Shown here in pieces: positions 1-64,000 of a stretch of DNA of 64,000 nucleotides. The stretch is from Atractiella rhizophila. Lineage: Eukaryota. The notes under the pieces are model-generated. The model was not told where the DNA came from. It worked only from the letters and a program-made list of their open reading frames with translations, and ran no database searches. The DNA lies in the NCBI GenBank assembly GCA_021432655.1, contig MU271219.1:62001-126000 (forward strand), read 5' to 3'. Position 1 is the first letter of the stretch. Each line of letters opens with the position of its first letter. The position numbers were made by a program, and so were the translations under genes.

Positions 1-463
1 TTCTAAGTTCCTACCGTGCACCTCTTTGAAAGTCTGCTCTTTTTGATTGATCGGATGCCGTCTGAATTCTGATTTTTGTCCTCTACCTCCGAAGCATTCG
101 TTTTATGCCTAGAAACAGAGCCAGCATTTTCTCATCCGAATATTCGCACTGCTCGCAGCACATCAGTGCGTGCAGCCATACAAGCATTCTGTCTTTCATT
201 ATCTGAACTCTTGCAACCATTGAACTATTAACCACCCTGTTAGCTCCAAAGTCCATTCTGCTGTCAGAACGCTCTATTTCCTCTCACGTATCTGTTGGTG
301 ACATTATCTGCCCATTAAGCCGTGACCCTTTGACCCATCGACTAATGGCACCAACAGGAACCGTAGCGCTCCGAGTCACCTCTACTCGTGAAGGTCAAGT
401 ACGTGTCCATAAAAGTATCAACTTCCAACAACGCCACAGCTCCCATCTACCAGTCGAACGGTC

Positions 464-1231
464 ATGTCGCGCATCGTATATAAGAACACGGCGTTCCCGC
501 CCCCTTCTCCTCCCGCTGAAGACGCGTATCACCTCACCACCGTGCCCGAGGAGTACGATCTTAACTTCTGCTTTCCTGTCAAGGCACTCGAAAGTTCACT
601 AGTGAAGCTGGAGCCGTTTATTGTCCGTCTTTCCATACTGATTAATTAAGACTGATGCGTCGCCGGATAGCCATCGCTGCATGCGCGAGAGTATTTCGAT
701 GCACTCTCCGAATTTGATACCCAGACGCTCTTCAGCTACCTGCCCTATGGCCCATTTCCCACGCTTCATTCCTTCCTCAACTGGTTGGAACTCCGTATCC
801 GCACCGACTCGGGGTCTCAGCTGTTCGTCATCCATTCCTCGGGCAAGTTGGCAGGCGTCATTGGCTACCTCAAAGGCAACTACGGTTTCAAATCCGTAGA
901 GATTGGACACATCGTTATTCTCCCCACTTTCCAAGGTACAAAGGTCACTACGCACGCTGTGGGGTTGATGGAACAATATGCGATGGAAGAGCTGAAGTTG
1001 TGGAGGTGTCAGTGGTATTGTCACGACATGAACGCGAAGAGCAAAGGAGTTGCATTACGGATGGGGATGCAGGAGGAGGGCTTATTGAGGTGGGAGAAGA
1101 GGTTTGGGAATGATAAACCGGGTTTGGATGGGAGAGATTCAAAAGGCAGACATTCGCGCGTGCTTGCTGTCACATGGGAAGACTGGGAGAATGGGGTGCG
1201 TGAAAAGGTCAATGGATTATTGGAGGGATGA
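464..1231 (+). CDS. GNAT-family (RimJ/RimL-like) acetyltransferase, 2 exons (464-622, 671-1231)
   Basis: GT..AG intron 623-670 joins the two ORFs in frame. Motifs VKLEPF, LFSYLPYGPF, SVEIGHIVILPTFQGT, N.KS..VA.RMG...EG.LR. Confidence 0.85.
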
Positions 1232-2174
1232 TGTATTCAACTCGAATTGGAGACACAAACTCCCACAGTTGTAACAAGTCCAACCATTTACAGAGCAATA
1301 TATTTTTCATTGAAATGAACGACAGTTACGATGGGTTACGGAAAAGAGAGACCACACTAGGTAAATTCAAGGCTAGAAAAAAAACAAGCCGTCAAAAATG
1401 CTTAGGTTGGTTGAGCCTACGATGGGCCACCAAATACATAAATGGATCGATAACCCTCATGTTTAACCCTGGCGTAAGTCTCATTGCCTCGCGATACCTT
1501 CTCCAACTTCTCAACCCACATCCTCCTTTTGTACATGGGTAACTTCTCATACTGTGTCCAATCCTCTTAAGGTCTTCATCGTACAGCATACCCAGATGGG
1601 CGGCGTGCAGTTCACGACAAACTCTAACTCCTCATGTTTGATTTTGGGAGGACAAGTGAGAGATGCGATCTTCATTTATCTGGCGTTTTTGTGGCATTGG
1701 TGCCAAAACGACGCAGCTGACAGGATTGACTACCTCGACGTATTTGCCCTCTTCAGTTCTTAAGAACTATGGGGATTACAGATGCCCGTATTTATCAATA
1801 TTCGACTTTGAAAACACGCTTAAGTAGACAAAAGCGATCCTAGTAGAAGAGGGTGCCAGATATGTCTGAACACTGGTGATGTGGATGGCTTGTTCAAGGA
1901 CGCTGTTGTTGGCAGAAGCGCGGAAAGAGAGTAACCACTGTGTAGACTCCAAATGGACCGGAGACGGTTGGAGTATTTGATGGGCAGTAGAAAAGGAATG
2001 GAATACGACGTGTACTCTTTCGGCGTGTAGTGACGTATAGTGAGGATGCGCCAACAATAAGGCCCAAAACGAAAGGTTCACGCGCTTCACGTCAGATATC
2101 TTCTAATACTACCAATAACACCTCAAAAGAGCATCAAAAGGCAGCCTACGCGACTAGATTACAAGCTAACGGTG

Positions 2175-5100
2175 ATGTGCATCCTGTGTCAACGGGAGGC
2201 GCAGGAAGCTGCAAGAGTGCAGCGCGAAAAGGCGTCGTCGAAAAGGAAGGGGAAGAAGCCCAGTGTGGGTATACAGCATTTGCCGTGCGTTTTCCTATTG
2301 TTAGACGCAGCGAAAGGGCTGGGAATACGATTTGACGTGATAAGCTGGGACCTTCAATATTGGTTTAACCTGACCACCTTCATCGAGCTAGTATTCTTTC
2401 TTTTTGGCATGATTGTTCTTGTAAAACGCGACCACGTCACTACATTCATTTGGGATGCCATCTGGCGCTTCGAGGTGCTCTGTGTCACGTTGGGGAGCTA
2501 CTGTATTAGTGGTGACGTCCTCGCTCCTTGTCACAACGCCACAACTGCGCTATACGCGTCCACAATCGCGTGAAACCATCCACAGGCTGTATCCTTCTGA
2601 TTCGACTGAGCTAACGCTTCCTTCATTTGACAGTCCTGAACTCATTTCCCTGATCGTGCAACATGTCGTGGACTCCCAACACGACTTCCCACCCTTCGAA
2701 AGCAACCCACCTGTTGGCATGATGGATTTCTTAGGCGCGATGGTCGCCAACTCTTTGGACGCAGGAGATCCGATGCCTCCTAATGGGGCCGCAGGAGGCG
2801 GAGGTGTCGGTGTGGCGACCGGAATGGGACCTGAACCGGGAGCCAGCAGAAATTCGAGAGAAGAGGAAGAAGAGTCAGACGAGGAGATGCCTCCTTTGGA
2901 GAACGTTGTTTCTGTTCCTTCCTCTGTCCCCAATCATATCGGCACGAGTGCGAGTGCGACAGTGAACCAAGCCTCGTCCTCTTCTGCCACCAACCCTGAT
3001 ACCACTGTGTCGGCTTCGGCGGCTCAGCACTCTGCGTCGACTACCACTACCACGAAACCCTTTTCCTTGAATTTAAACCCGGCTTGGCCTGTGTCCCCTT
3101 CTCAGCCTAACGCGAGCCAAGGGACGAACCCTTTTTCGTTTGTTGGGGGGATGGTCAAGAGGGAAGAACAAAAGGGGAATCCGGTGTTCGCACCTCCCAC
3201 ATCTGATCAGACCCCTTCCATGAGTAAAGCATCATCTTCCGCCGCACCTCAAACCATCGTTCCCTCTGCTGGTCCCAGTCCAACCCCGCCCACACCTTCG
3301 CAAGCGTGGTCCACTTTCCCTCAACCACGCATCCTCTCCACACCCGGTCGAACTTCGCATCGTACGAATAGCTCACTAGACCAAGTGCCTGAAGAGCTCA
3401 AAACGAAACCGATGGAATACATGTCAATACCTGAACTGGAGCGCGTGATCGTTTGTGTACAAGCCGAAACTCTCCTAGCGGAGCAAGAGATGACGAAGCT
3501 AGAGAAGGACCTCGTAGAGAAGATTAAGGCTGCAGGTTATTGGGATGTCAAGGACCTGAAAGCGTTTCTGGGTGTCAAAGAGGACATGATAGACGTCCCG
3601 GATGGAATCTACATCCCCATTGCGCCGGATAGTAGGAGGGGAGAGCTCCTCGTCAAGTTCGATGCCCTCGATAAGAGGGCACGCAAGTGCCAAATGTGGA
3701 TTTCAGCCGTTGCTGAGAGGTTTCAAGAGTTTCGATCTGCTGTCTCGTCTGGGAGGGTTTATCCACGAGGTGATTTCAAGAAGGAAGTCACAATCCCAGG
3801 ATCCGCTAGCATGAAGAAGAATGCTTCCTCTGGTCTCTCGTGGACGACCGGATTCCTCAACAAAACCGCACCTCTCAAGAATTCTACATCCACTCCAAAT
3901 GAATCTGCGTCACTTCCATCCAGCTCCGGAGCTACCGATAAAACCTTGAAAGTAACCCCTCACAAATTGACGACACCATCAGCCGAAACTACCAAGCCTA
4001 GGCTACAGTGGAATACTGGGTTCCTCAATTCGACCTCTTCTGACTCAACAAAAGCACCGACCAAGACCCAGGATGCAATAAACGGCTATTCTAATCCCTA
4101 CCCTTCGACATCCAACGGTTCTCTGGATGCTCAGAGTAGATCTCAGAATGAAAGCGACAGCCGTTCTTTTTCCGTGCATCCTATCCCCTCATTCGCTTCT
4201 AGTGTCGCTCCGGATGGTGGGAATGATGAAGAATTGGAAGACGAGGATGGTTTGAATGAAGAAGATGCAGATGCCGATAATCTGGAAACCTATACGGAAG
4301 ACGATGAAGACGACGAAGATTATGACGACGAAATGGCCATGTACAAGCTGCGAAACCCTCCTACTTATCCAGACGGCGTACCAACATCACCTCTCCTTCC
4401 ACTTTGCCTCGTGAACAGAAGTTTCCTTCGCGCTGCTAGGGAGAAACTCTACCGACACGTTACACTTCACGACGCTTATCAGGTCCACCTCTTTCTGCAA
4501 ACTCTGAAGTCAACGCCCGCTGCCGTGCCCATCTATCTCGGATCAAAGACGGAGCATGGGCTGGGGGGTTTTACCCATCACGTTAAGGGATTGTATTTCA
4601 TGCAGCCAGACGACATTGGTTTAGCACGAGGAGGTGGGAGGCTAATCCTTGATGTCATCAAGATGTGCAAGCGACTAGAACAGCTAAAACTTTGCATGGG
4701 TTTCATGGAGAGCGCTGCGTGAGTATTATTCTTGCTCTAAATGCCACAATCTGACGAAGCATAACAACAGTTACGAAGTCATGTCCGCTATAGCGTCAGC
4801 CGAGAATTTGAAGGGACTCGCCATGCGAACCAGTAGCGATGAACTGACGCCGATGGTGATTACTATTCCTCGAATCTATAAGTTGATGAGCCATCTGCCG
4901 AACTTGCGAGAAGCCGACTTTTGCGATATCCGTCCGTCAGCAGAAGGCCAAATTTGGGAAGAGGACGATTTTTGGGACTGCAATGCCGACGACGAAATTG
5001 ATGACGACTATCTCGACGGTGAGGATGGAGAAGGTGTAGGCATACGGTCGATTCCCGGCTTAAAGGTGTTGGATTTGAGCCACCCCGTGATCGAGGGGGA

Positions 5101-6025
5101 TGAGTTGGAAGCCATTTTACGACAGGTGTGTAGTTTTTATAGAACAAACAAACTCTGAGTCTCGTTTCTCGAACAGTCTAAAAATCTTGAGGAACTCAGA
5201 ATTCGCCACCCATCGCGGAGCTTGACACGTGCAGCTCTGACGAAGGCGATAATGTGTCATGGATTGACCCTCACATCCTTGAATCTCAGCCTTCAGACAG
5301 AATGGCACCCGGTGACTGTGCCTCTTACCGCACCGGCGGTCCCTTATGTCCCTTCTCCACTGCCGTCGTACCCATCACCTGAACAGATCAAGAAAGTATC
5401 CAGGCATCCGTACCTTGGAGATATTCTCATTCGCTGGCTCCCCAGTCTGAAGAATCTAACTCTTGATGGACCCATCTATTCGAACGCAATCTGGTCTGGC
5501 CTTCCGGACAGCATGGAGAAGATCTCCCTACGTGGCTCTAAAGTTCTCACAGCGTCTCCCGTTTTTGCAAAGTTGAAGAAGGGTATGGACATTTGGGTAC
5601 CGGCCAGAAAAGCGGAGAGCAAGCTGATCAAAAGGGAGAAGAAGGAGAGGAACAGACTTGGACGGCCTGCCCTACCGCTCAACTCTTGGGAGCTGGTCGA
5701 CTACCTGCTCCCTCCTGAGAAAAGAGCAGTCATCACCCACAAGTCTACCTTCCAACGCCAGAATGCAGCCTATACAGCTCTCCCGCTCATCCATTATGCT
5801 AACAACGGGAAGGGCCTGTTAGCGCTGCCGAATCTTACTTGCCTTCACCTGGGAGATTTTATGACCTGGAAGGAAAAAGATAGAAAGGCAATTTCTTCGC
5901 TTTGTGATAAGAGAAAGATATGCCTTCATGGAGCGAGTCCTCCAGCGGGTGTTGATGGCCTCGGCGCTGCAGCTGCTTTCGCTGCTATGGGAGGCATACC
6001 ATTACCACTAGGTATGCTAGGTTGA
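2175..6025 (+). CDS. Large F-box-like/LRR-like protein with long disordered insertion; exons 2175-2284, 2634-4718, 4771-5125, 5177-6025
   Basis: Splicing 2285-2633 (GTGCGT..GCTAAC..CAG) creates HLPPELISLIVQHV. The second F-box half LCLVNRSFLRAAREKLYRHVTL is near 4400, followed by LxxLxL repeats. All three introns preserve frame. Confidence 0.7.
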
Positions 6026-6242
6026 AGTGTGAAGGCCCTTAGTTTCAATCGCAGCATCATATACATTTTACTTACGTTCCAATGTGCACAGTCAAAGATT
6101 AGCCACTGCATTCCACTATTTTAGCCACTCAAGTAATTTACGTTGATTCGTTTTAGTGCTCTCATTCAGTTTGGGTTCTTCTTCGTACCAATGCCAATAG
6201 TTAGCTTTCATGTGAAATAAATGATTATTACGTCCCCATAGC

Positions 6243-8350
6243 TCAGGGATTGCCCGAAGTCGAAGACGGACCAGGTAGTTGCAAACCGAAAGCCTCACGC
6301 ACAACGCCTACGTCCTTCTCATCCCTCTTCAAGATCTTTATCAGGTGATCCAATCCTTTTTGCTGTTCCTCCAAAACCCTCAAAACACGACTCAAAGCTT
6401 CTTCATCCCCGACAACCCATCCCTCCCGTCCTGAACCATCTGATGCATACCCGCCTCCCTCCACCTCGCCTCTCCATCGTCCCACTGCTGCCCACAAAGT
6501 ACCGATACGCTTTTGATCCTCAGCTAAAGTGCGTTGCATTTCTTCTAGATCATGAAGTAAGTTTGTCGGGACCGCTTTGGCTGGTGATGGTGTCGAGGAA
6601 GTTGGTAATGGGAGAAGGGGCGAGAGTCGTGATATAAGATGGAGAAGTCGAATCGTAAGGGCTTGCGATTGGGTCTGAAGCTTTAGGAGTTTTGGTGAGA
6701 GTTCTAGAGTATGATGTTTCGAGAGCTTTTGGAGCAGCGTTGATAGTTCCTAAAGCGCGGACGATGAGTATGTAAGTACACTTTTGATACACCGAATAAA
6801 GTAGATGATATCGGAAGATTATGGACATGGAGGCATCGCGGGAACACTACTGATGTTAAGGACCATCGTTTGTAGTCATTCTCAGAAGCAGAGAGAAAGC
6901 GAAGGACGTGAGACTGCTGCATCCTCATCACAACATGCGGCCGTCTGCCAGATTTGTCAATGTGGCCTATTGTTACCTCTAGAAACTCGTGCAATAATCT
7001 TCCATATTGTACCGAAGGCCTGAATACAAGCTAGATATAGGACAAGAATAGGACACCAAATGCGTGCGGAATCACTCAGCGCGGTGCAATACCACAATGC
7101 CTGGCTGTTGGCACAGTGGTTGTTAGTTTTGTCCTTCAATAGCTCCCCTGAATGGCCCCTGGCAGCAGACTCAGGTGACTCGGAGCTGAGGTGGCTATTC
7201 TCGCGCAATGAAAACTCTGTGAAACATCTCGAAGGTATGTTTTGTCATTTTCACCAGTGATGCTCGAGGGAATTGGATATACCGTCAGAGACGCCTCAAT
7301 ATGTTCACATGGAAAATCACTGCAGAAAGGTACTTTGTGGTGAATATTGATAGCCCACCTCCTTCTAGAACGGCACAAGGTACAATGAAAGGAGAGCATC
7401 AGTATGAACAGCGACAGTATTGACAATGGCTTGATGCACAACCTTTCGATCACTTCTACATCGCACCACTTCCCTCTCAGGTGTCGTGCATATGAACCGC
7501 AACAGGTGCTTCCAGGCCAACTTAGATACAAAGGATACGATACAAAGGATAGTGAGAAACAATCGGAAAACTATCGAAAGAGCCACTTCCAAGCCTTAAT
7601 CGTAAGAGAGGGACATACCTCGACTTTTCCCAAATGTGCTTTGGCCATCCCGTCCTGCACAAGGGCCCTCTTTTTCAAATCGTCCCATCCCACCGCGAGG
7701 GCAGGCGCAAACTTTTTCTCATCTGGGTTCGCCCTCCTGGCCCTATTCCACTCCGCCTCAGTTGCGAGAGCTGGTTTGGACGTATACAGTTTCGCGTGCT
7801 CGGGAGAGGGAAGGAGGTTGTAGAACCAGCCATGAAAGCTGTTAGAGGGTGAAGAGGGGTCCCATGCGTTCTTTAGTGCCAGAATCTGTGATTCGATTGG
7901 CACTTGCGAGCGGACGGAGGACAGCAGTGACGGCGGTGCCTGAGATGCAGGGTTCGTCGATGCTGCGCCAACTGGTGTAGAGGCTCCTAGAGTGGAACCG
8001 AGAGCTGGAGTAGCTATGCTGGCGGATGAACCGAAGGAAAAGTTGGGAATGGCTGCTGCCGTCGTCGTTGCGGGAGTAGCTGTGGAAGTGGTTGGCGCGA
8101 AAGAGAAGCTTGGGACGGCACCTGCTGCCGTGGTCGTGGTTGGAGTGGCAGAAGAGAAGAGAGATCCTGTGCTTGTGCCTTGCCCAAGCGTGGTGGACGA
8201 CAAGAAAGAACTGCCAGTGCCTGGCTGAGTACCACCGCCTGAGGAAAAGGACGAGAACGAAGCGGAGCGTCCGAGGGGAGAAGGATTCGCAGGCGCAAAT
8301 GGGTTTGGGTTAGTGGACGCGGGGGTAGTCGTGGAGCCAAAAAGAGACAT
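6243..8350 (-). CDS. NUP57: Nucleoporin Nup57/Nup54 family; exons 8350-7619 and 6749-6243
   Basis: N-terminal SLFG/FSFG low-complexity region, then LKNAWDP..F..WFYN, W..A...NPD...PALAVGWDDLKKR and a C-terminal coiled coil (LEEQQKGLDHLIKIL). Phase-0 intron 7618-6750 joins the exons in frame. Confidence 0.85.
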
Positions 8351-8812
8351 CCTTGCTTCTTGCTCTTCTTCTTCGAGTTTTGAAGCGAAATGTTTCGATA
8401 GTGTTTAATGGTGATTTAGGGTTAGGGACAGAACAAGGGCAAAGCATCTCCAATCGTACTGCGACGCTCCCACCTCCTTCTTGGAGGGTAGTAACATCGT
8501 TGGAGACGTCGAATCCGCCGCGGACGGAGAGAGGGGAAGAAAGAAAGGCCGCGATGGGCGAAGGAGAGGCCGGAGAATGTGAGTATGACCTAAGGAGAAG
8601 AGTAAGGTTCGCAGGTTCACGCAATTGGGAGGATGTTTGAGCCCTTGGGGGGGAAACATCATTCAATGGGCGAACAAGTTGCGACAAACTCAGACTGACT
8701 CCGCGGATACAGGTGGATTAAAGCACCAAGAAACATCCACAAAGTTATCGAATCGAGTCAGATCCACACAGGAAATGTAGCGTTTACCTCTGCGTCATTT
8801 GAAGCTGCACAA

Positions 8813-9297
8813 TTGATGGATGTTTGTAGGAAGAAATTGAAGTTTCCCTTGATGTTGGAGCAGGCACCTCCTGTCTATAATACTACTTCTCAGCCAAAGT
8901 ATTGCTACGGTTGGATAATCCCAGGCCGACTTCTCCAGAAATATGCGAAAGAAGCTTTTGGATGGGGCAATGTTGAGAACATGGTCATGCGGAACCTCCT
9001 TCCTAGGTGGTGGGCAGAAAAGGGGTTGCCGTAGGAATTCCTCCCAATCATCCAATACACTTACCAATTGGATTAGATGGGTACAGGCAAGAGCAATTAG
9101 GATCGTGCTTCTTTCCTGGAGAATATGCCGTAGAAAGGGTGGCGTTCATCGCGACGAACTGCACAACTGAGGAACTAGGAAGAGCAGGAGACAAAGATTA
9201 TGTTGAGGCGGCTAAAAAGGCTTTGCGAGTGGAAGAAGAACCAACGTGGTTCTACTGCGATCGAAGGTCCCGCAATACATTTGTGAAATGTATGTAA
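8813..9297 (+). CDS. Small hypothetical protein, probably 2 exons (intron 9031-9086); start uncertain
   Basis: A 56-nt GTAGGA..TACAG intron joins ORFs 8813-9034 and 9007-9297 in frame. No recognisable domain. Confidence 0.45.
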
Positions 9298-11140
9298 TTC
9301 CTGAGTAGGGACTCGTGTTAATGTGAATAATTCATGTATCATTCACCAAAAAGTCATGAATAAGGAATAAGGTGTTCATGAACTGGTGACTGTGACTGTG
9401 ACATGAACTGTCAGCCTGACTTCGAAGTGCAAAGCTTATCCGACCAACAAATCCGCGACTTCTTACAGCAAACTGGGCAAAATGTACCCAACATCAAACT
9501 TAGAGTATTCGTTTCAAACCCGCTCTGATGTCTGCACTTCGTACTAATGTTAATCCTGTGTTAATGTTGCGCATTGTAGCGGACCTTGTTATGCATCTGC
9601 AGCACATGATTGACGCTTTGCGAACTCAGCTGCGCGAAGCCAGAGGGGTGGGTCGCCACAACCGACAAACAGTGTGGGACTCTTGACAATGGATAGCTGG
9701 AGATGCAGTTTTGTGATGTTGTGGCAGGCAGAATGACGAGTGAGGAAGGTAGAAAGAGGGGACACAGACGGAATGTGACAGAGCTAGTGCAGAAATGTTG
9801 TAGGACTGGTCCGATTGCAATAGATATGTGTATGACAGTACTTGAGTTATCTGGGACAAATGAACTGTTGAAAGTGCTCGTCTACATCACAAACATCAGT
9901 CCTGACTCCCACAACGATGAAGTTGGAGAGACCATCTTGCTCTTCAATGACCTCTGACTCCGTTCCCTTTCGGTGTCATACTCCCCACATTTAGGGAAAT
10001 GTTGATACTCATGTTCAGTCGTATCAGCAATCACCTTTGCAGGTACGTAACCCTTTACCTCCACTATCTAGATAATCCTTCATGCAGTCGATCTGTTCCA
10101 TCCAATGACATTCTCATCGCTGGGCAAGACACTTACCATGACGTCGCACTCCTCTTCGACTCATAGGCTGGAAGCACGATTGGCATGCGCTTTTTGGAGG
10201 AGATCCGCAAACGCCTCTTAATCCTGACGGCTGCTCTTCGGGATCAGCTCTATAAATTAGATTTCTCTATCTTTTATAGTAAACTATTTCCCCCTCGAAT
10301 TCGATGTGAACGTAAGATCCGGAACGGAAGGGGTTGAATTGCCTTTTCGAGCACACTTGATTGCTTCTATTTTTGAGGAGAAGGTAACTCTTAACCGACC
10401 ACCTATGTATATATTTCTTAGAAGAGACGTAGCTCCTGAGCAGTGTCAAATTGTCGAAGGGACACCGAAGTCGGCAACGATTCAAACATGTTGTGTTGCT
10501 TCGTCCACTTTAACCGTCCGTGCTGAGAGAGACAACCCATGACGGTGATGGTCTTCTGCATGCAATCGAACGCGCGCACCTCACTCTCTCTGCGATGATG
10601 CGCCAAGTCTTTCCTCCTGCACCAATCCGAAGGATGCTCACGTTTTTCACGTCTCGTCCTCTCTCCTGCTACTTAGGACGGAGATGACGCGGAAATGCTG
10701 TACGAGGTGGGGGAGGGGGAGATTGGAGTATTTCTCGAGTCGTGATATGAAGCGGTGCTCTAGCTCTCAAAGGCAGAGAACAAATGGGATCTGATATGAC
10801 ACAACAATACTTTTTTGCACTTTTGTGTCCGATGTGTAAGAGAACAAGATTCGCCATTCTTCTCCTCGATAACTTCTCTCACGATATGCGACAAGCTCAA
10901 CTGGCAGACGCTGTGCAAAGTTCTCAAATGGTCGCTCACTGATTCATCCCACTGTATCAGTTTTGTCTTCCAGAGTCTCGCCGCTTGATCGCTTCTCCTA
11001 ATCTCGACTCCTCCTTGGTTTATACCCTCTTGCAGGCCTGTTTGGACGTTTAAGAAGTAGGAGAAGTGAGAGGTAGGGCAGGTTTATTGGACATCAGCAA
11101 TCAATCATAGAATTGCTGAACCGATCTTTAAATATCTTCA

Positions 11141-13773
11141 CTAACCCAATCCCCGCCCTCGTCGGATACAACCCAACATCTCCATGTCATGATTCGGCAA
11201 TATCAGCTCTCCATCTTTTGCACCATCCGGTCGCCAGAGCCCCGGACCCCTGTTCACATTCATTGGATATCGCGCCTCCCCAATTTTCCCTGCCCAATCA
11301 AAGTCCACTAGCATAAACTCTTTCTCATGTCGTGACACTAGGATGTTCGTCTCTCGAACATCACCGTGGACGTAATTTCGCTGATGAAGTTCCGTCAGCT
11401 TGCCTTCGATCATGTCTATCAGCGAAGATGTCGGTGTCGCGTCGTAAAGCTCGACGTATTCATCTGCCACCAACCTATCCATCACTACCATCATCCAGCC
11501 ACCAGGGAGCGCTTCGAAACCTCGAAGCTTTGGTGCACATCCTAGCGAAGCGCATGCCTCATGCACCTCTCTCGAATACTGCCGAACGAATTTCACAAAC
11601 AGCTCCCGCTGCTCCGATCCGATGCAGAAGAAGACCAGCTTTTCTTGGTGTGGCTGGAACACGTATTCGAAGTTCAAGGAATCACCCCCTTCGACAGGAG
11701 TAAAAGTTGTTGGATATGGGAACAGTTGCCGTTGGCGCTTCGGCCGTTTTATGTTGTCGAGTTCGAGCTTTTCATAATATTGCTTCAGGGCGTCAATCGC
11801 CGTCCTGAAAGCCCCGAGATGACGAGCCACCATTCTCCGTAATTTATCGTCCGTGCGGTGATGGTGCAGTGGGAGAGCAGGGGATAACGGTTGGATGACT
11901 GGACGCAAATTCCACACTGCACCAACAAACGCGATGTAAGGCCCTATGCGAACCCGCTCAGTTCAAACAAGATAACCAACAGAAAGAAGTAATGGGACCT
12001 ACCGAATAAAAGAATGAGCATACACGGCAGCGGAGAGCGATGGTAATCGCTCGCGTAGTCTCTGGTCCCCTCCAGGTAGTATAAACACCCTTGACCGTAC
12101 GGCTCAGCTCCTGTACTGCCGATTTCGTTTTTGAACTCGGCAATGGCGTAACGAAAACCGTTGACGGATATATCGCCATCCGTGTCATAATTTTTTATGC
12201 TGCTAGGGATGAGATGAATACCGGAACTTGCGAAAAGGTTGCGAATATCTTGCGCGCGTTCATTTTCTTTGGAATAGAAATTTGACATGGCGGAGCACAG
12301 TCGCAGCACGAAAACGCTGTCGTCCGCTGTCACTTTGTGAGTCTCACACTCGTCGAGAAACCTCCCAAAAACAGAGTGTAGGAGTGTGGGAGGAATCGTA
12401 GCTGTTGCAGTATCAGGGCGGTTGCAATAGATCGTCTTTTCTGCAGAAGACTGCCGTGTCATGAATTTGTCAAGCAACCCTGCGACAGAGGGGGGTTGAC
12501 TCTTATTTGCTCTGAGAAAAGCGAGTCTTTGCGCTCCGACATGATGTTGCTCAAGAGAATCACCGATAGAGAGGCGTGGTCGCACCAATGAATCGAAAAG
12601 GGGTCAGTTGCCTGAAGCACAGACTGAGAAGGACAGCTCACAAGAGGGAGGAGCATCCACAACGATGTGAACGTGTTTCGAAACTGGTGGCTCCAGGAAA
12701 ATGCCAGATAGCGGATCCATGGGGTTTAACAATCCATCTTGATCAAACGTGAGGTTCTTTGATCCTTCTTCGAGGTCGTCATCAAGGAGAGAGACTTTGT
12801 AGAGAACGAGCATGTCGGGGTCCACATCTTGAAATGCAACGGGGCTATCGTTTACAATAGCCTTCTTCAGGAGGAAGACGGTGTCGGTGCTGGAGATCTT
12901 GACACTCCTGGTTTTGCCGACGGGGCTACCCCGTATCCAGTAGTTCAGAAGGAGGTCCGATGCTGCCGAGCGGTCTAGAGAGTCAAGAGAGTCACGACAA
13001 TTAACAAGGTGATAGAAAGGCGAGAATGAATGGCATACAGATTTTTGGCGGCTCGACGACAACAATGTCTGCAATATCGTTTTCGATATCGTCCTCGGGA
13101 AAGAGCTTCGACAACTTCGTTCGTTGGTTTAATTTTTGCTTGTCGTCCAAAGACAGGTTCCTGAGGCGATTTTCGAGGTCGTCATCGTCATCAGGAAGAG
13201 TGACTTTATAGAGAACGAGCATGTCGGGCTCCACATCCTGAAGCGCAACGGGGCTATCGTTTCTAATAGCTTTCTTGAGGAGGGAGACGGTGTCGGTGCT
13301 GGAGATCTTGATGCTAATGATTTTGTCGACGGGGTTACCCCATATCCAGTAGTTCAGAAGGAGGTCCGATGCTGCCGAGCGGTCTAGAGAGTCACGACCA
13401 TTAACAAGGTGATAGAAAGGGTGAGAATGAATGGCATACAGATTTTTGGCGGCTCGGCGACAACAATGTCTGCAATATCGTTTTCGATATCGTCCTCGGG
13501 AAAGAGCTTCGACAATTTCGTTCGTGAGTTTAATTTTTGCTTGTCGTCCAAAGACAGGTTCCTGAGGTGATTTTCGAGGTCGTCATCAGGAAGAGTGACT
13601 TTATAGAGAACGAGCGTTTCGGGGTCCACATCTTGAAATGCAACGGGGTTATCGTTTCTTATAGCTTTCTTGAGGAGGGAGACGGTGTCGGTGCTGGAGA
13701 TCTTGATACTACTGATTTGGTCGGCGGGGCTGCCTCGAATCCAGCAGTTGAGGATGAGTGTTTGCGAGACCAT
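11141..13773 (-). CDS. Crinkler (CRN)-type protein: 3 tandem CRN N-terminal domains + PD-(D/E)xK-like nuclease + kinase-like domain; 5 exons, one acceptor non-canonical (possible pseudogene)
   Basis: Three copies of L.LN.WI.G....IKISSTDTV.LLKKAI...F.DVD...LVLYKV, the last ending HVHIVVDAP. Then TDGD...IAEFKNE, then FVKF, APKL, VHGDVRETNIL, LVDFDWAG. Introns 13439-13384, 13038-12975, 12641-12585, 12002-11944. Confidence 0.8.
12640..13760 (-). repeat. Three ~400-bp tandem exon+intron units encoding the CRN domains
   Basis: Near-identical blocks such as GACGGTGTCGGTGCTGGAGATCTTGA recur near 12880, 13290 and 13680. The intron sequences are duplicated too. Confidence 0.9.
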
Positions 13774-14581
13774 ATAAGCGATTGGGGTTAAGGATGCAAA
13801 GGGACAAAGTGACTCATTATGTCGTGAGGCATCGCATCTAGCAAGGTCTGAGGGCGGCTCACTCATGTCTCGGGTTATATTTTCGACCTCCTAACCATCC
13901 TCTCTGCTTAAGCTCCTCTTGTTGAGAGGCTCTGAGTGAGCATACTTTCAGCGTTTCTTTCCCTAACATTTGTCCAAAGGTGCTCCTTCGGAACTCGCTC
14001 CAAGGCATTCCTTCAAAGCGCATCTCGAAACGCTCTGCGGGACGGGATCAAGAACATTCTTGGATATCTAGTTTACAACGCTCCTCAGAACAAGATTCAG
14101 CTTTGGAGTAGCCTTCGACAAGTATTTCACGATTACTCTGACGATCGCGTACGAACGTTTATGAAATGAAGGACTTGACTTGGTCTCATCTTGGATCTCA
14201 TGATATTTCCGAGGGACGCAACGAGGCCACTTGTCTACATCAAATCCTTGTACGACAGTGGCTGGAGCGAGGCGCGATATTCAAACTGAGCTCGCATGCT
14301 GAAATGCTCAAGCAGTGCACCATCCCGCTTGTCGAAACAACTAAAGCTCCATTGGTTGCCATGACGGCTATTCTAGTAAATTTCTTTCTGTCCCATTTTT
14401 TATACGACTTCAACAACGTTGCCGCCGTGCTCAAGGCATGGTGGTGGTGGTTAAGATTCTTTTCGCCCTCTTCCTCTTTGTCCTTCTTACGCTGCTATGA
14501 TTCGTTCGGGCTTAGTGTCGTTTCCTGAGCTGCGATCACTGAATTCATGGCGTCCATGAGGCTATCGTAGTTATCTAACTC

Positions 14582-15422
14582 TAGTCCAGGCGCCGCATAC
14601 GATACAGACCCAAGGATTGACTACGAGCCTCAGGGTGCTTGGGTCCCTACAACAGACCAAAAGAGCTTTAACAACACCCTCACGTCCACGTTGGTGTTCT
14701 TACCTGCCCACGCTTATCATGTACTGAGAGAATAATCGCAACAGCTTCCTCGCCGGGGCAACAGCAACACTCAAATTCATCGGTCTGTCCTCCCCCTACA
14801 TGCGTAGGAGATGCTGAACGATAGACAACAAGCTCTGCAGTCGTCTATTATGGCTCAACTAATATGTCACGTTCCCTCTCCAATGTTTTCCTTGATGGTG
14901 ATCCAACCATTCTTAACACATTTTCCAACGATTATGTCGGACAAGTGAAGCTTTTCGAGGCATCCAACCTAGATCCCATGAAGGAGCACACGATCACAAT
15001 TGTTAACACTGGGGGTAATTCTTGTATCCTAACTCTGTATTATTTCGTGTTCGTCTTTCCTCCTGTTATGACTGTGTTGACGCCGAGTCCAGAATCTGCG
15101 AAACATTTTGTCCAGAGCTTCTCGGCTCCGTTCCCAAGGGTCTAACTCTCGGCGCAATTGCAGGGATCGTTCTTGGCGTCCTAGCCTTCGTCTCCATTCT
15201 CTTCCTTTTCCTTCTCTTCCTCTATCTGCGGCGTCGTCGACGATCCTTCCCCTCCTCTTCCTTTTGCGAACATCCAGTGCAACTGTCAGCTATAGGAGTG
15301 CTCCTGTGAGCGAATACCAACAGCAAAGTGCTGGAGCAGGCGGACCTAGGCCTTCGGTGGACTCTTATCCATATCCTTCACATCACCAAGTTGCAGGAAG
15401 ACCTCCATTACCTGAGCTGTAG
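14582..15422 (+). CDS. Putative single-pass membrane protein with beta-sandwich ectodomain (multi-exon; start and end uncertain, may be degenerate)
   Basis: Pieces YDTDPRIDYEPQGAW, ATATLKF, VFLDG, LFEASNLD...HTITIVN, then TM helix GAIAGIVLGVLAFVSILFLFLLFLYL followed by RRRRR. Confidence 0.5.
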
Positions 15423-16949
15423 ATGCCAATGTATTGTGCTCGTTTGTTTTAAGGACAATTCATGCACTTCCACTCACCTCGACAAGTAAGCGCAAACGCG
15501 ACGCAATACAAGTTGCATCACAGAATGAAACTGATCATATCCTACGATGTCTTAATTCCTGCATTTAGTCCAGCTCTTGTTCTGCCCTCATCTCTTCTCG
15601 CACTCAAAATATAGGCAAAACATTAACTATTCAGTTGAATATACTGTGATACATAATCTTTTGCCTGGTTTACACTAGCATGACATCGGAGGCCCAGAAT
15701 GCCTCATGATAAGTCTATGATCCCATATATTCTGGTGAGGAATTACACTTGTTCACTAGAGCTATAGATTGTGTTGAGAGTTACCTGGCCGGAACAGGGC
15801 TCTTTTTGAGATCCTTGTACCAACCGTGAAAATCATCGACGTCGTCCAAGCACCATTGTCTGCGATTGACAGTAATTGGCCAATGAACAAACCATAATTC
15901 AACCATTCGCAGGAGAAAATGTATTGTACATCAGCCAGTGATGGGCCAAGTAAGCACGTCTTGGCAACGATCTTATGGCTCGACGATGCTTGAACAAAGA
16001 TTTTGCTACCTGACCACTGTTGAAAGAGTATATAAAAATTGTGAAGCAACAGCATGAAATCTTCAAGGTCCCCACAATTTCTTAAATATTCAACTCCCAG
16101 AGGGCACCAGCACATTCAGATTTGATTCAAATCGCTTGAATTTTCTTATACCACCTTTACTACAGCCTGTCTCCTCCCTGTCTCTCCTCCTGTTCCTCGC
16201 GTCCTCCTTCTGCCTCCCTTCGCATCCCCTTCGCGATTTCCATTCGCTGCTTTGCTCCAGCCTCCAGTTGTCCGCACACCGTCCCATCGTTACCAACTGT
16301 CGGGGAGATGTCAGGAGCCGAGCGGAGGGGATGCGAGTGGTCGTTCGAGTTGTCCTTCGAGTTAGGTCGACGATGGCGAGGAATTAATGACAATAGATGG
16401 CTAATCAAGTGTTAGCAATGCAAGGTAGGCGAGGAAGCGATGGCCTACCTGTTCCTCTGCTGTGAGGATCAGTATTATGTTGGAGGGACCTGTGGGCAAG
16501 GGAAATGGAGCGTCTTTCCGGTGTTCCTAATGCCCTTGATTAAAAAGGCTGATGAGTGGGGTGGGAGGCTCACGTTCCATATTAACGGTGTGGAACACGA
16601 TCCATTTCTACAAAGAGGCATGAGAGCTAGGTGAAACCAACAATGCTTACACATGAAGTCAGCATAAGCTTTTTCTCCGAAGTCCTATTCCATGGCCAAA
16701 TTCAGCTCAGTCTGAGATGTTATACGGATGCAAGTACCAACAGACGTTCAGTGAAGCATATATATGTTGAGTGATCAAGATCCCGGTGGTCACAGGTAGA
16801 GATTAACTGAGATTCATTGATAGGAACGAATTCTGCAACCAACATGAACCATCGTGAGTGCCTGCTCTGAGGGCTTGAAATTGTAGAAAGAACTTGAACC
16901 GCTGAAGGGAACAATACACTTCATATATATAATTAAGAAGAAATCCCCC

Positions 16950-17515
16950 GTTTATCCGGACAAGACGTTGGGTTAGAAATTGCATGCTGAGCAGCCGAAT
17001 ATCTACAAAGATCCAAACCACAAGGTATGCGTTTCTCCTCCCACTTGCTCTTTGTCCTGATGCTGATGATGGAACAGCCAGAAATGGCCATCGCTCTCAC
17101 CGCTTTCTCCGCCTTCTGCGGCTTCCGACCACTCTCCCAAATCTCCTTCCTCCAGACCGTTCGCGAGTTCTCCTCCCTCGCCAAACACTCCAAAAACAAC
17201 TTCATCTCCGTTGCCTCCAACCCCTCATCCAGCGCTGCCGAACAAAAGGAGCCCCTTTGGGGAGATCATGTCCGCTCCCGCTCAAGAATTCATGCCAGCC
17301 ATCAGGTAGTTGGTTGAGAGGTTGGAGAGCGAGGGCGTGGGTGTGAAGGAGGGAGAGGAGCCGAAGACGGAGGAGGAGTTGATACTTAGGTTGAATGAAC
17401 AGTTTCCGGACGACATTGGAGTCTTTTGTACTTTCTTGCTCAATTGGGTCCATCTGAAACCTGGAGAAACAATCTTCCTCAAAGCCAATGAGCCTCATGC
17501 TTATTTATCTGGAGG
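16950..17515 (+). pseudogene. Mannose-6-phosphate isomerase (PMI40/manA type I) internal fragment
   Basis: PDKTLG*KLHAEQPNIYKDPNHK|PEMAIALTAFSAFCGFRPL and LNEQFPDDIGVF..LKPGETIFLKANEPHAYLSG. In-frame TAG near 16974, a frame change, and no N- or C-terminal parts found. Confidence 0.85.
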
Positions 17516-17820
17516 TGCCACCTTCTTAAGTCCATGAATGGTGACTGACGGGATGACGTTTGGAAGCGCAGGAAAGGCAGGTCCCGGTTTGAGAAGAGCA
17601 TGAGAGACATCCCGGAGCGCAAGCTGGATCATCCCACGCATTAGCAAAAAATAGTCCTTTCTCTACATAGGGCAGTATGAGAACAAACCTCGACATGATC
17701 CCTCCGTCGTCAGAAACTACCTCTGCTCACACACACTGCATTTAGGGCCAGGGCCGCAAGCGTCTGCCAGCCAGCATTGCAATTGCATACCCCGTTTGCA
17801 ATTGCATACCCCGTTTGAAG

Positions 17821-18790
17821 CACTACTACTATTCCTACTACTATTCCTTCGTGACGGAACTGTTCCGTCAGTCAAATTTGGCTGGGGAACAGAGTTAGGG
17901 TCAGGGCCATGGTGAGTCCCGTCAGCCCAGTTGCGAGGCTCTGACTGACGGAACTAACCTGACGGGACGGAACGCACCGTTGAGTCCCGTCAGCTCGGAC
18001 GTGACGGCCAAATTGTCTCGCGAGGTGGGATCAGCCCCGAAGCGAACCCGCTCAAACATGCGAGGTTCATAGCGAGGGGCCCAGTTCGCTACCAGTCACG
18101 AAGTAGGCACTTCGGGTCGCTGGCTGGCTGCAACGTGCGAAGTGCCTTCCAGTCGCGAAAGGTCAAGTTTGGTTCAGCGATGGGTTGCAACATGCGAAGT
18201 GCCCCTGTAGTTGTGAGGGAGCAGATGTGCGAGAGAGCAAACTCACGGGACAACAAACTCGCGAGAGAGCAAACTCGCGAGACGGCCAACTAGCGAGAAT
18301 GCGAGCTTGCAAGAATGCAAACTCGCCAGACTGCAAACTCGCGACACTGCAAACGCGAGAGAGCACACTCGTGGGACAGTAAACCCTACAGTCGCGAAAT
18401 GGCCACTTTGGGCGGCCCGCTGGCTGCAACCTGCGAAGTGCAGCTCCAGTAGCGAATTAGCAATTTCAGATCAGCAACAGGCCGCAACCTGCGAAGTTCA
18501 ACTGCAGCCACGAAATTTACATTTTGGATCTTCAATGGGCCACAACTGCGAAGTGCCCTCCAGGTGGGTTATAACCACTTCGGGTCAGCGACTGGCTGTG
18601 ACCTACCCCCGGTCGCGAAGTAGCTATTATGGGTCTGCAACGTGCAAAATTCACCTGTTTTGCAAGACAATCACTTTTGTGCAGGAACTAGCTAAAACAT
18701 GTCAAGTTCGCCACCCCTCCAAAATTTCGCTTCGTGTGAGCTGATGAGGACCACTTCGGGTCTGCACTAAGTGGCCCCTTAGGGGGCTAG
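17821..18790. repeat. Structured left-end region: palindrome and arrays of short motifs
   Basis: TGACGGAAC-T-GTTCCGTCA at 17852-17870. Further TGACGG/CCGTCA boxes to ~18006. Repeated GCAAC(C/G/A)TGCGAAGT, AAACTCGCGAGA and CACTTCGGGTC motifs. Confidence 0.8.
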
Positions 18791-19063
18791 GTCCTCAAAT
18801 ACACACCAGAACCCAGCGAGGCCAACATGAGGCCCATGCGTGACTTTGGCCTCCCAGATGCGAACCTTACCCTAAAACATGAACCTATGAAGGCCTTGGA
18901 TCAAAGTAGAGCCTTTTGGAGCCCCGCTTTGTGGGGACATCCTGGTGCACCGGCGCATGCGGCGCCCAAATGTAAAGCCGACCATGCGCTGAAGCTAATC
19001 AGGGAAATAATCCATCAACCACCATCTACTCAGGCATCATCCCCCTCCAGCTCTCAGCAGAAC

Positions 19064-22000
19064 ATGTCCTCCAGCAGTTCAGGTAAGTAAGCATCCCAGA
19101 GCAGGTCATCCCCCTCACGAGACCACAGAACTGTCCCCGAGCGATCTGGGCGCTTTCGTCCTCCCGCCGGGCTACCTCTACTGCCGCAACCACCAGGTCT
19201 ACGTCCACCCCGAGGCGAAAGAGAAACACTTCACCCAGAAAAGCCACAAACTGGCGGGTCACACGAAGAAGCACATCGCCCGAGCCATCCGCCGTCTCCC
19301 GGAGCCCATCGAACCCCCCGAGAGGTATCTGACAGGTAGGGGCGAGAGACCCTCCGCTTCGGGTCCACTGACCGTGACCCAGGCACCCTCCAACCGGCAC
19401 CACCCGAGCCGCTCCCGTCGCTACCCGTCCAACACGGCTACCACTGCCACCACGGCGATTGCCTCCAACTCTTCCTCTCCCACTCCGCCGTCCGAGACCA
19501 CCGCCAGGCGCACCACCGAGACGTGGACGAGCCGAGGTCGACGTCCGCCCACCGCTGCCACGTCCAACTCGTCTACCACCATCACCTCGGCTCCAAAGGA
19601 AACCAAAAGATCATCGCTCACGTCCAGCCGCCCGAAACGAGCCAGCAGCAAGCACGGACGGAACCCCCCGTGCCCACCCTCGCCCAGGTCTCCTACAGCG
19701 AGGCTCGACCCGAACACCTGGCCGAAGGGCAGCAGTCCCGAAGGTCGCTCTTCAACATCCTCCTCCACTGGGACTCGCACCTCTCTGACCAAGGAATCCT
19801 GCACGAGAGGAGCCTCATCCAAAAAAGCGTGCGAAGCCCCGTGGGAGACAAGGACCGGCCGGAGCTCGCGAGGCTCTTCCAACACCTCAAGGACAACGTG
19901 GAGGGCTGGCACCAGAACATCTGGAAGCACGGCTCGGGCAGGATAGGGGAGAGGCTGATGGAGCACCGCGCCGGCGTCGACAGGCTGAAGAACTTTGGGA
20001 GGAAGCTGGAGCCGGGCACCTACGCGAAGTACGCCGCCACCTTCGGGAGGTTCATCTCCTTCATCCTCCACTGCACGAGGAAGCGGGCCGGCCAAAGGCA
20101 CAAGTACGGGTACCCCGAGATGGAGGAGGACATCGAGGCGAAGGCGGACGCCCTATACCGGCACATCGAAGGACTGGGCGAAGGGTCACCCCCCGAAGAC
20201 GAGCCGCTGCTCGACCTCTGCCAAGCCATCTTCAAGCCTCGGGCGACGAAGGACCCCCGAACGGACCTCGCCGTCGAATTCCTGATGAGGACGAGCATGA
20301 GCCCGCAAGGCACCTGGGGAGGAGACGACCGGGTGACCCAACCGGTCTCGCACCTCCAATTCTGGATCCGGCTCGTCGCCTTCAGGATATACGAGCGCGA
20401 GTCCGCCAAGCTCCCGAGGGACGGCTCCGCCGTGGAGGCGATGGAGCTGCTCGCGGGCGAAGCCCAGAAACTGACCACGGCGCACGACCACAACACGATG
20501 GGCAGGATCGCCCGGGTCAAGACGCTCGCCATCCTCATGGCCCGAGACGACTCGCTGGCCACCTCGACTTTCGCTGGCTGGACGAAGAGAAGAAGAGGTG
20601 CCAATACCAGGGGATCGAGTTCGACCTGGACCACATGCGCTCGGTGTTCAGGGAGCCGCTGAGGCGGACGCGAAACGAACTCCGGCAGGGCCTCCTCCAG
20701 GACCTGCCCCTCGACTACGGCCTCCTGCGGAGCCCTAACCTGCGAGACGAACTGGGGAAGCGAGACCTCGGCTACAACTTCCTCCAAGACCCGAAGAACG
20801 GACTGAGCGAGCACTTCCTCGACTTCTTCACCAAGATGACGCCCGAAGTCAAGAAGAAGATGCACGACGCCTCGAGCGGGCGGTGGAAGACGGCCGAGAC
20901 CGAGAAGTTCGTGTCCAGAGCCGAGAAGATGCTCACGAAGATCATCACCCTCTGCTGCCTATGCTGGGGAGGGCCCGCCCAAGGGACAGAGATAGGGCCC
21001 CTGCTGCTCACCAACGCGCCCGAGGGCGAAGGACTGAGGAACATCTTCTGGGCGAAGGACTGAGGAACATCTTCTGGGCGAAGGACACCATCGCCTTCGT
21101 GATGCGGTACAACAAGTCGCAGGCCCAGACGGGCAGGATCCACAGGGTGGCGAGGCTCGTGGACCCCGAAGTAGCTGGCCTCCTGCTGGAATACCTGGTA
21201 TGGGTCAGGCCGGCCGAGATGTGAGAGGAGCCGCCACAAAAGAGGGGACTGACGTCGGGAGCAGCTTCTTCGCGAGCCTGAGGCCGAACGGGGAGCGCCA
21301 CGCGAGCGCAAAGAGGCAGCACCTTTTCGGGGGGATGGACCAGATCAGGATCACGACGGCCGTGAACCGGGAGCTGAAGAAGACGTCGGACCTCGCCGGT
21401 CCCGGATACGTCCCCCCCACTTTCCAACAACTGAGGCAAATCCTGATCGGGTGGGAAGAAGCCCACCTCAGACACCTCATGCCCACTCCGGTCCAGGAAA
21501 CATCGACGATGGAGTCGCAGGCGGGTCACCCGGGGGCTGTGGCACACTCAGAGTACGCAAGGTCGGCAGCAAAGTGAGCGTCACCCCCCTCCCAGAAGAA
21601 CGCGCTGACCGCAGGCAAGGCACACCTTCCTACGCGTGGACATCTTTGACTCATTCCACGCCTCCAGCAAGCTGCACTGGCAGCTCATGTGCGACGTGAG
21701 CCTCTCCTCACATGTGAATCCCCTGACAAGCATCCTAGACCCTGCCAAAGGCTCAGCGAGGGAGGGGGCACGCCTCCAACCCGAGGACCCCTTGTGAGGG
21801 CCATCGGGCGAAGAACTGGCCCGGCGCATCACGGAAGACATCCTCATGGCCCTCTCGCCAAAGCTCGACACAATCCTCCTAGTCCTCGGACAGCGACAAC
21901 CCCCCCACCGTCATCCACACTGCGGCCCAGCACCCCTGAATAGACCCAGACTGGGCCAGAGACTTCCCAAGAAGGGCCAAGCGGCACTCCGTCCGGGTCA

Positions 22001-23956
22001 AGGTCCCCACCGCCCGAAGAACACTGGCATCCACCCCCAAGCGAGATCAAAGAGGCGATGGAGAGGCTCACCGGGAGGAGTGATTGGGCATGGAAGACCC
22101 CCGAGCAGCAGCGGACCGTCGAGGCCCAGTTCGGCTCACAGGACACCATCGTGGCCCTGCTGACAGGAGAGGGAAAGAGCATGACCTGGATGGTCCGAGC
22201 GCTGGCGAGCACCGACGGGAAGACCTCGTGGTGGTGGTCTTCTTCCGGGCTTTGCTGGAGGACCTCCAGAGGCGGACGGGCGCCTCGGGCATCCGCGCCA
22301 TGGAATGGGAAGGCTCGCACACCCCGATAGAACCCGGACACCGAATCATCTTCGTGTCCTCAGAGAGGGTCAAGCGGGGGGCTTTCCTCCAAGCGATGAG
22401 CCAGATGAGGGCCAAGGACCTGATCGGGCGCATCTACCTGGAGGAGGCCCACTCGTACGTCGTCGACGCCAACTACAGAGGAGCGCGAACCAGGTGTGGG
22501 AGCTGACGGGCCTGGCCCCGGTCACCCTCCTCAGCGCCACCTTCCCCACCCACGTGGCGGAGGCCTTGAGGGCGGCGCTGGGAAAGAGCGGCCGCACGGG
22601 ACCGGTCGAGATCAAGGCCAGGACGCGAAGGGGCGAGCTGAAGCTGCTGCACAAGCACGTGGAGCACGACCAGCTCGCGACGACGGCGATGCGGGAGCTC
22701 CTCGCGAGGGCGAAATTGCACCCAGACCCAGACAGCAGGTTCATCGCTTACTTCCACAAGACGAGAGAAGTGGAGGAGTTCGCGGCGGAGGCGGCGAAGA
22801 GGGGGCTGCCCTCCAGCCACTACCACGGGAAGATGGGGGCAGAAGAGAGGGCAAGAGCACAACGGGCTTGGGAGGAGGGAGAAAGCAGGGTCATGGTCGC
22901 GAACCTGGCCTTCGCGACCGGTGAGGTCTTTCCCCGGCCTCGCAGCGGCGAGCTGACAGTGGCTCAGGCATCGACCACCCCCACGTACGCCTGACCCTGC
23001 ACGTGGGAGAATGGCCGACCATGCTGGGGTTCGTGCAGGCAGCAGGCAGAGGAGGACGGGACGGAGCGCCCTCGACTGTGCTTGCCATCACCAGCGAACG
23101 CTCCATCACAGCCTTGGTGAGGTGGGCGGGAGGCGAACCAGACACGGAGGAGATGATCACGTACTGGAGGGAAGCCTTAGAAGGACAGTGCCTGAGGAAG
23201 AGGATCAAGTCCTACATGGATGGAGGCGAGGGCGAAGGGTGCAGAGAGGGCGAAGAGCAGAGCTCGAACTGCAAAGGGATCTCCTCGACGGCGCAGCTCG
23301 CTCAAGAGGAAACGCGCAGAGACGGCGAGCTCGAGCGGATGCCCTCCCGAAAGGACGACACCGGCCCCTCCGCCGCACCTAGCATGACTGGTGAGCACGC
23401 TCCCAAATGAAACCTGCCCCTGACACCACAGCAGGAAAAACAACGCCTGTGGGCAGAGAGGTTGCAGAACCTGCGATGCAAAGTCGAGACGGTGGACACT
23501 TACGCGGAGCGCTCGGCCCCTTTCTGCGTCGCGTGTCGACTGCTGGGAGCGGGACCGTTCCACACCGACGACACCTGCCCCCTCCTACGGGGGGTGTGCA
23601 AGAGGTGCGGGAGCGAGAATCATGGGGTCAAGAGATGCAAGGAGCCAGCACTGGGAGCATTGACCCAGACATGCAGGTACTACGGCCTGGCGATGGGGAT
23701 CCACCGCTTCGGGTGGAGCACGGCGGGCTCCCAATTCGGGTGCCACAGCTACCTGTGAGCGAGCGAGCCGGGAAAGAGGTTGATGATCCACTGTTGGCGG
23801 AACGAGAGGGGGAGGGTGTGCCAGGAATTCGGGCTAAGCAAGGAGGCGACATTCACAGAATTCACTGCATGGGCGAAGACCCCCGTGATGGGCCTCAACG
23901 GCTTCTCCAACAACCTTCAGCTGCTCGCAGCCTGGCGGGCGAGCAGAAACGTGTAA
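19064..23956 (+). pseudogene. Telomere-linked-helicase-like multidomain gene: C2H2/DUF3505-like Zn fingers, tyrosine-recombinase-like region, RecQ-type SF2 helicase, Zn knuckle; disrupted
   Basis: CHHGDC-x12-HRQAH finger. GGPAQGTE, YNK, LRQ, QAGH-x8-Y. Helicase motifs TGEGKS, EEAH, SAT, YHGKM, GID.P.VR, QAAGRGGRDG. CKRCGSENHGVKRC knuckle. Frameshifts near 20565, 21050, 22220 and 22480, and a TGA at 23756. Confidence 0.85.
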
Positions 23957-24012
23957 ACACAGCAGCATCCATAGGCGGCAGGCATGCAATTTCGGCAGGT
24001 GCATGCAGCGAG

Positions 24013-24511
24013 CTAGGGCAAAAAGGAGAAAAATTCATAGATTGCACAAACTACACATACACAGTATTCACCAAACGTCATCCTTGCCAAAATTTCTTCA
24101 ATCTCCTCCTCGGTACGGCTGGCAAGTTCGGCGCCCCCAAACCTCTGCCCCAAGTGAACCGCCTCGTGGGGAGCGCTCCCGTCCTTGTAGGTGTGGGTTA
24201 TCGAGATCCCATACTCCTCGTACCCCTTCATCCCCTTGCGAGGCAGGTGAGGTTCATCCAAGCCCAAATCGGCGCAACAATGCTTCGGATCCTTGTGGTA
24301 GGAGTGTGAGTAATTGAGGGTGGTGCCATGGAGTTCATGAGGAGTGTGCTCGAGGAGGCTGTTGGCAGGCCGCTTCAAGAGGACCCCGAACTCTGGGAGG
24401 AGGAAGTGGCCTCCAGATTCGACCTCCTGACCGCGGTCGTCTCTCGCCTTGGACTCTGAGACACAGTGTGTAAACATGTAGGTGTGGGGGCATTTCTCGT
24501 TGTGGATGTAC
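24013..24511 (-). pseudogene. TET/JBP-like 2OG-Fe(II) dioxygenase, C-terminal exon only (5' part not found)
   Basis: YIHNEKCPH (HxE), GGHFLLPEFGVLL, ELHGTT, YGISI. Preceded by a CTGAC branch site and a CAG acceptor ending at 24512. Confidence 0.6.
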
Positions 24512-26639
24512 CTGCGAACAAACACTTGGTGTCAGCGGTTAGATGCTTGACCATTCACGAACATGTAAGCGAACAAACTTAAGAGATCAGACTGGCGGTG
24601 GAAACCCAAAAAGGAGACAGCAAGTCGCGAGACAGCCAACTACTAACAGTACTTTAGGGTTCAACCCTGCCTCTCTCAGGAATGAGACCCAGGCTGAATC
24701 CTTGCCTCCTGGCTGCCCAGCTCTGTAGGCACAAGATCCTGGCTACATCCTTGCCTCTTAGGCACCCAGGGTATGACCCTGATGCTGTCAGGAACACAAC
24801 GGTGTACTGATGTACGTGGTCAGTGGGTGGAAAATGGTACGATTATCACTGCATGTAAGCCCCATTCACCAGTTCTCTTCGATCCCAACTCATGTTTGAT
24901 ATTTTAGAGGGTTGTTGCAGCGGGAGTGGAGAGAAAGATACGGGAAAGAAAATTGAATCTGTTGTCAGCGCTTAAGCAGCCGTTTCATAATATGTAAACG
25001 TAGAGTAAATGGGGAGACAAATATTACAGCAATACAAAACCCACAGAGCGCGATGTTTAAGGCCATGTTGGTTTGGTAGCTCATGCCGTTTTGTCCTCCT
25101 CCACTGGCAAGTTCAACAAATCTGAATCTGCTCGTTCAAGCTGACGAAGAGCATCTCACCGATGCAACCCATCCTCCTCTTCATGTCTCAAGGATTTCCT
25201 TCTACAACTTCACTCCTTCGTGGTCGATACTGCCGAGATGGCATTGATCATGACTCTTGAGCTATGCTGATCTCCATTGCTTGCTATTTCAAGTTGTGAT
25301 GCCTCTTTTGCTCTCAGGAACGTAACGTAACGCAACGTAGCGTCACCATATCTGGAACCTATTTGGCGGTTGTGGCTACCTCCCGCAAACCCGTGTCCAG
25401 TCTGTGGTTAGAGGCAAGCGATGTCACGGCTTGAACGTACCCATACATTCCTCCCCAACCTCCCTCTCAGTCCCTCCCCTCGGTTCAGCCCTCCGTTCCC
25501 ATCCCTCCGCCTTCCATCCCACTTCAGAGCGTCCCCTCAGTGACCCCGGCCACTCTTCCGGATGAACGCTCGTCCCATCCGCCGGCGTACTCTTCACACT
25601 CCCCTTCGCTCCCCATCACTCGCACGGTCTCCCGCTCTTCTCCGCTCGCTACCCTCCGGTGGACGTACCATCCCTCGCTCTCCCGCGTCTCCAGCTGGAA
25701 CCGGCCCAAATTGCTCGCTCGGGCTTTGTGGCGGAGGGACAGCGAGGTGTTGGGCGACGACTGGCCGTGGGTCGGTTCTTCTTCTTTCGGTGTCGGAGTG
25801 GAGGATGGAATGGGCGTAGAAGCGAGAGCAGCGGTGGCGAGGAACGTGCAGTACCTCAATGAGGTCACGCCGATGCATTTGAGGAGGACGAGAGCGATGT
25901 TGGCCGCTTGTGAATTATTGGACTACTTGGTCGCCATCCTGTTGATCGTCGGTCTGGCCGTTGAGAAGGGAGAGCAGCGGGGTTTATTGGCTGCCGCTGA
26001 GGTGTTTTTGGTCGTGGTCATCATCCTGAACGCGCTCGGGATGGGTTTGACGCGTGTGCGTCTTCTCTTATTCTTCTTGGGTCGACGGAGGTCATTATTT
26101 ACTTTACATTTGTGTGACAGGTGCGCCGGTGGAGGTTGATGAACGATCTCAAGACGAAAGCTAAAGACTGGTCGCCATCCAGTCTAAGCGCGTACCTTCA
26201 CCGCACTCGTAGCTTAGAGGAGGGTCGAGAGGAGTCGGATAACGAATCCCAGAAACTGAGGTGGCGGATATCGCACGAAGGTCGTTTCTCCCAATTGTCC
26301 CCTTTGCCATCTAAACTCATGATGATCCAGGCGGATTTTGGCTCGCGTATCGCCCACTCGTCACTGTCGAACTTATCCTTCCTCCGAGGAAGAGGACATC
26401 TGGAGCTGTAGCGAGAGAGAGGGATGAAGGAGAGGGGCTTCCCGTCTACGTTCCCGCTTCTCGTCCATCGAATGAAGGCGAAGAAGGGTAACCACGCATT
26501 CCAGTTTGTTCAACTAGGAAAGAGAATATTGTGCAATGCCCTGTTGGAAAGGAAAGCGGTGGTGTAAGGCTATGATATTGGCTTCGATTGTTGTACCTTT
26601 GGGAATATACACATGTGTGTGCTTTAATAGGAAAAACAG

Positions 26640-27935
26640 AACAATGAATACAAAATTGTACTTATATTACATTGGCACTACTCATTCTCTCGCATGGCCA
26701 TTCCGCTACATGAAACCGTTCTCGAATAGCCCTTCTGCCTTTCTGTTACACAATACTGGTTTCAGATCCTCACTCGTGATGAGAAGGTGCAAATCGTGGA
26801 CAAAACATATAACTTAGGTGGAAGAAATTCATGCCTTCAAGTTCCATGTTTCCACAAGAAGTACATCACCTTCGTCTACACTGAGAGTTTTACTCCAAAG
26901 AGCGTTTGGAAGCAAAGCCAAGCGATTCCATAGTTGCAAATCCGCCGAGCTCCAATGTCCAAAAACACCTCAATCTTCACGGATCCATCAGTGACGTTAG
27001 GTCGGCTAGAACTAAAAAAGTCGGAAAGGAAAACGAAAAATGAGAAGTGTCAAATACACAATAATTCAATGTCAAGTCTTTGAGTGAAGTTAATGAAAGA
27101 ACGTTGGAGAAAAAGTCGGAGGATAGAATATTGCTTTCGTCGTGACCTCCATCGACCGTCAAATATTGCAGCAATGCGAAACTGAGCGAGTTGGAATGGC
27201 TCGCGAAAAACGATCGGGCCAGCAACACGAGAGAAACCGTTGGAGTATACAGGAGGTACAGCGAGCCGAGCGCTTTCAAACATCCAGCTGAAAGGAAAGG
27301 AAACGGGACCTCAGGATATATTAGAAGAGTATCTACTGCTTGAACAACTATCTCGAATAGACTCCTCAAGAAATAACTGCTCGTCCCATGGATACGCAGC
27401 AACTGGAGGTTCATGGGCCGAGTTTGTCGGCAACAATCACTTCCAGCTCCTCCAGAGGATCTTGTAAGTTATGTAGAAAGATATGGGACAAAGTCCAGCG
27501 AGATTTGCTGTTCAACAGAAAGCAACCCACCCTATATTCGTCCCAATCTAGCAATTGCAAATCTCGAAGTCCTTTGAGATTCTCCAAAAGCACAAGAGCA
27601 TATTGCTCTCCGTGAGTCGATGATCGAGCGAGGTGCAAGATTGATATTGTGGGTTGAAAGCCTGTGACAATGCTGAAGAGATAGCGAAACAAAACATTCT
27701 TCTCAACATCTTCCCATCTGTAGTCTAATCGGTGCCAGAGCCTCTGAAATATTGGAAAGTCTTGCAGCCTTTTCAGTTTGGCCCATGCAAACTGTGGTTC
27801 GTGGGCTACAAGCGATAAGTGAGCTCTCCACGTCCGGCAAACTGAGCGATACACTTTGAAATTTATTCGATATTTGTTATCGCTCTTCGCCAGCCGTTCA
27901 AATATCAGATCTAGAAGCTCGGGTGGCAATTGCAT
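26640..27935 (-). pseudogene. F-box/LRR-like gene with frameshift; 3' end approximate
   Basis: MQLPPELLDLIFERL..YRSVCRTWR and LxxLxL repeats. The frame changes at 27411-27414 (CCATGA) with no intron evident. Confidence 0.6.
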
Positions 27936-28728
27936 GATGTAGGAAGGCGTTCTAATAGTCGATAATGCAAAAATCCCTGCTAACGTACGAAGAAACCGGA
28001 TCCTGTTTCGATATCGTGAGTCTCGTTTTTTCCGATTGAAAAGGTGCCAAGCTTGGAGCAACAATTTATGAAGAGCTGTTGTTCAAACGTGTGCTTGACG
28101 AAATCTCTGAAATGTTCGGTGAGCACGACCGCGCTGTCACGGCATAGTCCTTGGTCGTGGTGCACAAAGATAGCGAGGGATAGGGTAGAATTTGTACTAT
28201 TGTGGCCTTGCAGACTGGAAATCAAACTCATCTCGTTATCTTTCAGGGATTGGACAAATGGCAGCTGGAGAAATGTCGAATAAAGGCCCTCTTCGGTTTG
28301 CTGTCAAAGCTGTAAACGTCCAGATGCTGAAGCGGTGTGCCAAAGGATTTTGTCCAGCTTATCGATAAAGATCTTTGGCAGTGATCAGTAATATAACTAA
28401 TCACAGGCCCTGAAATCCTTCTTCTCGCAGACTGAAGAAAAGGTCAACATTGTAGTTGTTAGGGGGATGAAACGAATCAAAAACACACTGTCAGGCATCA
28501 TGCAACATACAACATCAATCATCACCTGTTGAAACGATATTTACATTATGATTACGTTGTTGATGAAGGCGGACGCTGACAGACCAGGACAGACAGGTAG
28601 AAGCTTTCTATACACGTGTACAAATAATAATTATGGGTATTACGAGAAGCTATGTGCAGGGAATAAGTACAATAGTACAACAATGAATTCAATGACTTCC
28701 CGAGCCTTCAGTCCAATACACAAGAATA

Positions 28729-29613
28729 TCATTCTCCTGTTACCGCTTGTTCCTTCTCCCAAGGTGGTTTTGCTACTATCTTCTCTTCTCCCCACATCCC
28801 TTCAAAAAACTCCGCCATTAGTTCCTCTACCTTGATAAACGTTGCATTTTGTCCATTTTTGAGATCATCATTGAGTGTCAACATCTTGTACGGTAAGGGT
28901 GGAAGGTTAGAGTCAGGGCTGTTGTCGGGCAGGAGACGGGCAAGCTCTCGTTCGAGATCCACAGGCGAACGGATAATGTGAAAAAGGAGCGGGCTATTGA
29001 AGAGAGAGTAGGAGTAGCGTGCGAGGAGGTGGAGGAAGAATTTGCGTGTCGACTCTGAAGACGAGGTAGGTGGAAAGGGGAAGGAGGACTCGCTGAATGA
29101 TTTCGTCATCCCGATTTGCAATGTAGATGAATCGATTCTCTCTCTTCCTCTTGGTTCCATAGAAGGAAGTGGTAGAAAACTGTCCAGGCCCTTCCTCTCG
29201 CCACCTCTTAATAAAGCGACGAGGATGCAATCACCGCACTGCTTGTTCCTTTCGAAGACGACTCTTTTGAACACATCCTCTGCCTGTTCATCATCTTCCC
29301 CAAAGCAATCGCGAAGATTGACCTCGCACACTACTTCGTCTTCTCCAACCAATTCGGGGAAGGGGAAACGCGAAACGATCTTCGACAGCGCGTTTCGCCG
29401 CCTGACATCTTTGGGGGCTTGGAGATGTAGAAAAGGTTGGAAGAAGGGATAACCCTCAACTGAGGTAAATAGACTGTCTTCTTCGTGTTCTAGGGATGAG
29501 ATCGAGGGGACACGATTCGAAGGATGAAATACCTGTTTAGACGTTAGTATATAACGGGAGAAGAAAGCAACGGACTTGAAGGATGTCTCCTTCCTCCTCT
29601 TTGAATGACCCAC
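28729..29613 (-). CDS. Hypothetical protein (start uncertain)
   Basis: 294-codon open frame with no recognisable motif. Confidence 0.4.
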   Translation of the reverse strand: MGHSKRRKETSFKSVAFFSRYILTSKQVFHPSNRVPSISSLEHEEDSLFTSVEGYPFFQPFLHLQAPKDVRRRNALSKIVSRFPFPELVGEDEVVCEVNLRDCFGEDDEQAEDVFKRVVFERNKQCGDCILVALLRGGERKGLDSFLPLPSMEPRGRERIDSSTLQIGMTKSFSESSFPFPPTSSSESTRKFFLHLLARYSYSLFNSPLLFHIIRSPVDLERELARLLPDNSPDSNLPPLPYKMLTLNDDLKNGQNATFIKVEELMAEFFEGMWGEEKIVAKPPWEKEQAVTGE

Positions 29614-30131
29614 TAGCCAAAAGTAGCGAGCGTATTTCCCTTTTCTCTTCCGCGTTCAAAAGCCCGTCTCGATTAACATCCGCTTTGGAAAACCAGGCAT
29701 ACAACCTGCCGCCAACATCAGGCCGGAAGTGACACAGGGAACGTGGGCAAACAGTGATTCTCTATGCTTCTCAATCGTATAATGCGCTGCTAGGAACGTG
29801 ATAGTGACCTCATTATCAACCCCTCTGAACCTACTCCGTCCCTATTCCTCGCATCAACCTACTTTCTAGACGAGATAGCGACAAATTCTCACAGTGGCGA
29901 GCAATTCATCCTCCCAGATGTTCCTGATCTCTTGCAAGATGGGAAGCGACAGGACTTTTGCGTTGTGGTGCAAGTACGGTCTTTTCCTCGTTCCGAAGCG
30001 GTCGTCTGATCTCAACGGTTAGTAACTGTCCGAAGGCTTGCTAAGTGACAAATACCAACTGAGGATGTAATTCGCGTATTTCAATCCTACCCACTCCCCT
30101 TCCTTATCCCGCCGTGTCTAATGATCCATTA

Positions 30132-30387
30132 NNNNNNNNNNNNNNNNNNNNNNNNNNNNNNNNNNNNNNNNNNNNNNNNNNNNNNNNNNNNNNNNNNNNN
30201 NNNNNNNNNNNNNNNNNNNNNNNNNNNNNNNNNNNNNNNNNNNNNNNNNNNNNNNNNNNNNNNNNNNNNNNNNNNNNNNNNNNNNNNNNNNNNNNNNNNN
30301 NNNNNNNNNNNNNNNNNNNNNNNNNNNNNNNNNNNNNNNNNNNNNNNNNNNNNNNNNNNNNNNNNNNNNNNNNNNNNNNNNNNNNNN
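30132..30387. other. Assembly gap
   Basis: Run of N. Confidence 1.
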
Positions 30388-32726
30388 ATGTCAGAGTATT
30401 AACACCGGATTAAATAGTGTCCGTGTTCTTAAGAGTCAGTCTTTATTAAGAGTCCGGACAGAACGCTTTTCGATTTTAGTCCAGTAACGCCGACGTCGAC
30501 TTGACGGAGGGCGCCTATTAATATTGTGTTTTATATTTATGCGACGCTGCATCCGCTTCACCTGACGCTTCATCCGTACCATCTGACGCTTCGTCCATAA
30601 TTATACGTTACGGGAGGTAGGGAGGTGGTGGGATTTAGAGAGAGGATTTAGGTAACACGTTAGCTTAGTGGTTTTTCGGTGGTCTCTCCTCCGTTCTGTT
30701 TGTTTACGATGCGGAGGTAAAGGCACGGATAGCAGGGGAGAAGGATGGGGAGAAGGAGGAGTAGAGGACGTTGGAGAAGGACAAGAAGATGAAAGTGGGA
30801 AATGCGCGAGGCTCCCGGCAGCTCCTGCATATGCTCCTTTACCTTCCTACCTCCTTCGATGGCCACCAATTCCTTGTCCTACCCTCTGCGAAAGCCTGCC
30901 TTACCGTTTGCTGCGGTTACCTCCTGAGCAAGACCAAACCCCGTCTCCTCTTCCCGCTCACACGTCTCTCTACCTAACGCGCACCTCTCAACACATCCCT
31001 CAATCTTGGACCAGTTGCACGCTTTTCTCTCGGCTTCGTCCTTCTTTCCAACCTATAGGAAACATTCAGAAAGGACGCCTAGAGGAGTCAACGAGAAAAG
31101 CAGAAAGGAGATCCCGAGAAACGTGCAAAAGTGAGTCAAACTATTCACTTCGATATCAGATGTCAACCTACTTGTACAAAAGAGGTGGAACTTATAAGGT
31201 CCTTCGCTGACATTACATCTAGAGAGGACAACTTCTCTCATCCAAACCAACGCAAGGATTTAGTGTGATAGTCATGAAGAACGACAGACACAATAAGTCT
31301 TCACTTGTAGATGACTGGACTGGATGCCTTGTTCCCTGAACCTATTTGCCGAGACGAGGCGATGACGAGAGGGAGGCTTTTAGGGAGGAGAGGAGGTTGC
31401 TTAGATGGTTTCGGATGGACCTTCGTGGTGGCGCGAAGAGTTTTCGGAAGGTGCAAACCCAGGCTTATGGTAAAATCTCTTGTACCCCTTAACTTTATAA
31501 GGAACTCCTCACACTACGGTAGGAATCGCGACATATTCCCTACCCCCTTAAACTACCATCAGTCGCGACTGAAGTTTTACCTCCCTCTTCTCTCTACCCC
31601 AGTCCAGGGACAAACCAAACTCCTACCCTTGCCCGACCTTCAGTAAGTAGTGAGGCTGGAAAAAAAGAGGAAGGGAGTTTCTACGACACGGTAGTAAGTT
31701 GTCCAACTACGTGAAAGGAGTCATTTCCTCACTTAGACTTAGACTCCCTATCATACCGATAGCTTAAGAGTTGGCTCAGGAATTAACTTCATCAGGCCGG
31801 GGTGAGCCTCGCCTGAGCTGATAGCAAATTTCAGTTCTGTTCAGTTGCTACCTTCAGCTAAGCTGTAGAAGCCTTAGGCGAAAGAAAAAGTCATGGAAAG
31901 GGCAAATTAAGATCAGCATCAGCTGCCTTTGTCCGGGTAATTTTTGGTAGACGAAATTGGAGGGCGGCTCAAGGCATTCTGCCAATCTGTTTGGCTCACG
32001 GCCCTCAAGTGCGTCGATCCCTCAATGTGTCTGTAGACCTGTAGGAAGTTAGTGGAAAAGCACTCTTGGCCCTTACACATTGAAGGATCGATGCGAATAA
32101 GCAAACATGGCTTTGTTAGCCTTATTATAGTGCAGCTCGACACTCTATCTTCCAGTCGGATATGGGAGCCATTGTTGCACTGTTAGGCCTTCCCAGGTAT
32201 GTGCAACAAGGTCATGGCTATATGTAGAGGAAACAAATGGAAAGAGTCGACAAAGAAGTGATTAAACCGCTGGAGCATGGGATGTGTCCACAACAACAAA
32301 GTCATGAAGCCGACGACGCACAATGGCAGCTAAATTCCCGTGACATTCATTGTGACAGCTCAGCGCTACAAAACTCAAGAGAACCCCCATTAACCTGTGG
32401 AACGCAAGGATGCAACAAGAACTGGAGACCATTGGTTCTCAGGGATTGGAGGCCGACCAGATTGAGTCCACGATGTTCCAGGATTCCTGATCTTCAAGGA
32501 ATCTAGAAGAGCTCTCCTATCCTCGCGCTTGTTGCACCCGAGTCCCCTGTTGGTCAGAAACATCAAACTTTGTGCAAAAGGGCGAAGTGGCGATGGCTGT
32601 GCTATCGGTGAGGAAGTTTCGCAGTGGGCGCATCACGTGATTTCTAATTGTAACTGGAAGTGGTAAAAGATTATTTACAGCTGGAATGTAAAATAAAGCG
32701 GAGGTTTGAAATATCGTATCGATGCG

Positions 32727-35605
32727 TCATCTCTCAATAGATCCAATCCTCTGAATGTGATGTACTTCTTGCGCTGATCTTTCTCTGTCCACACTCCGTA
32801 GACTCCTTCTGCTACTTGGCCTTGTCTCAGCAGTTAGTTTCTTCTCCACAGCGGTACTTTCGCCTCGTCGACCTTCTTCGACTTCTCGTTCTTCAGGAAT
32901 GGTCTCTCCAGAAACATGGGATCCAATGGAACCACCCAAAGAAACAAGGACGGCGAAGCTGTTCGCAGTCGGCGCTACAAAGGTATTGAGTAAGGAAGAT
33001 TGTGGAAGAACAGGTGATTTACCGTCAAGAACGGCGAGTTCTTGGGGAGAAAAGAGCTTGGGACAGATGTAAGTTCGGAATGGAATGAGTCCCCAGACGA
33101 AGTAGACTGGAAACGAGATAGCAGCTTGACGTTCAAAAGTCAACATTGTTCTGAACTGAGAAAAAGGAACTAACGAACCGAGCGTTTGACTTGTTGCAAC
33201 AGCAATAGCGAATACGACCCATTGACAGACGACGTATAACAGGATCTTTGTCCGACTGACGCTCAACAAAGGATGGCTGGGCTCCGTCAACCTTTGGTCA
33301 CGGAAAAGATAGCTACACAAACATGGTAAGACTGTTTTGTAAGGAGATGTGTGAATTACAGTGTCTTATGCACGATGCCGTTGCCTTCAATCGATCCCCA
33401 ACCGACGACAATGAAGACTCCGGCAAAAAGAGCGCGAGGAATTAGTCCCCTACCAAGATGAAATCAATCACTCGCCCGCCAAAGCAGAAAAATAGCGCAC
33501 AAGACGACTAGAAGAGGTCGCGTTAGCGTTCCTAAGGTGAGTAACTGGAAAAATTTTAGCACAATATAGGGAGGCAGAAGAATAAGCCATACGCCGATGA
33601 TGAGATGCGACAACCTCTGTTCTACTACCCGCTCTCGGACGAGCTTTTGAAACCTTCTCGATCGTCCCTTTTCATCGATAACAGTTTCAACATCCACCTA
33701 AGACCCTGCTTAAATTAAGAACATAGAACAGCGAAGAGTACCTACCTGTCGGAGAACGCTCAAGCTTTCTGTGTGCACAGGAGCCTACAATCTCATGCAG
33801 TTCATAGGGTTATCATACTTGATAAAGGAAGAACTAACCTGAGGCACGAGTCCATTGGGTGCTGGAAGACCCAAGATACCAGATACAAACGTGACGATTC
33901 CCAAGAGAAAGAAGTCCCAATGGAATCCGGCTGGTCTTTTGATTGGGAAGGCGCGAGCTTGAGCCATCAAAGAGGACACATTCTGCATCGCATCGTGAGA
34001 AGAGTTATGAAACAAATGAACGCTACTTGAAGGACAGACGTACGTGGTCAAAATAGAAGAGTAACATTATGAGCAACCCAAATGGCATGGCAACGAAGAC
34101 CCATTTGACGGGTAGGTTCCAAAAGTCAACTACCCAATCGCGACTTAAATCCTGGTCAGTATGTCCATCAAATACCATGGCGGCACGTACTCCATAGTCG
34201 GGAACCAGCTCTTCGTAATGGGCAACATTTGAACGTGTGTGCTCTTGATATTTCCAGGGCTAGGTTCATCATAAGCTCCACGAAGCATGGAGGAGGAAAA
34301 ATTAGCGGAAGACTGACAAATGTGCGAACCCTGTCCAGAAGACACAGCCAATAATGAAGCCGTAATCGGCAATGGCTTCCCTGAAGCGGAATGGACCAAA
34401 AGGCATATCTCCCACTTTTTGAAGGTAATATACGGAGAGGGAGAACAGAATAGCTATCAAAGTAGCAAGCCATCCTGCGGAAACGGTGTTGTGGTCGAAC
34501 TCTAGAATGAGGAGTTCGATGCCTTTTTGGACGTAAATCTAATCTCCATTGCTTGATCAGAAAGTGAGGATACTGGGAAGGAGTAAACGCACAACGCCAA
34601 CGTAGAAACCGAATCTGTGTGTAGTCCATCAGTGCGCGACTTTGGTTTGAAGGTTGATACTTGCGTTTCCGATGTCATGTCGGTGATGAATCTCGTTAGA
34701 TCGCAAATGTTAAATATGGCAACAATCCAATGAAAAAGTGCTGCCCAGCTGCAGCCATCCTCAGCGCCAATCCGAACAAGATGAAAAAGGAATTCGAACA
34801 TCAGAACCCAGGCTTGGAATTGCAAGAAATTGACACCATGCCGTACGGTCACGATATCGCTAGGCGTCGATATGAAAAAGCAGGTCTTTTCAACAAGAAT
34901 TAGCTCACTAGTTCGTATAGTTGAAAAGATTGACTGTCTTCTGATGAGCTTAGATCAAAGATGAAAGAAGAACAAACGCACTCAGTCCAGTCACTCCAAC
35001 AATAGTCAGAGGCTGAACACTAAAGATGCTAAACACGAGGGCGGCTAGCGCACTAGCTAGAATCGATTCATTGACACCGTACGCGCCATCCGTTCTATAG
35101 TTCATGTCGAGTGTGTAGGCGAGAGCAGGCATCAAACTGTGCCACACCGGAGATGAGAATTAGAAAGAGGCATTGAAGTGGAACGAAAGAGACCGCACTT
35201 AATGAAATACATCTTGACACCACCGGCCAAAACGCGATATATATCCTCTCTTCTCTCTCGTGCTCCTTTTTCCGGTTCAGAGGGAGAGGATGCAAGCGTC
35301 CAGTCGGATATCCAGAACGGAAGCCGTCTTACAACATCATAATACATCCCGCTTTGAACAATAAAATCAGTCCACTGGAAAGAAGAGAAATAGAAATGTA
35401 CATACCGAAACGGTCTATACTGATCCGCTGTTGTCCTTTCTGACCAGGATGGTCCACTGGGCCAGTTTTCAGGGTCCATCATGTTCTTCTTCAACTTGGA
35501 GAGGCCAGGGCCACTCGCTGGCTCAGATGCTTTGGAAACAAATTCGTGTTTCTTTTCCTCCATTGCTCGATTTGGATCTTCCTGGGAAGTGTTTGTAGGT
35601 GACAT
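32727..35605 (-). CDS. BOR1: HCO3- transporter family (SLC4-like) boron efflux transporter, many exons
   Basis: MYYDVVRRLPFWISDW, LMPALAYTLDM, YGVNESILAS, FSVQPLTIVGVTG, KRPAGFHWDFFLLG, LGLPAPNGLVPQ, VVEQRLSHL. Confidence 0.9.
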
Positions 35606-35892
35606 GTTTATCAAAATCCTGCAGAGAAGAACCAATGAGTTACTCGAAAGCGAGAGATCAGATAACAACGAACCGTTCCCTCTAGGAATTACCTGAGAAA
35701 TGACACCTCCCTATCTACCAAAACGTCTATTCTAACCGAGACTCTACTCTAAACAAGCCGTGACCCCCTTCTCAAAGTCGAGAATGGCTCCTCCTTCGGC
35801 ACAGAGCGGCATACACTAAGCCAAACTAACCACAAGTCAACCAAAACTAAGATGTGGCATGTGACTACCTTCCATCAGACAGGTCGCGCGTC

Positions 35893-37228
35893 ATGAAAGG
35901 TGTAGTATTCACATCGCTCGCCCATGCTTACAGGCACGCCTCGACTTCCTCGTCTGCCTTTCCAACGACAGCAGCGACGTTTCGGGTGTTCGATAGAAAT
36001 GTAAAGAAGCTCCAGCGCAATCGGGCAGCTAGGAAAGTGCAAAATAGCAGGACGTGTGATTATCTGAGGGATGAGATTGCGGAAAGGCTTGTGGAGCGTC
36101 TAGGCGTACGTTGTCTTCGAACTTATGCACTCAAGGAAGGTGTTGAAGGTGTTCTGTTTGTTAACATTGGCAATAGGACGTGAAGAGAAAGTTTGAGACG
36201 GTCGTTGATTATGGGAGTGGGCCTGGACACTTGGTCAAGTTCCTAGATCCAGAAACGACAAAGAAAATAGTGATGGTTGACTCTGCCGGTGTGTTCGCGT
36301 TCATATTTACTCGGGAGCGGGAATGACGAGAGAAGAAAGCGCGCTCTACCGTGACCACGACGTTCATAAGGAGGACTACCCAGAATGTAAGTTCTTACTT
36401 TTCTCTGCTAGCCATAGCTCAGCAATCCCGCTTATAGTTGAGATTGAACGAATACTCGTAGAAGATGAGGAGATTTTACCGTTCGAGCCCGAATCAAACG
36501 ACATAGTGATGTCCAATCTTGCTTTACATTGGATCAACGACCTTCCTGGTTCGGTTACCCATTATTGCACTCAATTTCAGTTGACCAATTTCTTTTAGGT
36601 GTTTTATCTCAAATTCAACGTTCTCTTCGTCCAGACGGCGTATTCATAGGGTCAATGTTTGGCGGTGACACATTATTCGAGCTACGGTACGTCTAACTAT
36701 CTACTGCCCATCTCTCAATCCTTTACCTCGTTCCCGTCATTTCTTCAGCGTAATCTCATTTTCTTCAGCATAGGTCCGCGCTAATGCTAGCTGAGATGGA
36801 CGTCAAAGGCGGCTTCTCCCCTCACATCTCCCCCATGACAGATTCTCAAACCCTATCCGGCCTTCTCACCCGTGCCAACTTTGCACTCCCGACAGTTGAT
36901 ACCGACGAAGTGCAGATTGAGTATCCTTCCATGTTCGAGTTGATGAAGGACCTGCAGGGAATGGGAGAGTCTAATGCAGCTTATTCGAGGGAGACGTATC
37001 TCTCTCGAAAAGTAATGCATGCTGCAGCGGCCAAATATAAGGGTTCGTTGCACTTGTTTCTTTTGTCACAGAAACCTGGCTGAATGTAAGGCAGAGATGT
37101 ATGGCTCCGAGAGGGGAGTGACGGCGACGTTCCAGATTGTCAACTGGATCGGATGGAAACCAGCGGAAGGACAACCACAGGCATTGAAGAGGGGAACCGG
37201 GAAGAAGAGTCTCAAAGAGGTGCTGTAG
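35893..37228 (+). CDS. NDUFAF5: NDUFAF5-like SAM-methyltransferase-fold complex I assembly factor, multi-exon
   Basis: [93 protein letters not shown]. Confidence 0.92.
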
Positions 37229-37339
37229 CACTTTTTCTTACAACAAACGCCAGGTAGAATGACAACCATTTATACATGGAATCACGAGACATGTGTTAAA
37301 GGGTTTTGAAACAACAAGTAACGAGAAAGGACCGAATGT

Positions 37340-38629
37340 TCAGTGCCACCAGAGGCGCTCCGCTGAAGGGTCAAACTTCGTGAAAGAAGGCACACCCCAA
37401 CGCTTCTTCTCCTTCCATGACGGATCCGCCAACCACCTCACCGCCTTCGCATCGCAGAGCTCCGCCAGTTTGAAGTCATTTCGACAGTCCACGTTCGTGA
37501 CACCGCTATCGTAAAAATCTGCGAGATTGGGAAATCGGCCAAGGTCGATGGCATTGTACCACGCCTGCCAACGTGGATAGCTGAACCGAGCGCTCGTGAG
37601 GCTGATGTAGGTGACGGAGCGGGGGAAGAAATGGATGAGGAAGGTGCTGCATGTGCCTAATCGACAGTTGAAGTACTTCAACGAGCGTAATTGCGAGAGG
37701 AGTTGGATCGCGGCCCCTTCTGGCAGTTCTTCCTCCTCCTCAGAAGCGATGTTGATGTGAGTGAGAGTGGTAGGGAAGAAGGGGGCGAGATAATCCCACG
37801 CCTCATCCACGTAACAAGGCGGCATCATCACCCGTCGCAGCTGCAACCGCTGTAGCGAAGGGGCATCGAGCAATATCTCCAAGAAAGGCCTGAGCTGAGA
37901 GCGTTTGAGTTTCGCGTCCCAGATGCTAAGGCTAACGAGCCTAGGAAAGGTGACTGATTCCCGCCAGGGATCGTCAGCATTTCGATTCCACCCTTCGAGG
38001 GCGAGCTCTCGCAGGTTTTGCAAGGGACGCAGCATGGAAATGGAAAACTCGATTGCCCCTTTCCTCTGGTCAACATGGAGCCTGCTCAAGTGATAGAGAT
38101 GAGAGAACATGTTCTTCAGACCGTCCACGACGGAAGAGCGAGCTATTTGTCGGTAGCTGAAAAGGCTGGACAAGAGTAGGACCCAAGTTGAGGGTAACTG
38201 GTTGTGCCATAATGACGGTGAGTTTGATGTTTCCCCAGTTAATGTGTAGGAGAGAGATTTGAGATTGGGGCAGAGACGGATGGCTCGGACTGGGTCCCAG
38301 GTGAAGAAGGGGTCTCTGATGAGTCCATCCACCATTTTCCCGAGCGCCAAGTTCTGTGCAGCCTGCTCTTCGTTCCATTGCGGGAGAAAAACGAGGGTGG
38401 TCGTGAGATTCCGTAGGCGCTGGGAACGCTCGAGGATCCAGCAGAAATCCCCCAAGTGGGTATGTCCAGTGAAGACTGCCGTGCGGAAGAGGAAGGAGGT
38501 AGCGACGCGATTGAATGTCTTGGACACGAGCGCGAGTGATCCAAGTTGTTTCCCGATGGCGCCGATTGGGATGCCTTCGACGGAGCGCAAGCAGACCTCT
38601 TCGAGCAGCTCGTTCGGGAGGGAAAGCAT
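37340..38629 (-). CDS. Intronless F-box/LRR-like protein, 429 aa
   Basis: MLSLPNELLEEV..LALVSKTFNRVATSFLFRT, then CPNLKSLS, LQNLRELAL, PSLQRLQL repeats. Confidence 0.75.
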   Translation of the reverse strand: MLSLPNELLEEVCLRSVEGIPIGAIGKQLGSLALVSKTFNRVATSFLFRTAVFTGHTHLGDFCWILERSQRLRNLTTTLVFLPQWNEEQAAQNLALGKMVDGLIRDPFFTWDPVRAIRLCPNLKSLSYTLTGETSNSPSLWHNQLPSTWVLLLSSLFSYRQIARSSVVDGLKNMFSHLYHLSRLHVDQRKGAIEFSISMLRPLQNLRELALEGWNRNADDPWRESVTFPRLVSLSIWDAKLKRSQLRPFLEILLDAPSLQRLQLRRVMMPPCYVDEAWDYLAPFFPTTLTHINIASEEEEELPEGAAIQLLSQLRSLKYFNCRLGTCSTFLIHFFPRSVTYISLTSARFSYPRWQAWYNAIDLGRFPNLADFYDSGVTNVDCRNDFKLAELCDAKAVRWLADPSWKEKKRWGVPSFTKFDPSAERLWWH

Positions 38630-41116
38630 TCCGGCTTGCCCAAAGTTCCAAAGATCTACCTGTGTTACAATTAGAATAAGAAAAGAGAAAAAGACGGAAG
38701 ATGTACATCCATCGCCACAAATTCATTGTCATCAAATGAGTCCAACACCTCGTCCTCTTCCACCAGCGACATCTCGGTCTTCCCTGCTTCACTAGGCGAC
38801 GTTTGTTTCCTTAATGTCAACCGCTAAAACTCGTAGCGGTTGAAGTAGTCGGTTTGTCAGTCGAGTCCTTTGAACGGCGCAAGGGTCGCGACCGCGACAT
38901 GATCAGAAAATCTGCTCTAATTCTAAGACGATGGAACACTTACACACTACCCAAATAACCGCACCTTCACGCAGATATCCTCTTCCGCAAAGCTTGGATG
39001 CCAGGGGTCTGTCGTCGTGGTTGTACTGCGTGTGCGTACTCAGTTGTGACATTATGCGGGAGGAACTGTAATACCTTTGCAGAGAGAGTTTTGTCTTCGT
39101 GAATGAGTGAGGGAGTGTCACAGCCACTGAGTTGACCTAGTACACATAAAAGATTGTCATTCTCAACGGATCAAGCAGAAGACATTAAAGCTCACTGGAA
39201 TCAGACTCTCAGCTTTCGTCAGCTTCCACTTGGGAAGGACCAATAACAAGCAGATGAGCTTGGTGGCTATGGCTCCTAGCAATAAAACAGCCTCTTGAGG
39301 GTCAAGACCTGTGTCAGGGTAAAAAGGGGAGGGCCTGGGAAAGCACTGAGAAGGGATGATCGTGAATCAACAGACGAGTCATCTTATTATGGTTCGGGCC
39401 TTTTTCCTTTCAAAATACCGCGGATGTTGTTGACTGTCCTTTGAGTGGATACCAGATTAGACGGGTTAACGAAATGAGGGGAGGAGATGTGAGTACTGAT
39501 GGCCGTATAGTCGTCGATGAAGGATTCTGTCCGGTAAGCGACAATCTATGATCTAATTGCTGCTTAAAAGCCCCAGCATGCCACTTTTTTTCTACCACTT
39601 TTCCTTGTTCAAATCTGGCCCGAGCTCCACATTTTGTGACTTCTTGTTTGGGTGCTTATTACGTTGACTGCTTGCACCTTTACGAGCTTGGTATGCACTG
39701 CGTATGAGTGTGGGTAAGGATGAGGATAGGGATGGCAACAACAATTTATCTATTGCTTCTTCTGACTTTCCGATCCGCCAGGTATCTTATGTCCCTCTTG
39801 ACAAAAAAAACACCTTCATAAGCTCATTTCTCATGCAAAACAACCTCAACGTTGTGACCTAGTTTGAATTAGCTCTGATATGTAGTTAGAAGAATACCGA
39901 CCATCAAGGTCTCGCACAAACGCTGTGTAATATCCTGGACCGTACGCCTCACGCAGGCCTGGGGGTCCTGCATGTTCATACTGCCTCAGACGTACCTTAA
40001 CAGCAATCACAGAGAAACAAACCATTGTTCACACCTCCAGCCTTGACTCCTGCAGCGTGGAAAGAATCGACCTCCCTTCTATCTTTTGCTCTGAACGCGA
40101 AATGAACCGCGCCAGAAATCTTAGAGGCGTCTTCAATGAGCCAGAGACTGGCTGTTTCTCCAGCTACAGCTGTACATCTCCCTGTCAGCTCTCAATAAAC
40201 TTTGTGTGAAAGCTCACCGAATCCAATCATTTTGTTTTCGAAGAAGCGAGCATGTACTTTGTACCCCAATGAGGCGAGCGCTTCGCTGTAGAACCTCTCC
40301 GAAGCGCTGGCATCTTTAACGTATACGGCAACGTGATCAAGCATTTTCTAGTAGTAGTCGATTGTTCTGTAGGAGATATGCTTGTTGGGCCTGTGTTAGT
40401 TCGTTGTAAAGGTAGGGGAGACGTCGCCTTATATATCATGCTTGTGGTGGTTTGCAGAGAAGAGACATCGAAGAGCATCCGACGACATCGACGGGAATGG
40501 CGGTCCATCTCTTGTGCAGGACCCATCTACCAGTGGAAGACAATGTTCTCCATGCAGTGTCTTGTTCAGATACAGATTGATCTTCGTTTAACGGAGAACT
40601 ACGCCATTCTTTCTTTTTTACAACGGGCATCGGATTAGTTCAGCTTGTACCTTTGTCATCAGCAAAGTGGAAGGCGGCCAAGGTTCGTCTTGGACGTCAA
40701 TTTCTCCTGGCCAGTCTCTCGCAGCGCTAGCACACAGCTACGAATGACCACGCCGATCCCGCTTGCCGCGGCAGTTGTGGTACCATTGAGCCACTTCCTT
40801 CATTGACTGTTTGCATCAGCTCGAACATTGAGCATATTGAGCGGTCGTAACTACGTCGTAGCTTGAAGCCTCCTTTCAAATCACCCCACACCATGCGATG
40901 TGCTTTACTGTCATTGATCCTCATGTCGACCATGTCACATCGAGTGATATCTTCAGGACGAGATGTGTTGTTCCCATGATGAGCGCTCTGATGACAACGT
41001 CGGAAAGGTGGAGCAATGTTTATAAATTTCCAGAAACTTTCGTAACAACAGAAAGCACAGAACAGAATTGCGTGTCACTTAGGTACTCCACAAACGATTT
41101 CATGATGCATGATACT

Positions 41117-42892
41117 TCAAACTTGCACAAGGCGGACCAACGACTGAAAAATAGCAAGTAATCCTAAATAAAACCAATCCATATGCAACTTCAAAATGTC
41201 TGGATACCTTAGTCCTATCCTTCTTATTAAACAGTCTGCTTCTTGAGGACAACGGGGAGACTCACAATGATCTGCAAGTTTCAGCTCATAGACTCTAATA
41301 TTCTCCAAGTTCCTGCATTTAACCTCTCTGGGGCATCGATGCCCACTCTTGGAATAAGAAAAATCAATCAACTTGAGTCTACCGTCATGACCTATCGTGA
41401 CATTCGCATCCGAAATGTCCCAGTGGTCGACTCCACGTTGGTGCACCTTGAGGAGGAGATTATAAATTCGCTGACTGATGTTTAGTTCGCTTCAGTTCGA
41501 CAAAGATAGTGGAGGCAGACGTACTTGATCTCGCAGTCAGAGAAGCCGATGCCGAGCTTACGAAGGCTTTGGCCAACATCCTGAAGCAGGAGGACTCCTC
41601 CACCCTCGTCTGCGCCTTTGTATGCTCCAAAAAGCATAGGAATGTCCAGTCCAGCCAGGTCCTTTAGGCACCTATAAGCATTTACCTCGTTCTCAAGCTC
41701 ATCCTGCACTTGAAGCTCTTTGGTGACAAACTTGTTCGAATCGTTTGCGAAGGAGGCAGTGAACGTGAATGATGAGCGTGTTAGCTGCTCGCGTTGAAGA
41801 AGGAGAAGAGGTTCGAGAGGAGGAGACGGGGGAGGCGTATGAAGACCCGCTCGCTTGAAATGAAATCCATGAGGAGGGGGAGGTGTCTCGAAGTTCACGA
41901 ACTGCGAATCGGGGATTTTGGGAAGTGACAACGTCAAGTTACTTCTTCCTTCAGCCGACAAGCGAACTCGAGGCTATCCGCCTAACACGCTTCGTCAGAA
42001 TTAGGCGCATGTCAGGAATGTTGCTTACTTGCCGGAAGACGGAAGCAATCCCTGGCAAATCCAATGGTATCAGGGGATTTCGCCAAGTGGGAAATTTTCC
42101 ATAGCATCGATTCTGTTGACACCCATGCTATCGTACCATTTTGCGTGCCAATGAGAGAATCCTAACCAGTCCGCTTCTTTCAACATGCCCTCAACAGGAC
42201 CACCTTTACTGTCCTTGCCTTCGCCATGTTTCTCCTTTCCTTTTAATGTCTTGGAACCTTTCCGACTCAGCCTAGGTTCCTGGTCGACAGCCGCGCCGTG
42301 TTCGTCCTTTGGAGATCAAGATCAGTCGCCTCGGAAGCTACTATGGCTTCGACAATGAGGTCCTCTAACGAATTCCCTCCAAATTCCAAGGGAATTTTGA
42401 CGAGAAGTGACAAGAGAGTCTCAATAGTCGGATCACGATCCCACTGAAGAATGTCAGAGACAGCGAAGAAGGTACCATGAATAGGAGTAGTGATCCTCTT
42501 CAAGAAGAGAAACTTTAAACTGGAATGAACGGTAGCAAGATTCAGCTGGAGCTCGGCGTTGGTAAGAGCTAGCTGCAAATCTTGGTTGAGTGATGAGGAT
42601 GAGGTTTGTGACGAGAGGGCGTACTTTGCCAATGATTGAAGTCTCCTCTGTTGTCTGACCATCTACTACCACTGGTTTACGGGAACGAGCAGCCTCCACA
42701 ATTCTTGACAGATCGTATTGGGCTACCTTCCAAGCCTTCTCTTCCGACGACATTTGAGGCACGTCACCAACTGTGAACTGGCCATCGGTAATGATACCTT
42801 TGGAGCGACCGTCCTCGGGGTCCCTGAAAACAGCAACGCCAGATTGATAGGTGAAGGTTGGAAGGCCCATAACACTGAAAATTTGTGTCAAC
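41117..42892 (-). pseudogene. Kinase-like gene, 5'-truncated and frameshifted copy
   Basis: NEVNAYRCLKDLAGLDIPMLFG, LLLQDVG, HQRGVDHWDISDANV, LIDFSYS. A 1-nt deletion relative to the paralogue near 42306 gives a stop at 42267. Homology to the paralogue ends at 42892. Confidence 0.7.
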
Positions 42893-43069
42893 TGCACATC
42901 GAGCACACTTATAAGTCCGGACTAGCGGTGAAGTGCACATGTTTGGCACGGCATCCGGAACGCAGTGCAAATAGAACAAACAGGTGACATCCACAGATCT
43001 CCAACACTGAGCAAAGACGGTCTCGCTCCGCCAAAGTCCTGTTGCATTTGTGAAACCAAGACCGTTGCA

Positions 43070-43777
43070 AACTCGCATTTGGGTTCACCTCGTGAGTTTG
43101 CAGTCTCGAGAGTTTGCTCTCTCGCTGTCTCATGAGTTGGCCGTCTCGCAGGTTTGTGTCTTACGAGTTTGCTGTCTCGCAAGTTGGCTGTCTTGCGGGT
43201 TTGTTGTCTCACAAGTTTGTTGCTGTCTCACGAGTTTACAAACTAACGTTTGGGTTCACCTCACCAGTTTGCTGTCTTGCAAGTTTGTTCTCTCACAAGT
43301 CTAGTGAAGTTGGTGCCCTCACGATGAACCTCATATATTTCGGTGAGTTCGTGTTGGGGCTAATCCCGCCCTTGTGAACCAATTTGGCCGTCGGGTCCGA
43401 GCTGACGGGACTCAACGGTTCGTTCCGTCCCATCAGGTTAGTTCCCTCAGTCGGAGCCTCACGACTGGGCTGACAGGACTCACCCTGGCCCTGACCCTAA
43501 CTCCGTTCCCCAGCCAAATTTGACTGATGGAACAGCCCCATTGCAAAGGAATAGTACTACTGTAGGAATAGTAGTAGGAGTAGTGTTTATGAGTACATGA
43601 GATGTTGACTGGATTGGTGTTGTTATCTGAGGCAAGGCTCCACCCTGGTTGACTGAGAGGAAACATTTTGGTTAGGATGCTGTTTTTTTGGAGGCAGGGT
43701 TGTACCCTGGGCACCTAGGAGGCATGGATGTAGCCAGGATCCTCTTCCTGACAGAGGCAGAGATGAATCCTAAAGTA
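43070..43777 (-). mobile_element. Inverted, CpG-decayed copy of the end regions of the 17.8-24.8 kb element
   Basis: Reverse complement of 43305-43585 aligns by eye to 17821-18090. 43070-43300 carries the AAACTCGCGAGA-type array. 43695-43777 matches 24650-24781. Confidence 0.8.
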
Positions 43778-43889
43778 TCTTTAGGAGTGTTGGTCTTTGG
43801 TTGCTTTGGACCTCCACTCTGTTGGTTTTGCCCTCCTGTCAATGTTTGTCTGGGCTCTATTCATAACCCAAACCTTTCCCCTCCCCAGT

Positions 43890-44713
43890 CTACCAAACAC
43901 CACCTGACCTCCCCCTCAGTGTGTACACTCCTATCATCCTCCTTGCAGAGATGATTTCCTCCTCACTCCACTCTCCAAAGAATAAATGAACCTCAAGGTG
44001 GCTCCCAATTGGCACTCCGTCAACCTGCATCCTAACTCCTCTCACCTGCCAATCCCCAAAGAACCAGTGGATAAACTCTGGAAAGTCAGGCGAAACCACC
44101 ACACAGTACCTGAGTGACATGGAATGTATGCTCCTTACATTTTTGAGGGTGCTGAAGAGCTTGGGGGGAACGAGGTTCGAAGTTTCTTCGCCGCCGTCAA
44201 GATCCATCTGGGCAAGGGTGTATGAGGTGTGAAAAGTCAAGCGGAGTGTGTAGGATGGAAGTGCTTCCATCAGTGGAGAAGGGGACAAGCTCGATTTTGA
44301 GAGTTTCCAGAAGAGGCGGTAGAGGGTATTCTGAGATGGAGGAAGGGGAGGGGACACAGATTGGAGAGATGCAAAAACACGGAGAGTGTGTGGAAGGTTG
44401 AGTGATGGGAGAGGCGGGTACTTTTGAAGGCTCAGGCGTTCGAGGCCATGAGGTAATTGAAGGGTGGATGATGCGGAAGATGCAGAGTCTTCCACGTCCC
44501 AAACATCAAGACGTTTAATCCTCCCCACACATGCGGCGCATAAAGTTCTCAACCTCCTCCCTCCTCCACTTTCTTGAATCCTCACCTGTAAAGGCCACGT
44601 CATCCAGCCGTTTCAAGCCTTCAATCGCACTCAACACAATCCTCGCCTTCTTTTCATCCGAAAAGGCATCCATCCTCACTTCTGTGACATTCGGCGAACC
44701 CGCGATGACGTCG
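43890..44713 (-). pseudogene. LRR-like (F-box-associated type) gene fragment, frameshifted, running into the gap
   Basis: SPNVTEVRM, LKRLDDV, LPHGLERLSL, LPHTLRV, LPPLLETLKI are spread over several reading frames. Confidence 0.55.
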
Positions 44714-45548
44714 NNNNNNNNNNNNNNNNNNNNNNNNNNNNNNNNNNNNNNNNNNNNNNNNNNNNNNNNNNNNNNNNNNNNNNNNNNNNNNNNNNNNNNN
44801 NNNNNNNNNNNNNNNNNNNNNNNNNNNNNNNNNNNNNNNNNNNNNNNNNNNNNNNNNNNNNNNNNNNNNNNNNNNNNNNNNNNNNNNNNNNNNNNNNNNN
44901 NNNNNNNNNNNNNNNNNNNNNNNNNNNNNNNNNNNNNNNNNNNNNNNNNNNNNNNNNNNNNNNNNNNNNNNNNNNNNNNNNNNNNNNNNNNNNNNNNNNN
45001 NNNNNNNNNNNNNNNNNNNNNNNNNNNNNNNNNNNNNNNNNNNNNNNNNNNNNNNNNNNNNNNNNNNNNNNNNNNNNNNNNNNNNNNNNNNNNNNNNNNN
45101 NNNNNNNNNNNNNNNNNNNNNNNNNNNNNNNNNNNNNNNNNNNNNNNNNNNNNNNNNNNNNNNNNNNNNNNNNNNNNNNNNNNNNNNNNNNNNNNNNNNN
45201 NNNNNNNNNNNNNNNNNNNNNNNNNNNNNNNNNNNNNNNNNNNNNNNNNNNNNNNNNNNNNNNNNNNNNNNNNNNNNNNNNNNNNNNNNNNNNNNNNNNN
45301 NNNNNNNNNNNNNNNNNNNNNNNNNNNNNNNNNNNNNNNNNNNNNNNNNNNNNNNNNNNNNNNNNNNNNNNNNNNNNNNNNNNNNNNNNNNNNNNNNNNN
45401 NNNNNNNNNNNNNNNNNNNNNNNNNNNNNNNNNNNNNNNNNNNNNNNNNNNNNNNNNNNNNNNNNNNNNNNNNNNNNNNNNNNNNNNNNNNNNNNNNNNN
45501 NNNNNNNNNNNNNNNNNNNNNNNNNNNNNNNNNNNNNNNNNNNNNNNN
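44714..45548. other. Assembly gap
   Basis: Run of N. Confidence 1.
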
Positions 45549-46716
45549 TAGCATCGATTCTTTTGATACCCATGCTATCGTACCATTTGCGTGCCAATGA
45601 GAGAATCCTAACCAGTCCTCTTCTTTTAACATGCCCTCAACGGGACCACCTTTGCTGTCCTTGCCTTCGCGATGTTTCTCCTTTCCTTTTAATGTCTTGG
45701 AACTTTTCCGACTCAGCGTAGGCTCCTGGTCGACAGCCGCGCCGTGTTCGTCCCTTTGGAGATCAAGATCAGTCCCCTCGGAAGCTACTATGGCTTCGAT
45801 GACGAGGTCGTCGAACGACTTCCCTCCAAATTCCGAGGGAATTTTGACGAGGAGTGACAAGAGAGTCTCAGTAATCGGATCCCGATCACACTGAAGAATG
45901 TCAGAGACAGCGAAGGTACCATGAATAGGAGTAGTGATCCTCTTCAAGAAGAGAAACCATAAACTGGAATGAACGGTAGCAAGGTCCAGCTGGAGCTCGG
46001 CGTTGGTAAGAGCGAGCTGCAAATCTTGGTTGAGTGTTGAGGATGAGGTTTGTGACGAGAGGGCGTACTTTGCTAATGATTGAAGTCTCCTCTGTTGTCT
46101 GACCATCCACTACCACTGGTTTACGGGAACGAGCAGCCTCCACAATTCTTGACAGATAGTGTTGGGCTACCTTCCAACCCTTCTCTTCCGCCGACATTTG
46201 AGGCACGTCGCTAACTGTGAACTGGCAATCGGTAATAATACCTTTGGAGCGATCGTCCTCGGGGTCCCTGAAAACAGCAACGTCAGATTGATAGTTGAAG
46301 GTTGGAAGGCTCATAGCACTGAAAATTTCTGTCAACACTAGTCCATAAGCTACCTCAAACAGAGGTCGAACATCAGTTTCCGGAGAAAGTTTGCGGGCTT
46401 TGAGAGTCCTGTCGGTATATTGAAGAGCACCATCGATATGTTTGATAGCCTCAGGATTAATAACCCAGGGGCACGACTCCGAAGTTAAATAATCGTGAAA
46501 TCGCTGTCTCGCAATTTCCGTCAATTTGGGGCAATAGATCAATTTCTGGGGAAGTCCTGGGAATGGGAATGTGAGGGCATGCGGCTTTTTGTAAGGTGAC
46601 GTTTCCGGTTGCCAACCAAGCTGTTGCTGAGATGCAGTCGGCTGGTGGTTGAGTGGCCGTTTCGGGAGCCTCTTTATGTGCTCTGAAAGAAACTGACGAA
46701 GTTTCAATGAAGACAT
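45549..46716 (-). CDS. N-terminal half of a paralogue of the 41.1-42.9 kb kinase-like gene; 3' part lies in the gap
   Basis: 45549-46336 is highly similar to 42102-42892. Open frame from MSSLKLRQF, with one GTACGC..TTGCAG intron near 46068-46017. Confidence 0.6.
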
Positions 46717-48605
46717 TTTGGCCAGTCGTGACGCGTGCAAACGTTGTAAAAGAAAGCCTTATATCCTTTAGAGTGAGACTCAGAGCTCGTTAACAGGGAA
46801 AGCTTACGCTTACCCTGAGCAGTGCAACTTCTGCGCAGGAGACTCTCATTCGTGTGTTCGCCGCTCTTCGTCGTTACCTTCAATTTCAACTAGTCATATT
46901 TCAACCAGTTGGAGAACTGGGCTCGGAGAGTTGAGGCATAGAGCCGTTTTAAATGGTCCTGGCGGTCCTAAGTCATTTAGTCCAAACAAAGGACAACAAC
47001 TCTCAACAAGACACTGGGACTTGAAGTGATAAGAATATTTTGACCGGAATATATCAAAAGTATGTGCTTATTATCTTCAGAAAAGAATGCAAGGTTGCAT
47101 TGAGGTCTCGCTAATTTTGTCTTCGTTTTGTGACGGAGTTTCCCTATTCGCTGGCACTCAGCATTGCTCTACTTAAATCTGCCATCCTGTTTCCTGCTCT
47201 GTTGTCCGAATGTTTCCTGTACGGAATATCAATGATCGTCAAGCTACCCAGCTGCGAGCTTCATTAATCTATCAACGGAAGTGTGTGGACATGAATTCAA
47301 GAGACCATGACTTCCCTCCTTAACTAACCTCCAACAAAAGAGGACATGTCAACAGTGCATAGTTTTATGCGTGCTTGCACGGGTCGTCGATGCCAGCGAT
47401 GTTCTTTACTGATAGATGACGTGGCGATGAGTTATCGAATCTTGGGGCCACCAAGCGTATTAGGCAATTTGGGCTGTCGAATCAGCGATGATGCTCACTG
47501 GCAGTCTGTTGGCGCTCGCCAGTTGGTCAAAGTTCAAACTTGAATATGCTGTTTCAAAGTCAATGTAATCGTCCCAATCCTCTCCACTATGCAGCCACCG
47601 CGTACTTCGAATTGATGAAGTAAAGTTGTTTTCAAGTAAAGTGTCCAGAGTTTCCTCCTTTGGATGCCACCCCTTGATTAATTCGTTCATTCCAAAGCTT
47701 CAATAGCGCGTTCCATGTCAAAGGCTGAGAGAGTTTGTTTGCTCCATGCCTGGTTGAAATCGATATCCTCCGCTTTCTTCGGAAGTTACCAGCAGCATCC
47801 ATGATAAAACCGTGGAAAAAGCGAAAGGCTTGCGCCATCTGCCTTCCTGACCTTTCCCTTACTTCCGCTCCCGTCGTCCCCGTCATCAATTATTGAATGA
47901 CCTGCTTCTCCGGACTAACAACAAATTGAGGGAGTTGAGATCTTGATTGTCGTCCAGCCTGACTCAACATTTCACTCTTCAAGGTGTGGCGCACAATGAA
48001 TCAATCCAGTCTTCCGCTTCGAATTCACAGGGATCTTGAACACAGACTCGGGTGAGAACAGGTGAGATTGGACCGGTTATACAGTCAGGCGTGTTCAACA
48101 AATCGAGTGGAAGGGAGTGGTGGGCCAGTGAGTACAGAAAGGATACAAATACCAAGAATTATGTTATCGATGTAGGAGGGATATACATATCTCATCAACC
48201 AATCCAAGTTTGGAATTTATAACTTGAAAGGCCCTTGAACGTCCTTCATATCTTCCCTTAAGCTATACGAGAAAAGAAACACAATAATCGCACACCAGAA
48301 CCCAATACTGTGATCACCAGAAACCCAAACCGGTCAACATATCAACAATTCATGTGAGAAATAACCACGGGACAAGAGAATCTGTGAGAACAGTGCAAAA
48401 TAAACCAGACGGTACAAAGAAGCCATTGACATCTACGAGAAAGTCGAACAGGAAGATTAAGGTGGGAGAGGAGAAGGCGCCTTTGTCCATGTTTGACGTC
48501 GAATGTTGCACGGAACCAACGCGAAGAGATGAGGAAATATGTCATCTGCAAACGAGAATCAGCATCTGTTTGATTTGATGAGCTCTGTCAGATGCTCACG
48601 GATCA

Positions 48606-49523
48606 TCAAGTCCCTGCTCCACTTGGACCTTCCTTCTCCGGCCTGACATCGTCCAAACTCCCACTTCGGACCATCATACCCCTAAACGCGACCCTAACCG
48701 CCTCCCTCAACACCTTCTCCTTCTCCTTCCTCCCCTCCTCCCTCTCTCCCTTCCTACCACCACTCTCCTTCGCGGCTTCTCCCTCAGCAAAAGGCCAATC
48801 GCACACGCTCATCCTCCCCATCGCATATCTATCATTTACTCCCTTTCCGGTCAAATGCGAATGGAGCGTGTTGAGAGACTCCTTCCCTGCTACATCCCCA
48901 TCCCCTTCTCCGTCATCGTCTACATCTACGCCTCCTTTCTTTGATGTCCCAGAGGAGAGGTTGAGAGGTCTCCTGGACGTAGTAGAGTAGGAGGGCGAAA
49001 ATAGAACGTTCCATGCTTCTTCATCGCTCACTGCTTTATCGATGACCGCATCGGAGACTGCTTCGACAGCATCACCATGGCCATCACCAGAACCATGAGA
49101 GCGAGGTGGAGGAATGGCCGTAGAATGGTGGGTACGGTTGGATGACGGACCGGGGGACGAACGGAGTTTCATGTCACCCATAGCGTAGGAACGGTTGGGG
49201 TTGGAGGTTTTGAAGAGAAGCGGGATATCTTCGCTCTTCTTGGACGCATGGCCACGATGCGGCCTCGTACTCGTAGAGTCCAATGTTGAAAGGACTGTCG
49301 AAGTGGAGGTGGCGTCCGAAGCAGATGTCGAAGTGGACGACGTCGAAACAGTGGACTCCAAAGACGTGGAGGTGGAGGTTGAAGGTGAAGTGATGGAGGT
49401 TGACGTTATGGAAGGAGAAGGAGGGAGGAAGGATCCAAGGTGGAAGGAAGCGTTGGGATGCGTCCTCTTGAGCTTGAGACGGATCGTAGTTGGGTCATAA
49501 TCGTGCTCTGAGGCAGCAGCCAT
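48606..49523 (-). CDS. Hypothetical Ser/Thr-rich protein
   Basis: 305-codon ATG-initiated ORF, mostly low complexity. Confidence 0.45.
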   Translation of the reverse strand: MAAASEHDYDPTTIRLKLKRTHPNASFHLGSFLPPSPSITSTSITSPSTSTSTSLESTVSTSSTSTSASDATSTSTVLSTLDSTSTRPHRGHASKKSEDIPLLFKTSNPNRSYAMGDMKLRSSPGPSSNRTHHSTAIPPPRSHGSGDGHGDAVEAVSDAVIDKAVSDEEAWNVLFSPSYSTTSRRPLNLSSGTSKKGGVDVDDDGEGDGDVAGKESLNTLHSHLTGKGVNDRYAMGRMSVCDWPFAEGEAAKESGGRKGEREEGRKEKEKVLREAVRVAFRGMMVRSGSLDDVRPEKEGPSGAGT

Positions 49524-50407
49524 CCTTCAAACTCAGTAAGTTTTACTTTTGACTTTTGGCTGTGTTTTGGGATTGAGAAGGACAGATAAAGGGATGTCTT
49601 GGCAGAGATCACGTGATATTTCCTCATGAAGGAAGTAAATATCCGGACAAATCAACAGCATATTAACAGCAGCCTCATGATCAATGAAGCAAACAGCCTT
49701 GATGGATGTACGTGGATGGAGGTGGATGACAGGTTGACATCGGCTGAGCAGAGTTGAGGTGGGACAGCGGGACAGAGGAAGTTGGGTGGGTTCCAACAGC
49801 GCGCTCTCCGTTTCCTATCATTCACTCTGATCAGAGTTTTACTTCATAATCATTCCTCCGATCTAATGCACACTCTAACGCTGGCCTTATGCTATCGTGT
49901 ATGCGATCATCTCCTCTTCCGAGTGTTTTGAGTGTTTGTACGTTGGAGATGACCCACACTTCGATGTCGCTCAACTGTATCGTGATTGATATCAGATGAA
50001 ATGATTGACAGCTGCGGTGGGTTGCGCTCTAGCGTCCTCTGGCCTCGGAGGGATGAATGTCTTGAGTGGGTGCAGCCGTTGTCTCCAGAGTCATCGTGTG
50101 CTCTTTTCAGCCTTGTCCAAAGTGCGGCTATCATGAGTTTGAGCTTGCTTCCCGCCATATAAGTCTCCATTCGTGCTTCATTCATTCTTCCTTGGGTCTT
50201 CCTCGATTCTTGTCGTCGTCTATCCATTCTCTTCCTTACTCCTTCAGCCACTCTCGCTCTCGGCGGAATATAAGTCAACATTGTTGGCACCTCGATCGAC
50301 AATTGATTCGTTCTCGCGAGCTATTTAAGCATCAACATCGTCCATCCACCGCCTGAACGAGGCACAAAATCACTCGAAATAGCTAGCGAAGCGCCAGAAA
50401 TCACAAG

Positions 50408-53400
50408 ATGCCACCACGACCGCCCCCTGCACCACTGGACAGTGTCACGCCCTTCCCACCTCCCCCTCGTCCCGACCAAGCTTACCCAACCTACTCCTCT
50501 GCTTCAGAGGACTCTCGGGGACAAGCACATGCGTCTCCCTCCAACTCTCCCTCCTTCAACCGTGGCGTCTTTCGCTTCCACACGCCTTCCTCACACCAGC
50601 ACCATGACTCCTACGCGTCCTCTTCCACACCTGGTGCAGCAGGAACAGGGAGTAGAACAGGATACGACGAGGATGAAGAGTTAGAGATGGAACGTCCGAA
50701 TTCGAGCACGCCCATCATTCAGGACAACTACGACAATTCCCACCTAGACCACCTCTCAGCCTCCCGTTCTGCTTCCGCCGCTCCTTCCTCCTCTCCCGGA
50801 CCCACACAAGGTCTCTATCATCCCCAGCCCCAGCAGGGACAGGGACAATTTGTCGACGAGGTCCCTACGCCACGTACCGAGTCGGCGAGTACGATATCAA
50901 GGTCGAGAGGATTCCTTGGAGGGGAAGGAGAGGAAGGGAGCGGGAGCGGTAAGAGCCCCGGTGCGAAGGAGGATTGGACGTTGGAAATGGGAGGTGTAGA
51001 TGAGGAGAGGAGGAGGGGAAAGCAGGTCAGCATGGGATTGAGAAGAGGGTTGAAGAACCGGTTCGTCACTTTTTTTAAATAATTTTCTTTCTTTTTTCAT
51101 CTTTCTTCTCTATTCGCCGCCTTTTATTTTTCAAATCAGATGCTGATTGAACGAATGAACAGACACGTAACTCTCATATCTATCGGAGGAACGATTGGGT
51201 GCGTTTTTCTCATTCACAAAGGCAAAGGTAGATATAGAAAGACTGACATTCGTACTCTCGGCCAGAACCGGTCTCTTCATTGGTTCTGGTGCGTCTTCAC
51301 CGTTCCATAAGTGAGAGACTGGAAAGCTGACGCGATGTGAAGCTAATTCGCTGCAGCAAGGAGGACCCCTCGGCCTGTTGTTGGGCTACAGCCTCATAGG
51401 CACAGTGGTCGGATGCGTGATGATCAGTTTGGGAGAGATGATGTCCGTCCTCCCTTGCTTCCTGACGGAGGAAAGAGATGACTGACCATGGCCCATAGTT
51501 CCCATTTACCAGTCGCCGGTGGACACATCACTCTGAGCAGGAGATTCGTCGACCCTTCCTTGTCTTTCGCCATGGGTTGGGTTCGTCAAGCTCTTCTTTC
51601 CTGCCTCCTATTCTCATGACCTTTCTGTAGGCCTATTGGTACGTCTACGCCATCATCCTTGGCGCCGAACTCAGCGCTGCTGCACTCGTACGTCCCATTT
51701 CACCTCCATCGATCCTTTGAAACTGGAGACCTGATGAGGATGATGGTGATGGGATAATAGCTTGTGTCGTACTGGAACCGAGACATCTCTAACGCCGTCA
51801 CCATCTTCCTCACAGTTATCACTGTGATCAACGCCTTCGGGGCGCGCGGGTACGGTGAACTGGGTGCGCATCCCTTCCTCTCTCATCCCAATAACAAGAT
51901 CAATATTGAGGGTGATCCATCGCAGAGTTCTGGTTCGCATCTATAAAGATTGTCACCATTGTCGGCCTCATAATACTCGGAATAATCCTGGACGCTGGCG
52001 GAGGACCTCACGGGGACGCCATAGGTTTTCGGTTCGCCGTCCATTTCCATTTCCTTTCCCTTATGTTTTTATGTTCGCTCATGCCGATGCTTCGGTGTTA
52101 TGCAGGTATTGGAGAAATCCGGGACCTTTCGTGCAGTACGCTGGCATCAAGGGAGCCAAGGGAAGGTTCCTGGGCTTCTGGGCTGGTATGATTTTTTTGC
52201 ACAATTTATGAGGATGTGGATGCAATGTTGACGATGATGGTTATGACAGTGCTTATCCAGGCCAGCTTTGCGTTTGTGGGCACAGAAATCGTGGCTATCG
52301 CAAGTGCTGAAGCTCAGGTGTGCACGTACTTGACTCAAGGTGAAAAGAGCTAATGGGAGTGTGATAGAATCCGAAACGATCCATTCCTAGGTAGATTCGT
52401 CACGACTTATATCAGAGGCAGAAATCTGATGTCATTATGCAGGGCGATAAAGACGGTCTTTATACGTATTCTCCTCTTCTACGTCCTCGGCGTCTTCATC
52501 ATCGGCCTCCTCATCCCTTCCAATGACCCAGCTCTAAACTTGAAAGACGGCACAGCCGCCTCGAGTCCATTCGTCATCGCCATTCGAAGAGCAGAAATCA
52601 AAGTCCTACCCGATATCATCAATGCTGCTCTCCTCAGTTCAGCATGGAGTTGCGCAAGCTCAAACATCTTCGTCTCTTCCCGAGCTCTGTGCGTCTCCTC
52701 TCACCCTATCGTCCTCCTTTTGTTGAACAAGACTGTTCAGGTACGGCATGGCCATCGGAGGGTCTGCGCCAAAGATATTCACAAAGACGACCTCGTATGG
52801 ACTGCCCTGGGCCGCTATGACCGTTTCCGTCCTGATGGGTTCTTTGGCGTATACGAGCGTGACAGATAGCGCAGGCACGACGTTTGGGTACTTCTCTACC
52901 CTCACCACCACAGCATGTCTCTTGACCTGGTGCGGCATCTGCTTCACGTACCTCAGGTATGTTATTCTCTTTCACTCGAAGTAGATGTTGTTGACCCCGA
53001 ATGAAGATGGTATAATGGAACTCAGGTGCAGCGCATCAATCGAGGCATCTTCCCGTACACGGCCCCTCTCCAACCTTTCGCAGCCTGGTGAGTTCCAAAA
53101 CCTTGCAACAAGAGTGAAAATTAAGGCGGTGTAACAGGTATGGTTTGGTTGGATGCACCATCGTCATTCTCTTCGCGTATGTACCCTCTTATCCTCTTTG
53201 TAAGCCTAGATGGGCTGACTCAAATGTCCAGCGGTTGGAACGTCTTCCTCGACGGTCAATGGAAAGCTTCGACCTTCATAACCAGTTACTTGCCCGTTCC
53301 ACTCTTCGGCCTTCTCTGGATAGGCCACAAGCTCGTCTACCGCACCAAACTCGTCCCTCCAGAAAAAATGGACTTCCAAACCGGAAGCGCGGATCATGAA

Positions 53401-53466
53401 GACGATGACGATGACGGCAAGACGAAACTCAATGTAGCGGAAAAGGTCTGGAGGTGGATGTTCTAG
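50408..53466 (+). CDS. Amino-acid permease (APC superfamily, yeast AAP/YAT type), about 15 introns
   Basis: LRRGLKNR|HVTLISIGGTIG|TGLFIGSG, GARGYGE.EFWF, YWRNPGPF, FAFVGTE, RILLFYVLG, SSPFVIAI, SSAWSCASS. Confidence 0.92.
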
Positions 53467-54184
53467 TCCTCTTTACCTCTTCAAAACGAAAGTGTGTATG
53501 TCTTTCTCAGTGTTTTTGTTTCTACCCCTCGTCGTTGTTTCGTTTGATGTAGATTCAATTGGACATTTGAGTATCCTTTTTCAACCTTTGTTTTCTGAAG
53601 TTCTCATTGTCTCTATTCTTCATTCAGAGTATTATGAAGTACTACAAAGCAAGCAGGTTGACGTTGGATGTTGAGTGTTGATGTTTACCTGTTTGCAGTT
53701 CATGATAAGCAATGCCATCCTAATTTGTCCCGTCAAAGTCCGACTTCCTGGAAAGACTTCCAAGTTCTTTGGCACTGGTAGTGGAAAGCTGGCTGCCCAA
53801 GCAAAAATACGGTATGGGAACTAGCAAGGGAAATTTGATTGCAAAACAACGAGTCAAAACAGGAAATCCTTCCGAAGCAGATGAGGTGATATAGGAACCA
53901 ATCCTTTGAAAACGACGGTCGGGGGATTATCAGAGAATCCCATTAACGAAAGCAACATCAAGAGCACAGCACTGCCCCAACATGGGGGGACTCGAGAGCC
54001 AGCTAGGATATTCAAGAGCGACTCGCGGGATGTGAGCGACGCGCTAAATAGCGATAAATATTGGGGAATGAAAAGTGGGAGTCCAAGGTAAGGAATTCCG
54101 GTTGGTAGTGAGATATAATTGATGGTGGGGATGTGCAGGAGTGCGGTTGTGGTTTGTGGGTTGGTGGTAGGGTATGACGGTGGC

Positions 54185-56781
54185 TTAACGAGAGGCGAGG
54201 ACTCCAACGACGATAAAAGGAACGATAATGCACCAAGAGAGGATAAGCATAACGCGACACCGTAAGCGCCAAGTGTAAATAGCTATTATGGAATGGGATC
54301 AATGGTTAATGAACGGGGGAGGAGAAAGAGACATACCTCGTTGAAAAGCCCAATAGTTTAGGGACTCTTCGTCCTCTATATCGTCCCTCTGGCTCTCTCG
54401 AAGGAAAGCGCTCAATCTCTTGCTACCAGGGATCTCATCTCCATTTGCGCCGAACTGAGGTTGTCGTCGAGCATCTGCAGGCCAACCGTAGATAGGGCCA
54501 TCTGAACGTCTCCGGTTCTCCGTCAGCGGCGTACCCTTCTCCAAATCCCTTTCCTGCTCCTGGCTCCTCCGTTGAAGAATCCTTGAGCGAAAGAATCCAC
54601 CCCAGCGCTCCTTGGTCCCGTCTGGTGAAGTGACAGGGTAGAACGAACCCCAAATCCAAAGCGGGAAGAGGAGGAAGCCGCCAACGAAGAGGTATGCGTT
54701 GGGAGGAATGAGGAAAAATGGTTTGAATGAGGTAGGTACATGTACAGAGCCACTCATTGTCGATTCCGTCTCGCCTTCGGACGTAGTGGACCAGACTGAC
54801 TTCCACCGGGGAGATGGGCGACGGAGAGGTTGATCCCGAATATCACGGATGAACGTTTCCATCTCGTTACTCGGAGTCGGGGTTCGCGCGAGATCCATAT
54901 CAGACCAATGTTGGGACGTAGGGCGGCTTGGATTCGGGTGACGAGAATCGTGGCCAGTCGCTAGCGACTCACCTCTGGAATGCGCAGGTGAACGAAGACG
55001 CTGTCGCCTCTCCTCCAATTTCCTCTGTCTCTTCTCCATCTTGTACTTCTTCCTGAGATCATGGGGCGAAAGAGCGAGAAAATTGGGGTCGGAGGAATAG
55101 TCTATTTTGCTTCTGGTTCTCACCCGCTTGGGGGGCATCTCAAAAGTTAGGTCGATGTCAGGTTTCTTCCTCAGCTGAGCTGGAGGAAGTGAATTCTCTT
55201 CTGAGTCAGAAGGCGGCATTGCGAATGTCACAGTCTTTCCCAATGAAAGTCTCGGATTGGTGGAAAGGGTAGAGAAGCGCAGGCTTGAGCGTTTATTTGT
55301 AACGCCGGTTCCCATTGCCCAAACGATGGCAGCTTCTGTCGAATGCTTCATCCGCATTGGTGTAGGCTCCTTCAGTTTCTCGTCCTTTTTGAGATCATCC
55401 CCATCCGATTGAGCAGACACGAAACTATCGTCTGAATCTGAAAGTTCGTCATCTTCTGGAAGGGACCGCAATTCTCGAGCACCGCTGCTTGTTCGCTCAG
55501 TCACTGCGCTGAGGCCAACATCGATAGAATGAGGGCCGTATGGATCGCCGTTGGATTGCTGAGATGGTCTGGAGTATCGTGGAGAGGTGGGGGAAGCGGG
55601 ATTAGAGTTGGAGTGGGTAGTGGTTGAGGGTCGCCCTGAAGAGGTATGGTGGGAAGCATGGGCAGAAGGGACAGAAGGGGCAGAAGGAGACGATGATTTA
55701 GTGTTCAATAGATTCTCAACCACCTGTACCACAGGTGAGCTACCTAATCCACCGAAAACGAGGCATATGACGAACCTGATATTCCCAAGTACTAGGATCA
55801 AAAACTTGTCCAGTGGACTTACTTCTTGGAAGAGCATTGACATTCCTTCCCTCACTCCTCAGGTCACCTGTGCTATGTGCAGGCACACTTCTCCTTCCGA
55901 AACCACCGGCTGCAAAGGCAGAGGCTGTGCTAGGTGTCGCTTGGCTTCTCGAGCGTGATGATGGAGCAGTAGCGGCGTAATAGCTCGACCCGCTTTCGGT
56001 GCCATGGGGATAGTTGTGGTTAAGCTCACTACTGTCGGGGTAACTACGAGGAGAGGTAGGGCTGCGCACACCAAATTCGCTAAGATCACGCTCATGAGGG
56101 ACGGCCTGAGTGTCGGGGAGTTTTTGACGCTTGGAACCCATGGACCAAGGCACCATCTTCCTCTTCCTCCCGTTACTGCTTTCGGACGTCGTATGACCAA
56201 CGCTGGACTCAGCGGTTCGGAAGACTCGATCGGAGGAGGAGCTTGTTTGAATGGGAGCTGGTTTCTTCCCTTTGGCTTGCGTCTGATTGCGACGAAGAGC
56301 CATGTCTGCGAGTTGCTCGTAGTCGGCCCCAAATCGATCTGTTACGGACGCCTTCGCCGAAGAAGCCATAGGTTTCGAAGGTCCAGCCGTGGGAGAGGTT
56401 CCAAGACCAAGAGAGAGCGTCCAGTCTGAAATATTGGGCCTGCTGGCGGAACCAGACGGGTTCTGACGCGTAGCGCACTCCTCACTTCCAGTCCACAATA
56501 AGCGAGAAGCAACTCACCACATTCCACCATAACGCAGAATTCAAACCCAATTTTTCCATCTGTTCTGCATGAATCTGAGAACTCTTCCCGTCCGACTTCC
56601 CATCGCTTTCTGCACCCTTATCAAGCACCCCGAGCCTTTGAACCTCAGCATCGGGATTGGGGTGAATGCGCTGTTCTAGAGAGACCTTTGGGCGTATCTG
56701 GGCAGTATTATCATCCTGATCAACGTAAGAAGACCTTGAGTTGTTGAAAGTCTTCGATAACAAGTTCTTAGCTGCCTCCAT
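54185..56781 (-). CDS. Hypothetical disordered protein with C-terminal membrane segments, multi-exon
   Basis: Consecutive long ORFs with splice signals. LFVGGFLLFPLWIWGSF and a spliced last exon YTWRLRCRVMLILSWCIIVPFIVVGVLASR*. Confidence 0.6.
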
Positions 56782-57249
56782 GCGGTTCGATTCTTCTATT
56801 TTTTGGTGGCCCTGACCGGAAGAGGTTGTCTATGGGTGAAAAGAGTGTAGGGGCCGCTTCCTCCCTAACGGCAACATAAGGGAGTAGGCTGTGGTAGGGG
56901 GAAGGGAAATTGTTGCCTTCGTCGTTTCCTTAGATTCCTTATTGCCCAAATTAGGCGGACGGAGGTGGAAACATTGGAGTAGCTCCGGCAACCTTCCATG
57001 AGATCGACGTTCTAAAGGTTCCCACAGAACTGGTAAGTTTGCTGGGTTGTGGTAAGGGTTGTGAGGAGAATAGAGAATGATGTGAGGGAATGATTCAAGA
57101 ATTGTAATATTTTCTGTTGGATGATGGCTAACGGGACGATGGCTGCTTGTATAAAGGTAGTGAACGAAACTTGCAAAATCCCAAAATCAAAGCTATTGAG
57201 ATACATTCTTCTAGATAGATCTTCCCAGAATGGTTGTAGAACCTTTGAT

Positions 57250-58900
57250 TCATACCAGAGTGTATCCTCCGTCCACCTGAGATGTTCATTATGTCTGTTC
57301 GAAGAGTGTAAAGGAACCACGAACCTTTAAATCAATACCAGTGACAAACTTGCTTGCATCACTGGCAAGGTAAACAACAGCACCTTTCAGATCCTCTGGC
57401 TCACCCATCCTGCCCATCGGCGTGAGTCCAGTCCATGTTGCATTGAGTTCTGGATTCTTATCGATGATTGCTTGGGTGAGTCTACTCATCATCCTCGTCA
57501 GCGATGAAAAAGAGGAAGGTGAAGGAGACGGACGCTGTGAGCATGTATCCTGGACTCAGTGAGTTGACACGAATGCCTGCTTTTGCCCATTCCACTGCCA
57601 ACGAAGATGCCATATGTTTGACGCTACAGACAAGGGAAATTAGTTTCTTTCCAGACGATATGATATACAGAATGAAAGACTTGCCCTGCCTTCGACACGT
57701 TATACGCAGATTGGCTGTATCACTTTGTGAGCCACTTTGTTCTCAACCCAAACAACAAGAGGACAACATACACCTGTGGGATATTGATAACGCTCGCACT
57801 CATACTACTGACCAGCAGGATACTTCCACCTGCCTTCCTTCTGAGCATATCCCTCCCCGCCTCCTGTGCACAATACCAAGTACCTTTCCAGGATAAGCAC
57901 TACAACTGGAGGGCAAGAAACTGAGACGTACCATCAAGATTTACTCCCATCATCTTCTTCCATTTCTCAACTGGATAATCTTCTGCTTTATAATTTTCAC
58001 AAAATCCAGCAGAGCACACGAGTACGTCAATCCTTCCAAACTTCTCGACGATTTGCTCGAATGCAGAATGCACTTGTTCATGTTCCGAAATGTCACACGG
58101 GATACCAATCACCTGTCGCTACAATCAACGAGGAGAAAACGAGATAGCTACAGGGCAGCGCACTGAGAGCTTTGTCTCTGAAGGAAAGGTATCCTTTGAC
58201 CACTTCAGCAGCTCCTCTACAGCCATTCCAATGTTCACATCAATAATGGCAACTTCGGTTGCTCCCGATTCAATGAACTGCAAGAACGAGGATCAATTGA
58301 TAGGCAGGGGACATAGGAATAGACAAACCGATTGAAGCATAACATATCCTAAACCTCTTGCTCCTGCGATGAGTCTCCTGTAAATCAGCCTCCTCTCTCG
58401 CCGGATTCTGGATACCTACCTCCTGTCACGACGCAAACCTTCTTGTCTAAGCTAAAGCTTTTAAGCGTCCTCTTTGGCTGTTCGATAGGCTCATGAGTTT
58501 GCTCAAGCTTCATCGTAGCAGTATCCTTATCGATCTCCTCCCAAGCCAACTTAGTCTCAGGTTGACTGATCGGGCTCTGAATTCTCGCTGCTTCAGAGGT
58601 CGAAAGACTTCGAATATCTTTGGAGACGATAACAGGATTCATGTTCGCAGCTTTTGAAATTTGTCGGAGAGAAAGGAGGGAAGGAGAGAGGGCGTTGGAA
58701 AATGACCCAGAGATTCCAGATTGGGAGGTGGAGATAGACAGCTTTTGATGACATATTCGTCCCCACGGGGTGGGGCAAGATCGACCGCTGCTGTTCACAA
58801 GACTTCGGAACCCTGGCCCGTTCGGGAGGGGCGGGCTAGAGGGGCAGAGGGCATTGGAAAAAGATGAAGATATCGAGCCAGGACGTAAAGCGGGAGGCAT
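57250..58900 (-). CDS. Short-chain dehydrogenase/reductase (sorbose reductase / D-arabinitol dehydrogenase-like); start 58900 or 58642
   Basis: [39 protein letters not shown] (YxxxK), [43 protein letters not shown]. Confidence 0.9.
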
Positions 58901-60663
58901 GATGACGGTTTGGAGAGCACGGGACAAGAGGATGTTGGCCTTTTGAACGAGAAACGGTTCCGCCATGCGACAAAAGATGCAGCGCAAGTGCCGGACGGCG
59001 TCATGACGTATTTAGCCGTGACCCCAAACAAAAAACGCGTCGTTCAATTCGGTTCAATAATTACTTGGGCTCTCCTCAGGCTATCCCAGCTCTCGCAGCG
59101 TATGCGTCTTGGCACCTGAACTTCAAGGTCGACTTTGACCCTCCTCAGCTGTCCCATAATGGACTGTCCGTTTCGCACGCGTGAGGTCAAAACAGTAGTA
59201 TAATACGAGAAGGGAAGAAAAGTAAGGCCGCCATCCAATGAGACCAAACGTGCAAATAGAGGTAGAAATAAACTCAACCCTTTCCATTCAGGAGATATCA
59301 AACGGCTTTGCTAGAGCAATCTAACAAGAACTTCTGTCTCTGACAAAACGTTGCAGCAAACAAATATTTCATGTCATAAAGCGTGGGCAGATAGATAGTA
59401 GAAAGAAAGGTCACGCGCGTGTTGAATCATATCAAAACACCAGCTTAACATATCCAGACTGCTCAATTGCCACATTCTAATCGAAGACCTGGTCTTGGTA
59501 CATAGACAACGTCTAAATTGCTCACCATTATATCTCCCTTCCCACACCTTCACATCAACTGAATCATCCACCTTGGAATCTCCTCGCCGTACCTCGGTGC
59601 GTAAATGCTCAGATATTGAAATCGAGGCAAATATGTCATGCACTGTTTTTAGTAGGCAACGCTTCTTAGGGTTAGGGATAGGCAGAGTGAGTGTGCAGAC
59701 TTAACATTCATTGCACCGTTTGGAAGGATTCCGGAAGGTCGTACTTTAGCCAGTTTAGGTCTTGGATTCGATGAGAAAAGAACATTAAGTGAAATTGAGC
59801 AGTTGCCGGTTGTCAAAGGTAGAAGGAGGTGTGCCTTTCCTTTCGAGCTCGCTCGACAACTCTTCGTAGTCTTGCATTCCAAGGATGATGAAAATTATGA
59901 TACCTTGTCCCCTTATCCATGTATGGTTCGAGAAGAGCGCAAGAGGCAGCGAATAGCACCCTGCCCATCTTTGTACGAGTGTGACCTTGACGAGGAACCA
60001 CCGACTAGATGAATGGACATGGACAGAAAGAGCTAGAGTCTTGAGCTCGCCCAGCTCTTTGTCGGATACCCAAATCCAACCACGTCTAAAATTGTTTTCG
60101 TGGTCTTGCAGCAAAGATCATGTCATAGTAGGAGTGACGGCTTCAGGTTCAAGTATAGGGTGCGCTCCTTACCCTAGAGAGCGACATAAACATGAACGGA
60201 GAAAAGACCTTTTCACTGACGAACCAAAGCTTCCACACTGTACAAAATGTACGAGGTGCTAAGGGAGACATGGTGAGGTTTATTAAGTGACTGCGGAAGT
60301 ACTTCGAGCAAGGGAAAATACCAAAAAGTCCCGTAGATACCTTGTCGTCAACACATCAGGCCGATGGCTTCCTTATGTGGCTTTACTCATCGCTCTCTGT
60401 GCCCAAGATGTTAAATTCAAAATAAGCCATTCAGCCTCGGCGTTTAGGTACTCTAACACCTAAATTCCTAAACCTCGCACCTGTTTGCTCTACAGAGGTC
60501 TACACCTGCTTACACTCCATGGAGTTGGAGCTCTAAGCTCAACGGTTCAAGTGGACTTCTGTCTCTCCAACCACCTCTGCCATCGCCTATAAAAGCACCG
60601 GCACCATCTGGTCCTGATTATCTGCATTGAAAGCGGCCATTTAGCAATCTTCTTCTTCAAAAC

Positions 60664-61636
60664 ATGTCAAACTCAACGGCTTTTGTCCTTGTTCCAGGTT
60701 CTTTCTCCCCGGCGAGTTTCTGGGACAAAGTTGTGCCTCTATTGCAGAAGGAAGGCCATGAAGTGCATCCGTTCCAACTTCCCAGCGCTGGCGAGAGAAA
60801 AGGAAAGCCAGCGACTTTCGAAGATGATGTGGATGGGATTGCGTCGTTGATATCGAGGCTGGCAGAGGAGCAAAAGGTAATTTCTCGTACCTTGGTCGAT
60901 GCATACCATCTCTGATGTGTCGTCTGGTGAGACAGGATGTAGTCCTGGCTCTGAATTCTTACGCGGGCTTCCCAGGAACCGAAGCAACCAAAGGGCTTAC
61001 AAAAAATGAACGTGCGAAGGAAGGGAAGAGAGGTGGACTGGTCGCGCTTGTCTATGTTGCCTCCTTCCTGCCACGATCTGGCTCAACTCTTGCGTCTACG
61101 ATGGGAGAACTTATTCCGGACAGTATGGCAAACTGTCCTGTGAGCGATACGCTCCGCAGCCAAACGCCATCTTATAACTATTGATAGGATGATTACATGG
61201 TGCAAGGACCAGAAGCGTGGAAGTGGATATTTCCTGACTTTTCAGAGGAGGACGGTGCGCAACGTTCAACCCTGTTGATGTTTTTTTTCACTGACCTTCA
61301 CATGAAGCAAAGCGCTATTTTAGCATGATGCCTAATCACTCCTCGAAGTCATTCCATGGAAAATTGAACCATGTGGGATACAAGTTTGTACCCACCACTG
61401 TGTTCGCCCCTCGAGATGACAACGTTATTCCTGCTGCTCTGCAAGACCGTGAGTCTCCATGCACTCGACCTTCAAGTGACACAAGCTGAGAATGTGGGGT
61501 AGAAATGTTAAAATCGGCAGAGGACGATGGAATTCACATCACCAAGATTCTTCCAGAAAAAGGAGGACATATTCCCATGCTCACCATTCCGGAAGAGTTA
61601 ACGAGGGTGCTTGTTGGAGTAATAAAATCTGAATAA
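60664..61636 (+). CDS. Alpha/beta hydrolase (methylesterase/Abhydrolase_6-like), multi-exon
   Basis: FVLVPGSF, nucleophile elbow LNSYAG, LVYVASFLP, DDNVIP...Q, GGHIPML..PEEL. Confidence 0.85.
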
Positions 61637-61834
61637 GCGCACAATGTATTATCATTTGCAACGGAATACTGAGACTGCCAACACACAGCGAGATTTACGA
61701 TCAACTAACGAATGTCCGAAATGATGAGTAAATAGTCACAAAATCCTGAAACCAAAGAACCCTATGGATCAACAATGTATGGATGATTCTCCGACGACTC
61801 CGTTCTGAGTATGCTCGTCATTGTCCCGCTGAAG

Positions 61835-62983
61835 TCAGACAACAAAGGCGACGGTGCTCTCCATTTCTGCTAAATGTCTAATCATCTTGAGCTCTGATTG
61901 AGTGGGCTGAAGACATACTGTGGCATGATTGCCTAGGTTCCAGCCAATTGAATCCGGGGGATCATCATCAGCCTCTTCGATAATCGACGAAACATCCTCA
62001 ACAACTGTAGTCGTTGAACTCCCGCTGGTTGAAGGTGAATTCCCCTCTAGTTGTGATATTTGAGCCTGATTGACAGGATGCTGGTTCAAAGGTAACCTCA
62101 GTTCACTATACGGAGGGTTATAGCGCCAAGGAACTTTCACCTGGAGTCGGGTGTATTCGAGTTCAAAATTGTCTACTGCATCCGCGATATATCTCGCTCT
62201 CCAAGCAACATGTTTCAAAACTTCTAGAATTCTGCGCCAACCATATGCATTGACGGCTGGGAAAAGAGTGGAAGTACGAACTTGGAGACGGTCTTTTCAT
62301 GGCCAGGATATCTCTCCATCCAATGAGCAAGATAACCCCAATCACCTGGCAGCTGTTTCAATGAGTTCAGCGGGTAACAAAATTCTAACACGACATCAGC
62401 ATTTCGACCTTCCACCTAACCCTCAAATGCGCTGACCTCCATGGAACTGTGCGGAAACTACAAGCCTCTTCTGCTGAAGATTCTGAGTAAGTGTGAAGGT
62501 CGAAAGTAAAATGACAATGTGGATCTGGGCATCTGACATTTCCTGCAGAGATTTTACGGCGGCTGCGATGATTTTGCTGTCAGTGAAATTAGCGTAGCAA
62601 GATTTTGCGAGTCGTAGCGCCATGAAAGTATGGCTCGATTGCATCGTCACCAAGATGCGAGTCATTCCGATGTCCTCGTCACCCAAAGCCGTGCGAAATG
62701 CACTTGGTTCGGAAACAGAGAAGTCTGGGTCTTGGATCAATGTTGCGTAATTTTGCCGCCAGTGATGATAGTGCTCAACGACGGCTTGTAACCGGGAAAG
62801 CCTTTCCTCCACTTCGCTCTGAGTGGTTGCCGGTTGGCGAGTATAGTCCGCTGTAGAGAGGTGTTGGGTCAGGAATACTTAACCACGCTGCAATGAGAAC
62901 AAACCAATCGTGAGTATATATCGTTTAATACCCATGAGGTGTCCCCAGGCCATCTCTTGAGCCATGTCTTGCGACATGTCATC
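61835..62983 (-). pseudogene. Degenerate coding remnant, possibly the C-terminal region of a KDZ-type transposase
   Basis: Collinear broken ORFs in helical, charged sequence (KHVAWRARYIADAVDNF; QSELKMIRHLAE). Catalytic motifs not seen. Confidence 0.25.
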
Positions 62984-63723
62984 NNNNNNNNNNNNNNNNN
63001 NNNNNNNNNNNNNNNNNNNNNNNNNNNNNNNNNNNNNNNNNNNNNNNNNNNNNNNNNNNNNNNNNNNNNNNNNNNNNNNNNNNNNNNNNNNNNNNNNNNN
63101 NNNNNNNNNNNNNNNNNNNNNNNNNNNNNNNNNNNNNNNNNNNNNNNNNNNNNNNNNNNNNNNNNNNNNNNNNNNNNNNNNNNNNNNNNNNNNNNNNNNN
63201 NNNNNNNNNNNNNNNNNNNNNNNNNNNNNNNNNNNNNNNNNNNNNNNNNNNNNNNNNNNNNNNNNNNNNNNNNNNNNNNNNNNNNNNNNNNNNNNNNNNN
63301 NNNNNNNNNNNNNNNNNNNNNNNNNNNNNNNNNNNNNNNNNNNNNNNNNNNNNNNNNNNNNNNNNNNNNNNNNNNNNNNNNNNNNNNNNNNNNNNNNNNN
63401 NNNNNNNNNNNNNNNNNNNNNNNNNNNNNNNNNNNNNNNNNNNNNNNNNNNNNNNNNNNNNNNNNNNNNNNNNNNNNNNNNNNNNNNNNNNNNNNNNNNN
63501 NNNNNNNNNNNNNNNNNNNNNNNNNNNNNNNNNNNNNNNNNNNNNNNNNNNNNNNNNNNNNNNNNNNNNNNNNNNNNNNNNNNNNNNNNNNNNNNNNNNN
63601 NNNNNNNNNNNNNNNNNNNNNNNNNNNNNNNNNNNNNNNNNNNNNNNNNNNNNNNNNNNNNNNNNNNNNNNNNNNNNNNNNNNNNNNNNNNNNNNNNNNN
63701 NNNNNNNNNNNNNNNNNNNNNNN
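62984..63723. other. Assembly gap
   Basis: Run of N. Confidence 1.
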
Positions 63724-64000
63724 GTGTACGAGATCCAATCACTCTCATTCTGTATGTCGCTCACGCAATAAGCGAGCACGACGGGTAGTTCAACAGAAGC
63801 CACTGCAGGAATATTTCAATTCAGTTATTGTTTGGTGGAAAGTAAGAGCGAACTGGATAGCATATGATCTCCCAAAGAAGATACCATATGCGTACCACCT
63901 AAGCGGTTGTTTATGGAGCTGTCCGCGAGGTTGAGGACCTTGATGACTTTGGAGTGCAGAGCTCCGGTGCTGTTCGTAGACGACGGAGCACGACGATTCG

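Follow-up and report, generated by a model that had tools for sequence, protein, structure and literature searches.

Many fungi, among them fission yeast and major plant pathogens, carry telomere-linked helicase (TLH) genes at the ends of their chromosomes. The layout of these genes, as given in the accessible part of one preprint, comprises C2H2 fingers, a TLH domain of about 250 amino acids that precedes the helicase, and RecQ motifs, with no function assigned to the TLH domain (bioRxiv 10.1101/2024.02.27.582403). Subtelomeric genes combining OrsD, DEAD and Helicase_C have been described as well, in the accessible part of a second preprint (bioRxiv 10.1101/721753). The word "recombinase" is absent from those portions of both texts, and among papers outside subscription (the 2009 TLH-motif paper being the most relevant of those behind it) no text was found joining TLH genes with tyrosine recombinases (YRs).

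Cryptons encode eukaryotic YR-type domains, and Ndc10/Cbf2, Gcr1 and the animal DUF3504 proteins have been described as Crypton-derived domains in the excerpted text of PMC3212892. CryptonF, Ndc10/Cbf2, Gcr1 and DUF3504 show very low identity to bacterial YRs, as does the candidate domain considered here, and Cryptons, like the candidate, are found in fungi. A DNA-cleaving and joining domain placed N-terminal to a helicase is known from the Rep-Hel protein of Helitrons, multi-copy eukaryotic elements in which an HUH nuclease is joined to a Pif1 helicase. Rep-Hel is thus an architectural analogue of the gene described below, since both the nuclease and the helicase family differ, and no homology is claimed.

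A decayed TLH-type gene and its sister copies

One copy of a multi-copy gene of Atractiella rhizophila lies in the window (the whole 64-kb stretch of DNA that was analysed) as a pseudogene. OrsD zinc fingers are followed in it by a middle region of about 480 amino acids, then a RecQ-like helicase and finally a CCHC knuckle, an order that matches the layout of fungal TLH genes. The features of the locus are as follows.

18827 to about 23956, + strand: TLH-type pseudogene, from NCBI names, exon mapping, frames and motifs; 3' end approximate
19182-19516, + strand: OrsD-type paired C2H2 zinc-finger region (PF12013), residues 104-199 of the annotated protein P0001, split by an intron at 19338-19384
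19907-20554, + strand: N-terminal helical lobe of the middle domain, candidate core-binding-like, from Atlas alignments, with no Pfam match; residues ~330-504 of P0001, continuing in frame 2
20555-20557, + strand: 1-nt deletion of the window copy (at 20556), frame 2 to 1, from contig comparison
20578-21644, + strand: C-terminal lobe of the middle ("TLH") domain, putatively YR-catalytic-like from Atlas alignments, with the flagged motifs; residues 529-812 of P0001
21024-21086, + strand: perfect tandem duplication of 26 bp (2.4 copies, period 26, 100% matches, score 126)
21221-21264, + strand: intron of 44 nt, GTGAGA..CTGAC..CAG, joining frame 0 to frame 2
21574-21619, + strand: intron of 46 nt, GTGAGC..CTGAC..AAG
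22163-23065, + strand: RecQ-like SF2 helicase core, from the Helicase_C match, PDB sequence matches and motifs
22921-22967, + strand: intron of 47 nt in the helicase core
23597-23638, + strand: CCHC zinc-knuckle-like motif, CX2CX4HX4C (zf-CCHC_4 E 0.027, under the cut-off)

P0001 is BT69DRAFT_1330036 of A. rhizophila, an NCBI model covering 18827-21794 whose exons map exactly (7/7); downstream of it the helicase and the zinc knuckle run on in other frames. The OrsD match to P0001 reached E 1.8e-08 and 35.2 bits against a Pfam cut-off of 26.6, and CxxC/HxxxH-type strings occur at 19179-19202 and 19439-19462. Helicase motifs I, II, III and VI were all located in the core, where TGEGKS (motif I, 22163-22180) is followed by LEEAH (22438-22452), LLSATF (22527-22544), GIDHPHVR (22967-22990) and AAGRGGRDG (23039-23065). 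Pfam gave Helicase_C at 25.4 and 23.9 bits (cut-off 23.5) and a weak DEAD match, and RecQ, RECQ1, RECQ4 and RECQ5 were among the best PDB sequence matches of the core, from E 6.7e-05.

Several diverged copies occur in A. rhizophila, including the paralogues P0002 and P0003, which like P0001 form singleton clusters from this species. Loose ends of same-organism contigs carry TTAGGG repeats behind 19558 and CTAACC (CCCTAA) repeats before 23161; the gene is multi-copy and its sister copies are telomere-linked. In layout, TLH genes share with the Atractiella gene the paired C2H2 (OrsD) motifs at the N terminus, the RecQ motifs and, ahead of the helicase, a conserved domain, and they too are multi-copy, with copies abutting telomere repeats and many decayed paralogues. 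Unlike TLH genes at telomere tracts, the window copy is internal, 18 kb or more in from the window edge and with no adjoining telomere tract; TTAGGG is found in the 64 kb as isolated dimers at 8416 and 59666 and nothing more.

Loose ends of the contigs also suggest a 5' boundary common to the copies near 18805. A 25.7-kb element bounded by 190-bp inverted repeats (17836-18025 and 43370-43559) and carrying the TLH gene was considered and rejected, the interval holding ordinary-looking ORFs without transposase domains.

The window copy is dead. Its coding signal switches frame at 20555-20557, and a G stands behind 20556 in all same-organism contigs covering the site (depth 112.1/112.1 in run X1 and 148/148 in X2). 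The extra 26-bp unit (e.g. 21061-21086) breaks frame 1 to 0 within the GLRNIFWAKD strand region, the same peptide being readable in frames 1 and 0 across the duplication. At least two more frameshifts, at ~22222 and ~22477, lie in the helicase core, and one other copy among the same-organism contigs has a G inserted behind 22477. To these lesions is added the replacement of the box-I arginine by glutamine, described below. The first-pass annotation had advised that frameshifts be repaired before any search; two apparent shifts in its interval proved to be introns, and the 26-bp duplication and the deletion at 20556 are true lesions. Introns were placed from splice consensus and the NCBI gene model alone, in which exon 5 of P0001 ends at 21220 and exon 6 starts at 21265. 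The flagged motifs are spread over three frames (1, 0 and 2, relative to base 18000) because of the tandem duplication and the 44-nt intron.

Candidate catalytic residues of the middle region

The first-pass annotation had proposed that the middle of this helicase family is an integrase domain, from a series of motifs resembling the YR active site. Every residue it flagged was read from the sequence where it had been placed. The candidates, with one alternative for box II, are these.

20980-20982, + strand: CAA (Gln) at the proposed box-I arginine; CGA or TGA in other copies
21114-21116, + strand: Lys of RYNKSQ (21105-21122), candidate beta-hairpin lysine by MAFFT placement
21425-21436, + strand: QQLR, proposed HxxR equivalent, within FQQLRQ (21422-21439); Arg is AGG at 21434-21436, and Gln at 21425-21427 stands three residues before it
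21464-21475, + strand: HLRH, alternative box-II arginine (21470-21472), within AHLRHL (21461-21478), from MAFFT, hhalign and spacings
21527-21556, + strand: GH-x8-Y, candidate box-III His (21527-21529) and nucleophile Tyr (21554-21556), from motifs and spacing

The box-I candidate lies in GGPAQGTE (20968-20991). The view that its arginine was mutated in this copy was borne out by the same-organism contigs, all of which, where they cover the site, read G at 20981 in place of the A of the window. The full codon is CGA (Arg) in one X1 contig, and a C>T change at 20980 gives TGA in one contig of each run (X1, X2). Since other contigs read CGA or TGA, the CAA of the window is most simply a copy-specific change, and Arg is the simplest ancestral state because CGA alone is one step from all three codon states.

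MAFFT placed the RYNKSQ segment under the K-hairpin region of XerD, and its lysine is also kept in paralogue P0003. At the proposed HxxR, the histidine is indeed replaced by Q, as had been noticed, and the residue after the arginine is Q as well. This histidine is not invariant in YRs, since 2/13 of the E. coli enzymes carry Y there. Both MAFFT and hhalign chose HLRH over QQLR as box II. The box-III residues fall in QAGHPG (21518-21535) and HSEYAR (21545-21562), with nine positions from H to Y, i.e. H-x8-Y.

Spacings were compared with those of 13 E. coli YRs. R1 to K (36 vs 23-39), K to R2 with QQLR (92 vs 64-93) and H to Y (9 vs 9-10) are in range, R2 to H with QQLR (31 vs 20-24) is outside, and R1 to Y (168 vs 124-162) is slightly outside. 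With HLRH as box II, both R2 to H (19) and K to R2 (104) leave the E. coli range. The candidate thus shares with the bacterial and phage enzymes (XerC/XerD, FimB/E and lambdoid integrases; PF00589) the order R..K..xxxR..H-x8-Y, with 3/4 adjacent intervals in range, and differs from them in the Q at the HxxR His and in a box II to box III spacing that is off by +7 or -1.

On its own, the flagged constellation does not exceed what chance can give. A relaxed pattern, [RQ]xxE..K..[HQ]xxR..[HW]x8-9Y, was recovered in 452/5000 residue shuffles (9%) of the 720-aa read-through, and the strict R/K/HxxR/H/Y pattern, which matched 140/5000 shuffles, found no match in the real sequence.

Profile searches and structural neighbours

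Profile searches did not support the integrase domain that had been proposed. There was no YR match in Pfam at E<=1 (fragments and P0001), in PHROGs and NCBIfam at E<=10, in phmmer against PDB at E<=10, or at E<=1000 with an HMM of the 13 E. coli YRs run on the read-through with --max. In a comparison with YRs, hhalign returned a probability of 0.17% and E 0.36, and hmmalign left the sequence unaligned. With sub-HMMs for box I, the K-hairpin and box II, the real sequence was matched or beaten by 168/2000, 171/2000 and 1032/2000 shuffles, respectively. The fragments and P0001 did not match NDC10_II, DUF3435, DUF3504 or Phage_integrase, which we take to be YR-type Pfam families, and Pfam gave no GCR1_C match; in this the Atractiella gene is unlike CryptonF, just as the absent HMM and hhalign signal sets it apart from the bacterial and phage YRs. 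It is also unlike Cryptons in that the candidate domain is fused to a RecQ helicase, the word "helicase" being absent from the excerpted text of PMC3212892.

Homologues were few. Homologous-protein searches returned the Atractiella proteins P0001 and P0002 only, and phmmer of a 125-aa exon against 1.84 billion representatives returned P0002 and P0003 only. Metagenome scans gave two loci (L015 and L016) matching an acidic low-complexity stretch only, without TLH or helicase similarity, and among 50,697 phage records searched with P0001 by tblastn there was no match at E<=10.

Predicted structure was more favourable to the proposed integrase domain, at a borderline level, through neighbours of the ESMFold model held by the ESM Atlas, where the 30 nearest models were looked up for residues 330-800 and 529-812 of P0001. 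Residues 529-812 aligned with six fungal cluster rows at TM 0.59-0.80 by query (0.76-0.80 for 5/6), and three of the six carry OrsD, DEAD or Helicase_C. The middle of the helicase family, which had been described as usually unannotated, is thus conserved among fungal OrsD/DEAD/Helicase_C models, and from these clusters 20578-21644 would appear to lie in the published TLH domain.

For residues 330-800, beyond the fungal clusters (untitled, OrsD and DEAD/Helicase_C), all four remaining sets among the 30 nearest carry Phage_integrase, in 11-100% of their members. TM by target was 0.50 for one (337 aa, 255 aligned) and 0.51 for another (293 aa with Phage_int_SAM_1, 214 aligned). For residues 529-812 the three non-fungal sets among the 30 nearest again all carry Phage_integrase, with 167-184 residues aligned and TM 0.40-0.46 by query. 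Where the neighbours were full-length YR clusters with two domains, the alignments ran over query residues 330-791 and 359-792, suggesting a two-lobed layout as in Phage_int_SAM_1 plus Phage_integrase clusters. TM to YR clusters was 0.35-0.46 by query overall and up to 0.51 by target, on an Atlas model with mean pLDDT 0.56 for the whole protein; all family assignments were flagged "under the bar", and one neighbour set carries ALOG_dom together with Phage_integrase. An AlphaFold2 single-sequence model of residues 301-850 had a pLDDT of 34.8, too low for use. The predicted structure hints at a resemblance of the TLH domain to tyrosine recombinases, and a YR-type fold is probable for the middle domain, the integrase identity itself being weakly suggested by this structural neighbourhood.

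Readings of the middle domain and their meaning

A possible, still tentative reading is that the middle domain is a highly divergent tyrosine-recombinase-type DNA breaking-rejoining module in a decayed telomere-linked RecQ-helicase gene, with the YR fold taken as a lead. The module would consist of the N-terminal helical lobe (~19907-20554) and the catalytic lobe (~20578-21644), and its candidate active site would be formed by Arg (ancestral CGA, 20980), Lys 21114, QxxR (R 21434) or HLRH (R 21470), His 21527 and Tyr 21554. Intact members are predicted to cleave one DNA strand via a 3'-phosphotyrosyl link and then rejoin it, while the fused RecQ helicase might unwind or branch-migrate the substrate and the zinc fingers might provide DNA targeting. 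An enzyme uniting recombinase and helicase in this way could shift the subtelomeric TLH unit from one chromosome end to another, or recombine it between them.

It is rather unlikely that the middle domain is not a YR at all and instead has another, TLH-specific and mostly helical fold, the motifs being a chance constellation picked by eye. The recovery of the relaxed pattern in 9% of shuffles speaks for such an accident, as do the uniformly negative profile and HMM tests, TM values by query below 0.5 on a low-confidence language-model structure and the failure of AlphaFold2 to give a usable model. Arbitrary neighbours, however, would hardly be expected to carry Phage_integrase in every non-fungal set among the 30 nearest (4/4 and 3/3), in alignments that span the whole YR catalytic domain or a whole two-domain recombinase.

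The same Phage_integrase neighbours are also the fold lead for a further reading, which we regard as unlikely: the domain would derive from a YR but have ceased to be an enzyme, and would instead bind DNA or protein so as to load the RecQ helicase onto subtelomeric DNA. The Q at the HxxR His, the Q following the arginine and a box-II to box-III spacing outside the 20-24 of active YRs are consistent with lost activity, for which the excerpted text of PMC3212892 offers a precedent in domains of fungi and animals that derive from Cryptons and whose catalytic site is not preserved. According to the same excerpt, however, none of the domesticated DUF3504 domains retains the tyrosine or the second arginine, whereas the Atractiella domain has a candidate for each of Arg, Lys, Arg, His and Tyr, the first Arg as the probable ancestral state. 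This argument from retained residues is weak, the residues having been picked post hoc.

Type IB topoisomerases and telomere resolvases share the YR catalytic fold and have a non-His residue at the HxxR position, and the telomeric location of the family would suit a nicking-closing enzyme of either kind at chromosome ends, yet such a reaction is very improbable here, as neither the Atlas neighbours nor the Pfam matches include a Topoisom_I or resolvase family and the fungal telomeres end in TTAGGG repeats, not hairpins.

If the middle domain is a breaking-rejoining module, as tentatively preferred here, TLH genes would be more than helicases with an incidental subtelomeric position, becoming candidate recombinases shaping or spreading subtelomeres, or supporting telomerase-independent end maintenance. 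That TLH proteins are active fusion enzymes of a tyrosine recombinase and a RecQ helicase, and TLH units a telomere-associated mobile or self-propagating DNA, is a bolder and distinctly unlikely proposal. If true, it would mean that Crypton-like chemistry works together with a helicase, much as Rep does with Pif1 in Helitrons, and it would account for the multi-copy location at chromosome ends, for a patchy occurrence that reaches from fission yeast to a choanoflagellate, and for the conserved TLH domain, unexplained since 2009.

A decayed telomere-linked helicase gene

The interval at 20960-21560, in which the first-pass annotation saw tyrosine recombinase (YR)-like motifs upstream of a RecQ domain, lies in the NCBI model BT69DRAFT_1330036 (P0001), all seven exons of which place exactly on the window. 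P0002 and P0003 are diverged paralogues of P0001; all protein-search matches came from Atractiella rhizophila and none from any other organism.

Features of the gene
18827-21794: P0001, 862 aa
5'-most: OrsD-type paired C2H2 region (PF12013; 35.2 bits, cut-off 26.6)
3' of OrsD: middle region of about 480 residues, without Pfam family
3' of middle region: SF2 helicase, C-terminal domain above the Pfam cut-off
3' of helicase: CCHC-like knuckle
20968-20991: GGPAQGTE, CAA codon at 20980
21024-21086: tandem duplication, 26-bp unit, 2.4 copies, 100% matches
21105-21122: RYNKSQ
21221-21264: predicted intron, 44 nt, GTGAGA / CTGAC branch site / CAG, also in the NCBI model
21422-21439: FQQLRQ, R at 21434
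21518-21562: QAGHPG and HSEYAR, H at 21527, Y at 21554
21574-21619: predicted intron, 3' of the first
about 22222 and 22477: two helicase frameshifts
22921-22967: predicted intron inside the helicase

Helicase motifs I, II, III, and VI are identifiable, and RecQ, RECQ1, RECQ4, and RECQ5 are among the best PDB sequence matches. The published description of fungal telomere-linked helicase (TLH) genes combines RecQ motifs with C2H2 motifs and a “TLH domain” that has no assigned function (bioRxiv 10.1101/2024.02.27.582403), a layout matched here by C2H2, a family-less middle region and a RecQ-like helicase. Subtelomeric OrsD+DEAD+Helicase_C genes have also been described, in Fusarium, Colletotrichum, and Pyrenochaeta (bioRxiv 10.1101/721753). 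As a gene, the window locus is one more decayed TLH copy. The unit (18000-24000) has a G+C content of 59-64%, against about 46-50% in its flanks, and a strongly positive AT skew (0.20-0.26).

In Logan contigs from the organism's own sequencing runs (X1 and X2), truncated elements abut repeats of TTAGGG (behind 19558) and of CTAACC (before 23161); telomere linkage of the TLH element extends to Atractiella, and the window copy is an internal, decayed one. Lone exact TTAGGGTTAGGG dimers at 8416-8427 and 59666-59677 could represent interstitial remnants of telomeres. Upstream of 18805 many contigs diverge, and this position looks like a boundary common to the copies. Summed contig depth over the first 750 nt of the element (18800-19560) is about 290-845, several-fold above most of the body (about 60-370, with one X1 bin of 656 near 23200-23380), which makes this the more highly repeated part.

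Other repeats occur in the window. An inverted pair (17836-18025 and 43370-43559; 190 nt, 88% complementary, 25.3 kb apart) is rich in GACGGAAC-type palindromic motifs, and similar sequence (..CTATTCCTTCGCGACGGAACT..) borders the 5' part of the TLH element in other copies, at 18852 and 18936, so that a small repeated element seemingly inserts in or beside TLH units. The 16-nt motif GCAACNTGCGAAGTGC occurs four times within 18130-18499, shortly before the TLH start codon (four matches in 0/100 shuffles), and a 16-nt tandem array lies at 18229-18362; these may represent a subtelomeric repeat, a promoter or an array of binding sites. Two direct repeats, each about 630 nt long (42140-42767 and 45586-46211; 92-96% identical, spacing about 3446), around an N gap (44714-45548) are either LTR-like or an assembly duplication. 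A tandem repeat at 12776-13792 (three copies of a unit of about 400 nt, 76-100% identity, families D1 and D3) overlaps minus-strand ORFs adjoining a kinase-like ORF.

Candidate active-site residues and lesions

All four proposed motifs were found exactly in place on re-reading. They are spread over three reading frames because the 26-bp duplication, through which the peptide GLRNIFWAKD is encoded in frame 1 and again in frame 0, and the 44-nt intron lie between them; the duplication is thus the only lesion inside the interval. Just upstream, near 20556, the coding signal leaves frame 2 and continues in frame 1, and all same-organism contigs covering that site have an extra G behind it; this lesion is a 1-nt deletion at 20556. 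The P0001 “introns” 20432-20505 and 20908-21032 bypass the 1-nt deletion and the duplication, respectively, and are artefacts; the second excises the box-I segment, which is missing from P0001. In the helicase, one other copy has a G inserted behind 22477.

The box-I residue, Gln in the window, was claimed to be a mutated Arg, and the contigs bear this out. Position 20981 is A in the window and G in every same-organism contig covering it (X1, two contigs, depth 263.4 of 263.4; X2, one contig, 108.4 of 108.4), although both runs derive from one sample, possibly the source of the assembly. The window's own A was in no compared contig, one of which stops at 20980. One contig per run has T at 20980. 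The codon is thus CAA in the window, CGA in one X1 contig and TGA in a more decayed copy; CGA is the sole codon one transition from both others, each change being a CpG transition, which supports an ancestral Arg.

The His of HxxR is indeed replaced by Gln; Tyr stands there in 2 of the 13 E. coli K-12 proteins with PF00589, a set that also served as the spacing reference. R1 to K (36; E. coli range 23-39), K to R2 (92; 64-93) and H to Y (9; 9-10) all fit, whereas R2 to H is 31 with the Arg at 21434, against a tight range of 20-24. The Arg of AHLRHL (21470), favoured by MAFFT and hhalign, gives 19 for R2 to H and 104 for K to R2. A relaxed motif pattern was found in 452 of 5000 shuffles. Read by eye and post hoc, the order is that of a YR: helix-Arg-x-x-Glu, hairpin Lys then helix, LF, LAG, x-x-L-R-x, and G-H-x8-Y.

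Profile searches and predicted structure

Profile search, named in the first-pass annotation as a check, gave no YR: P0001 and its in-frame fragments had no YR match in Pfam (E<=1) or in PHROGs, NCBIfam, or PDB phmmer (each E<=10). With HMMs built from the 13 E. coli proteins and tested on the bridged translation (720 aa, X at two breaks), hmmsearch --max yielded no match at E<=1000, hhalign a probability of 0.17%, and hmmalign aligned nothing. Sub-HMMs did not set the real sequence apart from shuffles, its score being reached by 168/2000 for box I, 171/2000 for the K-hairpin and 1032/2000 for box II. Distant eukaryotic YRs are described, in part of one paper, as having very little sequence in common with bacterial ones (PMC3212892), and these failures therefore weaken the YR claim only moderately.

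AlphaFold2 without alignment gave an unusable model (pLDDT 34.8). The ESM Atlas compared cluster representatives with its own ESMFold model of P0001 (mean pLDDT 0.56 across the protein). Over residues 330-800, the nearest models were fungal clusters (three untitled, one OrsD, two DEAD/Helicase_C), followed by four sets, all with Phage_integrase (11-100% of members).

Non-fungal sets for residues 330-800 (TM by query / by target)
ALOG_dom + Phage_integrase, Cnidaria: 0.36 / 0.33
Actinobacterial recombinase cluster, 337 aa: 0.39 / 0.50, 255 residues aligned
682-aa cluster with Phage_integrase: 0.37 / 0.28
Phage_int_SAM_1 + Phage_integrase cluster, 293 aa: 0.35 / 0.51, 214 residues aligned

Residues 529-812 matched six fungal rows at TM 0.59-0.80 by query (five at 0.76-0.80) and are thus the domain conserved in the family. 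Apart from these rows there were just three sets, all Phage_integrase-bearing (TM 0.40-0.46), with 167-184 residues aligned, roughly as many as a full YR catalytic domain has. Both look-ups combined, 7/7 non-fungal family sets carry Phage_integrase, all assigned below the tool's own bar; these lists are specific but rest on one language-model structure, and are a lead.

Readings of the TLH domain and a possible mechanism

The claim that the middle region is an integrase domain is thus favoured by the Atlas neighbours, opposed by the profile, HMM, and shuffle tests, and not established. On the predicted structure, the TLH domain probably has a YR-type fold; that intact members are also catalytically competent is a tentative reading, somewhat short of an even chance. 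A domain unrelated to YRs, in line with those tests and at odds with the Atlas neighbours, is rather unlikely, and a YR-type fold in a non-catalytic derivative, which would share those neighbours, is unlikely too. A topoisomerase-IB or resolvase-like variant is very improbable, with no Topoisom_I or resolvase family among the Atlas neighbours.

If the domain is a competent YR, DNA binding by the intact protein would fall to its zinc fingers and N-terminal lobe, breakage and resealing of one strand via Tyr to the catalytic lobe, and unwinding or branch migration of the joint to the RecQ motor; acting together, these parts could allow copying or exchange of the TLH unit between chromosome ends. 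The window copy is incapable of this because of the R>Q change in box I, the 20556 deletion, the 26-bp duplication and the two helicase frameshifts.

No link between TLH genes and tyrosine recombinases was found in the literature searched, which excluded the 2009 TLH-motif paper, and “recombinase” occurs 0 times in the searched text, figures and supplements apart, of bioRxiv 10.1101/2024.02.27.582403 and 10.1101/721753. Annotation of the TLH domain as a YR is not established; if true, it would represent a new form of a known kind of enzyme.
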